Positions 1-64,000 are shown, counted from the stretch's first letter. The stretch: 64,000 nt of DNA from Candidatus Latescibacterota bacterium (GCA_965261395.1 OZ253462.1:96001-160000), one strand, 5' to 3'. Numbers and translations: made by a program. The notes: generated by a model not told the origin, from the sequence alone.

Positions 1-14907: not shown

Positions 14908-14942
14908 CCCAAGCAAGGCCGGTGGCCTATAGTTTTAGCTAT

Positions 14943-15059
14943 TTACTTCTTTCGCGGTGACAGCTTGGCCTCCTGAGCACGTTGCTTCAAGCGCTTTTTG
15001 CGCCGCTGTCGCCGACTCCTCAATTCCTTGTCCCTCATTCTGCCTTTACTCGAACCCAT
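14943..15059 (-). CDS. 38-aa very basic small protein (below ORF-track cutoff)
   Basis: MGSSKGRMRDKELRSRRQRRKKRLKQRAQEAKLSPRKK*; AGGAAGG RBS, own promoter upstream, terminator downstream. Confidence 0.8.
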   Translation of the reverse strand: MGSSKGRMRDKELRSRRQRRKKRLKQRAQEAKLSPRKK

Positions 15060-15092
15060 CTGTGTATCCTTCCTAAAAAAGCGGTTGCCGGC

Positions 15093-15121
15093 AATATATC
15101 TGGCGACACCACTGAGGTCAA
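15093..15121 (-). promoter_or_regulatory. Sigma70-type promoter for the small basic ORF
   Basis: TTGACC-17 bp-TATATT; the -35 overlaps the pyrB TGA stop. Confidence 0.65.
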
Positions 15122-16041
15122 GCGAGAATCATCCGCAAAAGGGCCATGCGCACGTAAAGCCCGTTGTGGGCTTGGCGAAAATAGGCCGCCCGCGGATCCA
15201 CGTCCACTGCCGGATCAATCTCATCGACGCGCGGCAGCGGGTGCATGACAACTGCGTGTTTCTGCATACAGTCCATCACCGAGCGATCGACAATGTACTT
15301 GCCCCGCGCCTGCTCGTACTCTCCAGTGCGGTCGCCAAAGCGCTCCTTTTGGATGCGCGTCTGATAGACGACATCGGCCTGCCTCGCCACCTCATGCAGG
15401 TCGTCCACCTCCTCGAAAGGAACTTGATGCCGCTGCAAATACTCCTTTATGTCGTCCTTCATCCTCACTGTCTCAGGCGCGACGAAGTACATCTCAACAC
15501 CCTCGTATCTGGCCAACAGATAGCACAGTGAACGCACCGTCCGTCCATTGGCCAAATCCCCCACCAGAGCAATTTTAATTTTTTCGAGGCGTCCGATCTC
15601 GCGCTGGATAGTAAAGAGGTCCAGCAGCGCCTGGGTCGGGTGCTGCCCAGCCCCGTCGCCGGCGTTGATCACCGGGATGCCGGCGACAGCAGCAGCTCGG
15701 TTGCTAGCTCCGCTTTCGTAGTGGCGCAGCACAATCACGTCCGAGTACCCGGCGACAACGCGAATGGTGTCCTCGAGGGTCTCCCCCTTGGCCGCCGAAG
15801 AGAACTCTTGTGCGTTCTCGGTCGTAATGACTGCCCCTCCCAACCGCGTCATCGCCGATTCAAAGGACAGCCGCGTGCGCGTACTAGGCTCGTAGAACAG
15901 CGTTGCCATGACCCGGCGATTGAGGATATTGGATCCGTAGTGCTGAACTACTTGCTCCATCTCTTGAGCCGTGGAGAAAATGGCGTCTATCAAGTCTAGG
16001 TCGAATTGCTGAGCTTCGAGGACGTGATAAAGGCGATCCAT
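15118..16041 (-). CDS. pyrB: Aspartate carbamoyltransferase catalytic subunit
   Basis: FYEPSTRTRLSF, NAGDGAGQHPTQALLD, YQTRIQKER, MHPLPR. Confidence 0.97.
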   Translation of the reverse strand: MDRLYHVLEAQQFDLDLIDAIFSTAQEMEQVVQHYGSNILNRRVMATLFYEPSTRTRLSFESAMTRLGGAVITTENAQEFSSAAKGETLEDTIRVVAGYSDVIVLRHYESGASNRAAAVAGIPVINAGDGAGQHPTQALLDLFTIQREIGRLEKIKIALVGDLANGRTVRSLCYLLARYEGVEMYFVAPETVRMKDDIKEYLQRHQVPFEEVDDLHEVARQADVVYQTRIQKERFGDRTGEYEQARGKYIVDRSVMDCMQKHAVVMHPLPRVDEIDPAVDVDPRAAYFRQAHNGLYVRMALLRMILA

Positions 16042-16051
16042 CAGGTGTACC

Positions 16052-16489
16052 TCAACTGCCTTCCCGCTCCCCCAATACCGCCATAATCTCCGCCTCTGCG
16101 GCCACTTCCTCCCCTACTAGTGCTCGCCCCTGCAACTTACAAGACCCGCCCCGCTGCCTGAGCACCTTTAGCTCCAGCCGCAGTTGGTCCCCCGGCACAA
16201 CCGGGCGGAGAAATTTGCAGCGATCAATCCCGGCGAAAAAAGGCACCTTGGATTCGGGATTTTCCACGCCGTGCAGCATCATCGCGCAACCCGCTTGCGC
16301 CAGTGCCTCGATGATCAGCACTCCGGGCATGACTGGATAACCGGGAAAATGCCCCTGGAAAAACGCTTCGTTGGCCGTCACATTCTTCAAGGCCACGACG
16401 CGTTCCCCAGGCACCAATTCGAGGATGCGGTCGATGAGCAACAGCGGATAGCGATGTGGCAACAGCTCGAGAATCTCCGTTAGGTTCAC
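16052..16489 (-). CDS. fabZ: 3-hydroxyacyl-ACP dehydratase FabZ
   Basis: LPHRYPLLLIDR, KNVTANE, FQGHFPGYPVMPGVLIIEALAQ. Confidence 0.97.
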   Translation of the reverse strand: MNLTEILELLPHRYPLLLIDRILELVPGERVVALKNVTANEAFFQGHFPGYPVMPGVLIIEALAQAGCAMMLHGVENPESKVPFFAGIDRCKFLRPVVPGDQLRLELKVLRQRGGSCKLQGRALVGEEVAAEAEIMAVLGEREGS

Positions 16490-17022
16490 TCTTCTGCCTC
16501 TTCCTTCTCCTTCTCCATCAGCTCCAGCAGCGACTCGGTCAGATCGTACGCCTCCTTGGCGAACACTAGCCCGCTCGAAGGCGCAGCAGCGTCGAAAATG
16601 AAGTCGTAGGCCTCTTCCTCGGCCATGACCTGAATGGCATCGTTGATCTTTTTAAAGATCGGCTCGGACAACTCGATATTCTTGCGCATCAACTCGCCTT
16701 CGGGGCCGAATTTCCCTTGGGTAAATTGTCGGAGTTGCTGCACTTTGGTCTCAAACTCGGCCTGTAGTTCCGCCTTTTTCGCCTCGCTCAACAGCAACTC
16801 CTGCCGACGAAAATCCTCTTCCAGCTTAAGCAGCTTGGCCTCGCGGTCCTTGGCCTGGTTCTCGTAATCCTGGCGCAGCTGGTCCAACGTGCGCTGCGCA
16901 TCCAGGAATTCGGGCAGACGCTCTTTGAGCACTTCTGAATCGATATAACCTATTTTTAGCTGAGCCGAGGCACTCGTGGCGCAACAAGCCACGACGAGGG
17001 AGAACAATAGGGCACGTCTCAT
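16486..17022 (-). CDS. skp: OmpH/Skp periplasmic chaperone
   Basis: Signal peptide, QLKIGYIDSE, long coiled coil, YDFIFD...YDLT; bamA-skp-fabZ synteny. Confidence 0.93.
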   Translation of the reverse strand: MRRALLFSLVVACCATSASAQLKIGYIDSEVLKERLPEFLDAQRTLDQLRQDYENQAKDREAKLLKLEEDFRRQELLLSEAKKAELQAEFETKVQQLRQFTQGKFGPEGELMRKNIELSEPIFKKINDAIQVMAEEEAYDFIFDAAAPSSGLVFAKEAYDLTESLLELMEKEKEEAEE

Positions 17023-17033
17023 ATCTACTCCTC

Positions 17034-17057
17034 TTTATGGACGAATTTATGGACGAA
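17034..17057. repeat. Perfect 12-bp tandem direct repeat upstream of skp RBS
   Basis: TTTATGGACGAA-TTTATGGACGAA. Confidence 0.85.
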
Positions 17058-17145
17058 AATCAATGGGATTGAAGTTGCGTTTCTTTTTAATTCAACTGCG
17101 TTACTCTCGCTGTTAACGATGGAGCAGGAATTAGGTGTCAGACGA

Positions 17146-17427
17146 CTATTTGCGGTTGCGCCGCGACAAGGAGAGCCCGCCGAAACCGCTGATAACGGCA
17201 ATGTAAAACCCCGCATCGTACCACCAGCCGGTGTTTTGCGTTTCATAGAAGCGGATAGCCGAGTCAAACAGGCCCCAGATGAGCGATATGGGAGCAATCC
17301 AACCGTGCCAGATTCCCCAGAAAAACCCGGCGGGATTCACCTCGGTGTGTTTCCCGTCGCCAGGGACACACCCGGCAAGAGAAATCAGAACGATTAAGAC
17401 AAGTATGCAGATCAACTGTTTGGCCAT
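17146..17427 (-). CDS. Small membrane lipoprotein, unknown function
   Basis: Lipobox LAGC, then PAGFFWGIWHGWIAP...YETQNTGWWYDAGF. Confidence 0.75.
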   Translation of the reverse strand: MAKQLICILVLIVLISLAGCVPGDGKHTEVNPAGFFWGIWHGWIAPISLIWGLFDSAIRFYETQNTGWWYDAGFYIAVISGFGGLSLSRRNRK

Positions 17428-17535
17428 AGCAAATCTCTCGTCGACCCGTTCTTCTGTATAACCCGCTGTTTTCTCTTACCCCAAGTAGGTGTATAAGATA
17501 CTACTTGGCATAAATTTGTGAAACAGCGGACATAA

Positions 17536-17570
17536 GAAGGCCCAAGATGCCAGACGACATCTTGGGCTTC
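17536..17570. terminator. Hairpin/terminator after bamA
   Basis: GCCCAAGATG-N8-CATCTTGGGC 10-bp perfect stem with flanking pairing. Confidence 0.65.
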
Positions 17571-17594
17571 GTCTTTTGCCCCTGCGATCGGGAA

Positions 17595-20000
17595 CTAGTA
17601 AAACTGCGGTCCAAACTGGAAGTGAGTCTTCCAGCCAGCCGGCGCGCCATCGACATCCTTGCGGTCAAAACCATAGCCGAAGTCGAAGCCGATCATCCCC
17701 AGCATCGGCGTCTGGACGCGAAAACCAAAGCCCAGCGAGCGCCTGAGGTCTAAGGGATTGAGGTCGGGAATCGTCCTCCAAGCGTTGCCCGCATCTGCAA
17801 AGAGGATGCCGTACACTTGTTGCTCGGCTATCGGAAAGCGGTATTCTAGATTCAACACCATCATCGAGCGGCCGCCGAGAGGAATCCCGCTGGCCTCGTC
17901 CTTTGGGCCCAAAGAGTAATCCGGATAGCCCCGGACCTGTCCGTCCCAGTAATCAATACCGCCCGGAGTAAACAGGTCATAATACGAAATGTGGTTGTCG
18001 TCCCAGTCGGAAAAACCATCTATAACCGCGACTTTGGTCTCCAAACTCCAGACGAACTTCCACCAACTCGGCCGGTAGTAGTTGAAATTCACTTCGTGGT
18101 TGTGGAAGTCCACATCGCCAGCCACGATCGAAGTCGCGACCGATGGCGTGTAGCTAAAGAGCGTCCCCTTGGTCGGAAACTCGGCCCGGTCGCGCGTATC
18201 GCGGGTATAGATCAACTCAAAGCGGCTCGTAAGCCGATCTTGGTATCTGGGATCGCTTGCCAATGGAGCGTTACCGTCTGCAAAGTCAGAATAGCCTTGG
18301 CTATAAAGGCGATAACCCAACGAAAGGCTGGAATTGGCCGGTTTCTTCAACCGCCGGCCCACGCGCACATTGATCGACTTGCGATTGGATTTCCAGAGGA
18401 TCGAATTGCTATTGTTTAGCCGATAGTCGGCTCGCCGGTAGTCGTAGTACTGGATGTTTTGCGTATAAGCGCGCGCCGACAAACTAGTTGGGGTGTCGAA
18501 GAGCCAAGGCTCGGTAAAACCCACTAGGAATTGCTCGCGTCGGGTGCCAAACTCCCAGTTAAAGTCTAGACTCTGGCCCATCCCGCGGAAGTTGGGAATC
18601 TGCAATCCGAGCTGGCCCACCATTTTGTCGCGGTCTGAATACCCCGCCCCCATAGACGCTTGCCCGGTCGGCCGCTCATCGACGTTAAATACCATATCCA
18701 CCAGCCGCTCGCCTTCGCCTGTGCTATACTGAGGCTGGATTTGCACATCCTTGAAGAAGTTCAACAGAACTATGCGCCGCTGACTTTCTTGGACGAGATT
18801 CTGCTGATAAATATCGCCCGGACGCAATTCGATCTCGCGCCGGATCACCTTCTCCCGCGTCTTGGTATTGCCGGCGATCTCGATCTTGCGAATAGTCCAC
18901 GGCTGCCCTTCAAACACCTGAAACGACACGTCAATTGAGTCGTTGCGAATTGTCTCTTGCGGCACCACTCGGGTGTCCAAGTAGCCCTTCTCGTAATAGA
19001 CAAAGCGCGCCAAATCGGCTAGCTCTGGCCCCGAGCGCGCATATACCATCCCCTCCTGCAACTCCAGCTTCCCCACCAACTCGTCGGTGCCGAAGAGCTC
19101 GTTGCCCTCCCAAGCGACTTGGCCCAACCGGTACTGTAGCCCCTCGTCGATTTCCACGTTGATGAACAAGTGCCGCCGCGTCGAGTCGTAATAGACGCTG
19201 TCGCGCACTATGGCTGCCTGCTGAAAGCCCAGGCTGCGATAGTACGCCAGCAGCTTCTGCTTGTCCTCCTCGTACGTATCGCCGTTGAACTCGCCCTTGC
19301 GCCACCAGCGCTTCTCCTCGGTCTCCATCAACGACACCAACCGGCGCGGCTCCGGGCCTTGGCCGTCCCACTTTTGCGGACGCCGAGGGCTGCGCGCTGG
19401 CAGCTTGCGGCCGTCGATTACCGTGCCGTCGGCGCGGTGCTGGACCAAGCGGATCTGCTTGATCTGCACCTTGGATCCCTCCTTGATGTCGTATTGGAGG
19501 AATACCTCTCCCTCTTCCGCGCCGGCAAAGGTCTGGCCCTTGACCTCGGCGCGTAGATAGCCCTTCTCGCGATAGAGGTCGAGGATTTTCTGTTCGCCCC
19601 GCACCACATCCCTCGGCGCGATAACCTGACCGGTGACCAAGCTCAGCGCCTCCTTGAACTCCTTCTCTTTGAGATTTTTATGCCCCTTGAACTGCAAACC
19701 CTCTAAGGACGGATATTCTTCAACCATGATGATCAGGTTGATTCCCTCGGAGACGGGATCGCCCCATATCTGGATATCCTCAAAGACGTTGAGCCCCTGG
19801 AGATCGCGCACCGCCTGCTGCACGTTCTCTTGCGACAGCTCAACTCCAGGCTCCAAGCCTACCGTAGTCAGTATCAGCGACTTGGCCACCTTGCGCAGCT
19901 CACCCTGAACCTCGATCGAGACAACCTCCTGAGCCTCGACCGCGCTCCCCATCAACCCCACAGAGACTACTGCAAAAAGTATAGTGCGGAAATTTTTCAT
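17595..20000 (-). CDS. bamA: Outer membrane protein assembly factor BamA
   Basis: Signal peptide, POTRA repeats (GNTKTREKVIRRE), NFRGMGQ, FTEPWLFD, VRGY, C-terminal FQFGPQFY. Confidence 0.96.
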   Translation of the reverse strand: MKNFRTILFAVVSVGLMGSAVEAQEVVSIEVQGELRKVAKSLILTTVGLEPGVELSQENVQQAVRDLQGLNVFEDIQIWGDPVSEGINLIIMVEEYPSLEGLQFKGHKNLKEKEFKEALSLVTGQVIAPRDVVRGEQKILDLYREKGYLRAEVKGQTFAGAEEGEVFLQYDIKEGSKVQIKQIRLVQHRADGTVIDGRKLPARSPRRPQKWDGQGPEPRRLVSLMETEEKRWWRKGEFNGDTYEEDKQKLLAYYRSLGFQQAAIVRDSVYYDSTRRHLFINVEIDEGLQYRLGQVAWEGNELFGTDELVGKLELQEGMVYARSGPELADLARFVYYEKGYLDTRVVPQETIRNDSIDVSFQVFEGQPWTIRKIEIAGNTKTREKVIRREIELRPGDIYQQNLVQESQRRIVLLNFFKDVQIQPQYSTGEGERLVDMVFNVDERPTGQASMGAGYSDRDKMVGQLGLQIPNFRGMGQSLDFNWEFGTRREQFLVGFTEPWLFDTPTSLSARAYTQNIQYYDYRRADYRLNNSNSILWKSNRKSINVRVGRRLKKPANSSLSLGYRLYSQGYSDFADGNAPLASDPRYQDRLTSRFELIYTRDTRDRAEFPTKGTLFSYTPSVATSIVAGDVDFHNHEVNFNYYRPSWWKFVWSLETKVAVIDGFSDWDDNHISYYDLFTPGGIDYWDGQVRGYPDYSLGPKDEASGIPLGGRSMMVLNLEYRFPIAEQQVYGILFADAGNAWRTIPDLNPLDLRRSLGFGFRVQTPMLGMIGFDFGYGFDRKDVDGAPAGWKTHFQFGPQFY

Positions 20001-20001
20001 A

Positions 20002-22470
20002 TTAGTTCGTGGTCGCGCGCTTCTTCTTCACCTCTGCGCCCGCATCCTCTCGACGCTCCTCGTCGAAAACTAGTTCCTCGCCCTTTTTGGTGATGCGAAT
20101 GCGACTGCCCTCGCCAAAGCGGCCCTGGAGAATCTCCTCAGCCAGCGGATCTTCGATCATTTTTTGGATGGTCCGCTCCAAATAGCGCGCGCCATACGCC
20201 TGATCAAAACCCTTGTCGGCGAGCAAAGTTTTGGCCCCAGGCGTAACGCGCAATTGAATGTCCTGCGGTGCCAAACGCGCTTTGAATTCCTCCAAGCGAA
20301 TATCTATGATGGCGGCGATGTGCTCTTTGTCGAGGGCGTGGAAAATGATGGTGTTGTCAACGCGATTGAGAAATTCGGGGTTGAAGGTCTTTTTTAAGGC
20401 GTCGTTGATCTTGCCCTCCATCTGCGCGTACATCGAGTCGGAATCAGACTTCTGAAAGCCCAATACACCGCCCGTGCCCACCTCCCGACTACCTGCGTTA
20501 GAAGTCATAATCAGCACGGTGTTGCAGAAATCTACTTTGCGGCCCGTGCTATCGGTGAGCCGCCCCTCGTCGAGGATTTGCAACAGGATGTTGAAGACAT
20601 CGGGATGGGCCTTCTCGACTTCGTCTAACAGAACTACTGAATAGGGGCGGCGGCGGACCCGCTCGGTAAGTTGCCCCCCCTCGTCAAAACCCACGTAGCC
20701 CGGAGGTGCGCCAATCAGGCGCGACACCGCGAATTTCTCCATGTACTCAGACATATCGACCGAAATCAACGCCTCGGCGTCGTCGAAGAGGAATTCGGCC
20801 AGCCGCTTGGCTAACTCGGTCTTGCCCACGCCCGTCGGGCCGAGAAAGATAAACGAGCCGATGGGCCGCTTGGGATCCTGCAGGCCCGCGCGACTGCGGC
20901 GAATGGCCCGCGCAATCGCCGCGACCGCCTGTTGCTGACCAACGATGTTCTTGGTAAGCGCCTCTTCCATGGCCAGCAGGCGCTCGGTCTCGGTCTTGGC
21001 CAGCCGCGCAATCGGGATGCCAGTCATACTGGCGATGACCTCGGCGATGTCGTCTGTCGTCACTTCGACCACTTCGTCGCGGACCGCTTCCTCCCACGCT
21101 TGGCGTTTGTTTTGTAGCTGTTCATTCAACTGGAGCGCCTTGTCGCGCAGCACGGCCGCGTTCTCGAAATCCTGGTGCTCGGACGCCTCGTTCTTTTTGC
21201 GGTTGATCTCCTGTATCTCGGCCTCGATCCGGCCGATTTCTTCCGGCGGGCTGAGCCGAGCCAAATGTACGCGCGAGCCCGTCTCGTCAATCACATCAAT
21301 GGCCTTGTCGGGCAAGTAGCGGTCGCTTATGTAGCGGTCGGCTTGGCGCACCGCATAGGCGACGACATCGTCGGCAAACTCCACGTGATGATGGCTCTCG
21401 TAGCCGGAGCGCAGCCCCTTGACGATCTCAATAGTGTCCTCGAGCGAGGGTGGATCGACCATGATGCTCTGAAAACGCCGCTCGAGGGCCCCGTCCTTCT
21501 CGATGTGCTTGCGGTATTCGTCGAGGGTGGTGGCCCCGATGCACTGCAATTCGCCGCGAGCCAAAGCGGGCTTGAACATATTGGAAGCGTCCAGCGTACC
21601 CTCGGCACTGCCAGCGCCGACAATGGTGTGCAGCTCGTCGATAAAAATGATGACTTCGGAGTTTTGCTGGAGCTCGTTCATCACCGCCTTGATGCGCTCT
21701 TCAAACTGGCCTCGGTATTTGGTGCCAGCGACTACTCCGCCCATATCGAGGGTGACCAAGCGCTTGTCGAGGAGGATCTGCGGCACGCGCTTTTCAATGA
21801 TGCGCTGGGCTAGCCCTTCGACAATGGCCGTCTTGCCGACGCCCGGATCGCCGATTAGGATGGGATTGTTCTTCTTGCGGCGGCTGAGCACTTGCGTGAC
21901 GCGCTCAATCTCCTTTTGGCGGCCGATCACCGGGTCTAGCTTCCCCTCGCGCGCCAACTGGGTCAGATCGCGACCAAAGTGGTCGAGAAAGGGTGTCTTG
22001 CTCTTCTTGCCCTTTTCCTTGCGACCAGTAGTCTTGCCTTCGAGTACGGCCAAGGTCTCTTCCATGGCCGCTTTGTAATCGACTCCAAAGGCGGCCAAAA
22101 TCTGCGCAGCAACCCCTTCCTTGTCCTTGAGCAGAGCTAGGAGCAGGTGTTCGACGTCGATGAACTGTGTCTTCATCTCCTTGGCCTCGTTGGCCGCTAC
22201 CTCGAGGATCTGTTTAGCACGGGGGGTATAGGGCACCTCGCCGATGGTCATGGTGCCACCCGAGGTGGTCACGTAGTCTTCCACCGACTGTTTGACCGTC
22301 TCCAAACTCAACCCCAAGTTCGTCAGCACGGCCACGGCCTTGCCCTTGCCGTCCTTGATAATGCCCAACAGCAAATGCTCGGTGCCGATGTAGTTATGGC
22401 CTAAGCGCGCCGACTCCTCGCGCGCCAGCTTCATTACCTGTTTTACGTTTTCAGTGAACATGTTATTCAT
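20002..22470 (-). CDS. clpC: ATP-dependent Clp protease ATP-binding subunit ClpC
   Basis: ClpN repeats, two AAA+ modules ([16 protein letters not shown]), UVR middle domain, LGF ClpP-docking loop; downstream of mcsA-mcsB. Confidence 0.95.
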
Positions 22471-22585
22471 CTAGTTGTCCTCCACAATCAGCCTATGTAA
22501 GTAAGGAAGCTTGATTCTCGACTATTCGGAGAGCATGAATTGAATATCGAGCATCACAAAATTTGCTGGATAACTCTTGATTTTG

Positions 22586-22614
22586 AACCTACCAAAAGGG
22601 CAGATTGTTGTCAA
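22586..22614 (-). promoter_or_regulatory. Putative internal promoter for clpC
   Basis: TTGACA-17 bp-TAGGTT with extended -10 TG; the -35 overlaps the mcsB TGA stop. Confidence 0.55.
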
Positions 22615-23675
22615 GATGACCCCTCCTGTTCGGCCCAGTACCGCCTCACCAGTTCGGCGCGGCGCACATCGCGATCTGCCGGCGAGAGATCCGCTTGGGC
22701 TTCGGCCTGCAAATGCGAGGGCTGGGTAACGATCATTAGCTTGTTGATAAAGCCGAAGGGCAAGCCGCCGATCAGCCCCAAACTACACCCTAAGCGCACC
22801 GCCGATAGCAAGTTCATAAACTCCTGACCGCTCAACACCCGCGCGTGTTGCAAAATTCCATACGCCCGCCAAACCTTGTCCTCCACTTGAGCAGGAGCGC
22901 CTGCCAGCAGGGCCGCCTGCGCCTCTTTTTCGTGGCTCATAATCTGTTGGGTCACCTCCGAGAGCTTCTCGACGATCTCCCCTTCAGCCACGCCCATGGT
23001 GGCTTGATTGGATATCTGAAACAGATTGCCCACCGCATTGGTGCCTTCTCCGTAGAAACCGCGCACCGCGAAAGCCATCCGGGCCAAACCGCGCATCACC
23101 CGCTCCATATCCTCGGTCAGGACTAAGGCCGGCAGATGGATGAGCACCGATATCCGCAAGCCCGTCCCCGTATTGGTCGGGCAGGCCGTCAAGAAGCCCC
23201 AGCGCTCCGATTGCGCCCACTCCAATTCGCTCCTGAGTTCGTCGTCGAGCGCATCAACCCGCTGCCACGCCGCGTGTGTTTGCAAACCGGGGAGGATGGC
23301 CTGCAAGCGGAGGTGATCCTCCTCGTTGATCATCACGCTGAGCGACTCGTCTGCATTGAAGAGCACGCCGCGCTGGCCCTTGCTTTTGGCGAGAGCTGGG
23401 CTAATCAGGTGGCGCTCCACCAGCAATTGGCGCTGATTGGCCTGTAGGGCGTTCATTTTAAAAAAGGCCGCATCGCGCATAGGGAGGCACTTTGGGGCAG
23501 CAATCAGGACCTGTTCAATGATTTTCTCTTGGTCTTTGAGCGCGGTCTTCGGCGCAAAAGGCCACGCCGCAAGGTTGCGGGCTAAGCGGGCACGGCAGCT
23601 AACGACCATGCCGTCGGCATCCCCTTCCCCGCTGAGCCAGCTAGCCGCATTGTAAACGAGGTCCTCAATATTCAC
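22611..23675 (-). CDS. mcsB: Protein-arginine kinase McsB
   Basis: RARLARNL, LVERHLIS, MINEEDHLRLQ, GFLTACPTNTGTGLR, RGFYGEGT, QISNQ, RDVRRA. Confidence 0.95.
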   Translation of the reverse strand: MNIEDLVYNAASWLSGEGDADGMVVSCRARLARNLAAWPFAPKTALKDQEKIIEQVLIAAPKCLPMRDAAFFKMNALQANQRQLLVERHLISPALAKSKGQRGVLFNADESLSVMINEEDHLRLQAILPGLQTHAAWQRVDALDDELRSELEWAQSERWGFLTACPTNTGTGLRISVLIHLPALVLTEDMERVMRGLARMAFAVRGFYGEGTNAVGNLFQISNQATMGVAEGEIVEKLSEVTQQIMSHEKEAQAALLAGAPAQVEDKVWRAYGILQHARVLSGQEFMNLLSAVRLGCSLGLIGGLPFGFINKLMIVTQPSHLQAEAQADLSPADRDVRRAELVRRYWAEQEGSS

Positions 23676-23677
23676 GG

Positions 23678-24187
23678 CTATTTTCCTTCGAGGACGCGGA
23701 TGTGGTCCCTGAGCTGAGCTGCCTCTTCAAACGCCTCTTCCGCTACCGCTTGGGCCAGCTTTTCACGCAATCGCTCCAGTTCGTCGGTCGCTTGGGCGCT
23801 TTGTGCCGCTTCCATCGGCCCCTTGCCTCGGTGCCTGTTGTCGCCGTGGATGCGCTTGAGCAGACGCTCTAGCTGTGGGGCAAAGGCATCGTAACAATGC
23901 GGGCAGCCAAGGCGGCCAATCTTTTTGAACTCCTCGTAGCTCATCTCGCAGGTTGGACAGCGTGCTCCCCCGTCGCCTTCAGCCCCGGCCAGCTTGGCCA
24001 GCTCTATCTTAATTTCCTTCACCAACACGGGCGCGTCTTCGGCCTGTGCAGCCGGAGCTATCCGCACCTTGATGTTTTTTTCGCTAGCGCACTGGTGGCA
24101 GAGCAAGAGCGTCTGTTTTACGTCATCAACGATATGAGTAAAGGCCACCACGGCCTCGCGCTTGGCGCACACTCCGCATTTTTTCAT
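23678..24187 (-). CDS. mcsA: McsA (UVR-domain Zn-binding activator of McsB)
   Basis: CxxC motifs, GRLGCPHCY, IHG..H.GK, EAFEEAAQLRD UVR motif. Confidence 0.93.
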   Translation of the reverse strand: MKKCGVCAKREAVVAFTHIVDDVKQTLLLCHQCASEKNIKVRIAPAAQAEDAPVLVKEIKIELAKLAGAEGDGGARCPTCEMSYEEFKKIGRLGCPHCYDAFAPQLERLLKRIHGDNRHRGKGPMEAAQSAQATDELERLREKLAQAVAEEAFEEAAQLRDHIRVLEGK

Positions 24188-24876
24188 GTCGTGCCGTCTT
24201 CCATATGCAACACGCCCGCTTCTATGCGTCCCTGGCGATCCATGCTCTGGGCCAATTGGCGGTCGTGGGTCATCACCACAAAAGCTTGCCCACGCTCCCG
24301 GGCCAATCCGGCCAGCAGTTCGTGCAGAGCCGCGCTCGCCGCCTCATCGAGATTGCCCGACGGCTCGTCGGCCAGCACGACCAAGGGCTGGGTGACCAGC
24401 GCTCGCACCACGGCCACCCGCTGACACTCGCCGCCCGACAGCGTCCCAGGCCGGTGGTGCAAGCGGTCGGCTAGCCCGACGGAATCCATCAGCTCAAGAG
24501 CCTCCTTGCGGCGATCGACGCCAGCAACTCGCGCTGGCAACAAGACGTTTTCCAGCGCAGTAAATTCCGGCAACAGGTAGTGAAATTGGAATACGAAGCC
24601 AATGTGCCGATTGCGAAAGCGCGATAGGGCCTGATCTTCGAGGTTGAGCACGTCGATGCCGGCGATCCGCAATTGGCCGGCCGTCGGCAGGTCGAGCGTA
24701 CCCAACAGGTGCAGCAAGGTGCTTTTGCCAACTCCGGACTCGCCCATGACCGCGACCAACTCGCCCGCCCGCACTGCTAAGTCCACGCCTTTGAGCACTT
24801 CCAAACCCGCGCTGCCCGTGTCGAACACCTTGCGCAACCCGCGCGCTTCGAGGACGATGTCGGCTTGTTTCACCAT
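24184..24876 (-). CDS. lolD: Lipoprotein-releasing ABC ATPase LolD
   Basis: GESGVGKSTLLHLLGTLD, IGFVFQFHYLLPEFTALENV, ADEPSGNLD; follows lolC/E. Confidence 0.9.
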   Translation of the reverse strand: MVKQADIVLEARGLRKVFDTGSAGLEVLKGVDLAVRAGELVAVMGESGVGKSTLLHLLGTLDLPTAGQLRIAGIDVLNLEDQALSRFRNRHIGFVFQFHYLLPEFTALENVLLPARVAGVDRRKEALELMDSVGLADRLHHRPGTLSGGECQRVAVVRALVTQPLVVLADEPSGNLDEAASAALHELLAGLARERGQAFVVMTHDRQLAQSMDRQGRIEAGVLHMEDGTT

Positions 24877-24877
24877 A

Positions 24878-26143
24878 TCACATTATATACCGAATGGCTT
24901 CTACGGGCATCAACCCAGCGGCCTTGCGCGCCGGATAAATCGACGTCGCCAAACAAATGACCATGCTAATCGCCGCCACCAAGGCAAAGTCCACAACACT
25001 CATATCCACGGGCAACGAACTGATGAAATACATGTCGCCGGGAATGGAAATCAGGGCAAAGCGCTGTTGGGCCCAGCACAGCGCAAAGCCGATCAAGCAG
25101 CCCAAGAAGGTGCCAATGCCGCCAATGACCAAGCCCTGATAGACAAAGATGCGATAAATCTCGCCCACGGTGCAACCGATCGTCCGCAAGATGCCGATCT
25201 CGGGCGTTTTGATCAGCACCGACATGACCAAGATCGACATGATGTTAAAGGCCGCGACCAGCACGATGAGACTCAGCGCGAGGAAGATCGCCCATTTTTC
25301 CAACTCGATCCAGCGGAAGAACTCGGGAAAAAGCTGAGTCCAATCGCGCACCTGATAGGGATAACCCAACTCCCCGGCCAAGCGGTCGCGGATCGCAGGC
25401 GCTTGGTAGATGTCTGCGACGCGGATGTGGATGTCGGTAATCGCATCGCCCAATTCGAGCATGCGCTGGGCGTCTTCTATATGAATAAAAGCATAGTTGT
25501 CATCGTACTGGTACATGCCGCTTTCAAAGTGATCGGTGACAAAAAAAGACCACGGGCGAGGCGAGAAGCCGTCCATTACGGCTGCTTCCACATCGAGATT
25601 CTGCACCGTCATCAGCAATACCTCAGAACCCGGCCCCACGTGCAAGCGCCGCGCCAAGTATTCGCCGAGGACAATCCCCCGCTTGTTTAGCTCTGCAAGC
25701 AAGCCGAGGCGTAGCTGTCCTGCTGGATTGGCGTAGCGCAGGTGTTCGGTCAGGTCGGAAACCGCCGGAAAGGTCGCCGGATCAATGCCCCACACGGGAA
25801 TGCCATCGACCCGGCCCAAGTCGAGCTGCGAGGCAACAATGACCTTGGAGTCCACCACCGGCGCCGCGCCCACTACCCCGGCAGACCCTTTCACCTGCTG
25901 CAACAGCGCGTCCCAGTCCGCAATGGGGCCGCCGTCGAAGCGGCGAATGTTGACATGGGCGTTCATACCGATCAGCCGATTTTTGACTTCGCCGGCAAAA
26001 CCATTCGTCACCGAGAGGATTATTACCAAAGCCGCTACCCCCAAGATCACTCCACCAACGGCCATATAAGCGATGACCGAGAAGAAACCCTCGCGCTGTT
26101 TGGAGCGCAGGTAGCGGCAGGCGACAAACAAAGCGATGCTCAC
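24878..26143 (-). CDS. Lipoprotein-releasing ABC permease LolC/E
   Basis: RYLRSK, GVILGVAALVIILSVTNGF, LVAAFNI, EIGILRTIG, IYPARKAA; GTG start overlapping the prfB stop. Confidence 0.92.
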   Translation of the reverse strand: MSIALFVACRYLRSKQREGFFSVIAYMAVGGVILGVAALVIILSVTNGFAGEVKNRLIGMNAHVNIRRFDGGPIADWDALLQQVKGSAGVVGAAPVVDSKVIVASQLDLGRVDGIPVWGIDPATFPAVSDLTEHLRYANPAGQLRLGLLAELNKRGIVLGEYLARRLHVGPGSEVLLMTVQNLDVEAAVMDGFSPRPWSFFVTDHFESGMYQYDDNYAFIHIEDAQRMLELGDAITDIHIRVADIYQAPAIRDRLAGELGYPYQVRDWTQLFPEFFRWIELEKWAIFLALSLIVLVAAFNIMSILVMSVLIKTPEIGILRTIGCTVGEIYRIFVYQGLVIGGIGTFLGCLIGFALCWAQQRFALISIPGDMYFISSLPVDMSVVDFALVAAISMVICLATSIYPARKAAGLMPVEAIRYIM

Positions 26144-27235
26144 GCTTGTCCCTCGGTCAAATAGGCTCGGATGAAGCGGTCGATGTCTCCGTCCATTACC
26201 GCTTGGACATTGGCCGTTTCGCAAGCGGTGCGGTGGTCCTTGACTATGGTGTATGGATGGAGCACGTAGGAGCGGATCTGCGACCCGAAGTCAATGCTCT
26301 TCTTGGTGCTCTCCACCGCGAGCTGTTGCTGCTGCTGTTCGTCCTTGAGGTGCTGGTATAAACGCGCCTTCAGCACCTTAAACGCCGTGGCCTTGTTCTT
26401 GAACTGCGAGCGCTCGTTTTGGCACTGGACGACAATGCCAGTGGGCAGATGCGTGACCCGCACGGCCGAGGCGGTCTTGTTCACGTGTTGGCCGCCCGCG
26501 CCCCCGGAACGATAGGTCTCGACCTTCACGTCCTCGTCGTTGAGATCAACCTCGATATCGTCTTCGACTTCTGGATAGACAAAAACCGAGGCAAACGAAG
26601 TGTGCCGGCGGTGACTCGTATCAAACGGCGAAAGCCGCACCAAGCGATGAACTCCGGCCTCGGCCTTGAGGTAGCCATACGCATAATCTCCCCTAACCTC
26701 AATGGTTGCGCCCTTGATGCCAGCTTCCTCGGCCTGCTGCAGATCCACGACGGCGCACTCCATGCCGCGGCGCTCGGTCCAGCGCGTGTACAGGCGCATC
26801 AGCATCGACGCCCATTCGGCTGCGTCCGTGCCCCCTGCCCCCGAGTGAATGACCAAAATTGCGTTCTTGGGGTCGTCCTCTTCGCTGAGCATCGTGCGAA
26901 ACTCCAATTCGCCAATGCCCCGCATCGCGTGCTCGACCTCGGCTTCGACCTCGGTCAGCGCCTCTGCATCGCTCTCTTCGGCCGCCATCTGCCGCAGTTG
27001 GTCCAAGTCCTCCAACTGCGCGTCCAAGGTCTCCCAATCCGCGATGGTGTCCTTGAGGATGCGCGCCGCCTTGCCGACGGATTCACCTTGCCGTCGGTCG
27101 CTCCAGAAGTCCGCGCCGGCCATGCGCTTTTCTAGCGAGGCCAGCTCTTCCTTCTTACCACTTATGTCAAAGATACCCTCTCAGCCGCTCTAGCTGCTGT
27201 CGCCCGCTTGCCAACTGTTCCTCAATCGTGGCCAT
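26140..27235 (-). CDS. prfB: Peptide chain release factor 2 with programmed +1 frameshift
   Basis: ORF0 MATIEEQLASGRQQLERLRGYL ends at CTT-TGA-C (27172-27166), preceded by SD-like AGAGGG; +1 frame continues DISGKKEEL...; SPF and GGQ motifs. Confidence 0.96.
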
Positions 27236-27749
27236 TGTCGTCTTCCTCGGTTTCGTTATAGCGATCAAAAAGGAGGCTTTCGTGCTTGCGCTCAGAGGGT
27301 ATCTCAAAGAGTAGCTGCCCCTCGTAAACCACGCCCTTGGTCCCCTTGAGCTGGTCGCTGTGTTGAATAAAAAACGGCGATCGCGACAGTGGGTAATACC
27401 GCTGCCCGCGGTCGTCAACGAGTTGAAAACACCGCGGCACAATCGCCCAAGCGAGCTGCAAATTCACCTGCAAACGCACGTCGATGAGCACGAATTTGTG
27501 GCCCTCGTCGGGCGGGCCGTGGAAAAAGTGCATGTAGCGCACCCCATCCGGGGGCACCGTCAAAGTAACTTGGTTGTTGATGTTGGCGAACAGGTTGGTC
27601 AAATTCTCCAGCTTGTCCGCCGATCTGCTCGTCAGGCTCACCCCAATGTAGATTGGCACGAAGAGGGTCACGCCGCCTAGGGCGATGCGGTTGAGCAACC
27701 GCAGGCGTCTGTTTAACTGCTTCTTGCGCTCGCTTGCTGGGATCACCAT
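27222..27749 (-). CDS. Membrane-anchored hypothetical protein, DUF4352-like beta-sandwich
   Basis: One N-terminal TM helix; PDEGHKFVLIDV...FQLVDDRGQRY...GQLLFEIP pattern. Confidence 0.6.
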   Translation of the reverse strand: MVIPASERKKQLNRRLRLLNRIALGGVTLFVPIYIGVSLTSRSADKLENLTNLFANINNQVTLTVPPDGVRYMHFFHGPPDEGHKFVLIDVRLQVNLQLAWAIVPRCFQLVDDRGQRYYPLSRSPFFIQHSDQLKGTKGVVYEGQLLFEIPSERKHESLLFDRYNETEEDDNGHD

Positions 27750-27768
27750 GGCGTCTCCTCAGAGAACC

Positions 27769-29433
27769 CTAGCGCACAAGGGCAATTTTGCCCAAGTGGC
27801 TGCGGTTAGGCGCCCGCAGTTGATAGAAGTAGATCCCGTTGGCCGCGGCCCGGCCCGGCGTCCAGCGCGGGGCGCGGCCCGGCCGGTCGTGGCTCCCCGG
27901 CCACAGGTCCCAACGCTCGGCAAACACCAACCGGCCAGCTACGTCAAAAACCCTCAACTCGACGCGGCCGCGCTCGGCTAGCTGCACCGGGAAATGCACC
28001 TCCCCGTCCCGCGCTGGATTGGGAAAGGGTGCCAACAGACGATCCTCCTTCGGCAGCTCCTCGGCGAGACCACTGGCCGCCAGCGCGTTTATCTGCCCCC
28101 AGCCATACACCGTGTCGGGACCGGCTGCGCCCAAGTCCAGCGCGGTAGAGCGCAAAGCCTCCAGCACTTGGGCCGGTTCCCATTTGGGATGGATTTGCAA
28201 CAACAGGGCGCACACCCCGCTCACCAAGGGCGAGGCAAAGGACGTGCCGCCCCTGCGCACATAACCGCCGCGCCGCAGATCTGCGACCACCACACCGCTG
28301 CCGGGCGCGACCACATCCGGCTTAATGCGGCCATCGGCCGTTGGCCCCCGCGAGCTAAAGGAGGCAATCTGCGGCACGCGCTCATCGCTGCCGGGCACAT
28401 CTACCGCTCCCGCCGCAATCGCGCCGTCGGCGTCTGCTGGGACCGTTATGTAGTGCCAATCCCCGTTGGCCTCATTACCCGCGGCCACCACCACCACGAT
28501 GCCGCGCCGCACCGCCAACGCCGCCGCCACGCTCGTCAGCGCGGTTTCTCCGTCTAGATCCGCCGGCGAGTATCCGGTGCCGTCATCCCACCTATTGTAG
28601 CCCAGTGAACTGTTGACCACCTGTGCCCCCAAGCTGTCCGCCCATTCCAAACCGGCGACCCAGCGATCCTCCTCCGAAGGCATTTCGGGCAAGGTGTCGT
28701 CTAGTTCGGTCTTGGCCAAGATGTACTCGGCGTCGGGCGCCACACCGATAAAGTGATCGGGGTGGTAGCCTGCCAGCAGGGAAAGTACTTGCGCACCGTG
28801 CAAGTTTTGGCTGCCGCTCATTTCGTCGCCCGTGATCGGTTGATCAGCCTCGTCGCCGACTACTTCGTCACCATTGACAAAGTCGCGCTGGGCCACCACG
28901 CGGATTGAATCGAAGGCCGCGTGTTCGGCGTAGTGAAAGCCGTTGTCGAGCAAGGCCACGCGCACCCCAGCGCCTGTGAAACCCCGGTCGTGTAGGGGGG
29001 GAACGGCGATTTGGGCCAACTGCTCAAAGGCGAGGCCATAATGGCTTTGCAGCAACTTGGGGCTGGCAAGCGGCACCGGCGACCGCGGGCTGGGCCGCTG
29101 CAAGCGCTGCACGGGCCGAATTGCGACGACAAAGTCCGCGGCCTGCACTCGGCGCTGCACCTCGGGCGAGACCCGAGCACTGATCGCGTTGAGCCAACGC
29201 GAGGAAAAGCGCACCTCCGCCCCCATCTCCCGCAGGCGCTCGATATAGTGCTGGCTGACGGGCAGGTCCAATTCCGCGTCTGCATGACCGGCCCCCAAAC
29301 CCACCCAAGCGATGCGCTGTCCGTCGGCATCTGTTTTGTCGCGCAACAGAATCCAGATATTCTGATCCGCCGCGACAGCCCAAGCCCCGGCGTGCATCAA
29401 CAGGGCCGCACACCACCACACTCTCTTATTCAA
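27769..29433 (-). CDS. Secreted S8 (subtilisin-like) serine peptidase with T9SS/FlgD-type C-terminal domain
   Basis: Triad LLDNGF / HGAQV / GTSFASP; SSRGPTADGRIKPDV; C-terminal PFPNP...NGIYFYQL...KIALVR. Start approximate (TTG at 29433). Confidence 0.9.
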   Translation of the reverse strand: MNKRVWWCAALLMHAGAWAVAADQNIWILLRDKTDADGQRIAWVGLGAGHADAELDLPVSQHYIERLREMGAEVRFSSRWLNAISARVSPEVQRRVQAADFVVAIRPVQRLQRPSPRSPVPLASPKLLQSHYGLAFEQLAQIAVPPLHDRGFTGAGVRVALLDNGFHYAEHAAFDSIRVVAQRDFVNGDEVVGDEADQPITGDEMSGSQNLHGAQVLSLLAGYHPDHFIGVAPDAEYILAKTELDDTLPEMPSEEDRWVAGLEWADSLGAQVVNSSLGYNRWDDGTGYSPADLDGETALTSVAAALAVRRGIVVVVAAGNEANGDWHYITVPADADGAIAAGAVDVPGSDERVPQIASFSSRGPTADGRIKPDVVAPGSGVVVADLRRGGYVRRGGTSFASPLVSGVCALLLQIHPKWEPAQVLEALRSTALDLGAAGPDTVYGWGQINALAASGLAEELPKEDRLLAPFPNPARDGEVHFPVQLAERGRVELRVFDVAGRLVFAERWDLWPGSHDRPGRAPRWTPGRAAANGIYFYQLRAPNRSHLGKIALVR

Positions 29434-30070
29434 CGGGGGGTTCCCTCGTATCCAGCACCTCCACCCCTTCGGGGACCTCAAAAGAAAAAACCTCGTCGGC
29501 TATCCTCTTGTTGGTGCGGTGATCCCTGAGCACGTACGCGGTGCGATTGCCATTGGCCTCGCGCTGCTCCACTTGCAGCAGAAACCACCTCCTGGGATCC
29601 ACCCAGATCCGCATCTGTTCGACCACAGAGGATTCGTTTTCCGGTGCCATGACCAGCAAATAGCAAGGCCGCCCCCCCAACGCACTCTCCTCCACCGCAA
29701 TGGGCACGTAGCGCTCGGTATAGTCAAAAAACACTTCCCAAGGGGTCTTTATTTCCGCCTCGTATGGGCTGATCACCACTTGGCCGTTGTGCACGACGTA
29801 CGACCAGACGGACTCGCCATCGGCCACTACCACATCGCCTCCTTCCAGCTCGATGCGAAAGCGATTCGGGCGGCGCAAATAGATCCGGCCCTCGCGGCTG
29901 CGGTACTTGTCCAGCACTGCCCAGTAGAATTGCTTTTCAAAGCGGGCTGAAAACGTCTTGTAGCTAGCAAGGCGCTTCTGCACCATAGCGATGATCTGGT
30001 CGCCGCTCTGCCCGAAGGCTGCGCTGGTCGCTAAGCCCACGCAAAGAACAACCCACAACCACAGTCTCAT
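29426..30070 (-). CDS. lolA: Outer-membrane lipoprotein carrier LolA
   Basis: Signal peptide, FSARFEKQ, RPNRFRIE, VVADGESVWSY, FSFEVPEGVEVLD; ftsK-lolA synteny. Confidence 0.9.
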   Translation of the reverse strand: MRLWLWVVLCVGLATSAAFGQSGDQIIAMVQKRLASYKTFSARFEKQFYWAVLDKYRSREGRIYLRRPNRFRIELEGGDVVVADGESVWSYVVHNGQVVISPYEAEIKTPWEVFFDYTERYVPIAVEESALGGRPCYLLVMAPENESSVVEQMRIWVDPRRWFLLQVEQREANGNRTAYVLRDHRTNKRIADEVFSFEVPEGVEVLDTREPPVE

Positions 30071-32355
30071 TCTTCCGCGTACTCCTCTTCCTCGCTTTCG
30101 ACGAGGATCTCGCGCGGCTTCGCCCCAACGATCGGCCCGACGATACCGGCGGCCTCCAGCTCGTCCATCAAACGCGCAGCCCGGGAATAACCCACTTTCA
30201 AGCGCCGCTGCAAAAACGACGTGGAAGCCTGCCGGTGTTCGGCGACTAAGCGCACGGCATCGTCAAAAAGGTCGTCGCGCGCAGCGGAAGCCGCGTTAAT
30301 ATCCGGCTGCTGGGAAAACACCGCAACTTCCTCGGCCTCGTACGGACTCTCCTTCAATGCCTCGACCAAGCGCTCGGTTTCCGCTCCGGAAATAAAGGCT
30401 CCGTGGACGCGGAGGGGCTCGCCTTGGCCGCTCGGCAGAAAGAGCATATCGCCCATCCCCAAGAGCCGCTCGGCCCCGTTGAGATCGAGGATCGTGCGCG
30501 AATCCGTCTTCGACGCCACTTGGAAGGCAATGCGCGAAGGGAAGTTGGCCTTGATTACCCCGGTAATCACGTTTACCGAAGGCCGCTGGGTCGCCAAGAT
30601 GATGTGAATGCCCACCGCGCGCGACTTCTGCGCCAAGCTCATCAGCGAGGTCTCCACATCGGTGGGAGCTGTCAGCATCAAATCGGCGAATTCGTCGATT
30701 ACGATCACGATGTACGCCAGTGGCTTCTCAGGCTCGACGCCGTCTTCTGCGGCCTCGGCTTGGACCTGCGCCAGCTTGGCGTTGTAGTCGGACATATTGC
30801 GCACGCCCAGCTTGGCCAGCTTCTGGTAGCGAGCTTCCATCTCGGCCACAGCCCACTTCAACGCCTCCGCAGCCTTCTTCGGCTCGGTGATAACCGGCAC
30901 CAGCAAGTGCGGTATATCGTTGTACATCATCAATTCGACGACCTTGGGATCGACCATGATAAAGCGCACTTCGTCCGGCGTAGCCTTGAAGAGGATGCTG
31001 CAAATCAGGCTGTTCAGGCACACGCTCTTGCCGGCCCCGGTGGCACCGGCGACCAATAGATGGGGCATTTTGGCCAAATCCGCGGCACACGGCTCGCCCG
31101 CAATGGTCTTGCCCAACGCCATGACCAGCTTGGAATCCGAGCGGCTGAACACCTCGTCTTCGAGGATATCGCGCAAGTACACGGTCTCCCGCTGCTGATT
31201 GGCAATCTCCACCCCAACCACGGATTTGCCCGGCACTGGCGCTTGAATGCGAATGCCCTGCGCGCTCATCACCCGCGCCAGATCGTCCGACAGCGCGGCA
31301 ATGCGATTGACCTTGACCCCCTGACCTGGTTCCACCTCGTAGCGCGTCACCACCGGCCCAGGACTCACCTCCACGACCTGGCAGTCCACGTCGAAATTGC
31401 CCAGCGCATTTTCCAAAATCTTGGCGTTTTCCAGCAAGGTCTCCTTAGAGACATCGCTGTGGCTGGCGGGCACTTCGTCTAGCAACTGGGTGCTGGGGAC
31501 TTCGTAGCGACCACTGGCGGGCGGGCGGGCGGGCTCGGCGGGCTCTTGTTGGCGCGCCGGTGCCGGCACAGCCGCATCTGCAACCGCTGGTTCCTTTTTC
31601 TTTTTGCGCTCGCGCCGCTCAACGCGCGCTGGCTCCTGCACCCGAGGCTCCACTGCGGCAACCTCTTCAACCATTGGCTTCCGAGGGGCCGCATCCGCGA
31701 CCCGAAGCTCTGCGCCGCTCTCGGGTCGCATTTCTCGCACCATGGTGGTTTCATCGCGTTCCCATTTTGCGGCTTTGCCCTTGTGCCTAGCAAGGCGGGG
31801 GAGACGCAGACGCCCGAGCCACCGCCACACCGCCGCCACCCCAGCTCCCAACCACGCCAACATCCGCCAGTTTAGGCCGGGGGTCAAAATCACCGCCACC
31901 ACAAACAGCGCGCTCAGCAACACCGCCGACCCCAACCTCCCTAGATACGGTATGAGAACTTCCAAACTAAGCTGGGTCCCCAGCACGCCGCCCAGCGCGT
32001 ACGCCGTGTGCGGCGAATAGTCGGGCAGGCCCGTAGCGACGCTGATGAGGACGGCCATGAGCAAAAGCGCCACACTGCGGCACACAGCAAGGGCCAACGG
32101 CTGGCAACGTACCCTATTCCAACCCCAGAGCAGCAAGAGCATAGGCCAGACGTACGCGGCCAGTCCCATGCTCGCAAAGGCCCCATACGACGTGTACGCG
32201 CCGATCCACCCCCCCCAATTCAAACTTTCAGTCATCGACCGGCTCGAATTGGGGGGATCGAGCGGCGAATGAGACATCAAGCAGACGAGCAAAAACGCGC
32301 CGAGACCGAGGAAAAGCACCCCTAGCGCTTGGGGTCTCTTCTTGCCTTTTGGCAT
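30067..32355 (-). CDS. ftsK: DNA translocase FtsK
   Basis: 4TM N-terminus, linker, PHLLVAGATGAGKSV, IDEFADLM, ATQRPSV, gamma domain LQRRLKVGYSRAARL. Start uncertain (32355-32412). Confidence 0.95.
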   Translation of the reverse strand: MPKGKKRPQALGVLFLGLGAFLLVCLMSHSPLDPPNSSRSMTESLNWGGWIGAYTSYGAFASMGLAAYVWPMLLLLWGWNRVRCQPLALAVCRSVALLLMAVLISVATGLPDYSPHTAYALGGVLGTQLSLEVLIPYLGRLGSAVLLSALFVVAVILTPGLNWRMLAWLGAGVAAVWRWLGRLRLPRLARHKGKAAKWERDETTMVREMRPESGAELRVADAAPRKPMVEEVAAVEPRVQEPARVERRERKKKKEPAVADAAVPAPARQQEPAEPARPPASGRYEVPSTQLLDEVPASHSDVSKETLLENAKILENALGNFDVDCQVVEVSPGPVVTRYEVEPGQGVKVNRIAALSDDLARVMSAQGIRIQAPVPGKSVVGVEIANQQRETVYLRDILEDEVFSRSDSKLVMALGKTIAGEPCAADLAKMPHLLVAGATGAGKSVCLNSLICSILFKATPDEVRFIMVDPKVVELMMYNDIPHLLVPVITEPKKAAEALKWAVAEMEARYQKLAKLGVRNMSDYNAKLAQVQAEAAEDGVEPEKPLAYIVIVIDEFADLMLTAPTDVETSLMSLAQKSRAVGIHIILATQRPSVNVITGVIKANFPSRIAFQVASKTDSRTILDLNGAERLLGMGDMLFLPSGQGEPLRVHGAFISGAETERLVEALKESPYEAEEVAVFSQQPDINAASAARDDLFDDAVRLVAEHRQASTSFLQRRLKVGYSRAARLMDELEAAGIVGPIVGAKPREILVESEEEEYAEE

Positions 32356-32482
32356 ATAGTGCAAAAACTCGGACATAGAGGCGCAGACTCCTCTAGTAAG
32401 ATTGGAAAGCAATCAGATTGGAGAGGAAGAGGGGGTTACTGAAAAATAAGCAAAAACGCGGTTTTTTGCATCTTGCGGCGCG

Positions 32483-34624
32483 TCAGATCATGCCACTGCG
32501 CTTGCGCCCAAACCACTCAGCGGCCAACAGAGCAATGGCCAAAAGCGCGGGCCATAGCGGCCCCCACAACGGCAGGACCTCGGCCTTCTCGACCCAGCGC
32601 TTGCGCGGCGCGAGCTGTTCCAGCATGTCTTCCCAGTCTTCGAGCGGATAGGCGCGGCCGCCACTGGCACGGGCCAGCCCGCCCAAGAGCAACGGGTCGG
32701 CGCGCAAATCCCCAAGCTCAATGCTGTACTCTTCAACGACAAAGCGGCCCGTAACCGCGCCCACTGCGGCCTGATCTACTGCGGCCCGGACCTCGTATTC
32801 ATACGCGCCGGGGGCCAGCCCACTAGCGACGCCTCGGTAGTACCCGGCTCCTTGTGATTGCAGGTCGAACGCTTCCCGCCCAGCCAGCGCGACCTGCACC
32901 GTTGCCCCCGACTGCGGCTTGAGCAACTCGTCGAAGACCTGTACCGCGAAAACCACTTCCTCGCCCGCCCGGTACACGGGTCGCTCGGTCGAGGCGCGGA
33001 CCCGCCCGCCCGGGGCGTCGAGCGCGAGCCACTGGGTGGCATCGCGCCAGAACGTCCGAATGGTCTGCGGCCGGCCATCGACGCCGCTGCTCATTAGGTC
33101 GAGGCGCCAAAAAGACGCAGACAGAGCAGCGATGACCTTGCCCTCGCCATATGTGCCCGCCGCTATGACCGGCTCGCCGCCTAGGCTCTCTACCAGCACA
33201 GTGGTACCCGACCGCTGCTGCGCTGTGCGAAAGTAGCCCGGCAGCGGCGGCAATCGGGGCCACGGATCATCCACGCCCGCGGGCTGGCGCACAATCGGAT
33301 GACGTCGCCCGCCCGCGCTGAGCCGCAACAAGACCTCGTCCGGTACAAAAGGCACTGGGCCGGCCACCTGAAGCGGCATAAGTGCGGCCAGCGGCGAGGC
33401 GGGCCGCCAAGCCCGTGCCATCTTGGGGCCACCGACCACGAGCAAACCGGCACCGGCGTACACGTGCTGGACCAACGCGGCGGCGGGCGGGCCGTTGAGC
33501 AGCCACGCACCCGGATTCACCAGCAGCACCACGTCCCGGTCCTGCAAAACAGCCGGACTCCATGCACCGCCGTAGAACGCGTTCGACTCCCGCTGAATCA
33601 TGGTCTCGACAACCCAACTCGAATCCGCGCTTAAACTGCGGCGTAAAAAGGCCAAATCCTCGCTAGGGCCTCCGGCTAGCAACAACACCCGCGTGCGCCC
33701 TGCAAGAATGTGGGTAAACGCGAGGGCCTCATTGTCAGCCGTCGCGAACTCCCCGGCCACAGGCGCGACGACCACGCGAAAAATGCGTGGCCCAGCCTGC
33801 TGGGGAGTCACCGCAAACGAGACGCGCTGCACTTGTCCATCGCTGTCCAACAGCAAGGATTGTCTCTGGAGCAACCGCTCGCCCTCGTAGAGCTGGACTT
33901 CCACTCGCTGCCCCTCGTACCCCCAACTCCGCACCTCGGCGTCGATTTGCTGGCTTTGACCGACGTATCCGGTCTCAGGCGTGCGCACGTCCACGAGTTG
34001 GACATCAACGGGCACCTCCGCGCGCCCTACGCCGAGCGCGTACACGGACACGCCCAGTTCCGCACTCAGTTGTACCGGGTCGCGGCCCAAGTTGTGGCCC
34101 CCGTCGGAAAATAGGACCACGCCTTGCACGCGCTCCCGTTCGGCGACCGCCTCCAAGCTGGCGACGAGTGCATGGCCTATATCGGTCGCCTGACCGCGAG
34201 TGCTTGCGGCCGCGACTGTATCGAGCGCGAGCGGATGCGCGGACTCGGCAAATCCCCAAGCGCGGACTTCGGCCTGCTGCAAGCGCGCCGACCAACGCTC
34301 GTCGCCCAGCACGGCCACAGCCTGTTGCAGGCGCGTGAAAGGCCCTTCGGCTACCCTCATGCTTGGGCTCGTATCGACCAATACCAGCACCAGCGGCTGG
34401 ATGACCTGCTGGTGCCACCACGTCAAAACCGGCTCGCACAACACCATGACCAGCAAGGCCACGGCCGCGCCGCGCAAAACCACGAGCACTATTCGGAGCT
34501 TGGGCTCAACGTCCGGGTACGTCCGCTGATATACCCAATAAACGAAGGCCAGTAGGAAGGGTAGCAGGACGAGGAATACGCGGGGTCCCGCTAACTGGAG
34601 GTGGCTATCCGACCACTCAGACAC
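32483..34624 (-). CDS. Membrane-anchored vWA / glutamine-amidotransferase-like domain protein
   Basis: N-terminal TMs, MIDAS-like LVDTSPSM...LFSDGGHN, Ig-like segment, C-terminal LLAAEWFGRKRSG. Confidence 0.75.
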   Translation of the reverse strand: MSEWSDSHLQLAGPRVFLVLLPFLLAFVYWVYQRTYPDVEPKLRIVLVVLRGAAVALLVMVLCEPVLTWWHQQVIQPLVLVLVDTSPSMRVAEGPFTRLQQAVAVLGDERWSARLQQAEVRAWGFAESAHPLALDTVAAASTRGQATDIGHALVASLEAVAERERVQGVVLFSDGGHNLGRDPVQLSAELGVSVYALGVGRAEVPVDVQLVDVRTPETGYVGQSQQIDAEVRSWGYEGQRVEVQLYEGERLLQRQSLLLDSDGQVQRVSFAVTPQQAGPRIFRVVVAPVAGEFATADNEALAFTHILAGRTRVLLLAGGPSEDLAFLRRSLSADSSWVVETMIQRESNAFYGGAWSPAVLQDRDVVLLVNPGAWLLNGPPAAALVQHVYAGAGLLVVGGPKMARAWRPASPLAALMPLQVAGPVPFVPDEVLLRLSAGGRRHPIVRQPAGVDDPWPRLPPLPGYFRTAQQRSGTTVLVESLGGEPVIAAGTYGEGKVIAALSASFWRLDLMSSGVDGRPQTIRTFWRDATQWLALDAPGGRVRASTERPVYRAGEEVVFAVQVFDELLKPQSGATVQVALAGREAFDLQSQGAGYYRGVASGLAPGAYEYEVRAAVDQAAVGAVTGRFVVEEYSIELGDLRADPLLLGGLARASGGRAYPLEDWEDMLEQLAPRKRWVEKAEVLPLWGPLWPALLAIALLAAEWFGRKRSGMI

Positions 34625-35627
34625 GCCAGCTCAGGCGGGGGGCGGCGTCCACATCGAGACCATCGCGGACGCCGCGGCTGAGGTAAAAGGCCCCGACGGC
34701 CCCCACCATGGCGGCATTATCCGTACACAAATCGTACGCCGGGCAATGGAACGACAAACCTCGGCACTCGACCTCGGCGCGCAGGCGCTGGCGCAGACGC
34801 TGGTTGGCGGCAACGCCGCCTGCGAGGCATACGGTCGCAACGTCTGCTCGCTCCAAGGCCAACAGGGTCTTGGTGACTAAGGCATCCACCACGGCTTCTT
34901 GGAAGCTGGCGGCAATATGGGCGAGCTGCTGCGTGCGCGCGGGCGGGGAAAGCGAGCGCACGTAGTGCAACACCGAGGTTTTGAGGCCGCTGAAGCTGAA
35001 GTCCAGCTCGCCCACGAGCGCGCGGGGAAAGTCAATGGCTGCGGGATCGCCGTCCGCAGCCAGTTCGGCGATGAGCCGTCCGCCAGCCACGGCCCCCTCC
35101 CCAGGCAGCAGGCCCAGCAGCTTGGCGACCTTGTCAAATGCCTCGCCGGCCGCGTCGTCGCGCGTGCGGCCCAGCACCTCGTAGGAGCCGAGCTCGCGCA
35201 CCAAGATCAGCTCGCTGTGCCCGCCCGACACCAGCAGCGTCAGAAAGGGGACCTCGACCTGCGCGGCGACCAAGTTGGAAAACACGTGGGCCTCTAAGTG
35301 GTGGACGCCGATCAGCGGCTTGTTGCGCGCCAACGCCAACCCCTTGGCCAGCGACAGCCCCACGATCAACGACCCGACCAAGCCCGGCCCCCGCGTCGCC
35401 GCTACTCCATCCACTTCTTCCCAACCAATGCCCGCACTCGCCAGGGCCTGCCGCACGACCGGCACCAACGCACGCATATGGGCGCGCGAGGCCAACTCGG
35501 GCACCACGCCGCCGTATGGCGCGTGATCTTGTTGCGAAAAGATGATATTGGAATGCACAACGTACGACTCATCGACGACCGCCGCGGCCGTCTCATCGCA
35601 GGAGGTCTCCAGCCCCAGCACCAACAT
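34617..35627 (-). CDS. tsaD: tRNA N6-adenosine threonylcarbamoyltransferase TsaD
   Basis: LGLETSCDETAAA, GGVVPELASRAH, HHLEAH, LLVSGGHS, DDAAGEAFDK, CTDNAAM. Confidence 0.97.
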   Translation of the reverse strand: MLVLGLETSCDETAAAVVDESYVVHSNIIFSQQDHAPYGGVVPELASRAHMRALVPVVRQALASAGIGWEEVDGVAATRGPGLVGSLIVGLSLAKGLALARNKPLIGVHHLEAHVFSNLVAAQVEVPFLTLLVSGGHSELILVRELGSYEVLGRTRDDAAGEAFDKVAKLLGLLPGEGAVAGGRLIAELAADGDPAAIDFPRALVGELDFSFSGLKTSVLHYVRSLSPPARTQQLAHIAASFQEAVVDALVTKTLLALERADVATVCLAGGVAANQRLRQRLRAEVECRGLSFHCPAYDLCTDNAAMVGAVGAFYLSRGVRDGLDVDAAPRLSWRV

Positions 35628-35628
35628 C

Positions 35629-36591
35629 CTAATAGCTCACCAAATCGACGTAGGCCGGCTCGATTTGGCGCACCTCAAAAAGCGCTGTTTCCGCGCTGTG
35701 CACCGGCAGTGTACTCCCCTGATATTCGGCGTAATCCACGTATAGCTCGATGTCGCGAGTTGGATCCAGCCCGGTGATCACGCTGACCCCGCCGCGCACC
35801 TTGACCTGGGCGGTGGCTGGCTCGGGCCGCAGACGCGACGCGCCGGCATGGCGCACGGCAATCGGCACTCCGATTAAATCGTCTTCGGCCAACATCTGCA
35901 CGGCCGCGCGCAGGCGCACGGCCCCAGGCACAAACGCCAGTTGCATGCGCTCGGGGTGCCGCAAGGACTGCTCCACGTCCACGTCTTCTGTAACATCCTG
36001 CAAGACCAGCGAATCCGTCTCCACATAACGCAATGCAGCGACCTGCTGCCGGGGGCCGATCACCCGGACGAACGCGGGATCGGCTTGCAGCGGCGTCACC
36101 TGTACGTGGGCCGCGGCCACGGCTAACTTCGCCTGCACCCGCACCGGCACAGCACGTTCCAGCCTCGGCGCTAGGGTGATTGCTAGCTCTTTTGGTTCGA
36201 GGATTTCCTTGACTTCAACATCCAAGTCGGTCGCCCGTTTGGTGATTTGGGAAGGAGTCAGGCTGTGGATCCGATACCGACCTTCGGCCCGCAGCTTCAA
36301 GATGAAGGAGTCGTCGTCCAAGTCAAACAGCAGGTCCTTGCCCCCTCCCGTGACCAAGACGCGGACCGTGGGAGGCACCTCACTGGCCAGCACCAGATCC
36401 CCTTCCGCGCCCTCGCCCGGTGGCGGCACTTCGACCCGGAGGCGCACTGCAATTTCCTTATCGTAGTACTTCTCTGTAACCGCGTGCAGCCACAGCGCAA
36501 AAGATAGGACCAGTGCTCCAGCCCTGATTCCCCAACTGCTTATACTGATGTTGGCCAACAAGGGACCCCATAAGCAGAAGAGGCTCCGCAA
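35629..36591 (-). CDS. YbbR/CdaR-like membrane-anchored repeat protein
   Basis: N-terminal TM ending ALWLHAV, then three YbbR-like units (P..VRVLVTG, P.FVRVIGP, P..AQVKVRG). Start uncertain. Confidence 0.75.
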   Translation of the reverse strand: MRSLFCLWGPLLANISISSWGIRAGALVLSFALWLHAVTEKYYDKEIAVRLRVEVPPPGEGAEGDLVLASEVPPTVRVLVTGGGKDLLFDLDDDSFILKLRAEGRYRIHSLTPSQITKRATDLDVEVKEILEPKELAITLAPRLERAVPVRVQAKLAVAAAHVQVTPLQADPAFVRVIGPRQQVAALRYVETDSLVLQDVTEDVDVEQSLRHPERMQLAFVPGAVRLRAAVQMLAEDDLIGVPIAVRHAGASRLRPEPATAQVKVRGGVSVITGLDPTRDIELYVDYAEYQGSTLPVHSAETALFEVRQIEPAYVDLVSY

Positions 36592-36652
36592 AAGGGGGCC
36601 TCTTCTGGTGATCTACTGCTTTTACCGCGTGCCAAAGGCGAAGACGGGACCG

Positions 36653-36847
36653 TTACTTAAACGACTTCTTGAGCTCTTCGCCGATACTCAACTCGCCGTT
36701 GTCTATTCTCATGTGGTATCCGCAACTTGGATTCGTGCAGACCCAGGCCTTGTAGTGAATGGCCGCGCCGTCCCTGCCATAGTCGGAAAGCGGAATTAAA
36801 ACGCCTTCTTTGCACTTCAAACAATCGGGAAATTCAACCTTTTCCAT
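36653..36847 (-). CDS. Small zinc-ribbon-like hypothetical protein (64 aa)
   Basis: MEKVEFPDCLKCKEGVLIPLSDYG...KAWVCTNPSCGY...; strong RBS GGGAGG. Confidence 0.8.
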   Translation of the reverse strand: MEKVEFPDCLKCKEGVLIPLSDYGRDGAAIHYKAWVCTNPSCGYHMRIDNGELSIGEELKKSFK

Positions 36848-36924
36848 CCGACCCTCCCTTCCGGTTTTAGCGTGCAGCCGCTCGGCCACGCTTCCATTCA
36901 ATGTACTCGCGCCGCCCTCCTATG

Positions 36925-37413
36925 TCAATCACAACGGGGGCGTCGCGTTTTTGCAAGATGCGCGGCATATTCATATACGGCCCGCTCTTGGGCGGCTGTC
37001 TCCACCGAGCCGGGGCGCAGACTCCGCACCTGGGTCAGGGCGTCCGCCGCGCTGCTGCCCTGACGCACCAAATAACTCGCCAACATCGTACCCGTGCGCC
37101 CCAATCCCGCGCTGCAATGGACCATCACGGGCCGTCCCTGCTCGACTGCCTCATCGACGAATTGGACAAACGCCCGTATATCCCCGAGCGCCGGCGGCTG
37201 CATATCCTGAATGGGCAAGTGCAAATACGCCATGTCGCGCGCCTCCACTTCGCGCACTTGCAGGGCGTTGGCGGTCAGCGACACAATCGCCTTGACGCCC
37301 TGCGCCGCCAGCAAATCGAGATCGCCCTCCAGCCGCTCCATTCCTTCCCAACCGCCAATCTGCCCAGCACCTGCCAACCGCCCTGCTAATAGCCAACCAA
37401 AATTGAACACCAT
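36925..37413 (-). CDS. Dual-specificity / PTP-superfamily phosphatase
   Basis: Active site VHCSAGLGRTG, IQDMQPP acid loop, VRSLRPGSVET..Q; start MVFNFGWL directly after moaE. Confidence 0.88.
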   Translation of the reverse strand: MVFNFGWLLAGRLAGAGQIGGWEGMERLEGDLDLLAAQGVKAIVSLTANALQVREVEARDMAYLHLPIQDMQPPALGDIRAFVQFVDEAVEQGRPVMVHCSAGLGRTGTMLASYLVRQGSSAADALTQVRSLRPGSVETAAQERAVYEYAAHLAKTRRPRCD

Positions 37414-37414
37414 C

Positions 37415-37855
37415 CTAGCGGCCTTCGCCGGCTGCCTGTGGCCCTTCAACCCAGCTCTCCCCCCCGACCCCCACTTCCTTCTTCCAGATCGGCACGATCT
37501 GCTTGAGTCGATCAATGGCGTACTGACACGCAGCCAACGCCTCGGCCCGATGCGGGCTAGCAACGGCAATTAACACGCTAATTTCGCCGATTTCGAGCTG
37601 GCCCACGCGGTGAATCATCGCCACATCCGCGACGCCCCACCGCGCCTTCAGCTCGTCGCCAATCTCGGCCATCTTGTTCTCGGCCATCGCCGGATACGCT
37701 TCGTACACCAAGTACTCGGTTTGCCGGTCCCCGGAGTGATTGCGCACCACGCCGGCAAACGTGGCCACCGCGCCATTTTCAGCGCGCAGCACGTCGGCAA
37801 ACAAAGCGCCGGGTTCAATTGGGTCTTCGGTAATTTTGAACACGTCAGCCCCCAC
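37415..37855 (-). CDS. moaE: Molybdopterin synthase catalytic subunit MoaE
   Basis: GAVATFAGVVRNH, YEAY, HRVGQL, SPHRAEAL, LKQIVPIWKKE. Confidence 0.95.
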   Translation of the reverse strand: MGADVFKITEDPIEPGALFADVLRAENGAVATFAGVVRNHSGDRQTEYLVYEAYPAMAENKMAEIGDELKARWGVADVAMIHRVGQLEIGEISVLIAVASPHRAEALAACQYAIDRLKQIVPIWKKEVGVGGESWVEGPQAAGEGR

Positions 37856-38090
37856 TTACAGGCGGAATAAGCGCCACCTCGTCGCCTGCTTTTAACACGG
37901 TATGCTTCCCCGTGTACTCGGCATTGACCGCAATCGACAACACCTGCTGTACCGCGGCCAGTTGCGGATACGCGGCCACCAGCTCGCGCTGCAAATCCGC
38001 GACCCGGTAGCCTTCGGCAATCTCCCAATCGCAGCTTTTGTGGCCGACGGCATCGCGGCAGGAAGCAAAAAATAAAACCTTTATTTTCAT
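37845..38090 (-). CDS. moaD: Molybdopterin synthase sulfur carrier MoaD
   Basis: MKIKVLFFA...AVNAEY...GDEVALIPPVSGG (C-terminal GG). Confidence 0.95.
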   Translation of the reverse strand: MKIKVLFFASCRDAVGHKSCDWEIAEGYRVADLQRELVAAYPQLAAVQQVLSIAVNAEYTGKHTVLKAGDEVALIPPVSGG

Positions 38091-38105
38091 ATCCAAGCGC
38101 AATAA

Positions 38106-38170
38106 CGCCGCGACCTTGCGACGGGTCGCGGCGACAAAAAGGAAATGGGACCCTTTTGAGGCCCCATTTC
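38106..38170 (-). terminator. Intrinsic terminator of the surface-protein operon plus a second GC hairpin
   Basis: GAAATGGGGCCT-CAAAA-GGGTCCCATTTC then CTTTTT (38170-38136), followed by CGCCGCGACC/GGTCGCGGCG stem (38106-38133). Confidence 0.8.
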
Positions 38171-38205
38171 ACAAACTAATTACTACTGTTTTTCCGCTGA
38201 GGAAC

Positions 38206-40254
38206 CTACCTGAGCAACACCATCTTGCGCTTAGCTACGTAGTCGCCGGCATGGAGCAAGTAAAAATACATGCCGCTGGCGACGCTAGCGCCGCTTTCGC
38301 TCCGGCCATCCCACACGGCTTGGTACTGACCTGCGGCCAGCGACTCGCCGTCAACCAGCTTGCGCACGACCTGACCCGCGATGTTGTAAATCGTCAGCGA
38401 GACGACAGCTTCGCTGCTCAGATCGTAGGGGATCGTCGTTTCCGGATTGAAAGGGTTGGGATAGTTTTGACTCAGCGAATTGGCCAACGGCCGGGCAGCT
38501 AGCGGCTTGGCCGCAGCCCAAGCCGCGCTGAAGTCAATCGTCAAGTCGAGGGTCTTGCCGGCAGCATTCTCCGTGGCAGTGCCCGCCGTAATGCTGAGGA
38601 AAGACACGAGCTCGGCGTCAACCTCAATCGACGAATTGCCGTCAGCATCGGTCGTATTGCGCACGAACGCGCTACCATGAGGGGGAATCGTGCCGATACC
38701 GAGCACGGACACCGACTCCGCGCTCCGGTTGTACACGTCCCACAAGATGGTCTGACCCTCGCCCGGATTGCCCCAGAGATCGGTGAAATTGACCGAGTAC
38801 TGGATCTCGCCGGGACTGCCGTCGTCAACCGCGCCCACGTCGGCCCCAGAAATCAACGCGTTGCCAACCAGCCGCGCGGTAGCGACTAGCACTGGATCCG
38901 GCCGGTTGAGGTACATGCTGCGACTCAACAACTCGGCATCCAAGTAATCGCGCACGCCGGACGACGGGCCGAGGGATACCTGGTGGACCACAATCTCCGC
39001 CTCGGTCTCCTCGGTAAAGTTGTCCGAGGTGACGAGGATGAAGCTCCCTATATGGGCATCGCCATCTACGGCATCGCTAATAACGACTGCGCCACCTCGC
39101 ACCTGATTCCCGGAGACTTCCACGCCCGGACCCGCCAGCCTAAACGCAGCAGAACCCGTAAACGTGGTTTTCTCTAGATCGAAGGCATCGGCGGGCGACA
39201 CCGTCACGGTGGCCTCAATCTGCTTCACGCCGGCTAGCCCGGCCGCCGACAGCACGACTGGGATTTTAGTACCCGGACCCGCGACTAGCTCGTTGAGGGC
39301 CTTGTCGTCGCTATTGAGGGAAACCTGCGAGACGAACATCAACTTGTCGGGATCTGGCACCGCCCAAGTGGCGTTGAAGTCAACCGCCAAGTCGATGGAA
39401 TCACCGACCGGATTTACAGCGGTCGTGCGCGCCCGAACGTCGAGCGAAGTCGCCGCGGCCTTTAAGTTGCCTTCGGAGTCGAACTGAACCACCGCATTGC
39501 CGGCGTCATCGGTCGCATTCCGCAGGCATACGTACACGCCGGAGGGCACCTCGCCGACACCGAGCAGATAGACCGACCGAGAACCCACATTCGTGATGTC
39601 CCAAGCAATGACTTGGCCCTTGGCCGGGGCACCATCATCGGTGAAATTGACCGAGAACTCGATCTCGCCGGGGCTGCCGTCCGCGGCCGCACCTGTGCCG
39701 ACCGAGGAATAGGCCGGGTTAAAGTCGAGCGGTGAGGTCGGCAACATATTCGGCGGAGGCACGGCCCAGTTGACGACAAACAGTCCCTCGGCACCAAGGA
39801 CATCCCGGTCCACAGATGACGACCCTATGGACACGCTGCTCACCACAAGCTCGGCCGGGGACTCCCTGCTAAAACTACTCGACATCGTGAGGGTAAAAAC
39901 ACCCAAAGCACCATCGCCATCTACCGCCTCGCCGAGAGTGGCCGCACCGCTTTTGATCTGCCCGTCTCCTAACAATTCCACACCGGGCGAAAAACCAAAA
40001 GCAGAGGTAAAGGTCGTCGCCTCCAGATCGAAGGCATCCGCGGGCAATACCGTCAGGATAACTTCAAACTGCTTTACCCCGACCATTCCAGCGGCCGACA
40101 GTGGCACCTGCACTTGTTCACCAGCACCGGCGGCGGCATGTTCCCCATCCAGCGAAATGACGACACTTGCGTTGTCCCCGGCGACAGCGGCACCACAGAG
40201 TGCGAGCAACAGGGCGATGGCAAGAGGAAACGTCTTGCGCACGCTGTTCTGCAT
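38206..40254 (-). CDS. Secreted 682-aa protein: (cohesin-like + Ig-like) x2 + T9SS/FlgD-type C-terminal domain
   Basis: Signal peptide; internal duplication (LSAAG..GVKQ.E...V.PADAFDLE.TTFT twice; DGSPGEI..SVNFTD...GQ.I.WD twice); NYPNPFNPETTI...SGMYFY...KMVLLR. Cohesin assignment is by pattern only. Confidence 0.8.
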   Translation of the reverse strand: MQNSVRKTFPLAIALLLALCGAAVAGDNASVVISLDGEHAAAGAGEQVQVPLSAAGMVGVKQFEVILTVLPADAFDLEATTFTSAFGFSPGVELLGDGQIKSGAATLGEAVDGDGALGVFTLTMSSSFSRESPAELVVSSVSIGSSSVDRDVLGAEGLFVVNWAVPPPNMLPTSPLDFNPAYSSVGTGAAADGSPGEIEFSVNFTDDGAPAKGQVIAWDITNVGSRSVYLLGVGEVPSGVYVCLRNATDDAGNAVVQFDSEGNLKAAATSLDVRARTTAVNPVGDSIDLAVDFNATWAVPDPDKLMFVSQVSLNSDDKALNELVAGPGTKIPVVLSAAGLAGVKQIEATVTVSPADAFDLEKTTFTGSAAFRLAGPGVEVSGNQVRGGAVVISDAVDGDAHIGSFILVTSDNFTEETEAEIVVHQVSLGPSSGVRDYLDAELLSRSMYLNRPDPVLVATARLVGNALISGADVGAVDDGSPGEIQYSVNFTDLWGNPGEGQTILWDVYNRSAESVSVLGIGTIPPHGSAFVRNTTDADGNSSIEVDAELVSFLSITAGTATENAAGKTLDLTIDFSAAWAAAKPLAARPLANSLSQNYPNPFNPETTIPYDLSSEAVVSLTIYNIAGQVVRKLVDGESLAAGQYQAVWDGRSESGASVASGMYFYLLHAGDYVAKRKMVLLR

Positions 40255-40290
40255 GGTTGCTTCTCCTTCTATTTATAAACCTGTTTTATA

Positions 40291-40336
40291 TAGTGAAATG
40301 GGACCCCAATTTGAGGTTTGAGGTCCCATTTCACTA
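40291..40336. other. Intergenic 15-bp perfect stem-loop without U-tract, homologous to the 38142-38170 terminator
   Basis: TAGTGAAATGGGACC-N16-GGTCCCATTTCACTA. Confidence 0.85.
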
Positions 40337-40356
40337 ACTCGCTGTACAGTGGGTGC

Positions 40357-43300
40357 TTACTTCAGCAACAGCATCTTCTTGATTTCGAGGAACTCTTCGC
40401 CCGCCTGCAAGCGGTAGAAGTACATCCCCGACGCCAAGCTGTGTCCGTTGTTGTTGGTCGCGTCCCACTCCACCACATAGCGACCGGCGCTCTGATGATC
40501 GGCAACCAGCATCCGCACCGGCTGACCTACTACATTATATACGGTCAGCTGCACGTCCGCCGCCTGCGGCAACGCATACTTGATCGTCGTCGCTGGGTTG
40601 AACGGGTTCGGATAGTTGTTCGCCAGCGCGAACGCTTCCGGCCGCGTCTGCAACTGCACCGGAGCCGGCAGGGCCAGACGATTGAAGCCAAACTCGCTGT
40701 CGTACGTCTGGTTGTCGGTGATCTCGACGACCGTGTTCTCGATCTCCGTGATAGCGCGGAAGACCAAGCTCAGCGGCACCTCGCCTACGGAGACCACGTC
40801 CCCGTAGGCGGCCACCGTCAAGACACCCGCTTGGTCAGCCAGCACCTGCGGCGTGGCCAACTCGCTGCCACTCAGCGGCTGATCGGTCAGCACCTCGACG
40901 AACTCCAGCTTGTCGGTTTCGTACTGCACCTGCAAGCCGTAGCCCTTGATCGCGGCAAAGTCTGCCACCCGCACGTCGAGGACAAAGTCCTCACCCACGA
41001 TGGGCATGACCGTCCGCGCGTCCAGATACATCCGCGCATCGGCATTCAAGCCCGCCAGCATCGGCACGCGCTTGCCAGCAGCAGCCGTGCTGCGACCGAA
41101 GTTGTCGGCAAAGACGAAGAAGTCGTCAAAGTCGATCGTCGCATTGGGTGCCAAGTCAAACGCCGGATCAAATCCAGCGTCTTCCGCGGTCAGCCCAAAG
41201 CTGTCGGCGAAGATGAAGAAGTCGTCGAAACCAATGCGGTTGTCAACACCGAACAGACCGAAGAGTGCGCGGCCTTCGCTATCCAGCACGCTGTTGCGAA
41301 CGGCCATCGCCGTCTGCTCGATGTCGGAACCGGTCTCGTTGTCCAAGTCGTAGGGCCGCACCTGATAGGTGTAGCGCACGCCGTTGAGCGCCGTCTCATC
41401 GACGAAGGACGTAATACCAGCGTCCACCTGTGCGACCGAGACGAACTCGTCTTCGCCCGCAGCGCGGCGATAGATGCCGTAGCCATGGACACCGACGACC
41501 TGCTCAAGCGCGGTCGGGCCAAAGGCCTCGGCAATGACGCCCTGCAAAAGCTGGTCAGACGGCGAAAGCGCCCAGGTCAGGAGGATCCGGCTACCCGCGT
41601 CGTTCGGCGCATCCAAGACGCTGAGCGACGGCACGGCCAACGGCGCGATATCGTCCGTAGCGCGAACCGGCTCTTCCGTCAAGGTAATCGCCGAGGACAG
41701 CACGCCTGCGACCAAGTTCAGCTTCGGAGCCACGCCCTGAGCGTATGCGAAGGCTTCCGGCAGCAGCGAAGCGAACACCGGTGCATCACCGGCTTGCGCC
41801 GCATCTCTGCTAGCCGTCATGGTCTCGGCCATCAGCTCGTAGGGGTTCTCAGCGTTGACGAACACGGCCTTAGCAGCACTGTGCGTGGTCTGACCACCGA
41901 GCTCGGCGGCAATGCCCCAGTTGGTGGCAACATTGTCGAGCGTGGCGACGACAGCGCGGCCAATCTGCACGCCAGGAACGGCGTCCACCATGGCCCAAGG
42001 AACCATCTCATTGCCCAGCACGGGTAGCTCGCGGAAGATGCGATAGCCGTCGATACCGTCGTGGTGCTCCGACAGGTCCCAAGTCAGCAGGACAAAGCCA
42101 CCTTGGTCCCCAGCGCCGTCAGCACCCTTGTAGTCTTCGGCCACCAACGCGTCGGGCGCATCCAGCGGAGGCTCGACGACCGCCACCAGGATCGGCAGCG
42201 AACGCGAAGCACCACTGCCGTCCGTAACCGTATAGGTAACGGCGACCGTCTCGCTCAACGTCGTGGGCGAGCCCGAAACCGTCCGCGTGTCCGGATCAAA
42301 CGACAGACCCGCGGGCAGCCCGGTCAGGCTGTAGGAGTAGGGCGGGGTTCCACCCTCGACCGCCGGTAGCGTCAGGCTGTACGGCTGGCCAACGACGATC
42401 TGGAGTACGCCATCCACATTTTCCTGCGCTGGATTGGCTTTGCCAGCGCCACTAGTGAACAGGCCGAGGAAGTCGCCAAAGGTCAACGGCGGGTTGACCG
42501 TGATGGTGAAGGTCAACGAGACGCTTTCGTCGCCGGCAGTCGCCGTGTAGGTGACCTCGGCGGCACCTTCAACATCGGTGGAGCCCGACAGCGTCCGCGC
42601 TTCCGCGTCAAACAACAGGCCAGCAGGCAACTCGGAGACGGTGTAGGCGATGTCGCCTTCACCGCCCGCAGCTACCGGCAGCACCACAGCACTCATCGGC
42701 GAACCTTTAGTGACTCCGACGTCGTCGATCATCATACCCTCGGCGAAGGCCAAATGATCCATCATCATGTCGTCGTCCATCGCCGCAATGTCGGTGATGA
42801 TGAGCGTTCCGGTGCCGTTTTCCAAACCTTCGATCACACCATTCAGCGTAATCGACTCGCTGTTCTCATCCGCGTCGTCGGCGAGGGGTGAAATGAGACC
42901 GTTTATCGAACCCGAGATCGCACCAGCCACAATCGTGAGCGTCGGATGGAACAGCATCCGGTAGTCCGAATCGCGCATGGCTTCCGAAGCAGGATCAACG
43001 GTGACGGTGACGGTCGCGTCGTCGTCCAGCACCTTGCCGTCCAAAGTCGCGGTGATCGTCAGTTCGGTAGCAGCGTCGCCCTCGGCCACCGTGTGCGGGC
43101 TAACCGACAGCGAGATGGAGGTGCTAGCGGTTTCGTCATCGGCGATCGTGGTATTCGTCGAGGCCGAACCACCGGAACCAGCGGCATGGACGCCGAACGA
43201 CCTGTTACCATCTGTTTCATCGTTGTTGATGGGCGTAAGGGTCAGCGTCGAGGAAGCTTGGGTCGCACCAGCCTCAATGGGAATGTTACCTAGCAGCGAT

Positions 43301-45600
43301 GCGGTGTAATCTACATCGCGGACGGCCGGCATAGCGCCGTCTGTGGCATTACCAATCGTGAAGCTGATCGTCCCGGCAACCGGAGCGGCTTCCGCCAAGG
43401 TAGCTGTAATCGAGATCACAGTCGTCTCCCCGTTTTCGCGGATCGACGTCTGAGTCGCGCTCACACTAGCGACCATAGTCGTGGGTGCCGGTGCCGCATC
43501 AACCTCAATCTTGATAGGCAATGCCACGGCGGCACCATCGGTATCAAGCACCGTGTAGGTGATAGTGGTTACCTCTGTGACCGCCGTCGGCGTACCCGAA
43601 ATCATCTGCGTAGCCGCGTCAAATAACAGGCCAGCAGGCAGGGCCGAGACGCTGTACAACTTATCGTCATCGGTACCACCCATAGCAGCAGGCAGTTCCA
43701 AAGGATCAATCGCCTTGCCAGCAACATAAGTCCAGACCGTGGCCCCCAGATCAACATCAGATTCAAAGGCCAGTGCGCCCGGATCGGCAGGCTCTGTCCC
43801 AGCCGGAGCATCTTTCAGCGTTATCGCTACCGCTTTAGCGTTGACTGCCACCCCATCTTCATTCTTCGTGGGGCTTGCCAACTGCGTCACGAAGAGCTTC
43901 GCATCCCCACCTTTCAAAGCGGTGATGGAGATCGACGTCGAACCACTTATCTTACCAGCCGAAATTGTCAGAGAACGAAGGACTGCGTCAAAGTCTATAT
44001 CGCGCTGCGCGTTTGCTGTACCAGCCACGTTTGCTGCAGTAGCATCAAATACAGTCGTTTTGGCAGCAAGGACCAAGACCACGGTCACATCCTCCTCAAA
44101 CCTCTTGCCGTTTATGGTTCCAGTGACCATGATCTCCTCACTCGTGCCCGCCGTTACCTCATCTGTATCCACTTCCAGCATTATCATATCGGTCGGCGTC
44201 TCGTCGTCGGAGATCGTTATTGTTCCTTTCGTAGAGGGTGCTCCGGTGACGGTAGCCACCACTACGAAGCTTTTATTTACATTCGGCCCATCGTTGTCGA
44301 GGACGGTAAGCGTGAGGGTCGCCGTCCCCTCTTTCGAGCCTGCGGGAATTGTGAGAGCACTGAACCCCGCTCTGTAATCCACATCGCGCTTGGCCGCTTC
44401 GTCCTCCATTGGGTCCTCGATCGTAAACGACACCTGCGCGGACTCCGACAACTCGTTTTTCAACGTAACGACCAAGTCAATCACCACCTCACCAGCGTCC
44501 TCGCGTACTGAGGGAAGAGACGGCTTCACCCCGTCAGGAGCTGCCTTTTTGGTGGCATCTATGAGGATGGGATCCCCAGAGGTAACCGTAAGTGCAATTC
44601 GACGGTTACGTGTCGCGCCTATTTTTACACCGTTAACCGCCGTGTCAAGATAGTCACCATCTCGGTTATAGTCGACCAGACCAGGTACACCAGCTATTAC
44701 TGGTGCGGTTTCATTCAGGGCATCCCGGATGGTTAAGTCCTCATTTGCAGCCCCATCCGTGGCCATGATTACGTATGCAACGATCCCGTACACCTGGACA
44801 CCCGTCGCAGCCTCACCCTCAGCCATGTTCATGTCCGTCGTCGTCAGCGCTATACCACCAGCCTTTTTGTTCAAGGGCGTGATCTCAATCTTCGCCGTTC
44901 CCGACGGGTCGCCTTTTCGGATTACTATTGGGACCCCGTCCCCTTTCCAATCCCGATCGCGTACCGCTCTATCCTCATCCGGGGGGTTTGCAGGATCAAA
45001 GAGCAAGGCAAACCTCAAGTTCTCTTTCAGCGTCGCTCCATCCAAGGTCGCTGTCACGGTGACAGCAGTCCGATCACCATCTTGGTTTATCATGGCCCCA
45101 CCATACGTGAGCTCAATACCCTCGCTTACCCCATCGTCATCGACCAGCGTAATCATCGCGTCGGTGTTAGTGATGGTGTAACCGTTGACGCCGGCGGTAA
45201 GTGTGTCAGGAAGAGTGGATTCAATCGTGATCACCAGATCATCACCGTCGTCGTCCATATTCTGGATGGGAGTTAGGGTGATCGTCAGCTTCGCCTCCTC
45301 CGTATCCTTCGGGATTATGATAGTGGGCAAATCCATATAGAAGCGACTATTGAGCGCACCGAGCGCATCATCATCAAGAGTCAAGCCCACATACGTAGGA
45401 TTATCCGGATCCTTAGTAGCGCGTTTGGCTGTAACGACTATCTCGGTGGCACCGCCATCTTCGCGCACCTTCATCTTGTCCACCGATAAGGTGATCCGTG
45501 TCTGTGCCTGCGCTTCCCCGGCCCAACCCAGCACCAAACCAAACGCCAGCAACCAAGGCACGTAGGCCAAGCGCCGGATTAACAACTTCGTGTGTATCAT
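40357..45600 (-). CDS. 1747-aa acidic secreted surface protein (Calx-beta-like and putative-Ig repeats, dockerin-like EF-hand pair, cohesin-like domain, T9SS/FlgD-type CTD); S-layer/adhesin candidate
   Basis: Signal peptide ending AQA-Q; repeated A.RD.DY.A...I..G / TI.DDE units; three LPAGL.FD...T.SG units; IGFDDFFIFADSFG...IDFDDFFVFADNFG; GEDFVLDVRV...GYGLQVQYETDKLEF; NYPNPFNP...KMLLLK; RBS GGAGGT. Confidence 0.85.
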   Translation of the reverse strand: MIHTKLLIRRLAYVPWLLAFGLVLGWAGEAQAQTRITLSVDKMKVREDGGATEIVVTAKRATKDPDNPTYVGLTLDDDALGALNSRFYMDLPTIIIPKDTEEAKLTITLTPIQNMDDDGDDLVITIESTLPDTLTAGVNGYTITNTDAMITLVDDDGVSEGIELTYGGAMINQDGDRTAVTVTATLDGATLKENLRFALLFDPANPPDEDRAVRDRDWKGDGVPIVIRKGDPSGTAKIEITPLNKKAGGIALTTTDMNMAEGEAATGVQVYGIVAYVIMATDGAANEDLTIRDALNETAPVIAGVPGLVDYNRDGDYLDTAVNGVKIGATRNRRIALTVTSGDPILIDATKKAAPDGVKPSLPSVREDAGEVVIDLVVTLKNELSESAQVSFTIEDPMEDEAAKRDVDYRAGFSALTIPAGSKEGTATLTLTVLDNDGPNVNKSFVVVATVTGAPSTKGTITISDDETPTDMIMLEVDTDEVTAGTSEEIMVTGTINGKRFEEDVTVVLVLAAKTTVFDATAANVAGTANAQRDIDFDAVLRSLTISAGKISGSTSISITALKGGDAKLFVTQLASPTKNEDGVAVNAKAVAITLKDAPAGTEPADPGALAFESDVDLGATVWTYVAGKAIDPLELPAAMGGTDDDKLYSVSALPAGLLFDAATQMISGTPTAVTEVTTITYTVLDTDGAAVALPIKIEVDAAPAPTTMVASVSATQTSIRENGETTVISITATLAEAAPVAGTISFTIGNATDGAMPAVRDVDYTASLLGNIPIEAGATQASSTLTLTPINNDETDGNRSFGVHAAGSGGSASTNTTIADDETASTSISLSVSPHTVAEGDAATELTITATLDGKVLDDDATVTVTVDPASEAMRDSDYRMLFHPTLTIVAGAISGSINGLISPLADDADENSESITLNGVIEGLENGTGTLIITDIAAMDDDMMMDHLAFAEGMMIDDVGVTKGSPMSAVVLPVAAGGEGDIAYTVSELPAGLLFDAEARTLSGSTDVEGAAEVTYTATAGDESVSLTFTITVNPPLTFGDFLGLFTSGAGKANPAQENVDGVLQIVVGQPYSLTLPAVEGGTPPYSYSLTGLPAGLSFDPDTRTVSGSPTTLSETVAVTYTVTDGSGASRSLPILVAVVEPPLDAPDALVAEDYKGADGAGDQGGFVLLTWDLSEHHDGIDGYRIFRELPVLGNEMVPWAMVDAVPGVQIGRAVVATLDNVATNWGIAAELGGQTTHSAAKAVFVNAENPYELMAETMTASRDAAQAGDAPVFASLLPEAFAYAQGVAPKLNLVAGVLSSAITLTEEPVRATDDIAPLAVPSLSVLDAPNDAGSRILLTWALSPSDQLLQGVIAEAFGPTALEQVVGVHGYGIYRRAAGEDEFVSVAQVDAGITSFVDETALNGVRYTYQVRPYDLDNETGSDIEQTAMAVRNSVLDSEGRALFGLFGVDNRIGFDDFFIFADSFGLTAEDAGFDPAFDLAPNATIDFDDFFVFADNFGRSTAAAGKRVPMLAGLNADARMYLDARTVMPIVGEDFVLDVRVADFAAIKGYGLQVQYETDKLEFVEVLTDQPLSGSELATPQVLADQAGVLTVAAYGDVVSVGEVPLSLVFRAITEIENTVVEITDNQTYDSEFGFNRLALPAPVQLQTRPEAFALANNYPNPFNPATTIKYALPQAADVQLTVYNVVGQPVRMLVADHQSAGRYVVEWDATNNNGHSLASGMYFYRLQAGEEFLEIKKMLLLK

Positions 45601-45767
45601 TACTCAACCTCCCCAGGGAAAACGTCCCTGATTAAGAAAGTGATATAAGAAGAAGATGGATTTGCTCTAAACCCACTTAGATGTTGCATTCGTGCATTTT
45701 TCATAAGCCCCCTTTCGCGGCTTTTCCGTTCACAATGCATAGCGCATTATCCTATATAATAGAGTTA

Positions 45768-45796
45768 ATTATACCGAGAAAAAATAGAAGTGTCAA
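45768..45796 (-). promoter_or_regulatory. Perfect-consensus sigma70 promoter P1 of the giant surface protein
   Basis: TTGACA-cttctattttttctcgg(17)-TATAAT, about 160-nt leader to ATG at 45600. Confidence 0.9.
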
Positions 45797-45942
45797 GAAT
45801 TAATTACCCTTAAAAACCTTGGCCAAAACGCCTTATCCCCCCTGTGCCATCCCCTATTTTCCACGGCGCGGCCAACGCCAAACCACCCAGCCCGCCAAAA
45901 TCGGGCGCTAGTTCGCTCCTTTTTTCGCGTGACAAAGTCTTT

Positions 45943-45970
45943 AGTATAGGCCGATAACCCCGCCTGTCAA
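45943..45970 (-). promoter_or_regulatory. Second upstream promoter P2
   Basis: TTGACA-16 bp-TATACT. Confidence 0.65.
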
Positions 45971-46000
45971 GGCCATTATCGATGAAAGGTTTCCCGCCCA

Positions 46001-46507
46001 TCACTCCTCCGGCTCGTACGATTCAGCCGACTCGGCCACGCGGTCGCCCGCATCCGCGCGCTCCACTCGATAAGAAAGCCCTGCCCGAATCGTCTCCAGC
46101 ATCCCATTCATCCGCGCCTGTTCCTGCTCCAACCGCCCCAACCGCTCGGAAAGCCCATCCATCTTATGGTCCTGACGCACCGCCAGCCCATCTATCCTCT
46201 CGTCCTGACGCACCGCCAGCCCATCTATCCTCTCGTCCTGACGCACCGCCAGCCCATCTATCCTCTCGTCCATCCGCACCAACAGCCCATCTATCCTCTC
46301 GTCCATCCGCACCAACAGCGCATCCATCTTATCGTCCATCCGCGCCGAGAGCCCATCTATCCTCTTGTCCAACCGGTCTGAAAGCGCCCGCATATCGGCG
46401 CGAATACCCCGCGTCGTAGCCAGTATTAACCCCGCCAACGCGATGCTGACGCTCGCCAAAGCGATACCAACGCCTATAACAGTCCAATTTATCGCACCAC
46501 TATCCAT
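46001..46507 (-). CDS. Single-TM coiled-coil protein with 11-aa repeats
   Basis: MDSGAINWTVIGVGIALASVSIALAGLILA then (DERIDGLAVRQ)n; the ORF-track extension to 46774 overlaps the upstream gene. Confidence 0.8.
   Translation of the reverse strand: MDSGAINWTVIGVGIALASVSIALAGLILATTRGIRADMRALSDRLDKRIDGLSARMDDKMDALLVRMDERIDGLLVRMDERIDGLAVRQDERIDGLAVRQDERIDGLAVRQDHKMDGLSERLGRLEQEQARMNGMLETIRAGLSYRVERADAGDRVAESAESYEPEE
46139..46369. repeat. 33-bp tandem repeat, 7 units (3 identical), in-frame VNTR
   Basis: CTGACGCACCGCCAGCCCATCTATCCTCTCGTC at 46172, 46205 and 46238; degenerate copies at 46139, 46271, 46304 and 46337. Confidence 0.95.
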
Positions 46508-46563
46508 AGCAGACGCCCCTTCAAGGCCATCGTCGGCTAATATCACGCACCCCCATCCCTTTG

Positions 46564-49005
46564 TCAACCATCCCGCCGCCGCTGCCGCCACGCCCCCACC
46601 CCCACGCCCACCACCACCACCAACCCCAGCAAAGCCGCCACCCGCGCCCCAACCAACACCGGCGAAAAATAGCGCAACTCCACCTCGTGCTCCCCCCCCG
46701 GCAACGCCACCCCCTTCCATATATAGTTCACCCGCAGCAGCTCGGCCTCCTCCCCATCCACCCACACCGACCAATTCGATTGGTAATTCTCCGACACCAC
46801 CAGCACGCGCGGCCCCCCGCTGTGCGTCCGCAGGCGAATCAACCCGTCCTTTGGATCGTACGCCAGCCGCTCCACCCGGTCGCCGGCCCGCTCCCCCGCG
46901 CCATCGAGCCGCACCGCCGGCGCACTCTCCAACAACGCCAGCCGCTGCGGATCCACCCGCCCACTCAACAGCCGCGCCAACACCGCCTCGCCACTATCCA
47001 ACACCTCGGCTTGCGGTACCAAGTAAAACCACGGCAACGCCTGCGGATTTTCGTACAGCCGAAAGCGCGCCCCCTCAAAGCGCCGCGGATACGCCGCCAA
47101 ATTCAATTCTAGCGGTTTAGGCACCGCCAAATACTTCCCATTGAGCAAATTCAACAACGACTGAAACCCAGCCGACGGCGCACCCGTGCGCAGAAACTGC
47201 TGCACCAGCGGCTCAAACTCCTTCAGCATCCGGTCGTAGCGCCCCACCGTCAAATCGTGAAAGCCCGTGATGGACCAAACGCCGTGCAAGTGATAGCCCG
47301 GCTCCTCCAGCACCCGAAAACTCGGCAAAGGCAAGACGCGAAACAGCGACTCATCGCTTTGCAAAAACTGCACCGCGCGCAGATTCTCGCGGCGAATATC
47401 CGTGTACCGGCCTGGATCCCGATAGCTCAAATAAACCCGATCAACGCGCCACGTATCGAACAGCGTCACCACACACAAGCCCGCCACCAACACCGTCGCC
47501 GAAAGCTGGCCCCCCAGCCGCAAATAGAGCAACGCCAACCCCGCACCCAAAGCCACCACCACACACCAACCGCCGCGCGCAATCCAATCGTAGCTCCCAG
47601 CCAACACCGCCCGCTTCTGCGGCGCAATATCTTCGTACAACAAATTCACCCACGCATCGGTCGCCCCCTTGGGAAACAGCGCGACCAGCAGGGCGAACGC
47701 GGCGAGAATACCGCCGACATAGGCCAAGCGACTCCGCAACAACGCCCGCTCATCCGCGTCCGCATCCAACACCCGCTGCAACCCCAACCCGGCCAGCGCA
47801 CACCCGGCAAACGCAAACACAAACGACCCCATGCCAATGGCCCGCTGCACATCCGCCCCAAGCAGCAAGTGAAACGCCAGCCAGTGCACGGGCGTGTGCT
47901 CGCCCAGCACGTAGGCCAACGCCAGCACAAACACGCCCCCCAGCAGCGCCACTTGCGGCCGCCGCCTACACTCCGGCACCATCAGCAAAGCCAACAGCAC
48001 GGCGAGCGCGCCAAAGTACTCGGAATTAATCTTAAACGCATTGCGTCCCCAATAGCGCGAGCCACCCTCTACCAGCACGTCGTCATACCCACCGAACTCC
48101 GGCACCACCAGCGACGCCACTTCCTCGGGATGCAGCGACCAGCTCTGCGCATACGCGAGCTGTTCCTCCGCGGTCTTGCCGCCCACCTCGTCGCCCGTGG
48201 CCCGCTTGGACTCGGCGCGGGTGTAGAGCATCACCGGAAAAGCCCCCTCGGCTCCCAAGGCCAACCCCAGCACCACCGCGCCGATAAAATGCACCACGCG
48301 CCGGATCACGGCTCGCTCGCGGCGCATCTGGTACAGCTTAAATAGGAAATAGACGCCCAGACCCAGCAGCGCGAAGTACGTCATCGGCGGATGGGAATAG
48401 ATGCACGCGCCAATCAGCGCGCCGAGAGCCGCCCAATAGATCAGCCGCCCCTGCGCCAGAGCCTTTTCCAACGCCCAGATAATCCACGGGAACAGGGCGA
48501 TGACGCCCATCTTGGCATAGTGGCCAGCCAAGGGGAACGCCAAAAAGGTCGGCGCGGACATGAACGCTACTCCGCCCCACAGCGCGGCGCGACCGCCCAC
48601 GTGGATTTGGCGCAAGTACGCGTACATACCGAGGCCAGCGGCGAACATCGTCAGGATATAGCGCCAGCCGATATACCGCTGAAAGGTCGTAAAAAAATAC
48701 AAGACGTAGGCCGGGAAGTATTGGGGACGAATGGCCTCGGACTGGGGGAAGCCGCCCATCTTGGGATCCCACATCGGCTGCGCCACCGTCTGCACCTTGT
48801 CCCAAAAGCTCAGGGCCGTGCCCTTGTGGTAGTCCGTGCCCACGTCCATGCCAAAGACGATCTTGTCCGACAGGGGAAATTCGTAGAAGTACAGCAGGCT
48901 CAGGGCGAGGAAAAAGACCGGCGGGAACAAGCGGTGATTCCACAGGGGCGACCCAGCGGCCTTTGCCGGGGCTTGGGTTTTGGCGCGTTTGTTCTTTTTG
49001 ACCAT
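46564..49005 (-). CDS. YfhO-family multi-pass membrane protein (putative GT-C glycosyltransferase)
   Basis: PMWDPKMGGFP, many TMs, SWSLHPEE, ENPQALPW, LVVSENYQSNWSVWVDG...RVNY...GVALPGGEHEVELRY, terminal TM. Confidence 0.85.
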   Translation of the reverse strand: MVKKNKRAKTQAPAKAAGSPLWNHRLFPPVFFLALSLLYFYEFPLSDKIVFGMDVGTDYHKGTALSFWDKVQTVAQPMWDPKMGGFPQSEAIRPQYFPAYVLYFFTTFQRYIGWRYILTMFAAGLGMYAYLRQIHVGGRAALWGGVAFMSAPTFLAFPLAGHYAKMGVIALFPWIIWALEKALAQGRLIYWAALGALIGACIYSHPPMTYFALLGLGVYFLFKLYQMRRERAVIRRVVHFIGAVVLGLALGAEGAFPVMLYTRAESKRATGDEVGGKTAEEQLAYAQSWSLHPEEVASLVVPEFGGYDDVLVEGGSRYWGRNAFKINSEYFGALAVLLALLMVPECRRRPQVALLGGVFVLALAYVLGEHTPVHWLAFHLLLGADVQRAIGMGSFVFAFAGCALAGLGLQRVLDADADERALLRSRLAYVGGILAAFALLVALFPKGATDAWVNLLYEDIAPQKRAVLAGSYDWIARGGWCVVVALGAGLALLYLRLGGQLSATVLVAGLCVVTLFDTWRVDRVYLSYRDPGRYTDIRRENLRAVQFLQSDESLFRVLPLPSFRVLEEPGYHLHGVWSITGFHDLTVGRYDRMLKEFEPLVQQFLRTGAPSAGFQSLLNLLNGKYLAVPKPLELNLAAYPRRFEGARFRLYENPQALPWFYLVPQAEVLDSGEAVLARLLSGRVDPQRLALLESAPAVRLDGAGERAGDRVERLAYDPKDGLIRLRTHSGGPRVLVVSENYQSNWSVWVDGEEAELLRVNYIWKGVALPGGEHEVELRYFSPVLVGARVAALLGLVVVVGVGVGAWRQRRRDG

Positions 49006-49041
49006 GAACGATCTCCGTGGGGCAACCAGCAGTGGGTCCCT

Positions 49042-49204
49042 TAATACACGACCGTAATCCAATGGACGCATCGAGATACAAGATGCTTCGACTCCGCTTT
49101 GCTGCGCTCAGCATGACAGCATGGGACGTCAACACCTGTCATGCTGAGCGCAGCGAAGCATCTCATACCACTCCACTGTCCTGTACTTAGGGTCCGTCCT
49201 ATTA
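49042..49204. mobile_element. Palindromic MITE/REP-like element (~160 bp)
   Basis: Inner IR GCTGCGCTCAGCATGACAG / CTGTCATGCTGAGCGCAGC (19 bp perfect), extended by AGATGCTTC/GAAGCATCT; imperfect outer IR TAATACACGACCGTAA / TTAGGGTCCGTCCTATTA. Confidence 0.7.
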
Positions 49205-50323
49205 CCGTCCCCGTTTCATTTCCTCAACAGTCCGCAAATACACCTCCTCCAAATCCTCCGCCAACCGATCCCAACCAAACCGCCTCGCCCACGCACGGCC
49301 CGCCGCCCCCAAGGCCCGCCGCCTTGGGTCGTCAACAATCAGCGCTCGCATCCCAGCCGCCAAGGCATTCACATCGCCGGAGGGCACCAACACTCCGGTC
49401 TCGTCGTGGCGCACGGCATCGCGCAGGCCGTCGATGTTAGTCCCCAACACAGCCTTGCCAGCGGCGGCAGCTTCTACGGCCACCATGCACCAGCCCTCGT
49501 AGCGAGACGGGGAGCAGACCATGAGGGCGCGGCGCAAGAGTTCGCCTTTTTCCTCCTCTTCCACGCTCCCTATGATTTCCATCCGGCCTTCCAATCCCGC
49601 CCGCCGCGCCAAGCTCCGCACGCTAGCGAGTTGCTTAGGGGTGCCGCGTCCAGCCAGCTTGAGGCGGATATCCGGATGCTCGGGGGCCATCTGGGCAAAC
49701 GCGGCGATCAATAGGTCAATCCCCTTGGTGTGTATATCCATGCGACCAAAGTAGAGCAGATACGGGGCTTCCTCGGGGACCAGCGCGAAAAAACGGCGAT
49801 CAACGCCGCTATACACTATATCAACCTCCGCGTCACGCGCGCGCCGCTGAATGCGCGCTTGCACGCTAGGGGCAATCGTCAAAATCCGGCCATAGGCGCG
49901 CAGGGCGCGTTGCTCGCACAGCCACGCCACACCGCCCACCAGCGGATGCTTGACGAGGGCGTGCCGCCCCATGAAGTGATAAAACAGGAGCAAACCCTGC
50001 CGCCGCAGCGCGGCCGGGACGCGCAAGGGCGCGAAGGCCGAAAACTCATTGATCCACAAATCCCACTCCAGCCGCTGCAACTCGGCTACGGCCGCGCGGC
50101 AATAGCCCACACGGCTCAAGGCATAGCTGCGGGCCGAGCCAACGCGTAGCAGGCGCAGCCCGTGCCGTTCGGTCTCTGGCTCGGCTCCGGGGAAAAGGCC
50201 GCTAACCACGGTGATCTCATGGCGGCTGGACAGGCGGCGGTAGAGCTCCATCGCTCGCACTGCGCCGCCGCCGCCTAACCACGGGTTGGCAATATCATCG
50301 TACATCAGGTGGCAGATCTTCAT
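49202..50323 (-). CDS. Glycosyltransferase family 4
   Basis: NPWLGGGG, YFGRMDIHTKGID, PSRYEGWCMVAVEAAAAG (EX7E), ETGVLV. Confidence 0.92.
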   Translation of the reverse strand: MKICHLMYDDIANPWLGGGGAVRAMELYRRLSSRHEITVVSGLFPGAEPETERHGLRLLRVGSARSYALSRVGYCRAAVAELQRLEWDLWINEFSAFAPLRVPAALRRQGLLLFYHFMGRHALVKHPLVGGVAWLCEQRALRAYGRILTIAPSVQARIQRRARDAEVDIVYSGVDRRFFALVPEEAPYLLYFGRMDIHTKGIDLLIAAFAQMAPEHPDIRLKLAGRGTPKQLASVRSLARRAGLEGRMEIIGSVEEEEKGELLRRALMVCSPSRYEGWCMVAVEAAAAGKAVLGTNIDGLRDAVRHDETGVLVPSGDVNALAAGMRALIVDDPRRRALGAAGRAWARRFGWDRLAEDLEEVYLRTVEEMKRGR

Positions 50324-50340
50324 GGGCGAGTGCCCGCGTC

Positions 50341-50937
50341 TCAGAGCACACCCTTGGTCGAAGGAATGCCCTGGACCCGCTCGTTCCGCTGCGCAGCCAT
50401 CAGCAGGGCGCGGGCGAATGCCTTGAACAGGGCCTCAATACCGTGGTGGGCATTGTGTCCGCGCACGAGGTCGAGGTGCAGATTCATCCGGCCTTGATCG
50501 GCCACGGCGTAGAAAAACTCGCGCACCAAGGACACATCTAGCGCGCCGACCCGCTCCTCATTGAAGGCCGCGGCAAAAACCAGATAGGCTCGGCCCGACA
50601 AATCCACCACCGCCCGCGCCAGCGCTTCGTCCATGGGCACGTAGCTGTGACCGTAGCGTTGGATGCCAGCTTTGTCGCCCAAGGCTTGGCCGATGGCTTG
50701 GCCGAGGCAGATCCCTACGTCTTCCACGGTGTGGTGGGCATCCACGTGCAGGTCTCCTCGGCATTGGACTTCTAGATCGCACAGACCGTGCCGGGCCAAG
50801 GCGTGAAGCATGTGATCGAAAAAGCCGAGGCCAGTGTCAACGCGGCACTGGCCGCTGCCGTCGAGGCCTAGCTGCAACTCGATCTCGGTCTCGGTCGTCT
50901 GGCGCACAATCCGCGCCGTGCGTTGCTCTGCGCTCAT
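50341..50937 (-). CDS. hisB: Imidazoleglycerol-phosphate dehydratase
   Basis: RQTTET, FFDHML, GDLHVDAHHTVED, PMDEAL, NAHHGIEALFKA, PSTKGVL. Confidence 0.97.
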   Translation of the reverse strand: MSAEQRTARIVRQTTETEIELQLGLDGSGQCRVDTGLGFFDHMLHALARHGLCDLEVQCRGDLHVDAHHTVEDVGICLGQAIGQALGDKAGIQRYGHSYVPMDEALARAVVDLSGRAYLVFAAAFNEERVGALDVSLVREFFYAVADQGRMNLHLDLVRGHNAHHGIEALFKAFARALLMAAQRNERVQGIPSTKGVL

Positions 50938-52238
50938 GGTGCGGTCCCCTGTTGGCGAATGCGGACGGCTTGCGCGTGGGCCTCAAGGCCCTCGGCCTGC
51001 GCCATGCGGGCGATGTGCTCAGCCGTGTCGGCCAACCGCTCGGGGGTGTAGGCGATGATGCTCGTCGTCTTGACGAAATCGGCCCACCCCAACGACGAGG
51101 CGTAGCGGGCCGCGCCCTGAGTCGGCAGCACGTGGTTGGTGCCGGCAAAGTAATCGCCGACCGGCTCGGTGGCCGCTGCGCCGAGGAACAGCGCGCCGCA
51201 GTGGCGAATGGAATCCACCCAGCGCCACGGGTCGGCCACCTGCAATTCGGCGTGTTCCGGCGCTAGGCGGTTGAGCAGCTCGATCCCCACGGCGAGGCTA
51301 GGAACCACGACAATCGCGCCGTATTCTGCTAGGGCCCTATCTATAATTGAATGGCGCGGCAGCGCCGCTCGCTGCACTTCGAGTTCCGCCTGCACGCGGC
51401 GCGCCAAGGCCGCGCAATCCGTAATGCACACGGACGCCACCCCCCAGCCGTGCTCGGCTTGCGCGAGCAAATCCGCGGCCACCAAGCGCGGATCAGCCGC
51501 CGCGTCGGCGAGCACCACGATTTCCGATGGACCGGGCAACAGCGCGATGCCCACGGTGCCGAAGACCTGCCGCTGCGCGGCCACCGTATAGGGGGAACCC
51601 GGGCCGACGATCTTGTGTACCGGCGGGATGCTCTCCGTGCCATAAGCCAGCGCCCCCACCGCCTGCGCCCCGCCCACGGCGTACACCTCGTCAATGCCCA
51701 ACAAGCGCGCAGCCGCCGCAATTACTGGGGCTGGCCGACCGGCCGCCACCGGCGGCGTGACCACGCAGAGCTGGTCCACGCCAGCCACCTGCGCGGGCAC
51801 GGCCGTCATCAGCAGGCTCGAAAACAGCGGCACCTCGCCAGCCGGGACACACAGCCCCACCCGCTCGATGGGCGTGATTTTCTTACCCAGCACCACCCCG
51901 TCGCCATCTTCGACAAACCAAGAGTTGAGTTTTTGCCGCTCGTGGAAGGCGCGGATATTGGCTACCGCCGCCTCCATAGAAGCACGCAGGCGCGGATCGA
52001 GCGCGGCCTCGGCCTCGGCGAGTACAGACGCCGACACCCGCAACTGCCCGGGGCATATCTCCACGCCATCGAAGCGCTGCGTCAGCGCGCACAACGCGGC
52101 ATCACCTTCTTCCCGCACCTGCCGCAGAATGTCCCGCACCGCATCCTCGACCTCGGAATCGGACTCGGGACGACGCGCCAACAGCGCGGCCAGCGGGGCG
52201 GCCAGCGGCTCGGCGGGATAGGACGCAATGGGCACCAT
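50934..52238 (-). CDS. hisD: Histidinol dehydrogenase
   Basis: GGAQAVGALAYGT, KIVGPG, GPSEIVV, DLLAQAEH, APEH, GDYFAGTNHVLPT, EGLEAH; start MVPIA at 52238. Confidence 0.95.
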   Translation of the reverse strand: MVPIASYPAEPLAAPLAALLARRPESDSEVEDAVRDILRQVREEGDAALCALTQRFDGVEICPGQLRVSASVLAEAEAALDPRLRASMEAAVANIRAFHERQKLNSWFVEDGDGVVLGKKITPIERVGLCVPAGEVPLFSSLLMTAVPAQVAGVDQLCVVTPPVAAGRPAPVIAAAARLLGIDEVYAVGGAQAVGALAYGTESIPPVHKIVGPGSPYTVAAQRQVFGTVGIALLPGPSEIVVLADAAADPRLVAADLLAQAEHGWGVASVCITDCAALARRVQAELEVQRAALPRHSIIDRALAEYGAIVVVPSLAVGIELLNRLAPEHAELQVADPWRWVDSIRHCGALFLGAAATEPVGDYFAGTNHVLPTQGAARYASSLGWADFVKTTSIIAYTPERLADTAEHIARMAQAEGLEAHAQAVRIRQQGTAP

Positions 52239-53116
52239 CAATACACCACCTTGTTGAGCGGGTATTCGATGATGCCTTCGGCCCCGAGCCGCTTGAGCTG
52301 GGGAATCAGCTCGCGCACCACGCGCTCGTCGGCGACGATTTCCAGCGCCACCCATTCGGCGTCCATCTGGCTGGAGACCGTGGGCGTGTGCAGGGCCGGC
52401 AGCCGGGCGATGACGCGTTCGAGCTGGTCGAGCGGCACGTTCATCTTGAGGCCGACCTTGTGCTCGGCTTCGAGCGCGCCCTTGAGCAGCATCAGCAAAT
52501 TCTCGGCCTGCTCTCGCTTCCAGCCATCGGCCCACGCGGCCTTGTTGGCAATCAAGCGCGGCGTCGATTCGCAGACCGTATCGACGATGCGCAGCCGGTT
52601 GGCCTTGAGCGATGCGCCGGTCTCGGTCGCCTCGACGATAGCGTCCACCAGCCCGGGAATGCCGGCCTTGACCTCGGTCGCACCCCACGAAAACTCCACC
52701 TCGGCCTCCACGCCGCGCGCCTGCAAGAAGCGGCGGGTCGCGCCGACTAGCTCGCTGGCGATGCGGCGGCCCTGCAGGTCTTCGACGCATTGGATGGCGG
52801 AATCCTCGGGCACGGCAATGACCCAGCGCAAGGGCCGCGCCGTGCTCTTGCTGTAGGTCAGCTCGCCAACTTCGACTACCTCGGCCTCGCTTTCGAGGAT
52901 CCAATCTCGGCCCGTCAGGCCCACATCGACGACGCCGCGCGCCACGTACTGGGCGATTTCCTGCGCCCGGAACATCAGGCCCGCGATCTGGGGATCGTCG
53001 ATGTCGGGCACGTACGAGCGCGGCGCGAGCCGCACCCGATAGCCAGCGCGGACAAACAGATCAAACGTGGACTCCTGCAAGCTCCCGGACGGGAAGCCGA
53101 TCTTCAATTCCTTCAT
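52238..53116 (-). CDS. hisG: ATP phosphoribosyltransferase (long form)
   Basis: PSGSLQE, RAQEI, DVGLTGRDW, FSWGATEVK, ETGASLKAN, C-terminal regulatory domain (PTVS...GAEGIIE). Confidence 0.96.
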   Translation of the reverse strand: MKELKIGFPSGSLQESTFDLFVRAGYRVRLAPRSYVPDIDDPQIAGLMFRAQEIAQYVARGVVDVGLTGRDWILESEAEVVEVGELTYSKSTARPLRWVIAVPEDSAIQCVEDLQGRRIASELVGATRRFLQARGVEAEVEFSWGATEVKAGIPGLVDAIVEATETGASLKANRLRIVDTVCESTPRLIANKAAWADGWKREQAENLLMLLKGALEAEHKVGLKMNVPLDQLERVIARLPALHTPTVSSQMDAEWVALEIVADERVVRELIPQLKRLGAEGIIEYPLNKVVY

Positions 53117-54051
53117 TTCGCTCCTAACTCAGTTCCTCTCATCGCCTCGGCGACTTGGGGGCTTAGCTTGTACAGGGCTTGCCGCGCTGTGGTCTGGTCT
53201 TTTTCCGTGCCCTCTTTCATCAGCCGCTGCAAGTGCGGCACGGCCCGCTCATCGCCCACCTCGGCGAGGGCCTGCACGGCTTTGCTGCGGATGCTCTGCA
53301 ACTCGTCGGCGTCGAGGGCGACTAGCAGGGCCTCGTAGATGGCGTTGCGGGCAGGCGCACCGAGCGTCGCATGGCCGATGTGGCCGAGGGCCTGCACGGC
53401 CACGTAGCGCACCTCATCCGAGGGGTCCAGCGACATGCGGATGACCTCTTCCACTGCGTCGCGGTACCCGTAGGCGCGCAGGCTCTGCAAGGCGGCGATC
53501 CGCCACTTGGGCTTGGCGGCGCGCAAGGCGCGGCGCACCACGCGGAAGGCCGAGTCGCTCAAGGCCGGCTCGGCTGCGTACGAATGGCACGGGCCGAGCG
53601 CGCCGAGCACGTATTGGCGTACTTCTACCGTGGGGTCGCGCACGTACTTGAGCAGCGGGGCGAGCGCAGTGGGCGAGCCGATCTGGCCCAGCGCCCACGC
53701 GGCCGCGGCCGCCACCCGCGGCGACCGGTCTTTTAGGGACGCGACCAAAGTCGGCACGGCGCGCTCGTCCTTAAAGCGACCCAGCAGGTGCATCACCTCA
53801 AACCGCACGCGGATGTAGCCGGAGTCGGCCTCCTCGATCAGCAGCGGTACGACCTCGTCGGCGTCGAAGCGGATGAGCTGGTTGGCGGCTTTGGTGCGCT
53901 CGACTTTTTGCCTGCTTTCGAGCTGGTGAATGTACTCTTCGGGCGAGGCCCCCCCACACGCGAGGCCCAAACCCGCGCACAGCAATAAGGCCCACAGGGC
54001 GAGTCGCGTACTGCTGCCAAATTTTTGCTTTTTAAAAAAAGTGCTGGCCAT
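53113..54051 (-). CDS. HEAT-repeat lipoprotein
   Basis: Lipobox-like LACGG; repeated VR..A..ALG.IG...A...L units; stop overlaps hisG ATG. Confidence 0.8.
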   Translation of the reverse strand: MASTFFKKQKFGSSTRLALWALLLCAGLGLACGGASPEEYIHQLESRQKVERTKAANQLIRFDADEVVPLLIEEADSGYIRVRFEVMHLLGRFKDERAVPTLVASLKDRSPRVAAAAAWALGQIGSPTALAPLLKYVRDPTVEVRQYVLGALGPCHSYAAEPALSDSAFRVVRRALRAAKPKWRIAALQSLRAYGYRDAVEEVIRMSLDPSDEVRYVAVQALGHIGHATLGAPARNAIYEALLVALDADELQSIRSKAVQALAEVGDERAVPHLQRLMKEGTEKDQTTARQALYKLSPQVAEAMRGTELGAK

Positions 54052-54194
54052 ATCGCGTTCTCTATTCAATGATTTAGATATGTATGGAAGCGTCTAAGGA
54101 GTTTGCGGAGGCTACTGTTTATTCAATATATATAGGGTACGTATTTAAAATAAGGGCCGACCATAACATCGTCCACTGCACCCGTTTCCCGTCT

Positions 54195-54223
54195 TTGACA
54201 ATACTCCTAGTGACTTTTATACT
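54195..54223 (+). promoter_or_regulatory. Sigma70-type promoter of the selenoprotein-TPR-rdgB-ABC unit
   Basis: TTGACA-17 bp-TATACT, followed by AGGAGGT RBS. Confidence 0.8.
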
Positions 54224-54254
54224 TTTTCAACCCCTATTCCACAGGAGGTTCCCC

Positions 54255-54488
54255 GTGAACTTGGAACTCATTTATTGCTCTGCTTGAGGCTACGAAACCA
54301 AAGCCGCCAGTTTGGCGGAACAGTTACTCGTCGCCTATAAGCAAGACATCGCCGCCTTCTCGCTAGTGCCCTCAGACCGGGGGCGGTTTGAACTCAGCCT
54401 CGATGGCGAACTGATCTTTTCCAAGCTGCAAGAAGGTCGCTTTCCCGACGCCGGCGAAGTCGAGGCCCAGCTCGACGCCCGTCGCTAA
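54255..54488 (+). CDS. Rdx/SelW-family selenoprotein (CxxU), 77 aa
   Basis: GTG start; MNLELIYCSA-U(TGA 54285-54287)-GYETKAASLAEQLL...LVPSDRGRFELSLDGELIFSKLQEGRFPD...; hairpin CCGCCA-GTT-TGGCGG downstream of TGA. Confidence 0.9.
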
Positions 54489-54527
54489 ACGCCTGCCCAC
54501 TCCTTTCACTGTATAGGAGGACCCGTT

Positions 54528-55586
54528 TTGAAGTACTGCCGCTTGCTCAGTTTCGCCCTCGCGCTTTTGAGCGCGCCGGCCCTCGCCCAGTCGCCCGAAG
54601 CCCTCGATTACTTCCGCGAGGGCTACGACTCGGTCAAAAAGGGCAACTATCGCAACGCCGTCATCGAGCTCGAAAAGTCCGTGGCGGCCGATTCCTCCTA
54701 CGGCAACGCCCACTACGTCCTCGGCCTTTCCTACAAGGCCCTCAACGAATACGACAAAGCCATCGGCAGCTTTACCGCGGCCTGGGTCCTCGGCACCAAG
54801 CCGGAACAGGCCGCTAAGGCCCTAGCCCAGCTCTATCAAAAGGCCGCCCTCAACAGCTTTCGGCAAAAGAAATACCGCGAGTCCATCAACTATTTCACTA
54901 AAGTGCGCGACTTCAGCACCCAAAGCGCCCAAGCGCTCTACGTCATGGGCCTTGCCCACAGTGGCCTGCACGAAAAAGACAAGGCCAAGGTGGCTTTTGC
55001 CGAGGCCATAGCAGCCGATCCCACCGACGCCAGGCCCTACAATGCCCTCGGCGACATCCAGCGCCTCAGCCGCGACTACGGCAAAGCCATCGTCACCTAC
55101 CAGCGTGCCATAGAGGCCAACCCCGCGTACATGGAATCATACGGCGACTTGGCGCGGTTGAAGTTCAATACCCAAGACACAGAGGGTGTCGTGCCGCTTC
55201 TGCAAAAAGCCCTAAAGATCGACGCCACGTACGCCGAAGGGCAGCGCTTGCTCGGCATTGCGCTCAACCAACTCGGCCGGTTCGACGAGGCCATTGCCCC
55301 GCTGAACAAGGCAGCCGATCTAGACAAGGCCTACTGCGAGACGCATTACCGGCTGGGCGAGGCCCACTACGGCATGGGCAACTTCCGCCAAGCCATTGAG
55401 CACACCCGGCGCGCCACGAGTTGCCAATCTGACTACCGAGCCGCCGAAGTGCTACTGGGCGACGCGCATTTTCAGCTAGACCAACGACAGGAAGCGCGGC
55501 GCTGGTACAACCGAGCGGTAAAAGACACCCGCTACAAGGACTACGTAGCGAGCAAACTCTCAGAGATTGACGAGCAGCCCCAATAG
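54528..55586 (+). CDS. Exported tetratricopeptide-repeat protein
   Basis: Signal peptide ending ALA-Q; multiple TPR units (AHYVLGLSY, YNALGDIQ, HYRLGEAHY). Confidence 0.88.
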   Translation: MKYCRLLSFALALLSAPALAQSPEALDYFREGYDSVKKGNYRNAVIELEKSVAADSSYGNAHYVLGLSYKALNEYDKAIGSFTAAWVLGTKPEQAAKALAQLYQKAALNSFRQKKYRESINYFTKVRDFSTQSAQALYVMGLAHSGLHEKDKAKVAFAEAIAADPTDARPYNALGDIQRLSRDYGKAIVTYQRAIEANPAYMESYGDLARLKFNTQDTEGVVPLLQKALKIDATYAEGQRLLGIALNQLGRFDEAIAPLNKAADLDKAYCETHYRLGEAHYGMGNFRQAIEHTRRATSCQSDYRAAEVLLGDAHFQLDQRQEARRWYNRAVKDTRYKDYVASKLSEIDEQPQ

Positions 55587-55591
55587 CCGCG

Positions 55592-56200
55592 ATGGCGCTG
55601 CTTCTGGCCTCGAACAACGCCGGCAAGCTGCGCGAAGTCCGCGCCCTGTTCGCCGATGTCGAGGTCCTCGCACCGGCGGCACTGGGCCTTGACCTCTGCG
55701 TCGAGGAAAGCGGTCAGACCTTTGCCGCCAACGCCCAACTCAAGGCCCGCGCCTATGCCGCGGCCAGCGGACAAATCGCCCTCGCCGACGACTCCGGGCT
55801 TGAGGTGGATGCCCTCGGCGGTGCGCCTGGGATCTACTCGGCTCGCTACGGCGGCCCCGACCTCGACGACGCCAGCCGATGCCGGCTCTTGCTCGCCCAG
55901 CTTGCGCCCTATCCCGAGCCAGCCCAACGCCGTGCTCGGTTCCGCTGCGTCCTCTGCGCAGCAAGTCCCGACGGCCACCACTGCCAAGCCGAGGGCACCT
56001 GTGAAGGGCTAATCGCCCCGGCCCCAGCCGGGACCAACGGCTTTGGCTACGATCCGGTCTTTTTGCTCCCCGCCTACGCCAAAACTATGGCCCAGCTCGA
56101 CCCGCACATAAAAAATCGGCTCAGTCACCGCGCCCAAGCGCTGGCGGCCATGCGCCCGCTGCTGGCCAGCACCTTTCCCGAGCTTGCCCTCTCCCGCTAA
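55592..56200 (+). CDS. rdgB: dITP/XTP pyrophosphatase RdgB (HAM1)
   Basis: ASNNAGKLRE, ADDSGLEVDALGGAPGIYSARY, GFGYDPVF, KNRLSHRAQA. Confidence 0.96.
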   Translation: MALLLASNNAGKLREVRALFADVEVLAPAALGLDLCVEESGQTFAANAQLKARAYAAASGQIALADDSGLEVDALGGAPGIYSARYGGPDLDDASRCRLLLAQLAPYPEPAQRRARFRCVLCAASPDGHHCQAEGTCEGLIAPAPAGTNGFGYDPVFLLPAYAKTMAQLDPHIKNRLSHRAQALAAMRPLLASTFPELALSR

Positions 56201-57936
56201 TGTTTGGTCCGTTTTCCCAATACGCCCGTCCCTATCGAGGGCGCATCCTGCTCGGCGCGCTCTGCATCGGGTTGGGGCAGGCGGCGACGGCGCGCATCCC
56301 ACTGCTGGTGCGCGATGCCGTCGATGCGGTCTCGGCGACGGATCCTACCTCCGAGGAAGTCGCAACCTACGTCTTCCACATCCTCGCCTTAGCCTTGGGC
56401 GTGGCCTTGTGCGGCTATGTCATGCGGATACTGCTAGGCCGCGTCGCCAACCGCATCGAATACGACATCCGCACCGCGTATTTTGCCCACCTGCTCAAGC
56501 TGCCGCTGTCGTACTACCAGCAGCGCCGCACCGGCGACCTCATGGCGCGGGCGACCAACGATCTCCACTCGGTGCATATTTTTTGGGTCTATGGCATTCG
56601 CGGCATCGTCGATACCGCCTTGGGGCTGACCTTCACGCTCGCCTGTATGTGCCTGATCGACTGGAAGCTGGCTCTGCTGGTGCTGATACCCATGCCGCTT
56701 TTTAGCGTCGTGATGATCCGCATCGCCGCGGTCATCCACACCCGCTACAAGGCCATCCAAGAATACTTCGGTCAGATCAGCACCTTCATCCAGGAAAACC
56801 TCTCCGGCATCCGCGTGGTCCGGGCCTACACCCAAGAGCCAGCGCAAAACGCCGCGTTCGACCAACTCAATTTGGCGTACCTAGAAAAAAACCGCGCCTA
56901 TATCCTCACCCGCGCCAACTACCGGCCGCTCTCCTATGTCATCGCCGCGCTCTGCTTGGGGCTGAACTTGTGGCTGGGCGGGCGCGCAGTCATCGACGGC
57001 GAACTCAGCTTAGGGGCCTTCGTCGCCTTCAACGCCTACCTGACCCAACTGATCCGCCCGATCATGTACACCGGCTGGGTCATCGACCGCGCCCAGCGCG
57101 CCCTCGTGTCCATGCAGCGCATCAACGAGATCCTCGCCGTCGAGCCTGAAATCCAAGATCGCGCCCTGCCCCCGGCCAGTCCGCGCCCAATCGCCGGGCA
57201 CATCGCCTTCCGCCAGCTCAGCTTCTCCTACGGCGAGGAGCAAGTCCTACACCAGATTGATCTCGAAATTCCCCAAGGCGCGACCCTCGGCATCATCGGC
57301 CGCGTCGGCTCGGGCAAGACCACCCTAGCCCGCCTCGTGCCGCGCTTGATCCAAGCCGGGCCGGGGCAGCTGCTCATCGACGGGGTGCCGATCGAGGAAT
57401 GGCCCCTAGCGAGCTTGCGCGACGCCATCGGCTACGTCCCGCAAAACCCCTTTCTATTTTCCAACACCCTCCATGCCAACATCGCCTACGGCGCGGACTC
57501 GGCCGCTGCGGCCCAGATCCACGCCGCGGCCGAAGAGGCCCAGCTCAAAAAGGACATCGACCAATTCGACGAGGGCTTCGACACCCTCATCGGCGAGCGC
57601 GGCGTCACCCTGTCCGGCGGCCAGAAGCAGCGCGCGACCTTGGCCCGGGCGCTCATTCGCCGCCCGCAGATCCTCATCCTCGACGACTCGCTCTCCGCGG
57701 TGGACACCCACACCGAGGAAGCGATCCTCGACCACTTGCATACCCTCATGCAGGGCCGCACCACCCTCCTCATCGCCCACCGCATCTCGACCCTGCGCCA
57801 CGCCGACTACATCGTCGTCTTAGAAGAGGGCCGCATCGCCGAGCAGGGCACCCACGACGAGCTGGTCAACAGCGGCGGCTTCTACGCCGAGCTGTACCAG
57901 CGCCAGCAGCTTAGCGCCGAGCTAGAAACGCTGTGA
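56200..57936 (+). CDS. ABC exporter, fused permease/ATPase (MdlA-like half)
   Basis: TMD with RTGDLMARATND; GRVGSGKT, LSGGQKQR, LILDDSLSAVD (degenerate site). Confidence 0.92.
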   Translation: MFGPFSQYARPYRGRILLGALCIGLGQAATARIPLLVRDAVDAVSATDPTSEEVATYVFHILALALGVALCGYVMRILLGRVANRIEYDIRTAYFAHLLKLPLSYYQQRRTGDLMARATNDLHSVHIFWVYGIRGIVDTALGLTFTLACMCLIDWKLALLVLIPMPLFSVVMIRIAAVIHTRYKAIQEYFGQISTFIQENLSGIRVVRAYTQEPAQNAAFDQLNLAYLEKNRAYILTRANYRPLSYVIAALCLGLNLWLGGRAVIDGELSLGAFVAFNAYLTQLIRPIMYTGWVIDRAQRALVSMQRINEILAVEPEIQDRALPPASPRPIAGHIAFRQLSFSYGEEQVLHQIDLEIPQGATLGIIGRVGSGKTTLARLVPRLIQAGPGQLLIDGVPIEEWPLASLRDAIGYVPQNPFLFSNTLHANIAYGADSAAAAQIHAAAEEAQLKKDIDQFDEGFDTLIGERGVTLSGGQKQRATLARALIRRPQILILDDSLSAVDTHTEEAILDHLHTLMQGRTTLLIAHRISTLRHADYIVVLEEGRIAEQGTHDELVNSGGFYAELYQRQQLSAELETL

Positions 57937-59717
57937 GCACCGAACTCAACAAAGAAGAAGAAATCCAGCAGCGCGCCTTCAACTTGGGGCTGACGCTGCA
58001 ACTGTTGCGGTATCTCAAACCCCATCGCGGGCGCGTAGTCATCGCCTTCGGCACCATTGCCCTCGCCGCCGGTACCGGCCAGATCGGCCCCTATCTGACG
58101 CAGGTGGCTGTGGACGACTACATCGCCGTCGGCGACTGGTTGGGTTTGCGGTGGATGATCGCGGCCTTCTTTGGCAGTGTCGCCGTGCAGTACGGCGCTC
58201 AATATGCCCAGACCTTGGTCACCGGCATGATCGGCCAGCAGGTCATGTACGACATGCGCCGCGACCTCTTCGCCCACCTGCAACGGCTGCCGCTGCGCTA
58301 CTTCGACCGCACGCCGCTGGGCCGGATTATGACCCGCGCCACCAACGACATTGACGCCCTCAACGAATTTTTTAGCGAGGGCATCGTCTCGGTCTTTATG
58401 GACCTGTTCACCCTGCTGGCTATCGTCGGCTTCATGGCCTATATCGACCTTGAGCTCGCCCTGATCTGCTGCACGGTAGTCCCGGTCATCGCCACCTCGA
58501 CCTTCTACCTCCAAGGCCTAGCGGTGCGCGCCTATCGGGAGTTGCGCACGCGCCTAGCGCGGCTCAATGCCTATTTGCAGGAGAACATCACCGGCGTGGA
58601 GGTGGTGCAGCTCTTCAACCGCCAGCAGCGCAATTTGCGCGACTTCGACGCCGAGCACCTGCCCTATCGCCGCGCCGAAGACCGCGAAATCCACTGCTAT
58701 GCCATCTTCTTCCCCTTCACCGAACTACTCGGCACCTTCGGCATGGCGCTGGTGCTGTGGTACGGGGCCTCGGACGTGATCGACGGCCGCGTCGAGTTGG
58801 GGGTGCTGGTGGCCTTTCTCCAGTACATCCGCCGCTTCTTCCGCCCGATCATGGACATCTCCGACCGCTATGCCCTGTTGCAGAGCGCCATGGCCGCGTC
58901 TGAGCGCATCTTCGAACTGTTGGCCGTCCCCGGCGAACCCGCCGGCGGACCGCGGCGCAAGCTGCCGGTGGCCAGTCGCGGCGGCGCGATTGAATTCCGC
59001 AACGTGTTCTTCAAGTACGATCCAGCGGCCGCAGACTGGATTCTCAAGGATGTCTCGTTTGAACTACAGGCCGGGCAGAGCCTGGCGTTGGTCGGGGCCA
59101 CCGGCTCGGGCAAGACCACGATCGTCAGCCTGCTCTGCCGCTTCTACGACATCCAGCGCGGGGAAATCCTCGTCGATGGCCGCGACGTGCGCCAGTGGCA
59201 CGCCGCGGAATTGCGCCGCCGCATCAGCATCGTCCAGCAGGAGGTGTTCTTGTTTTCCGGGAATATCAGCGGCAACATCCGCCTCGGCGAGGACGCCATC
59301 GACGACGCCCAAGTCGAGCGCGCGGCCCGCTACGTCAATGCCGCGCCCTTTATCGAACGCCTCCCCCAAGGCTTTGCCCACGCCGTGGCCGAAGGCGGCT
59401 CAACCCTGTCGGCTGGCCAGCGCCAGTTGTTGGCCTTTGCCCGGGCCTTAGCCTTCGACCCGCAGATCCTCGTCCTCGACGAGGCCACCTCCAGCATCGA
59501 CACCGAGACCGAACAGCTCATCCAAGACGCCATCGCCAAGCTGATGCACGACCGCACCTCCATCGTCATCGCCCACCGCCTCTCGACCATCCGCAGTGCC
59601 GACCAAATCTTGGTAATGCACCGCGGCGAGGTGCGCGAGCGGGGCCGCCACGAAGAGCTGTTGCTCCAAGGCGGCATCTATGCGCGGCTCCACCACCTCA
59701 ACTACGGCCGATCTTAA
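57933..59717 (+). CDS. ABC exporter, fused permease/ATPase (MdlB-like half)
   Basis: GATGSGKT, LSAGQRQ, LVLDEATSSID, IAHRLST; overlaps the previous gene, consistent with a heterodimer. Confidence 0.92.
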   Translation: MSTELNKEEEIQQRAFNLGLTLQLLRYLKPHRGRVVIAFGTIALAAGTGQIGPYLTQVAVDDYIAVGDWLGLRWMIAAFFGSVAVQYGAQYAQTLVTGMIGQQVMYDMRRDLFAHLQRLPLRYFDRTPLGRIMTRATNDIDALNEFFSEGIVSVFMDLFTLLAIVGFMAYIDLELALICCTVVPVIATSTFYLQGLAVRAYRELRTRLARLNAYLQENITGVEVVQLFNRQQRNLRDFDAEHLPYRRAEDREIHCYAIFFPFTELLGTFGMALVLWYGASDVIDGRVELGVLVAFLQYIRRFFRPIMDISDRYALLQSAMAASERIFELLAVPGEPAGGPRRKLPVASRGGAIEFRNVFFKYDPAAADWILKDVSFELQAGQSLALVGATGSGKTTIVSLLCRFYDIQRGEILVDGRDVRQWHAAELRRRISIVQQEVFLFSGNISGNIRLGEDAIDDAQVERAARYVNAAPFIERLPQGFAHAVAEGGSTLSAGQRQLLAFARALAFDPQILVLDEATSSIDTETEQLIQDAIAKLMHDRTSIVIAHRLSTIRSADQILVMHRGEVRERGRHEELLLQGGIYARLHHLNYGRS

Positions 59718-59962
59718 GCCGCCTCTTCCTCCTGTGGGGCCTTTCCGCGCCGCGCCGCAATCCCGTCCACGGCCTTCACCACCTGGTCGCGCGTCTCCTC
59801 GGCTTGGCGCGCGATTAGACGCCGGGTGTCTTCGCCCTTGTGCGGGGCCAGTAACACGCCTATGGCCGCGCCGACCGCGATGCCGGCCATAAAACCGGCC
59901 AAGAGGCACGTCGTGCCGTTGGTTGAATGCTGCTGCCTGGGGTAAATCTTTTCGTAAAACAT
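59714..59962 (-). CDS. YtxH-domain protein
   Basis: GIAVGAAIGVLLAPHKGEDTRR motif. Confidence 0.85.
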   Translation of the reverse strand: MFYEKIYPRQQHSTNGTTCLLAGFMAGIAVGAAIGVLLAPHKGEDTRRLIARQAEETRDQVVKAVDGIAARRGKAPQEEEAA

Positions 59963-60016
59963 ACAAAGCTCCTTTGGCTATGGGTACATTCTATAATCTA
60001 AAGAAAACTAAGTGTC

Positions 60017-60045
60017 TTGAATAAAACCAATGCAATTTTTATACT
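60017..60045 (+). promoter_or_regulatory. Putative promoter of guaB unit
   Basis: TTGAAT-17 bp-TATACT. Confidence 0.6.
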
Positions 60046-60095
60046 TTAAGGCTAAATCCTTCCCCCTTCCCCCCGCCAACGCTGAGAGGACTTCT

Positions 60096-61577
60096 ATGGC
60101 CCAAGTCCTGAGCACCCCTTCGCACAGCCTCAAAGAGTTTCGCATTCTGCCTGGGTACACGCCAACCGACGGCAGCGCCCCCAACGCGTCGCTCAAAACC
60201 CGGCTCTGCCGCAAGGGGGACGGCTTTCTCTATCTGCACGTTCCCTTCCTCAGCGCCGCCATGCAGGCCGTGACTGGCGGCGAGATGGCCATTGCCTTGG
60301 CCCAGCTAGGCGGCATCGGCATCCTGCCCGTCAGCCAACCCACGGACGAGCAGTGCGCCAAAATCAGCCAAGTCAAGCGCTTCAAGGCCGGCTTTCAGAC
60401 CGATATTCTCACCTTGGCCCCCGAGCAGCCCATCGCCGAAGTAGTCGAGATCATCCACCGCACCGGCTATACGACCTTTCCGGTCACCACCAGCGGCCAG
60501 TTCCACGACCAGCTCCTCGGCATCCTCACCGACAAGGACTTCGACGAGCGCCGCGACCTCGACTGCCAAGTCGCCTCGCGCATGAAAACCGACGTGCAGG
60601 CCGGCCGCGAAATAAGCGACCTCAAAGCCGCCAACGAGCTGATGATCCGCTATGGCCGCGGCTTCCTGCCCATTCTATCCAAGGGGGGCGTCCTGCAAGC
60701 GGTGGTCTTCAAAAAGGACCTCGACAAGCACTTGCGGCATCCCAACGAATCGATCGACGAAAAGAAGCGCCTGCTCGTCGGCGCGGCTGTCTCTACCCAC
60801 CCAGAGGACCGCGAGCGGGCCGAAGCCCTCATTGAGCAAGAAGTGGACGTGCTGGTCATCGACGCCTCCGACGGCCACACCGAGTACCAGCGGCAGATGA
60901 TCCAATTCCTCAAGGAGCGCACCGACGCCCCGGTCATCGGCGGCAACGTCGTCACCGCCGAGGGATTTCGCTTTTTGGCCGCGGCCGGTGCCGACGCCAT
61001 CAAAGTCGGCATGGGGATCGGCTCGGGCTGCATTACGCAGGAAGTCAAGGCCACCGGCCGCGGTCAAGGCACGGCCTTGATGGAAATCAGCGCGGCGCGC
61101 AACCAGTGGCAGCAGGATTGCAACGCCTACTTGCCCATCGTCGCCGACGGCGGCATTTCGAGCCCGGCTGAGATCGCCGTGGCCATGGCCTTGGGTGCCA
61201 ACGCCGTGATGATGGGGCACTTCTTCGCCGGCTACACCGAAAGCCAAGGCAACCTCGTGCGCACCGCGGCCGGCGACATCGTCAAAGAGTACTGGATGGA
61301 AGGTTCGCTGCGCGCCCACAACATGCGGCGCTATGCCCAGGCACAAGAGCACTTCTTCGAGGAGGGCATCGCCGGCTACGTGCCCCACATCGGCTCGCTG
61401 CACGACAAATTGCCAATCCGCATCCAAATGCTGCGTGCCACCCTCGCCACGGCCGGTTGCCGCACCATCGACGAGCTGCACGAAAAGGCCGTGCTCGAAA
61501 TGCAGTCGTCCACCGCGCTGATGGACAGCCAAATCCACGACATCGTTCCCACCCCAACCGACCAACAGATCCTCTAG
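60096..61577 (+). CDS. guaB: IMP dehydrogenase (CBS-containing)
   Basis: PFLSAAMQAV, CBS pair, IDASDG, GGNVVT, KVGMGIGSGCITQ (catalytic Cys), ADGGI, KEYWMEGS, EEGI. Confidence 0.9.
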   Translation: MAQVLSTPSHSLKEFRILPGYTPTDGSAPNASLKTRLCRKGDGFLYLHVPFLSAAMQAVTGGEMAIALAQLGGIGILPVSQPTDEQCAKISQVKRFKAGFQTDILTLAPEQPIAEVVEIIHRTGYTTFPVTTSGQFHDQLLGILTDKDFDERRDLDCQVASRMKTDVQAGREISDLKAANELMIRYGRGFLPILSKGGVLQAVVFKKDLDKHLRHPNESIDEKKRLLVGAAVSTHPEDRERAEALIEQEVDVLVIDASDGHTEYQRQMIQFLKERTDAPVIGGNVVTAEGFRFLAAAGADAIKVGMGIGSGCITQEVKATGRGQGTALMEISAARNQWQQDCNAYLPIVADGGISSPAEIAVAMALGANAVMMGHFFAGYTESQGNLVRTAAGDIVKEYWMEGSLRAHNMRRYAQAQEHFFEEGIAGYVPHIGSLHDKLPIRIQMLRATLATAGCRTIDELHEKAVLEMQSSTALMDSQIHDIVPTPTDQQIL

Positions 61578-61580
61578 GCT

Positions 61581-62279
61581 ATGCGCATACTCCTTACCAA
61601 CGCCGCCACCTCGCTCGGCCAAGCCCTAGCCGCTGGTCTCAGCGACGCACACCTATTGCGCCTGACCGACCCTGAGCCAGGGGTTGGGATCCAAAGCGAT
61701 CTAGGCCACGGCTCAGAGACCGATGCACTCGTCAAAGACATCGACGCCATCGTCCACCGCGCCTACGCGCCGCGTGCAGGGGACGGCGAGGTCACTTGGC
61801 TGGACCGCAATACGCGCCGCACGTACAATCTGCTCTTGGCCGCGGCCGCCGCGGAAGTCGAACACGTCATCCTCTTGAGCACCCTCGACCTGTTCGCCCC
61901 GTACGCAGAAGATCTCACCGTTGACGAGACTTGGAAGCCGCTGCCCTCCTGCGCGCCGGCCGTTCTCGGCGCTCACCTAGCCGAGTTCACCGCCCGCGAA
62001 TTTGCCCACAGCCACGCGCTCGCCGTCACCATCGCCCGTCTCGGCCACCTAGTCCGCGCCGAAGAGATCGCCGGCCAGCCCTACGATCCAATGTGGCTCG
62101 ACGAGCGCGACGCCGCCCAAGCCGTGGCCCAGATCGTGCAAAAGGGACCCTCCAGTCGCCGCCGCCAGTACGGCGTGATGCACATCCAGTCTGACGCCCC
62201 CCGCGCCCGTTTCTCCATCGAGTCGGCCAAGAGCCACCTAACATTCGCCCCCCAATACAACTTTGAGGCCAACCCATGA
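61581..62279 (+). CDS. NAD-dependent epimerase/dehydratase-like protein with degenerate motifs
   Basis: Extended-SDR layout (MRILLT...LRLTD...TYNLL.AA) but no GxxGxxG and no YxxxK. Confidence 0.75.
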   Translation: MRILLTNAATSLGQALAAGLSDAHLLRLTDPEPGVGIQSDLGHGSETDALVKDIDAIVHRAYAPRAGDGEVTWLDRNTRRTYNLLLAAAAAEVEHVILLSTLDLFAPYAEDLTVDETWKPLPSCAPAVLGAHLAEFTAREFAHSHALAVTIARLGHLVRAEEIAGQPYDPMWLDERDAAQAVAQIVQKGPSSRRRQYGVMHIQSDAPRARFSIESAKSHLTFAPQYNFEANP

Positions 62280-63004
62280 AAGTTCTGCTCCTCGGTGGCA
62301 ACGGCTTTCTCGGCCCGCACGTGGTCAACCAACTCCAAGACACCTACGAGTTGCGCATCACCGACATCGTGCCCATCGATAGCCCGCACGAGACCATGCA
62401 GGTGGACGTCTCCGACCTCGATCAAGTGCGCCGTGCCACCGAGGGCACCGATGTAACCATCAACTGCTCGGTGCTGCGCCCCGACCGCAAGATCGCCTTC
62501 GACGTCAACACCACCGGCACGTACAACGGCATCCTCGCCGCCGTCGAAAACGGCCACACCCGCTTCGTCAATACCGGGCCGCACTTCACCCAAGCCGGCC
62601 CCTCGTACGATCACTACGACTTCGACATCAACGAGGAAGCCCCCCTGCATTCAGGTGTCAACCTCTACGCCCACAGCAAGTCGCTCGGCCAAGAGATTTG
62701 CCGCGTATTCGCCGCCAACCACCCCATCCACGTACTCACCACCCTCTTTTTGAGCTTCCGCGAGGCCGAGACGCCAGCGGAGCAACTCGGCAGCGGCACC
62801 AATCCCTTTTCGGTCACCTTTCCCGACGCTGCCCGCGCCCTGCAAAAGTGCCTGAAGGTGGCCTTGGCGTCCCTGCCCTCGCGCTGCGAGATTTTTCACA
62901 TCACCACGGACACGCCCCACGGCCGCTACAGCAACGCCAAGGCCCGACGGCTGCTCGGCTGGGTGCCGCAAGATCTGCTCGAAGGCTACTGGCGCAAGCC
63001 ATAA
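62276..63004 (+). CDS. NAD-dependent epimerase/dehydratase (uronate-dehydrogenase-like SDR)
   Basis: GGNGFLG, LRITD, DVNTTGTYN, YAHSK, KARRLLGWVPQ. Confidence 0.88.
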   Translation: MKVLLLGGNGFLGPHVVNQLQDTYELRITDIVPIDSPHETMQVDVSDLDQVRRATEGTDVTINCSVLRPDRKIAFDVNTTGTYNGILAAVENGHTRFVNTGPHFTQAGPSYDHYDFDINEEAPLHSGVNLYAHSKSLGQEICRVFAANHPIHVLTTLFLSFREAETPAEQLGSGTNPFSVTFPDAARALQKCLKVALASLPSRCEIFHITTDTPHGRYSNAKARRLLGWVPQDLLEGYWRKP

Positions 63005-63015
63005 GGCTAGCAGCC

Positions 63016-64000
63016 ATGCCCACGGCCTCCGCACAGATATTCGACGGCCCAGGCCATCCGCTGCGCAGTGAAAACCTGCCTCTGCCCGACTCCCTCGCGC
63101 CCGGTGCAGTGCTCGTCGAAATCGGTCTAGCCACGATCTGCGGCTCCGACCTCCACACGCTGTCCGGCCTGCGCTGTGAGCCTGCGCCCCTGATCCTCGG
63201 CCACGAGGCCGTCGGCCGCGTCGTCACCTCGCAGCGCCCCACCTTCGCGCCGGGCGACCGCATAAGCTGGAGCATTGCCGACAGTTGCGGTACCTGTCTG
63301 GCCTGCACCCAACATCGCTTGCCGGAAAAATGCGCTGCGCTTTTTAAATATGGCCACGCCACCCTCACCGACGGCAGCGGGCTCAACGGCTGTTACGCCA
63401 CCCATCTGCTCCTTAGACCCGGCACCCATATCGCCAAAGTGGACGACCGCTTGCCCGACTCCGTAGTCGCGCCGGCCAACTGCGCCTTGGCCACTGCGGT
63501 CAACGCCGTCGCGGTGCTGCCCATCCCCTGCCACAGGGTCCTAGTCCAAGGCGCTGGTCTGCTCGGCCTCTATACCTGCGCCCTGCTCGCCGAGCGCGGC
63601 ATCGAGCAAATCTACTGCACCGATATCGACGCAGACCGCCTAGCGCTGTCCACCGAATTCGGCGCTATACCCCTAATCGATCCACCACCGGCAGGACTCG
63701 ACGCTGTTTTTGAAGTCGCCGGCAACTCGGACTTGATCCCCGCAGGGATCGCGGCCCTGCGCCCAGGCGGCAGCTACTTTTTCGTCGGCATGGTCCATCC
63801 CGACACCCGGCTAGCGCTGACCGGCGAGCAGATCATCCGCAAGTGCTTGACGATCCGCGGCGTCCACAACTATAGCCCGCGCCATCTCGACGAGGCGCTC
63901 GCCTTTCTCGCCCGCACCGCCGACCGCTATCCGTACCCGTCGCTGGTCAGCGACCCCTTTGCCCTCGCAGCGCTAGAGCAAGCCATCGCCTTGGCCGAGA
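63016..64000 (+). CDS. Zinc-dependent alcohol dehydrogenase (MDR), 3' end runs off the window
   Basis: Own translation: MPTASAQIFDGPG...TICGSDLHT...ILGHEAVG...CGTCLAC...PEKC...PANCALAT...QGAGLLG...IRGVHNY. Confidence 0.9.
   Translation, partial: MPTASAQIFDGPGHPLRSENLPLPDSLAPGAVLVEIGLATICGSDLHTLSGLRCEPAPLILGHEAVGRVVTSQRPTFAPGDRISWSIADSCGTCLACTQHRLPEKCAALFKYGHATLTDGSGLNGCYATHLLLRPGTHIAKVDDRLPDSVVAPANCALATAVNAVAVLPIPCHRVLVQGAGLLGLYTCALLAERGIEQIYCTDIDADRLALSTEFGAIPLIDPPPAGLDAVFEVAGNSDLIPAGIAALRPGGSYFFVGMVHPDTRLALTGEQIIRKCLTIRGVHNYSPRHLDEALAFLARTADRYPYPSLVSDPFALAALEQAIALAE

Follow-up and report, generated by a model that had tools for sequence, protein, structure and literature searches.

We found that two neighbouring genes on the minus strand of the window (the whole analysed stretch of DNA, 64,000 nucleotides) constitute a two-gene operon between a conserved consensus promoter and leader and a hairpin terminator. 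Structural models indicate that both products, P0001 and P0002, carry cohesin folds, and P0001 appears to end in a dockerin-cohesin-CTD cassette that recurs across a phylum. The reading we favour, with moderate confidence, is that the two proteins jointly build a single structure on the cell surface, either a coat or a fibrillar adhesin, through contacts of the cohesin-dockerin type. The locus, in window positions, was laid out as follows.

45943..45970, (-), distal promoter-like site TTGACA-16-TATACT, 11 of 12 consensus positions
45768..45796, (-), proximal promoter TTGACA-17-TATAAT, 12 of 12 consensus positions
45601..45761, (-), conserved 5′ leader with predicted hairpins, about 160–165 nt from a presumed RNA start
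40357..45600, (-), P0001 gene, 1747-aa ORF, predicted large surface protein
40291..40336, (-), intergenic hairpin without a T-run, from the sequence
38206..40254, (-), P0002 gene, 682-aa ORF, predicted di-cohesin protein
38132..38170, (-), intrinsic-terminator-like hairpin with a 12-bp stem and T-run, from the sequence and RNA contig ends

The ORF map bore out the original prediction of two co-oriented genes of 1747 and 682 aa about 100 bp apart (spacing 102 bp), and the tandem consensus promoters and leader of about 160 nt that it described were also present. Among six other genomes of the genus, four had identical or nearly identical hexamers and spacer at the proximal promoter and a fifth lacked 1 nt; the distal TTGACA was kept in 4/7 aligned upstream regions, the window counted. 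The number of promoter-like sites in the region did not exceed that of shuffles (5 versus 3.9 ± 2.1). The leader was kept in five of six same-genus relatives; its consensus fold (−30.1 kcal/mol, 38 pairs) showed a compensatory change in only one pair. The Rfam scan of 37900–46600 assigned no family to the leader and gave just two sub-threshold matches, both on the intergenic hairpin, which recurs after two paralogous genes (genome positions 796070 and 231039).

Transcription was assessed using contigs of four sponge metatranscriptomes from two studies, mapped at 90% likeness. Low expression, which had been named beforehand as evidence against a coat, was not what we saw: RNA depth over the operon was roughly 10–100 times that of the flanks in all four runs. 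Per-contig depth was 51–560 for P0002, 197–1925 for the 3′ part of P0001 and 4–35 for the flanking genes, contig depth being a rough measure that paralogues may inflate in the P0001 3′ part (L016 is 83% identical there). Depth was about 0–3 upstream of the bin 45314–45947 and climbed within it, and contigs of both studies ended at 38181–38186, with depth falling from 58–475 to about 5 at the terminator. One contig of run X1 (39829–40437) spanned the hairpin between the two genes, and contigs of run X5 had adapter ends on either side of it (40271, 40338). Cover of the N-terminal half of P0001 (about 43400–45300) was scant at 90% likeness, which we read as strain variation because this region evolves fast, a pattern that contigs do not distinguish from an absent transcript.

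P0001 was divided into the following parts.

42766..45504, (-), aa 33–945, six related repeats of about 120 aa ending in xIxIxDD(D/E), pairwise phmmer 13–46 bits
42181..42738, (-), aa ~955–1140, He_PIG / cadherin-like Ig domains, Pfam He_PIG 81.6 bits, three stretches
41284..42153, (-), aa 1150–1439, two beta-rich segments around a helical or disordered stretch, FN3-like by motif only
41065..41283, (-), aa 1440–1512, putative degenerate dockerin with two F-hand repeats FDDFFxFADxFG, by profile match to solved dockerins
40624..41058, (-), aa 1515–1659, predicted cohesin module of the P0001 type, by fold comparison, sub-threshold in Pfam
40360..40614, (-), aa 1663–1747, type-A T9SS C-terminal sorting domain, by TIGR04183, Por_Secre_tail and FlgD_ig

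The repeats were detected by phmmer between hand-cut units, self-BLAST of the N-terminus having given nothing, and their profile had no match among PDB sequences. A He_PIG Ig domain around aa 620–700 interrupts the string. Two of the families named earlier for an HMM scan fared differently: He_PIG was recovered at the score listed above, whereas Calx-beta (PF03160, cut-off 27 bits) had no match in aa 1–867 at E up to 1, sub-threshold matches being confined to paralogues (L017, 21.9 bits; L020, 24.1 bits). The stretch at aa ~955–1140 also matched the SraP adhesin 4m03_A (E 6.1e-6), and the repeat region was the most variable part between genomes (31–41% identity in the first ~260 aa). No Pfam match was obtained for aa 1150–1439, where the model was of low confidence (block pLDDT 22–66); the model of aa 1150–1747 was poor overall (mean pLDDT 45.6), with only the cohesin part usable. 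The N-terminal two thirds of P0001, which diverge fast, resemble repeat-domain adhesins (SraP cadherin-like, He_PIG and Calx-beta strings), whereas its base is the dockerin-cohesin-CTD cassette where theirs is LPXTG, autotransporter or RTX/T1SS. Pfam and NCBIfam found no catalytic family in P0001 or P0002, as had been proposed.

P0002 comprised four parts.

39769..40182, (-), aa 25–162, predicted cohesin module 1 of the P0002 type, by fold comparison, pLDDT above 90
39358..39762, (-), aa 165–299, Ig-like domain 1, matching intimin D0-D1 6tpl_B (Z 9.8, rmsd 2.8, 97 aligned)
38530..39282, (-), aa 325–575, second cohesin plus Ig unit, 45% identical to unit 1
38209..38487, (-), aa 590–682, type-A T9SS C-terminal sorting domain, TIGR04183 33.7 bits

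Fold comparison upheld the cohesin-like and Ig-like character that had been guessed for these modules. The first P0002 module (aa 25–162) aligned with 2vo8_A at Z 14.8 and rmsd 2.4 over 126 of 135 residues with 21% identity, and cohesins were named in 13 of its top 15 fold rows (mean pLDDT of the P0002 model, 82.1). The two halves of P0002 share 45% identity along 262 aa (E 6e-65), in keeping with the predicted pair of cohesin-like plus Ig-like units, and a cohesin HMM built from relatives matched aa 325–455. For P0001, aa 1519–1655 aligned with the same structure at Z 13.2 and rmsd 2.6 over 129 residues (VIA-align; model part pLDDT 63–86); cohesins were named in 14 of the top 20 fold rows, and pilin domains appeared in the list at Z about 11, leaving a cohesin margin of about 1.6 Z units. 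The Cohesin HMM scan that had been suggested did not reach the Pfam cut-off of 24.1 bits for either protein: P0001 scored 17.0–18.6 bits (PF00963) and P0002 had no match at E up to 0.1. At the homologous place, four of six distant homologues of the P0001 module exceeded it (24.6–35.3 bits). The models thus indicate that both proteins carry real cohesin folds, with the nine-stranded jelly-roll beta-sandwich, that Pfam misses. BLASTP detected no similarity between the P0002 and P0001 cohesins, which are two separate lineages. A Foldseek search with the whole of P0002 returned generic multi-Ig matches, including the S-layer proteins 7ptp_A and 4aq1_A, and was set aside as non-specific (TM-scores 0.12–0.24).

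The duplicated FDDFFxFADxFG motif, previously noted as EF-hand-like, was present in the P0001 translation at aa 1456–1502 (GFDDFFIFADSFG / DFDDFFVFADNFG), and several comparisons suggest that it is a degenerate dockerin. P0001 has the two tandem F-hand repeats of about 22 residues that characterise dockerins; a profile of three genome copies matched the solved dockerin 2y3n_B over both repeats (E 3.9e-5, 27.4 bits) and 4wi0_B / 4u3s_B at E 0.003. At the same place, the distant homologues L124, L125 and L127 have canonical DxNxDG loops, and in distant homologues a conserved GK..P...G.N linker follows. The dockerin HMM scan proposed earlier left P0001 under the family cut-offs (NCBIfam dockerin_GC 15.6 bits against 29; no Dockerin_1, PF00404, at E up to 0.1), and two of six distant homologues gave Pfam dockerin scores of 18.2 and 20.3 bits, below 22.9. 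Of the calcium ligands at loop positions 1, 3, 5, 9 and 12, repeat 2 reads D1, A3, N5, D9 and D12 and repeat 1 keeps 2/5, so that by our reading of the alignment the full set does not occur in both repeats. An hhalign comparison of the FDDFF alignment with the canonical dockerins of the same genome found no significant likeness (probability 0.95%). At low confidence (pLDDT 24–35), the model places three short helices at aa 1458–1467, 1479–1482 and 1491–1500. Invariant columns among 27 sequences numbered 38/73 in the dockerin region, 46/85 in the sorting domain, 59/145 in the cohesin and 102/290 in the FN3-like part; by this count of ours, conservation is similar in the dockerin region and the sorting domain, and higher in both than in the other two.

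The dockerin-cohesin didomain was found in 146 of the 168 Gemmatimonadota genomes sampled, always with the dockerin first and a short conserved linker between the modules across families. The P0002-type cohesin was confined to one family (71/75 genomes). A P0001-family gene immediately preceded the P0002 orthologue in all ten same-genus loci with upstream DNA, seven of these genes having the full dockerin-cohesin part, and a P0002-type gene lay directly downstream of a didomain gene, on the same strand and 400–500 bp apart, in 23 genomes of eight other genera (a count matched by eye from listing rows). Searches with the whole of P0002 were drawn to the sorting-domain motif and gave CTD-only matches in many FCB phyla, of no use for synteny. 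This genome encodes six or more paralogues of the P0001 family, and copies of about 1900 aa number more than ten in two genomes of the genus. The dockerin-cohesin-CTD ending is a phylum-wide cassette, found also on a multihaem cytochrome, and the two-gene unit is not unique in design.

Against the favoured reading, the dockerin is degenerate, has no significant hhalign likeness to the canonical dockerins of the genome, and is not confidently folded beside its own cohesin (pLDDT 24–35). The two modules and their conserved linker could also be packed in cis and bind nothing in trans.

On this last arrangement the didomain would be intramolecular, a rigid pedestal separating the passenger from the sorting domain, and P0001 and P0002 would each act separately as adhesins on sponge matrix or cells, with no more than an operon in common; we regard this as possible, if on balance doubtful. 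It accords with the invariable module order and short linker, with the degenerate calcium loops, and with the variable N-terminal repeats and He_PIG / SraP-like domains typical of adhesins; the occurrence of the cassette on unrelated passengers, the multihaem cytochrome included, would suit a general structural or export-related module. Against it, packing of the dockerin against the cohesin is not confident in the model, which was built from a shallow alignment. The same genome encodes L017, with a cohesin and no full dockerin, and L019, a small protein with a dockerin only, which makes binding in trans the easier explanation. The adjacency of P0002-type genes in eight other genera further argues for a joint function.

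The genome also encodes canonical dockerins, in an N-terminal CarboxypepD_reg-FlgD_ig-Dockerin_1 cassette conserved in 13 intact ORFs and one split ORF. Compared with that of L001, which heads the alignment, these dockerins are 49–64% identical, and their calcium loops are complete; their ORFs carry PD40 or YWTD propellers and Ank, LRR, FGE-sulfatase, P_proprotein, CARDB and GSDH modules. No glycoside-hydrolase catalytic family exceeded its Pfam cut-off in the 16 dockerin-cassette ORFs and fragments scanned, and the dockerins of this genome are not on carbohydrate-active enzymes as those of a cellulosome are. The original prediction had offered P0002 as a docking hub for other dockerin-bearing proteins. 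P0002 would then be a T9SS-anchored scaffoldin for the 13–14 canonical type-I dockerin proteins, a non-cellulosomal display of eukaryote-like proteins. Its two cohesins and anchor are scaffoldin-like, and since the genome has only seven cohesin-fold modules, of two types, one type is the likeliest receptor; a comparable arrangement has been inferred in silico for Cloacimonadota (PMC8542988). The distribution of the modules makes this unlikely. The canonical cassette was found in 39 of 75 family genomes against 71/75 for the P0002-type cohesin, and in 0/8 and 0/5 genomes of two genera in which 7/8 and 5/5 have that cohesin; the docking-hub idea is weakened because the cassette was in 0/13 of these genomes and the cohesin in 12/13. 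Conversely, all 41 class members sampled have Dockerin_1 modules, including 16 with no match to P0002 aa 1–590.

Both proteins have N-terminal segments that resemble signal peptides by eye (helix at aa 8–23 in the P0002 model) and similar C-termini, NYPNPFNP...KKMLLLK in P0001 and NYPNPFNP...RKMVLLR in P0002, as originally described. TIGR04183 was above its cut-off of 23 in both (32.4 bits for P0001); Por_Secre_tail (cut-off 27) scored 27.0 bits in P0001 and 24.6, below cut-off, in P0002, and FlgD_ig 42.8 in P0001. The P0002 CTD fold matched the CTDs of PorU (6za2_B, Z 11.4), PorZ (5m11_A, Z 9.7) and mirolase (8qb1_A, Z 8.8). The genome has 95 TIGR04183 matches, SprA (595 bits) and PorU (618 bits) above their cut-offs, and, adjoining PorU, a PorV-like gene (150 bits, below the cut-off of 250). 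GldM (TIGR03517, PF12081) and GldL (TIGR03513) had no match in the genome, nor any meaningful match in control genomes, and GldK matches were generic FGE-sulfatase domains only. The predicted type IX secretion is supported as regards the sorting domains, SprA, PorU and the PorV-like gene and not as regards the GldL/GldM motor: the T9SS looks partial on these searches, and we call the route only T9SS-like because GldL and GldM were not found and the GldK-like matches are generic.

TfsA and TfsB of Tannerella forsythia, which are not known to contain cohesin or dockerin modules, offer a parallel: neighbouring genes encode two T9SS cargo proteins, each with a CTD, that form an abundant surface structure, and the S-layer is missing from T9SS mutants (PMC4175972). 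A true two-dimensional S-layer of this kind would fit the two-gene operon, with sorting domains on both products and no enzymes, as well as the consensus promoter, the long conserved leader and the very high relative RNA contig depth, and S-layer proteins stood among the generic Foldseek matches of P0002. We nevertheless consider it very improbable, given the P0001 paralogues in this genome and the many copies in two genomes of the genus, N-termini whose fast divergence suits variable adhesins better than a lattice protein, and the non-specific TM-scores of those matches.

A joint surface structure, the reading that we prefer, may be pictured as follows. The locus would be an operon for abundant non-enzymatic surface proteins of a sponge-associated Gemmatimonadota bacterium, exported by a Sec signal peptide and a type-A T9SS-like sorting domain. 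P0001 is a long beta-sandwich string, with a variable part of six Calx-like repeats and He_PIG Ig domains on a conserved base of degenerate dockerin, short linker, cohesin and sorting domain; P0002 consists of two cohesin plus Ig units and a sorting domain. Assembly would take place near the outer membrane, where the P0001 dockerin may engage a cohesin in trans, either that of P0002 or that of another cassette-bearing protein, while the variable N-terminal part of P0001 projects outward. The analysis shows folds, homology, sorting domains, operon structure, conserved gene pairing and transcription, whereas T9SS export, anchoring, each step of binding and the supramolecular form are inferred. 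Head-to-tail polymerisation, cross-linking by P0002 and a lattice, as originally envisaged, would be further steps that we infer.

Cohesin-dockerin pairs are known chiefly as the glue of cellulosomes. To our knowledge, non-cellulosomal occurrences are many and almost none has an assigned function; Peer and colleagues reportedly described, in 2009, Archaeoglobus fulgidus proteins with a cohesin and a dockerin in one polypeptide. P0001 and P0002 share the jelly-roll fold of solved modules (the Clostridium perfringens GH33 cohesin 2vo8, the GH84C cohesin-FN3 2w1n and the A. fulgidus cohesin 2xdh) and, with known systems, a dockerin segment of two F-hand repeats and tandem cohesins on a protein that has no catalytic domain. 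They differ in scoring below Pfam cut-offs, in their degenerate calcium loops, in anchoring by a type-A T9SS sorting domain instead of SLH or sortase, in a fixed dockerin-cohesin didomain directly before that domain and, with regard to cellulosomes, in the lack of carbohydrate-active enzymes on the dockerins of the genome. Ca. Stygibacter (Cloacimonadota), likewise of the FCB group, has a cellulosome-like system predicted from genomes only, in which secreted proteins bear dockerins and tandem cohesins occur on a non-catalytic protein ending in a T9SS CTD (PMC8542988). Its dockerins are on GH18, GH57 and peptidases and its scaffoldin has CBM2/CBM3, whereas here there is no enzyme or CBM, dockerin and cohesin occur in one protein and the cassette is phylum-wide. 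Titles and abstract openings in the literature searched yielded no link of Gemmatimonadota or sponge symbionts, Poribacteria included, to cohesin-dockerin, and we found none of sponge Gemmatimonadota to type IX secretion. P0001 and P0002 belong with the non-cellulosomal cohesin-dockerin surface systems, as a variant not known before.

More broadly, and with little confidence, the cassette could be a general self-assembly device of Gemmatimonadota. After removal of the sorting domain and fixing to the outer membrane, a membrane-proximal cohesin would capture the dockerin of the next molecule, so that cassette cargo such as variable adhesins and multihaem cytochromes would be daisy-chained into an S-layer-like basal network, and in one family the adjacent cohesin-only P0002 would set the mesh, acting as a chain end or branch point. 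If so, what the sponge symbionts present to their host would be this coat, which is highly expressed. The didomain is often multi-copy and carried on unrelated passenger domains, and standard annotation records it only as a 'T9SS sorting domain protein'; the system is easily tested with small recombinant modules. If the modules bind in trans, they would represent a new way of building or organising a diderm bacterial surface and would give access to the way in which abundant symbionts of sponges display their surface to the host.

Both genes lie on the minus strand, 102 bp apart, in a single 6.55-Mb contig of which the window is bases 96001-160000. The features of the region are as follows, in window coordinates unless amino acids are stated.

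40357-45600, minus strand: ORF of the 1747-aa surface protein (P0001), from ORF call and translation
38206-40254, minus strand: ORF of the 682-aa di-cohesin protein (P0002), from ORF call and translation
P0001 aa 33-945: six related repeats of ~120 aa, each ending xIxIxDD(D/E)
45796-45768, minus strand: proximal promoter, TTGACA-17-TATAAT, from scan
45970-45943, minus strand: distal promoter, TTGACA-16-TATACT, from scan
40291-40336, minus strand: intergenic hairpin without a T-run, closely similar to the hairpin after P0002
38170-38142, minus strand: 12-bp hairpin with a T-run, 3' of P0002

Translations and the promoter scan recovered, in place, every sequence feature described in the original prediction, including the hydrophobic N-termini and NYPNPFNP...KMxLL ends of both proteins and the duplicated FDDFFxFADxFG motif (P0001 aa 1456-1502). 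Near-identical public proteins from Gemmatimonadetes/Gemmatimonadota MAGs carry the sole name “T9SS type A sorting domain-containing protein”. Pfam recognized He_PIG in three stretches of P0001 (81.6 bits) and a C-terminal FlgD_ig/Por_Secre_tail domain, which in P0002 was the sole domain; as had been proposed, neither protein matched a catalytic family. The NCBIfam type-A sorting domain (TIGR04183) scored 32.4 bits in P0001 and 33.7 bits in P0002 (cut-off 23). Cohesin, Dockerin and Calx-beta were all without a Pfam match in either protein at E values up to 0.1, and the NCBIfam dockerin model gave 15.6 bits at P0001 aa 1451-1501 against a cut-off of 29; from sequence libraries alone, the cohesin–dockerin reading was not borne out.

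Structure prediction and fold comparison assigned cohesin folds to the cohesin-like segments of both proteins, in agreement with the original reading. The P0002 model, built from 59 sequences including distant relatives from a representative search, had a mean pLDDT of 82.1 and exceeded 90 over most of aa 30-300. Compared with 48,161 solved chains, its residues 25-162 best matched cohesins (2vo8_A, Z 14.8, rmsd 2.4, 126 of 135 residues, 21% identity), which were named in 13 of the 15 top rows. Residues 165-299 resembled Ig-like intimin domains (Z 9.8) and residues 590-682 resembled sorting domains (PorU Z 11.4, PorZ Z 9.7, mirolase Z 8.8), and the two halves of the protein repeat each other, 262 aligned aa being 45% identical (E 6e-65). 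The C-terminal 598 residues of P0001 were modelled from a shallow alignment (27 sequences, 73-97% identity) and the model was poor (pLDDT 45.6) with a usable part at aa 1519-1655 (pLDDT 63-86). That part also best matched cohesins (2vo8_A, Z 13.2, rmsd 2.6, 129 aligned), named in 14 of the 20 top rows, with pilin domains next (Z ~11). Pairwise comparison found no sequence similarity between the P0001-type and P0002-type cohesins, which represent two lineages. A stand-alone 187-aa protein (G000:C1:1100873-1101436, minus strand) comprises little beyond one P0002-type cohesin; its ~200-aa relatives, without a Pfam family, were common in the representative search.

The segment bearing the FDDFF motif has three clear copies in the genome: P0001, its 812-aa paralogue L016, and the 227-aa protein L019. 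A profile of the three matched a solved dockerin in the PDB (2y3n_B, E 3.9e-5) over both repeats, followed by two more dockerin-bearing chains (E 0.003) and then EF-hand proteins. Distant homologues of the didomain, that is, the dockerin plus cohesin of P0001, carry canonical loops at the same positions (e.g. DINDDGTVGVDDF, DFNGDKRVDFED), and Dockerin_1 reached 18-20 bits in two of six of them. By the profile match and these loops the segment is a dockerin by descent, as the original reading had it, in a degenerate form: the P0001 lineage has lost most calcium ligands of the first loop and has Ala at position 3 of the second. In the model this region had a pLDDT of 24-35 and the fold was not obtained. 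Its conservation resembles that of the sorting domain (38 of 73 versus 46 of 85 invariant columns, by our own count on the alignment). At G000:C1:1790747-1792213, L019 and an adjoining 242-aa ORF, the latter matched weakly (E 1.6e-4), bear FDDFF-type dockerins with neither a cohesin nor a sorting domain found; these small proteins could be free dockerin-only partners.

The N-terminal part of P0001 is variable. Orthologues share 31-41% identity in the first ~260 residues versus 73-86% in the C-terminal 465. The repeats look Calx-beta-like, but membership of this family was not confirmed: only two paralogues gave scores, both sub-threshold (21.9 and 24.1 versus 27), and the repeat profile found nothing among solved structures. 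The genome contains at least five paralogues sharing parts of the architecture (L016, L017 and L020, plus a further two within a cluster at 231-246 kb). In the same genus, the genomes G003 and G142, only 4.2-4.5 Mb in size, each encode more than 10 copies of ~1880-1950-aa proteins with a 71-75% identical didomain, and many ~1430-1530-aa copies matching from query residue ~33-55, which amounts to a large multigene expansion.

Of 168 Gemmatimonadota genomes, 146 contained a match to the didomain (aa 1440-1661) at E values up to 1e-5, among them every sampled genome of the four families of the class (75/75, 31/31, 3/3 and 22/22). Matches often numbered 17 or more per genome, and across the phylum they include didomain homologues of 32-60% identity. 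In six distant homologues the dockerin–cohesin pair again precedes a sorting domain, and in four of them the corresponding segment scored above the Pfam Cohesin cut-off. The passenger of one of the six is a multihaem cytochrome: L125 (G026:C70:15000-17200), from another family of the class, combines multihaem cytochrome c domains (Cytochrom_C552, paired CXXCH motifs and MtrC/MtrF-like hints) with the dockerin–cohesin–sorting domain cassette.

Within the window's family, the P0002-type cohesin was found in 71 of 75 genomes; outside the family it was found in 0 of 93. At all 10 same-genus loci having upstream DNA (an eleventh locus, cut by a contig end, is outside this count), the P0002 orthologue is immediately preceded by the end of a P0001-family gene, with the full dockerin–cohesin part in seven. 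By-eye comparison of the listed matches in other genera showed the didomain and the P0002-type cohesin co-oriented and 400-500 bp apart in 23 genomes from eight of these genera, where the partner is a single-cohesin protein of 520-565 aa. The relatives are not independent, but retention of the pair across genera at 35-60% identity provides good evidence for a joint function. Alternatively, the didomain may be a pedestal packed in cis, with P0001 and P0002 acting as independent adhesins, a reading that we consider rather unlikely.

The genome also encodes candidate clients for a docking hub, one of the two roles that the original prediction offered for P0002. Loci L001-L014 (e.g. G000:C1:3693780-3695975) comprise 13 intact ORFs and one split ORF that open with the same conserved cassette: signal peptide, CarboxypepD_reg, an internal FlgD_ig/T9SS-CTD-like domain, and a canonical type-I Dockerin_1 (aa 235-305 in L001) with full calcium loops. 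It is odd to find a sorting-domain-like fold at the N-terminus, ahead of a dockerin. The modules that follow are PD40 or YWTD propellers, ankyrin, LRR, FGE-sulfatase, P-domain, CARDB or GSDH. Such “eukaryote-like” repeats are a frequent observation in sponge symbionts; the Pfam scan found no carbohydrate-active enzymes on these proteins. In the split gene, L013 (G000:C1:1080037-1082621), the dockerin is divided over two adjoining ORFs, which points to a frameshift, stop or assembly error. These clients would make P0002 a scaffoldin for canonical-dockerin proteins, but their distribution does not follow that of P0002: the cassette was found in only 39 of the 75 family genomes, and 13 genomes from two genera gave no match to it although 12 of them have the P0002-type cohesin. 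Plain Dockerin_1 modules were present in 41 of 41 class members irrespective of a match to the P0002 query. We regard the scaffoldin as distinctly improbable; given this patchiness, it is the upstream didomain protein, rather than this cassette, that is the steady partner of P0002.

About one third of sampled words were found in RNA runs labelled as sponge metagenome or coded organisms. These data are assembled contigs only, from which starts, strand and level are not directly readable. Depths, taken from single contigs with few mismatches and thus a rough measure unsuited to ranking, were 4-35 for flanking genes, 51-560 for P0002 and 197-1925 for the 3' third of P0001, the last possibly inflated by paralogues that share 83% identity over the C-terminal part. 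P0002 and this part of P0001 exceeded the flanks in 4/4 runs from two studies. The variable N-terminal half of P0001 was barely covered at 90% likeness, and a contig at 45913-46210, holding the distal promoter and DNA upstream, had a depth of ~4. Contigs from both studies end at 38181-38186, just ahead of the terminator hairpin; one contig (39829-40437) spans the intergenic region, and in one run adapter-terminated ends flank the intergenic hairpin on both sides. These observations fit strong transcription of the two genes as one unit, with some termination or processing in the gap that separates them. Near-identical hairpins (GAAATGGGRCC...GGTCCCATTTC) lie 3' of P0001, of P0002 and of two of the genome's paralogous genes for surface proteins (genome 796070-796105 and 231039-231067), and only that after P0002 has a T-run. 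Some 570 bp past the terminator lies a dual-specificity protein phosphatase gene (Tc-R-P/DSPc, 36925-37569, minus strand). A 174-aa ORF (37648-38172) belongs to no known family and runs into the terminator, and is therefore probably not a gene.

The tandem promoters are the best two among the region's promoter-like sites, whose number is not above chance (5 versus 3.9 ± 2.1). The proximal promoter and spacer are exact in four of six other same-genus genomes and differ by a 1-nt deletion in one more, and the ~165-nt leader is kept in the same five, where the DNA upstream of the promoter diverges; in the sixth the upstream region is unrelated. Rfam matched no family in the region, leader included. 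The consensus fold predicts three hairpins and a helix pairing CUUUCU with the GGGGAGG ribosome site; as compensatory change was seen at a single pair, this structure is a suggestion. The CUUUCU:GGGGAGG pairing, predicted within 45601-45640, might exert translational control, without supporting covariation.

The genome holds 95 type-A sorting-domain matches. T9SS-like machinery, whose absence would have counted against the original prediction, was recovered as SprA (595 bits), PorU (618 bits) and an adjoining PorV-like gene (150 bits, under the cut-off of 250), and the system looks partial: three models found no GldL or GldM, controls likewise gave no signal, and GldK searches returned generic FGE-sulfatase-type matches only. 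The motor may have diverged strongly or be of another kind.

Non-cellulosomal cohesin and dockerin modules are reportedly spread over the three domains of life (Peer et al. 2009). As far as the literature was searched, neither the fixed dockerin–cohesin–sorting domain cassette and its spread through Gemmatimonadota, nor the conserved association of the cassette with an adjacent cohesin-only protein, nor its high transcription in sponge symbionts is in print. In one genome-based account, a Cloacimonadota genus is inferred to have a tandem-cohesin protein with a T9SS sorting domain and dockerin-bearing enzymes (PMC8542988). There the dockerins are on enzymes, whereas dockerins in the window's genome occur without carbohydrate-active enzymes. 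Tannerella exports its S-layer proteins by T9SS (PMC4175972), and a true S-layer like TfsA/TfsB is for the P0001–P0002 pair a highly improbable reading. We instead favor, at about an even chance, a single abundant surface structure formed by P0001 and P0002 and held near the outer membrane by putative cohesin–dockerin-type contacts, in which the P0001 dockerin would pair in trans with a cohesin while its variable repeats would point outward.
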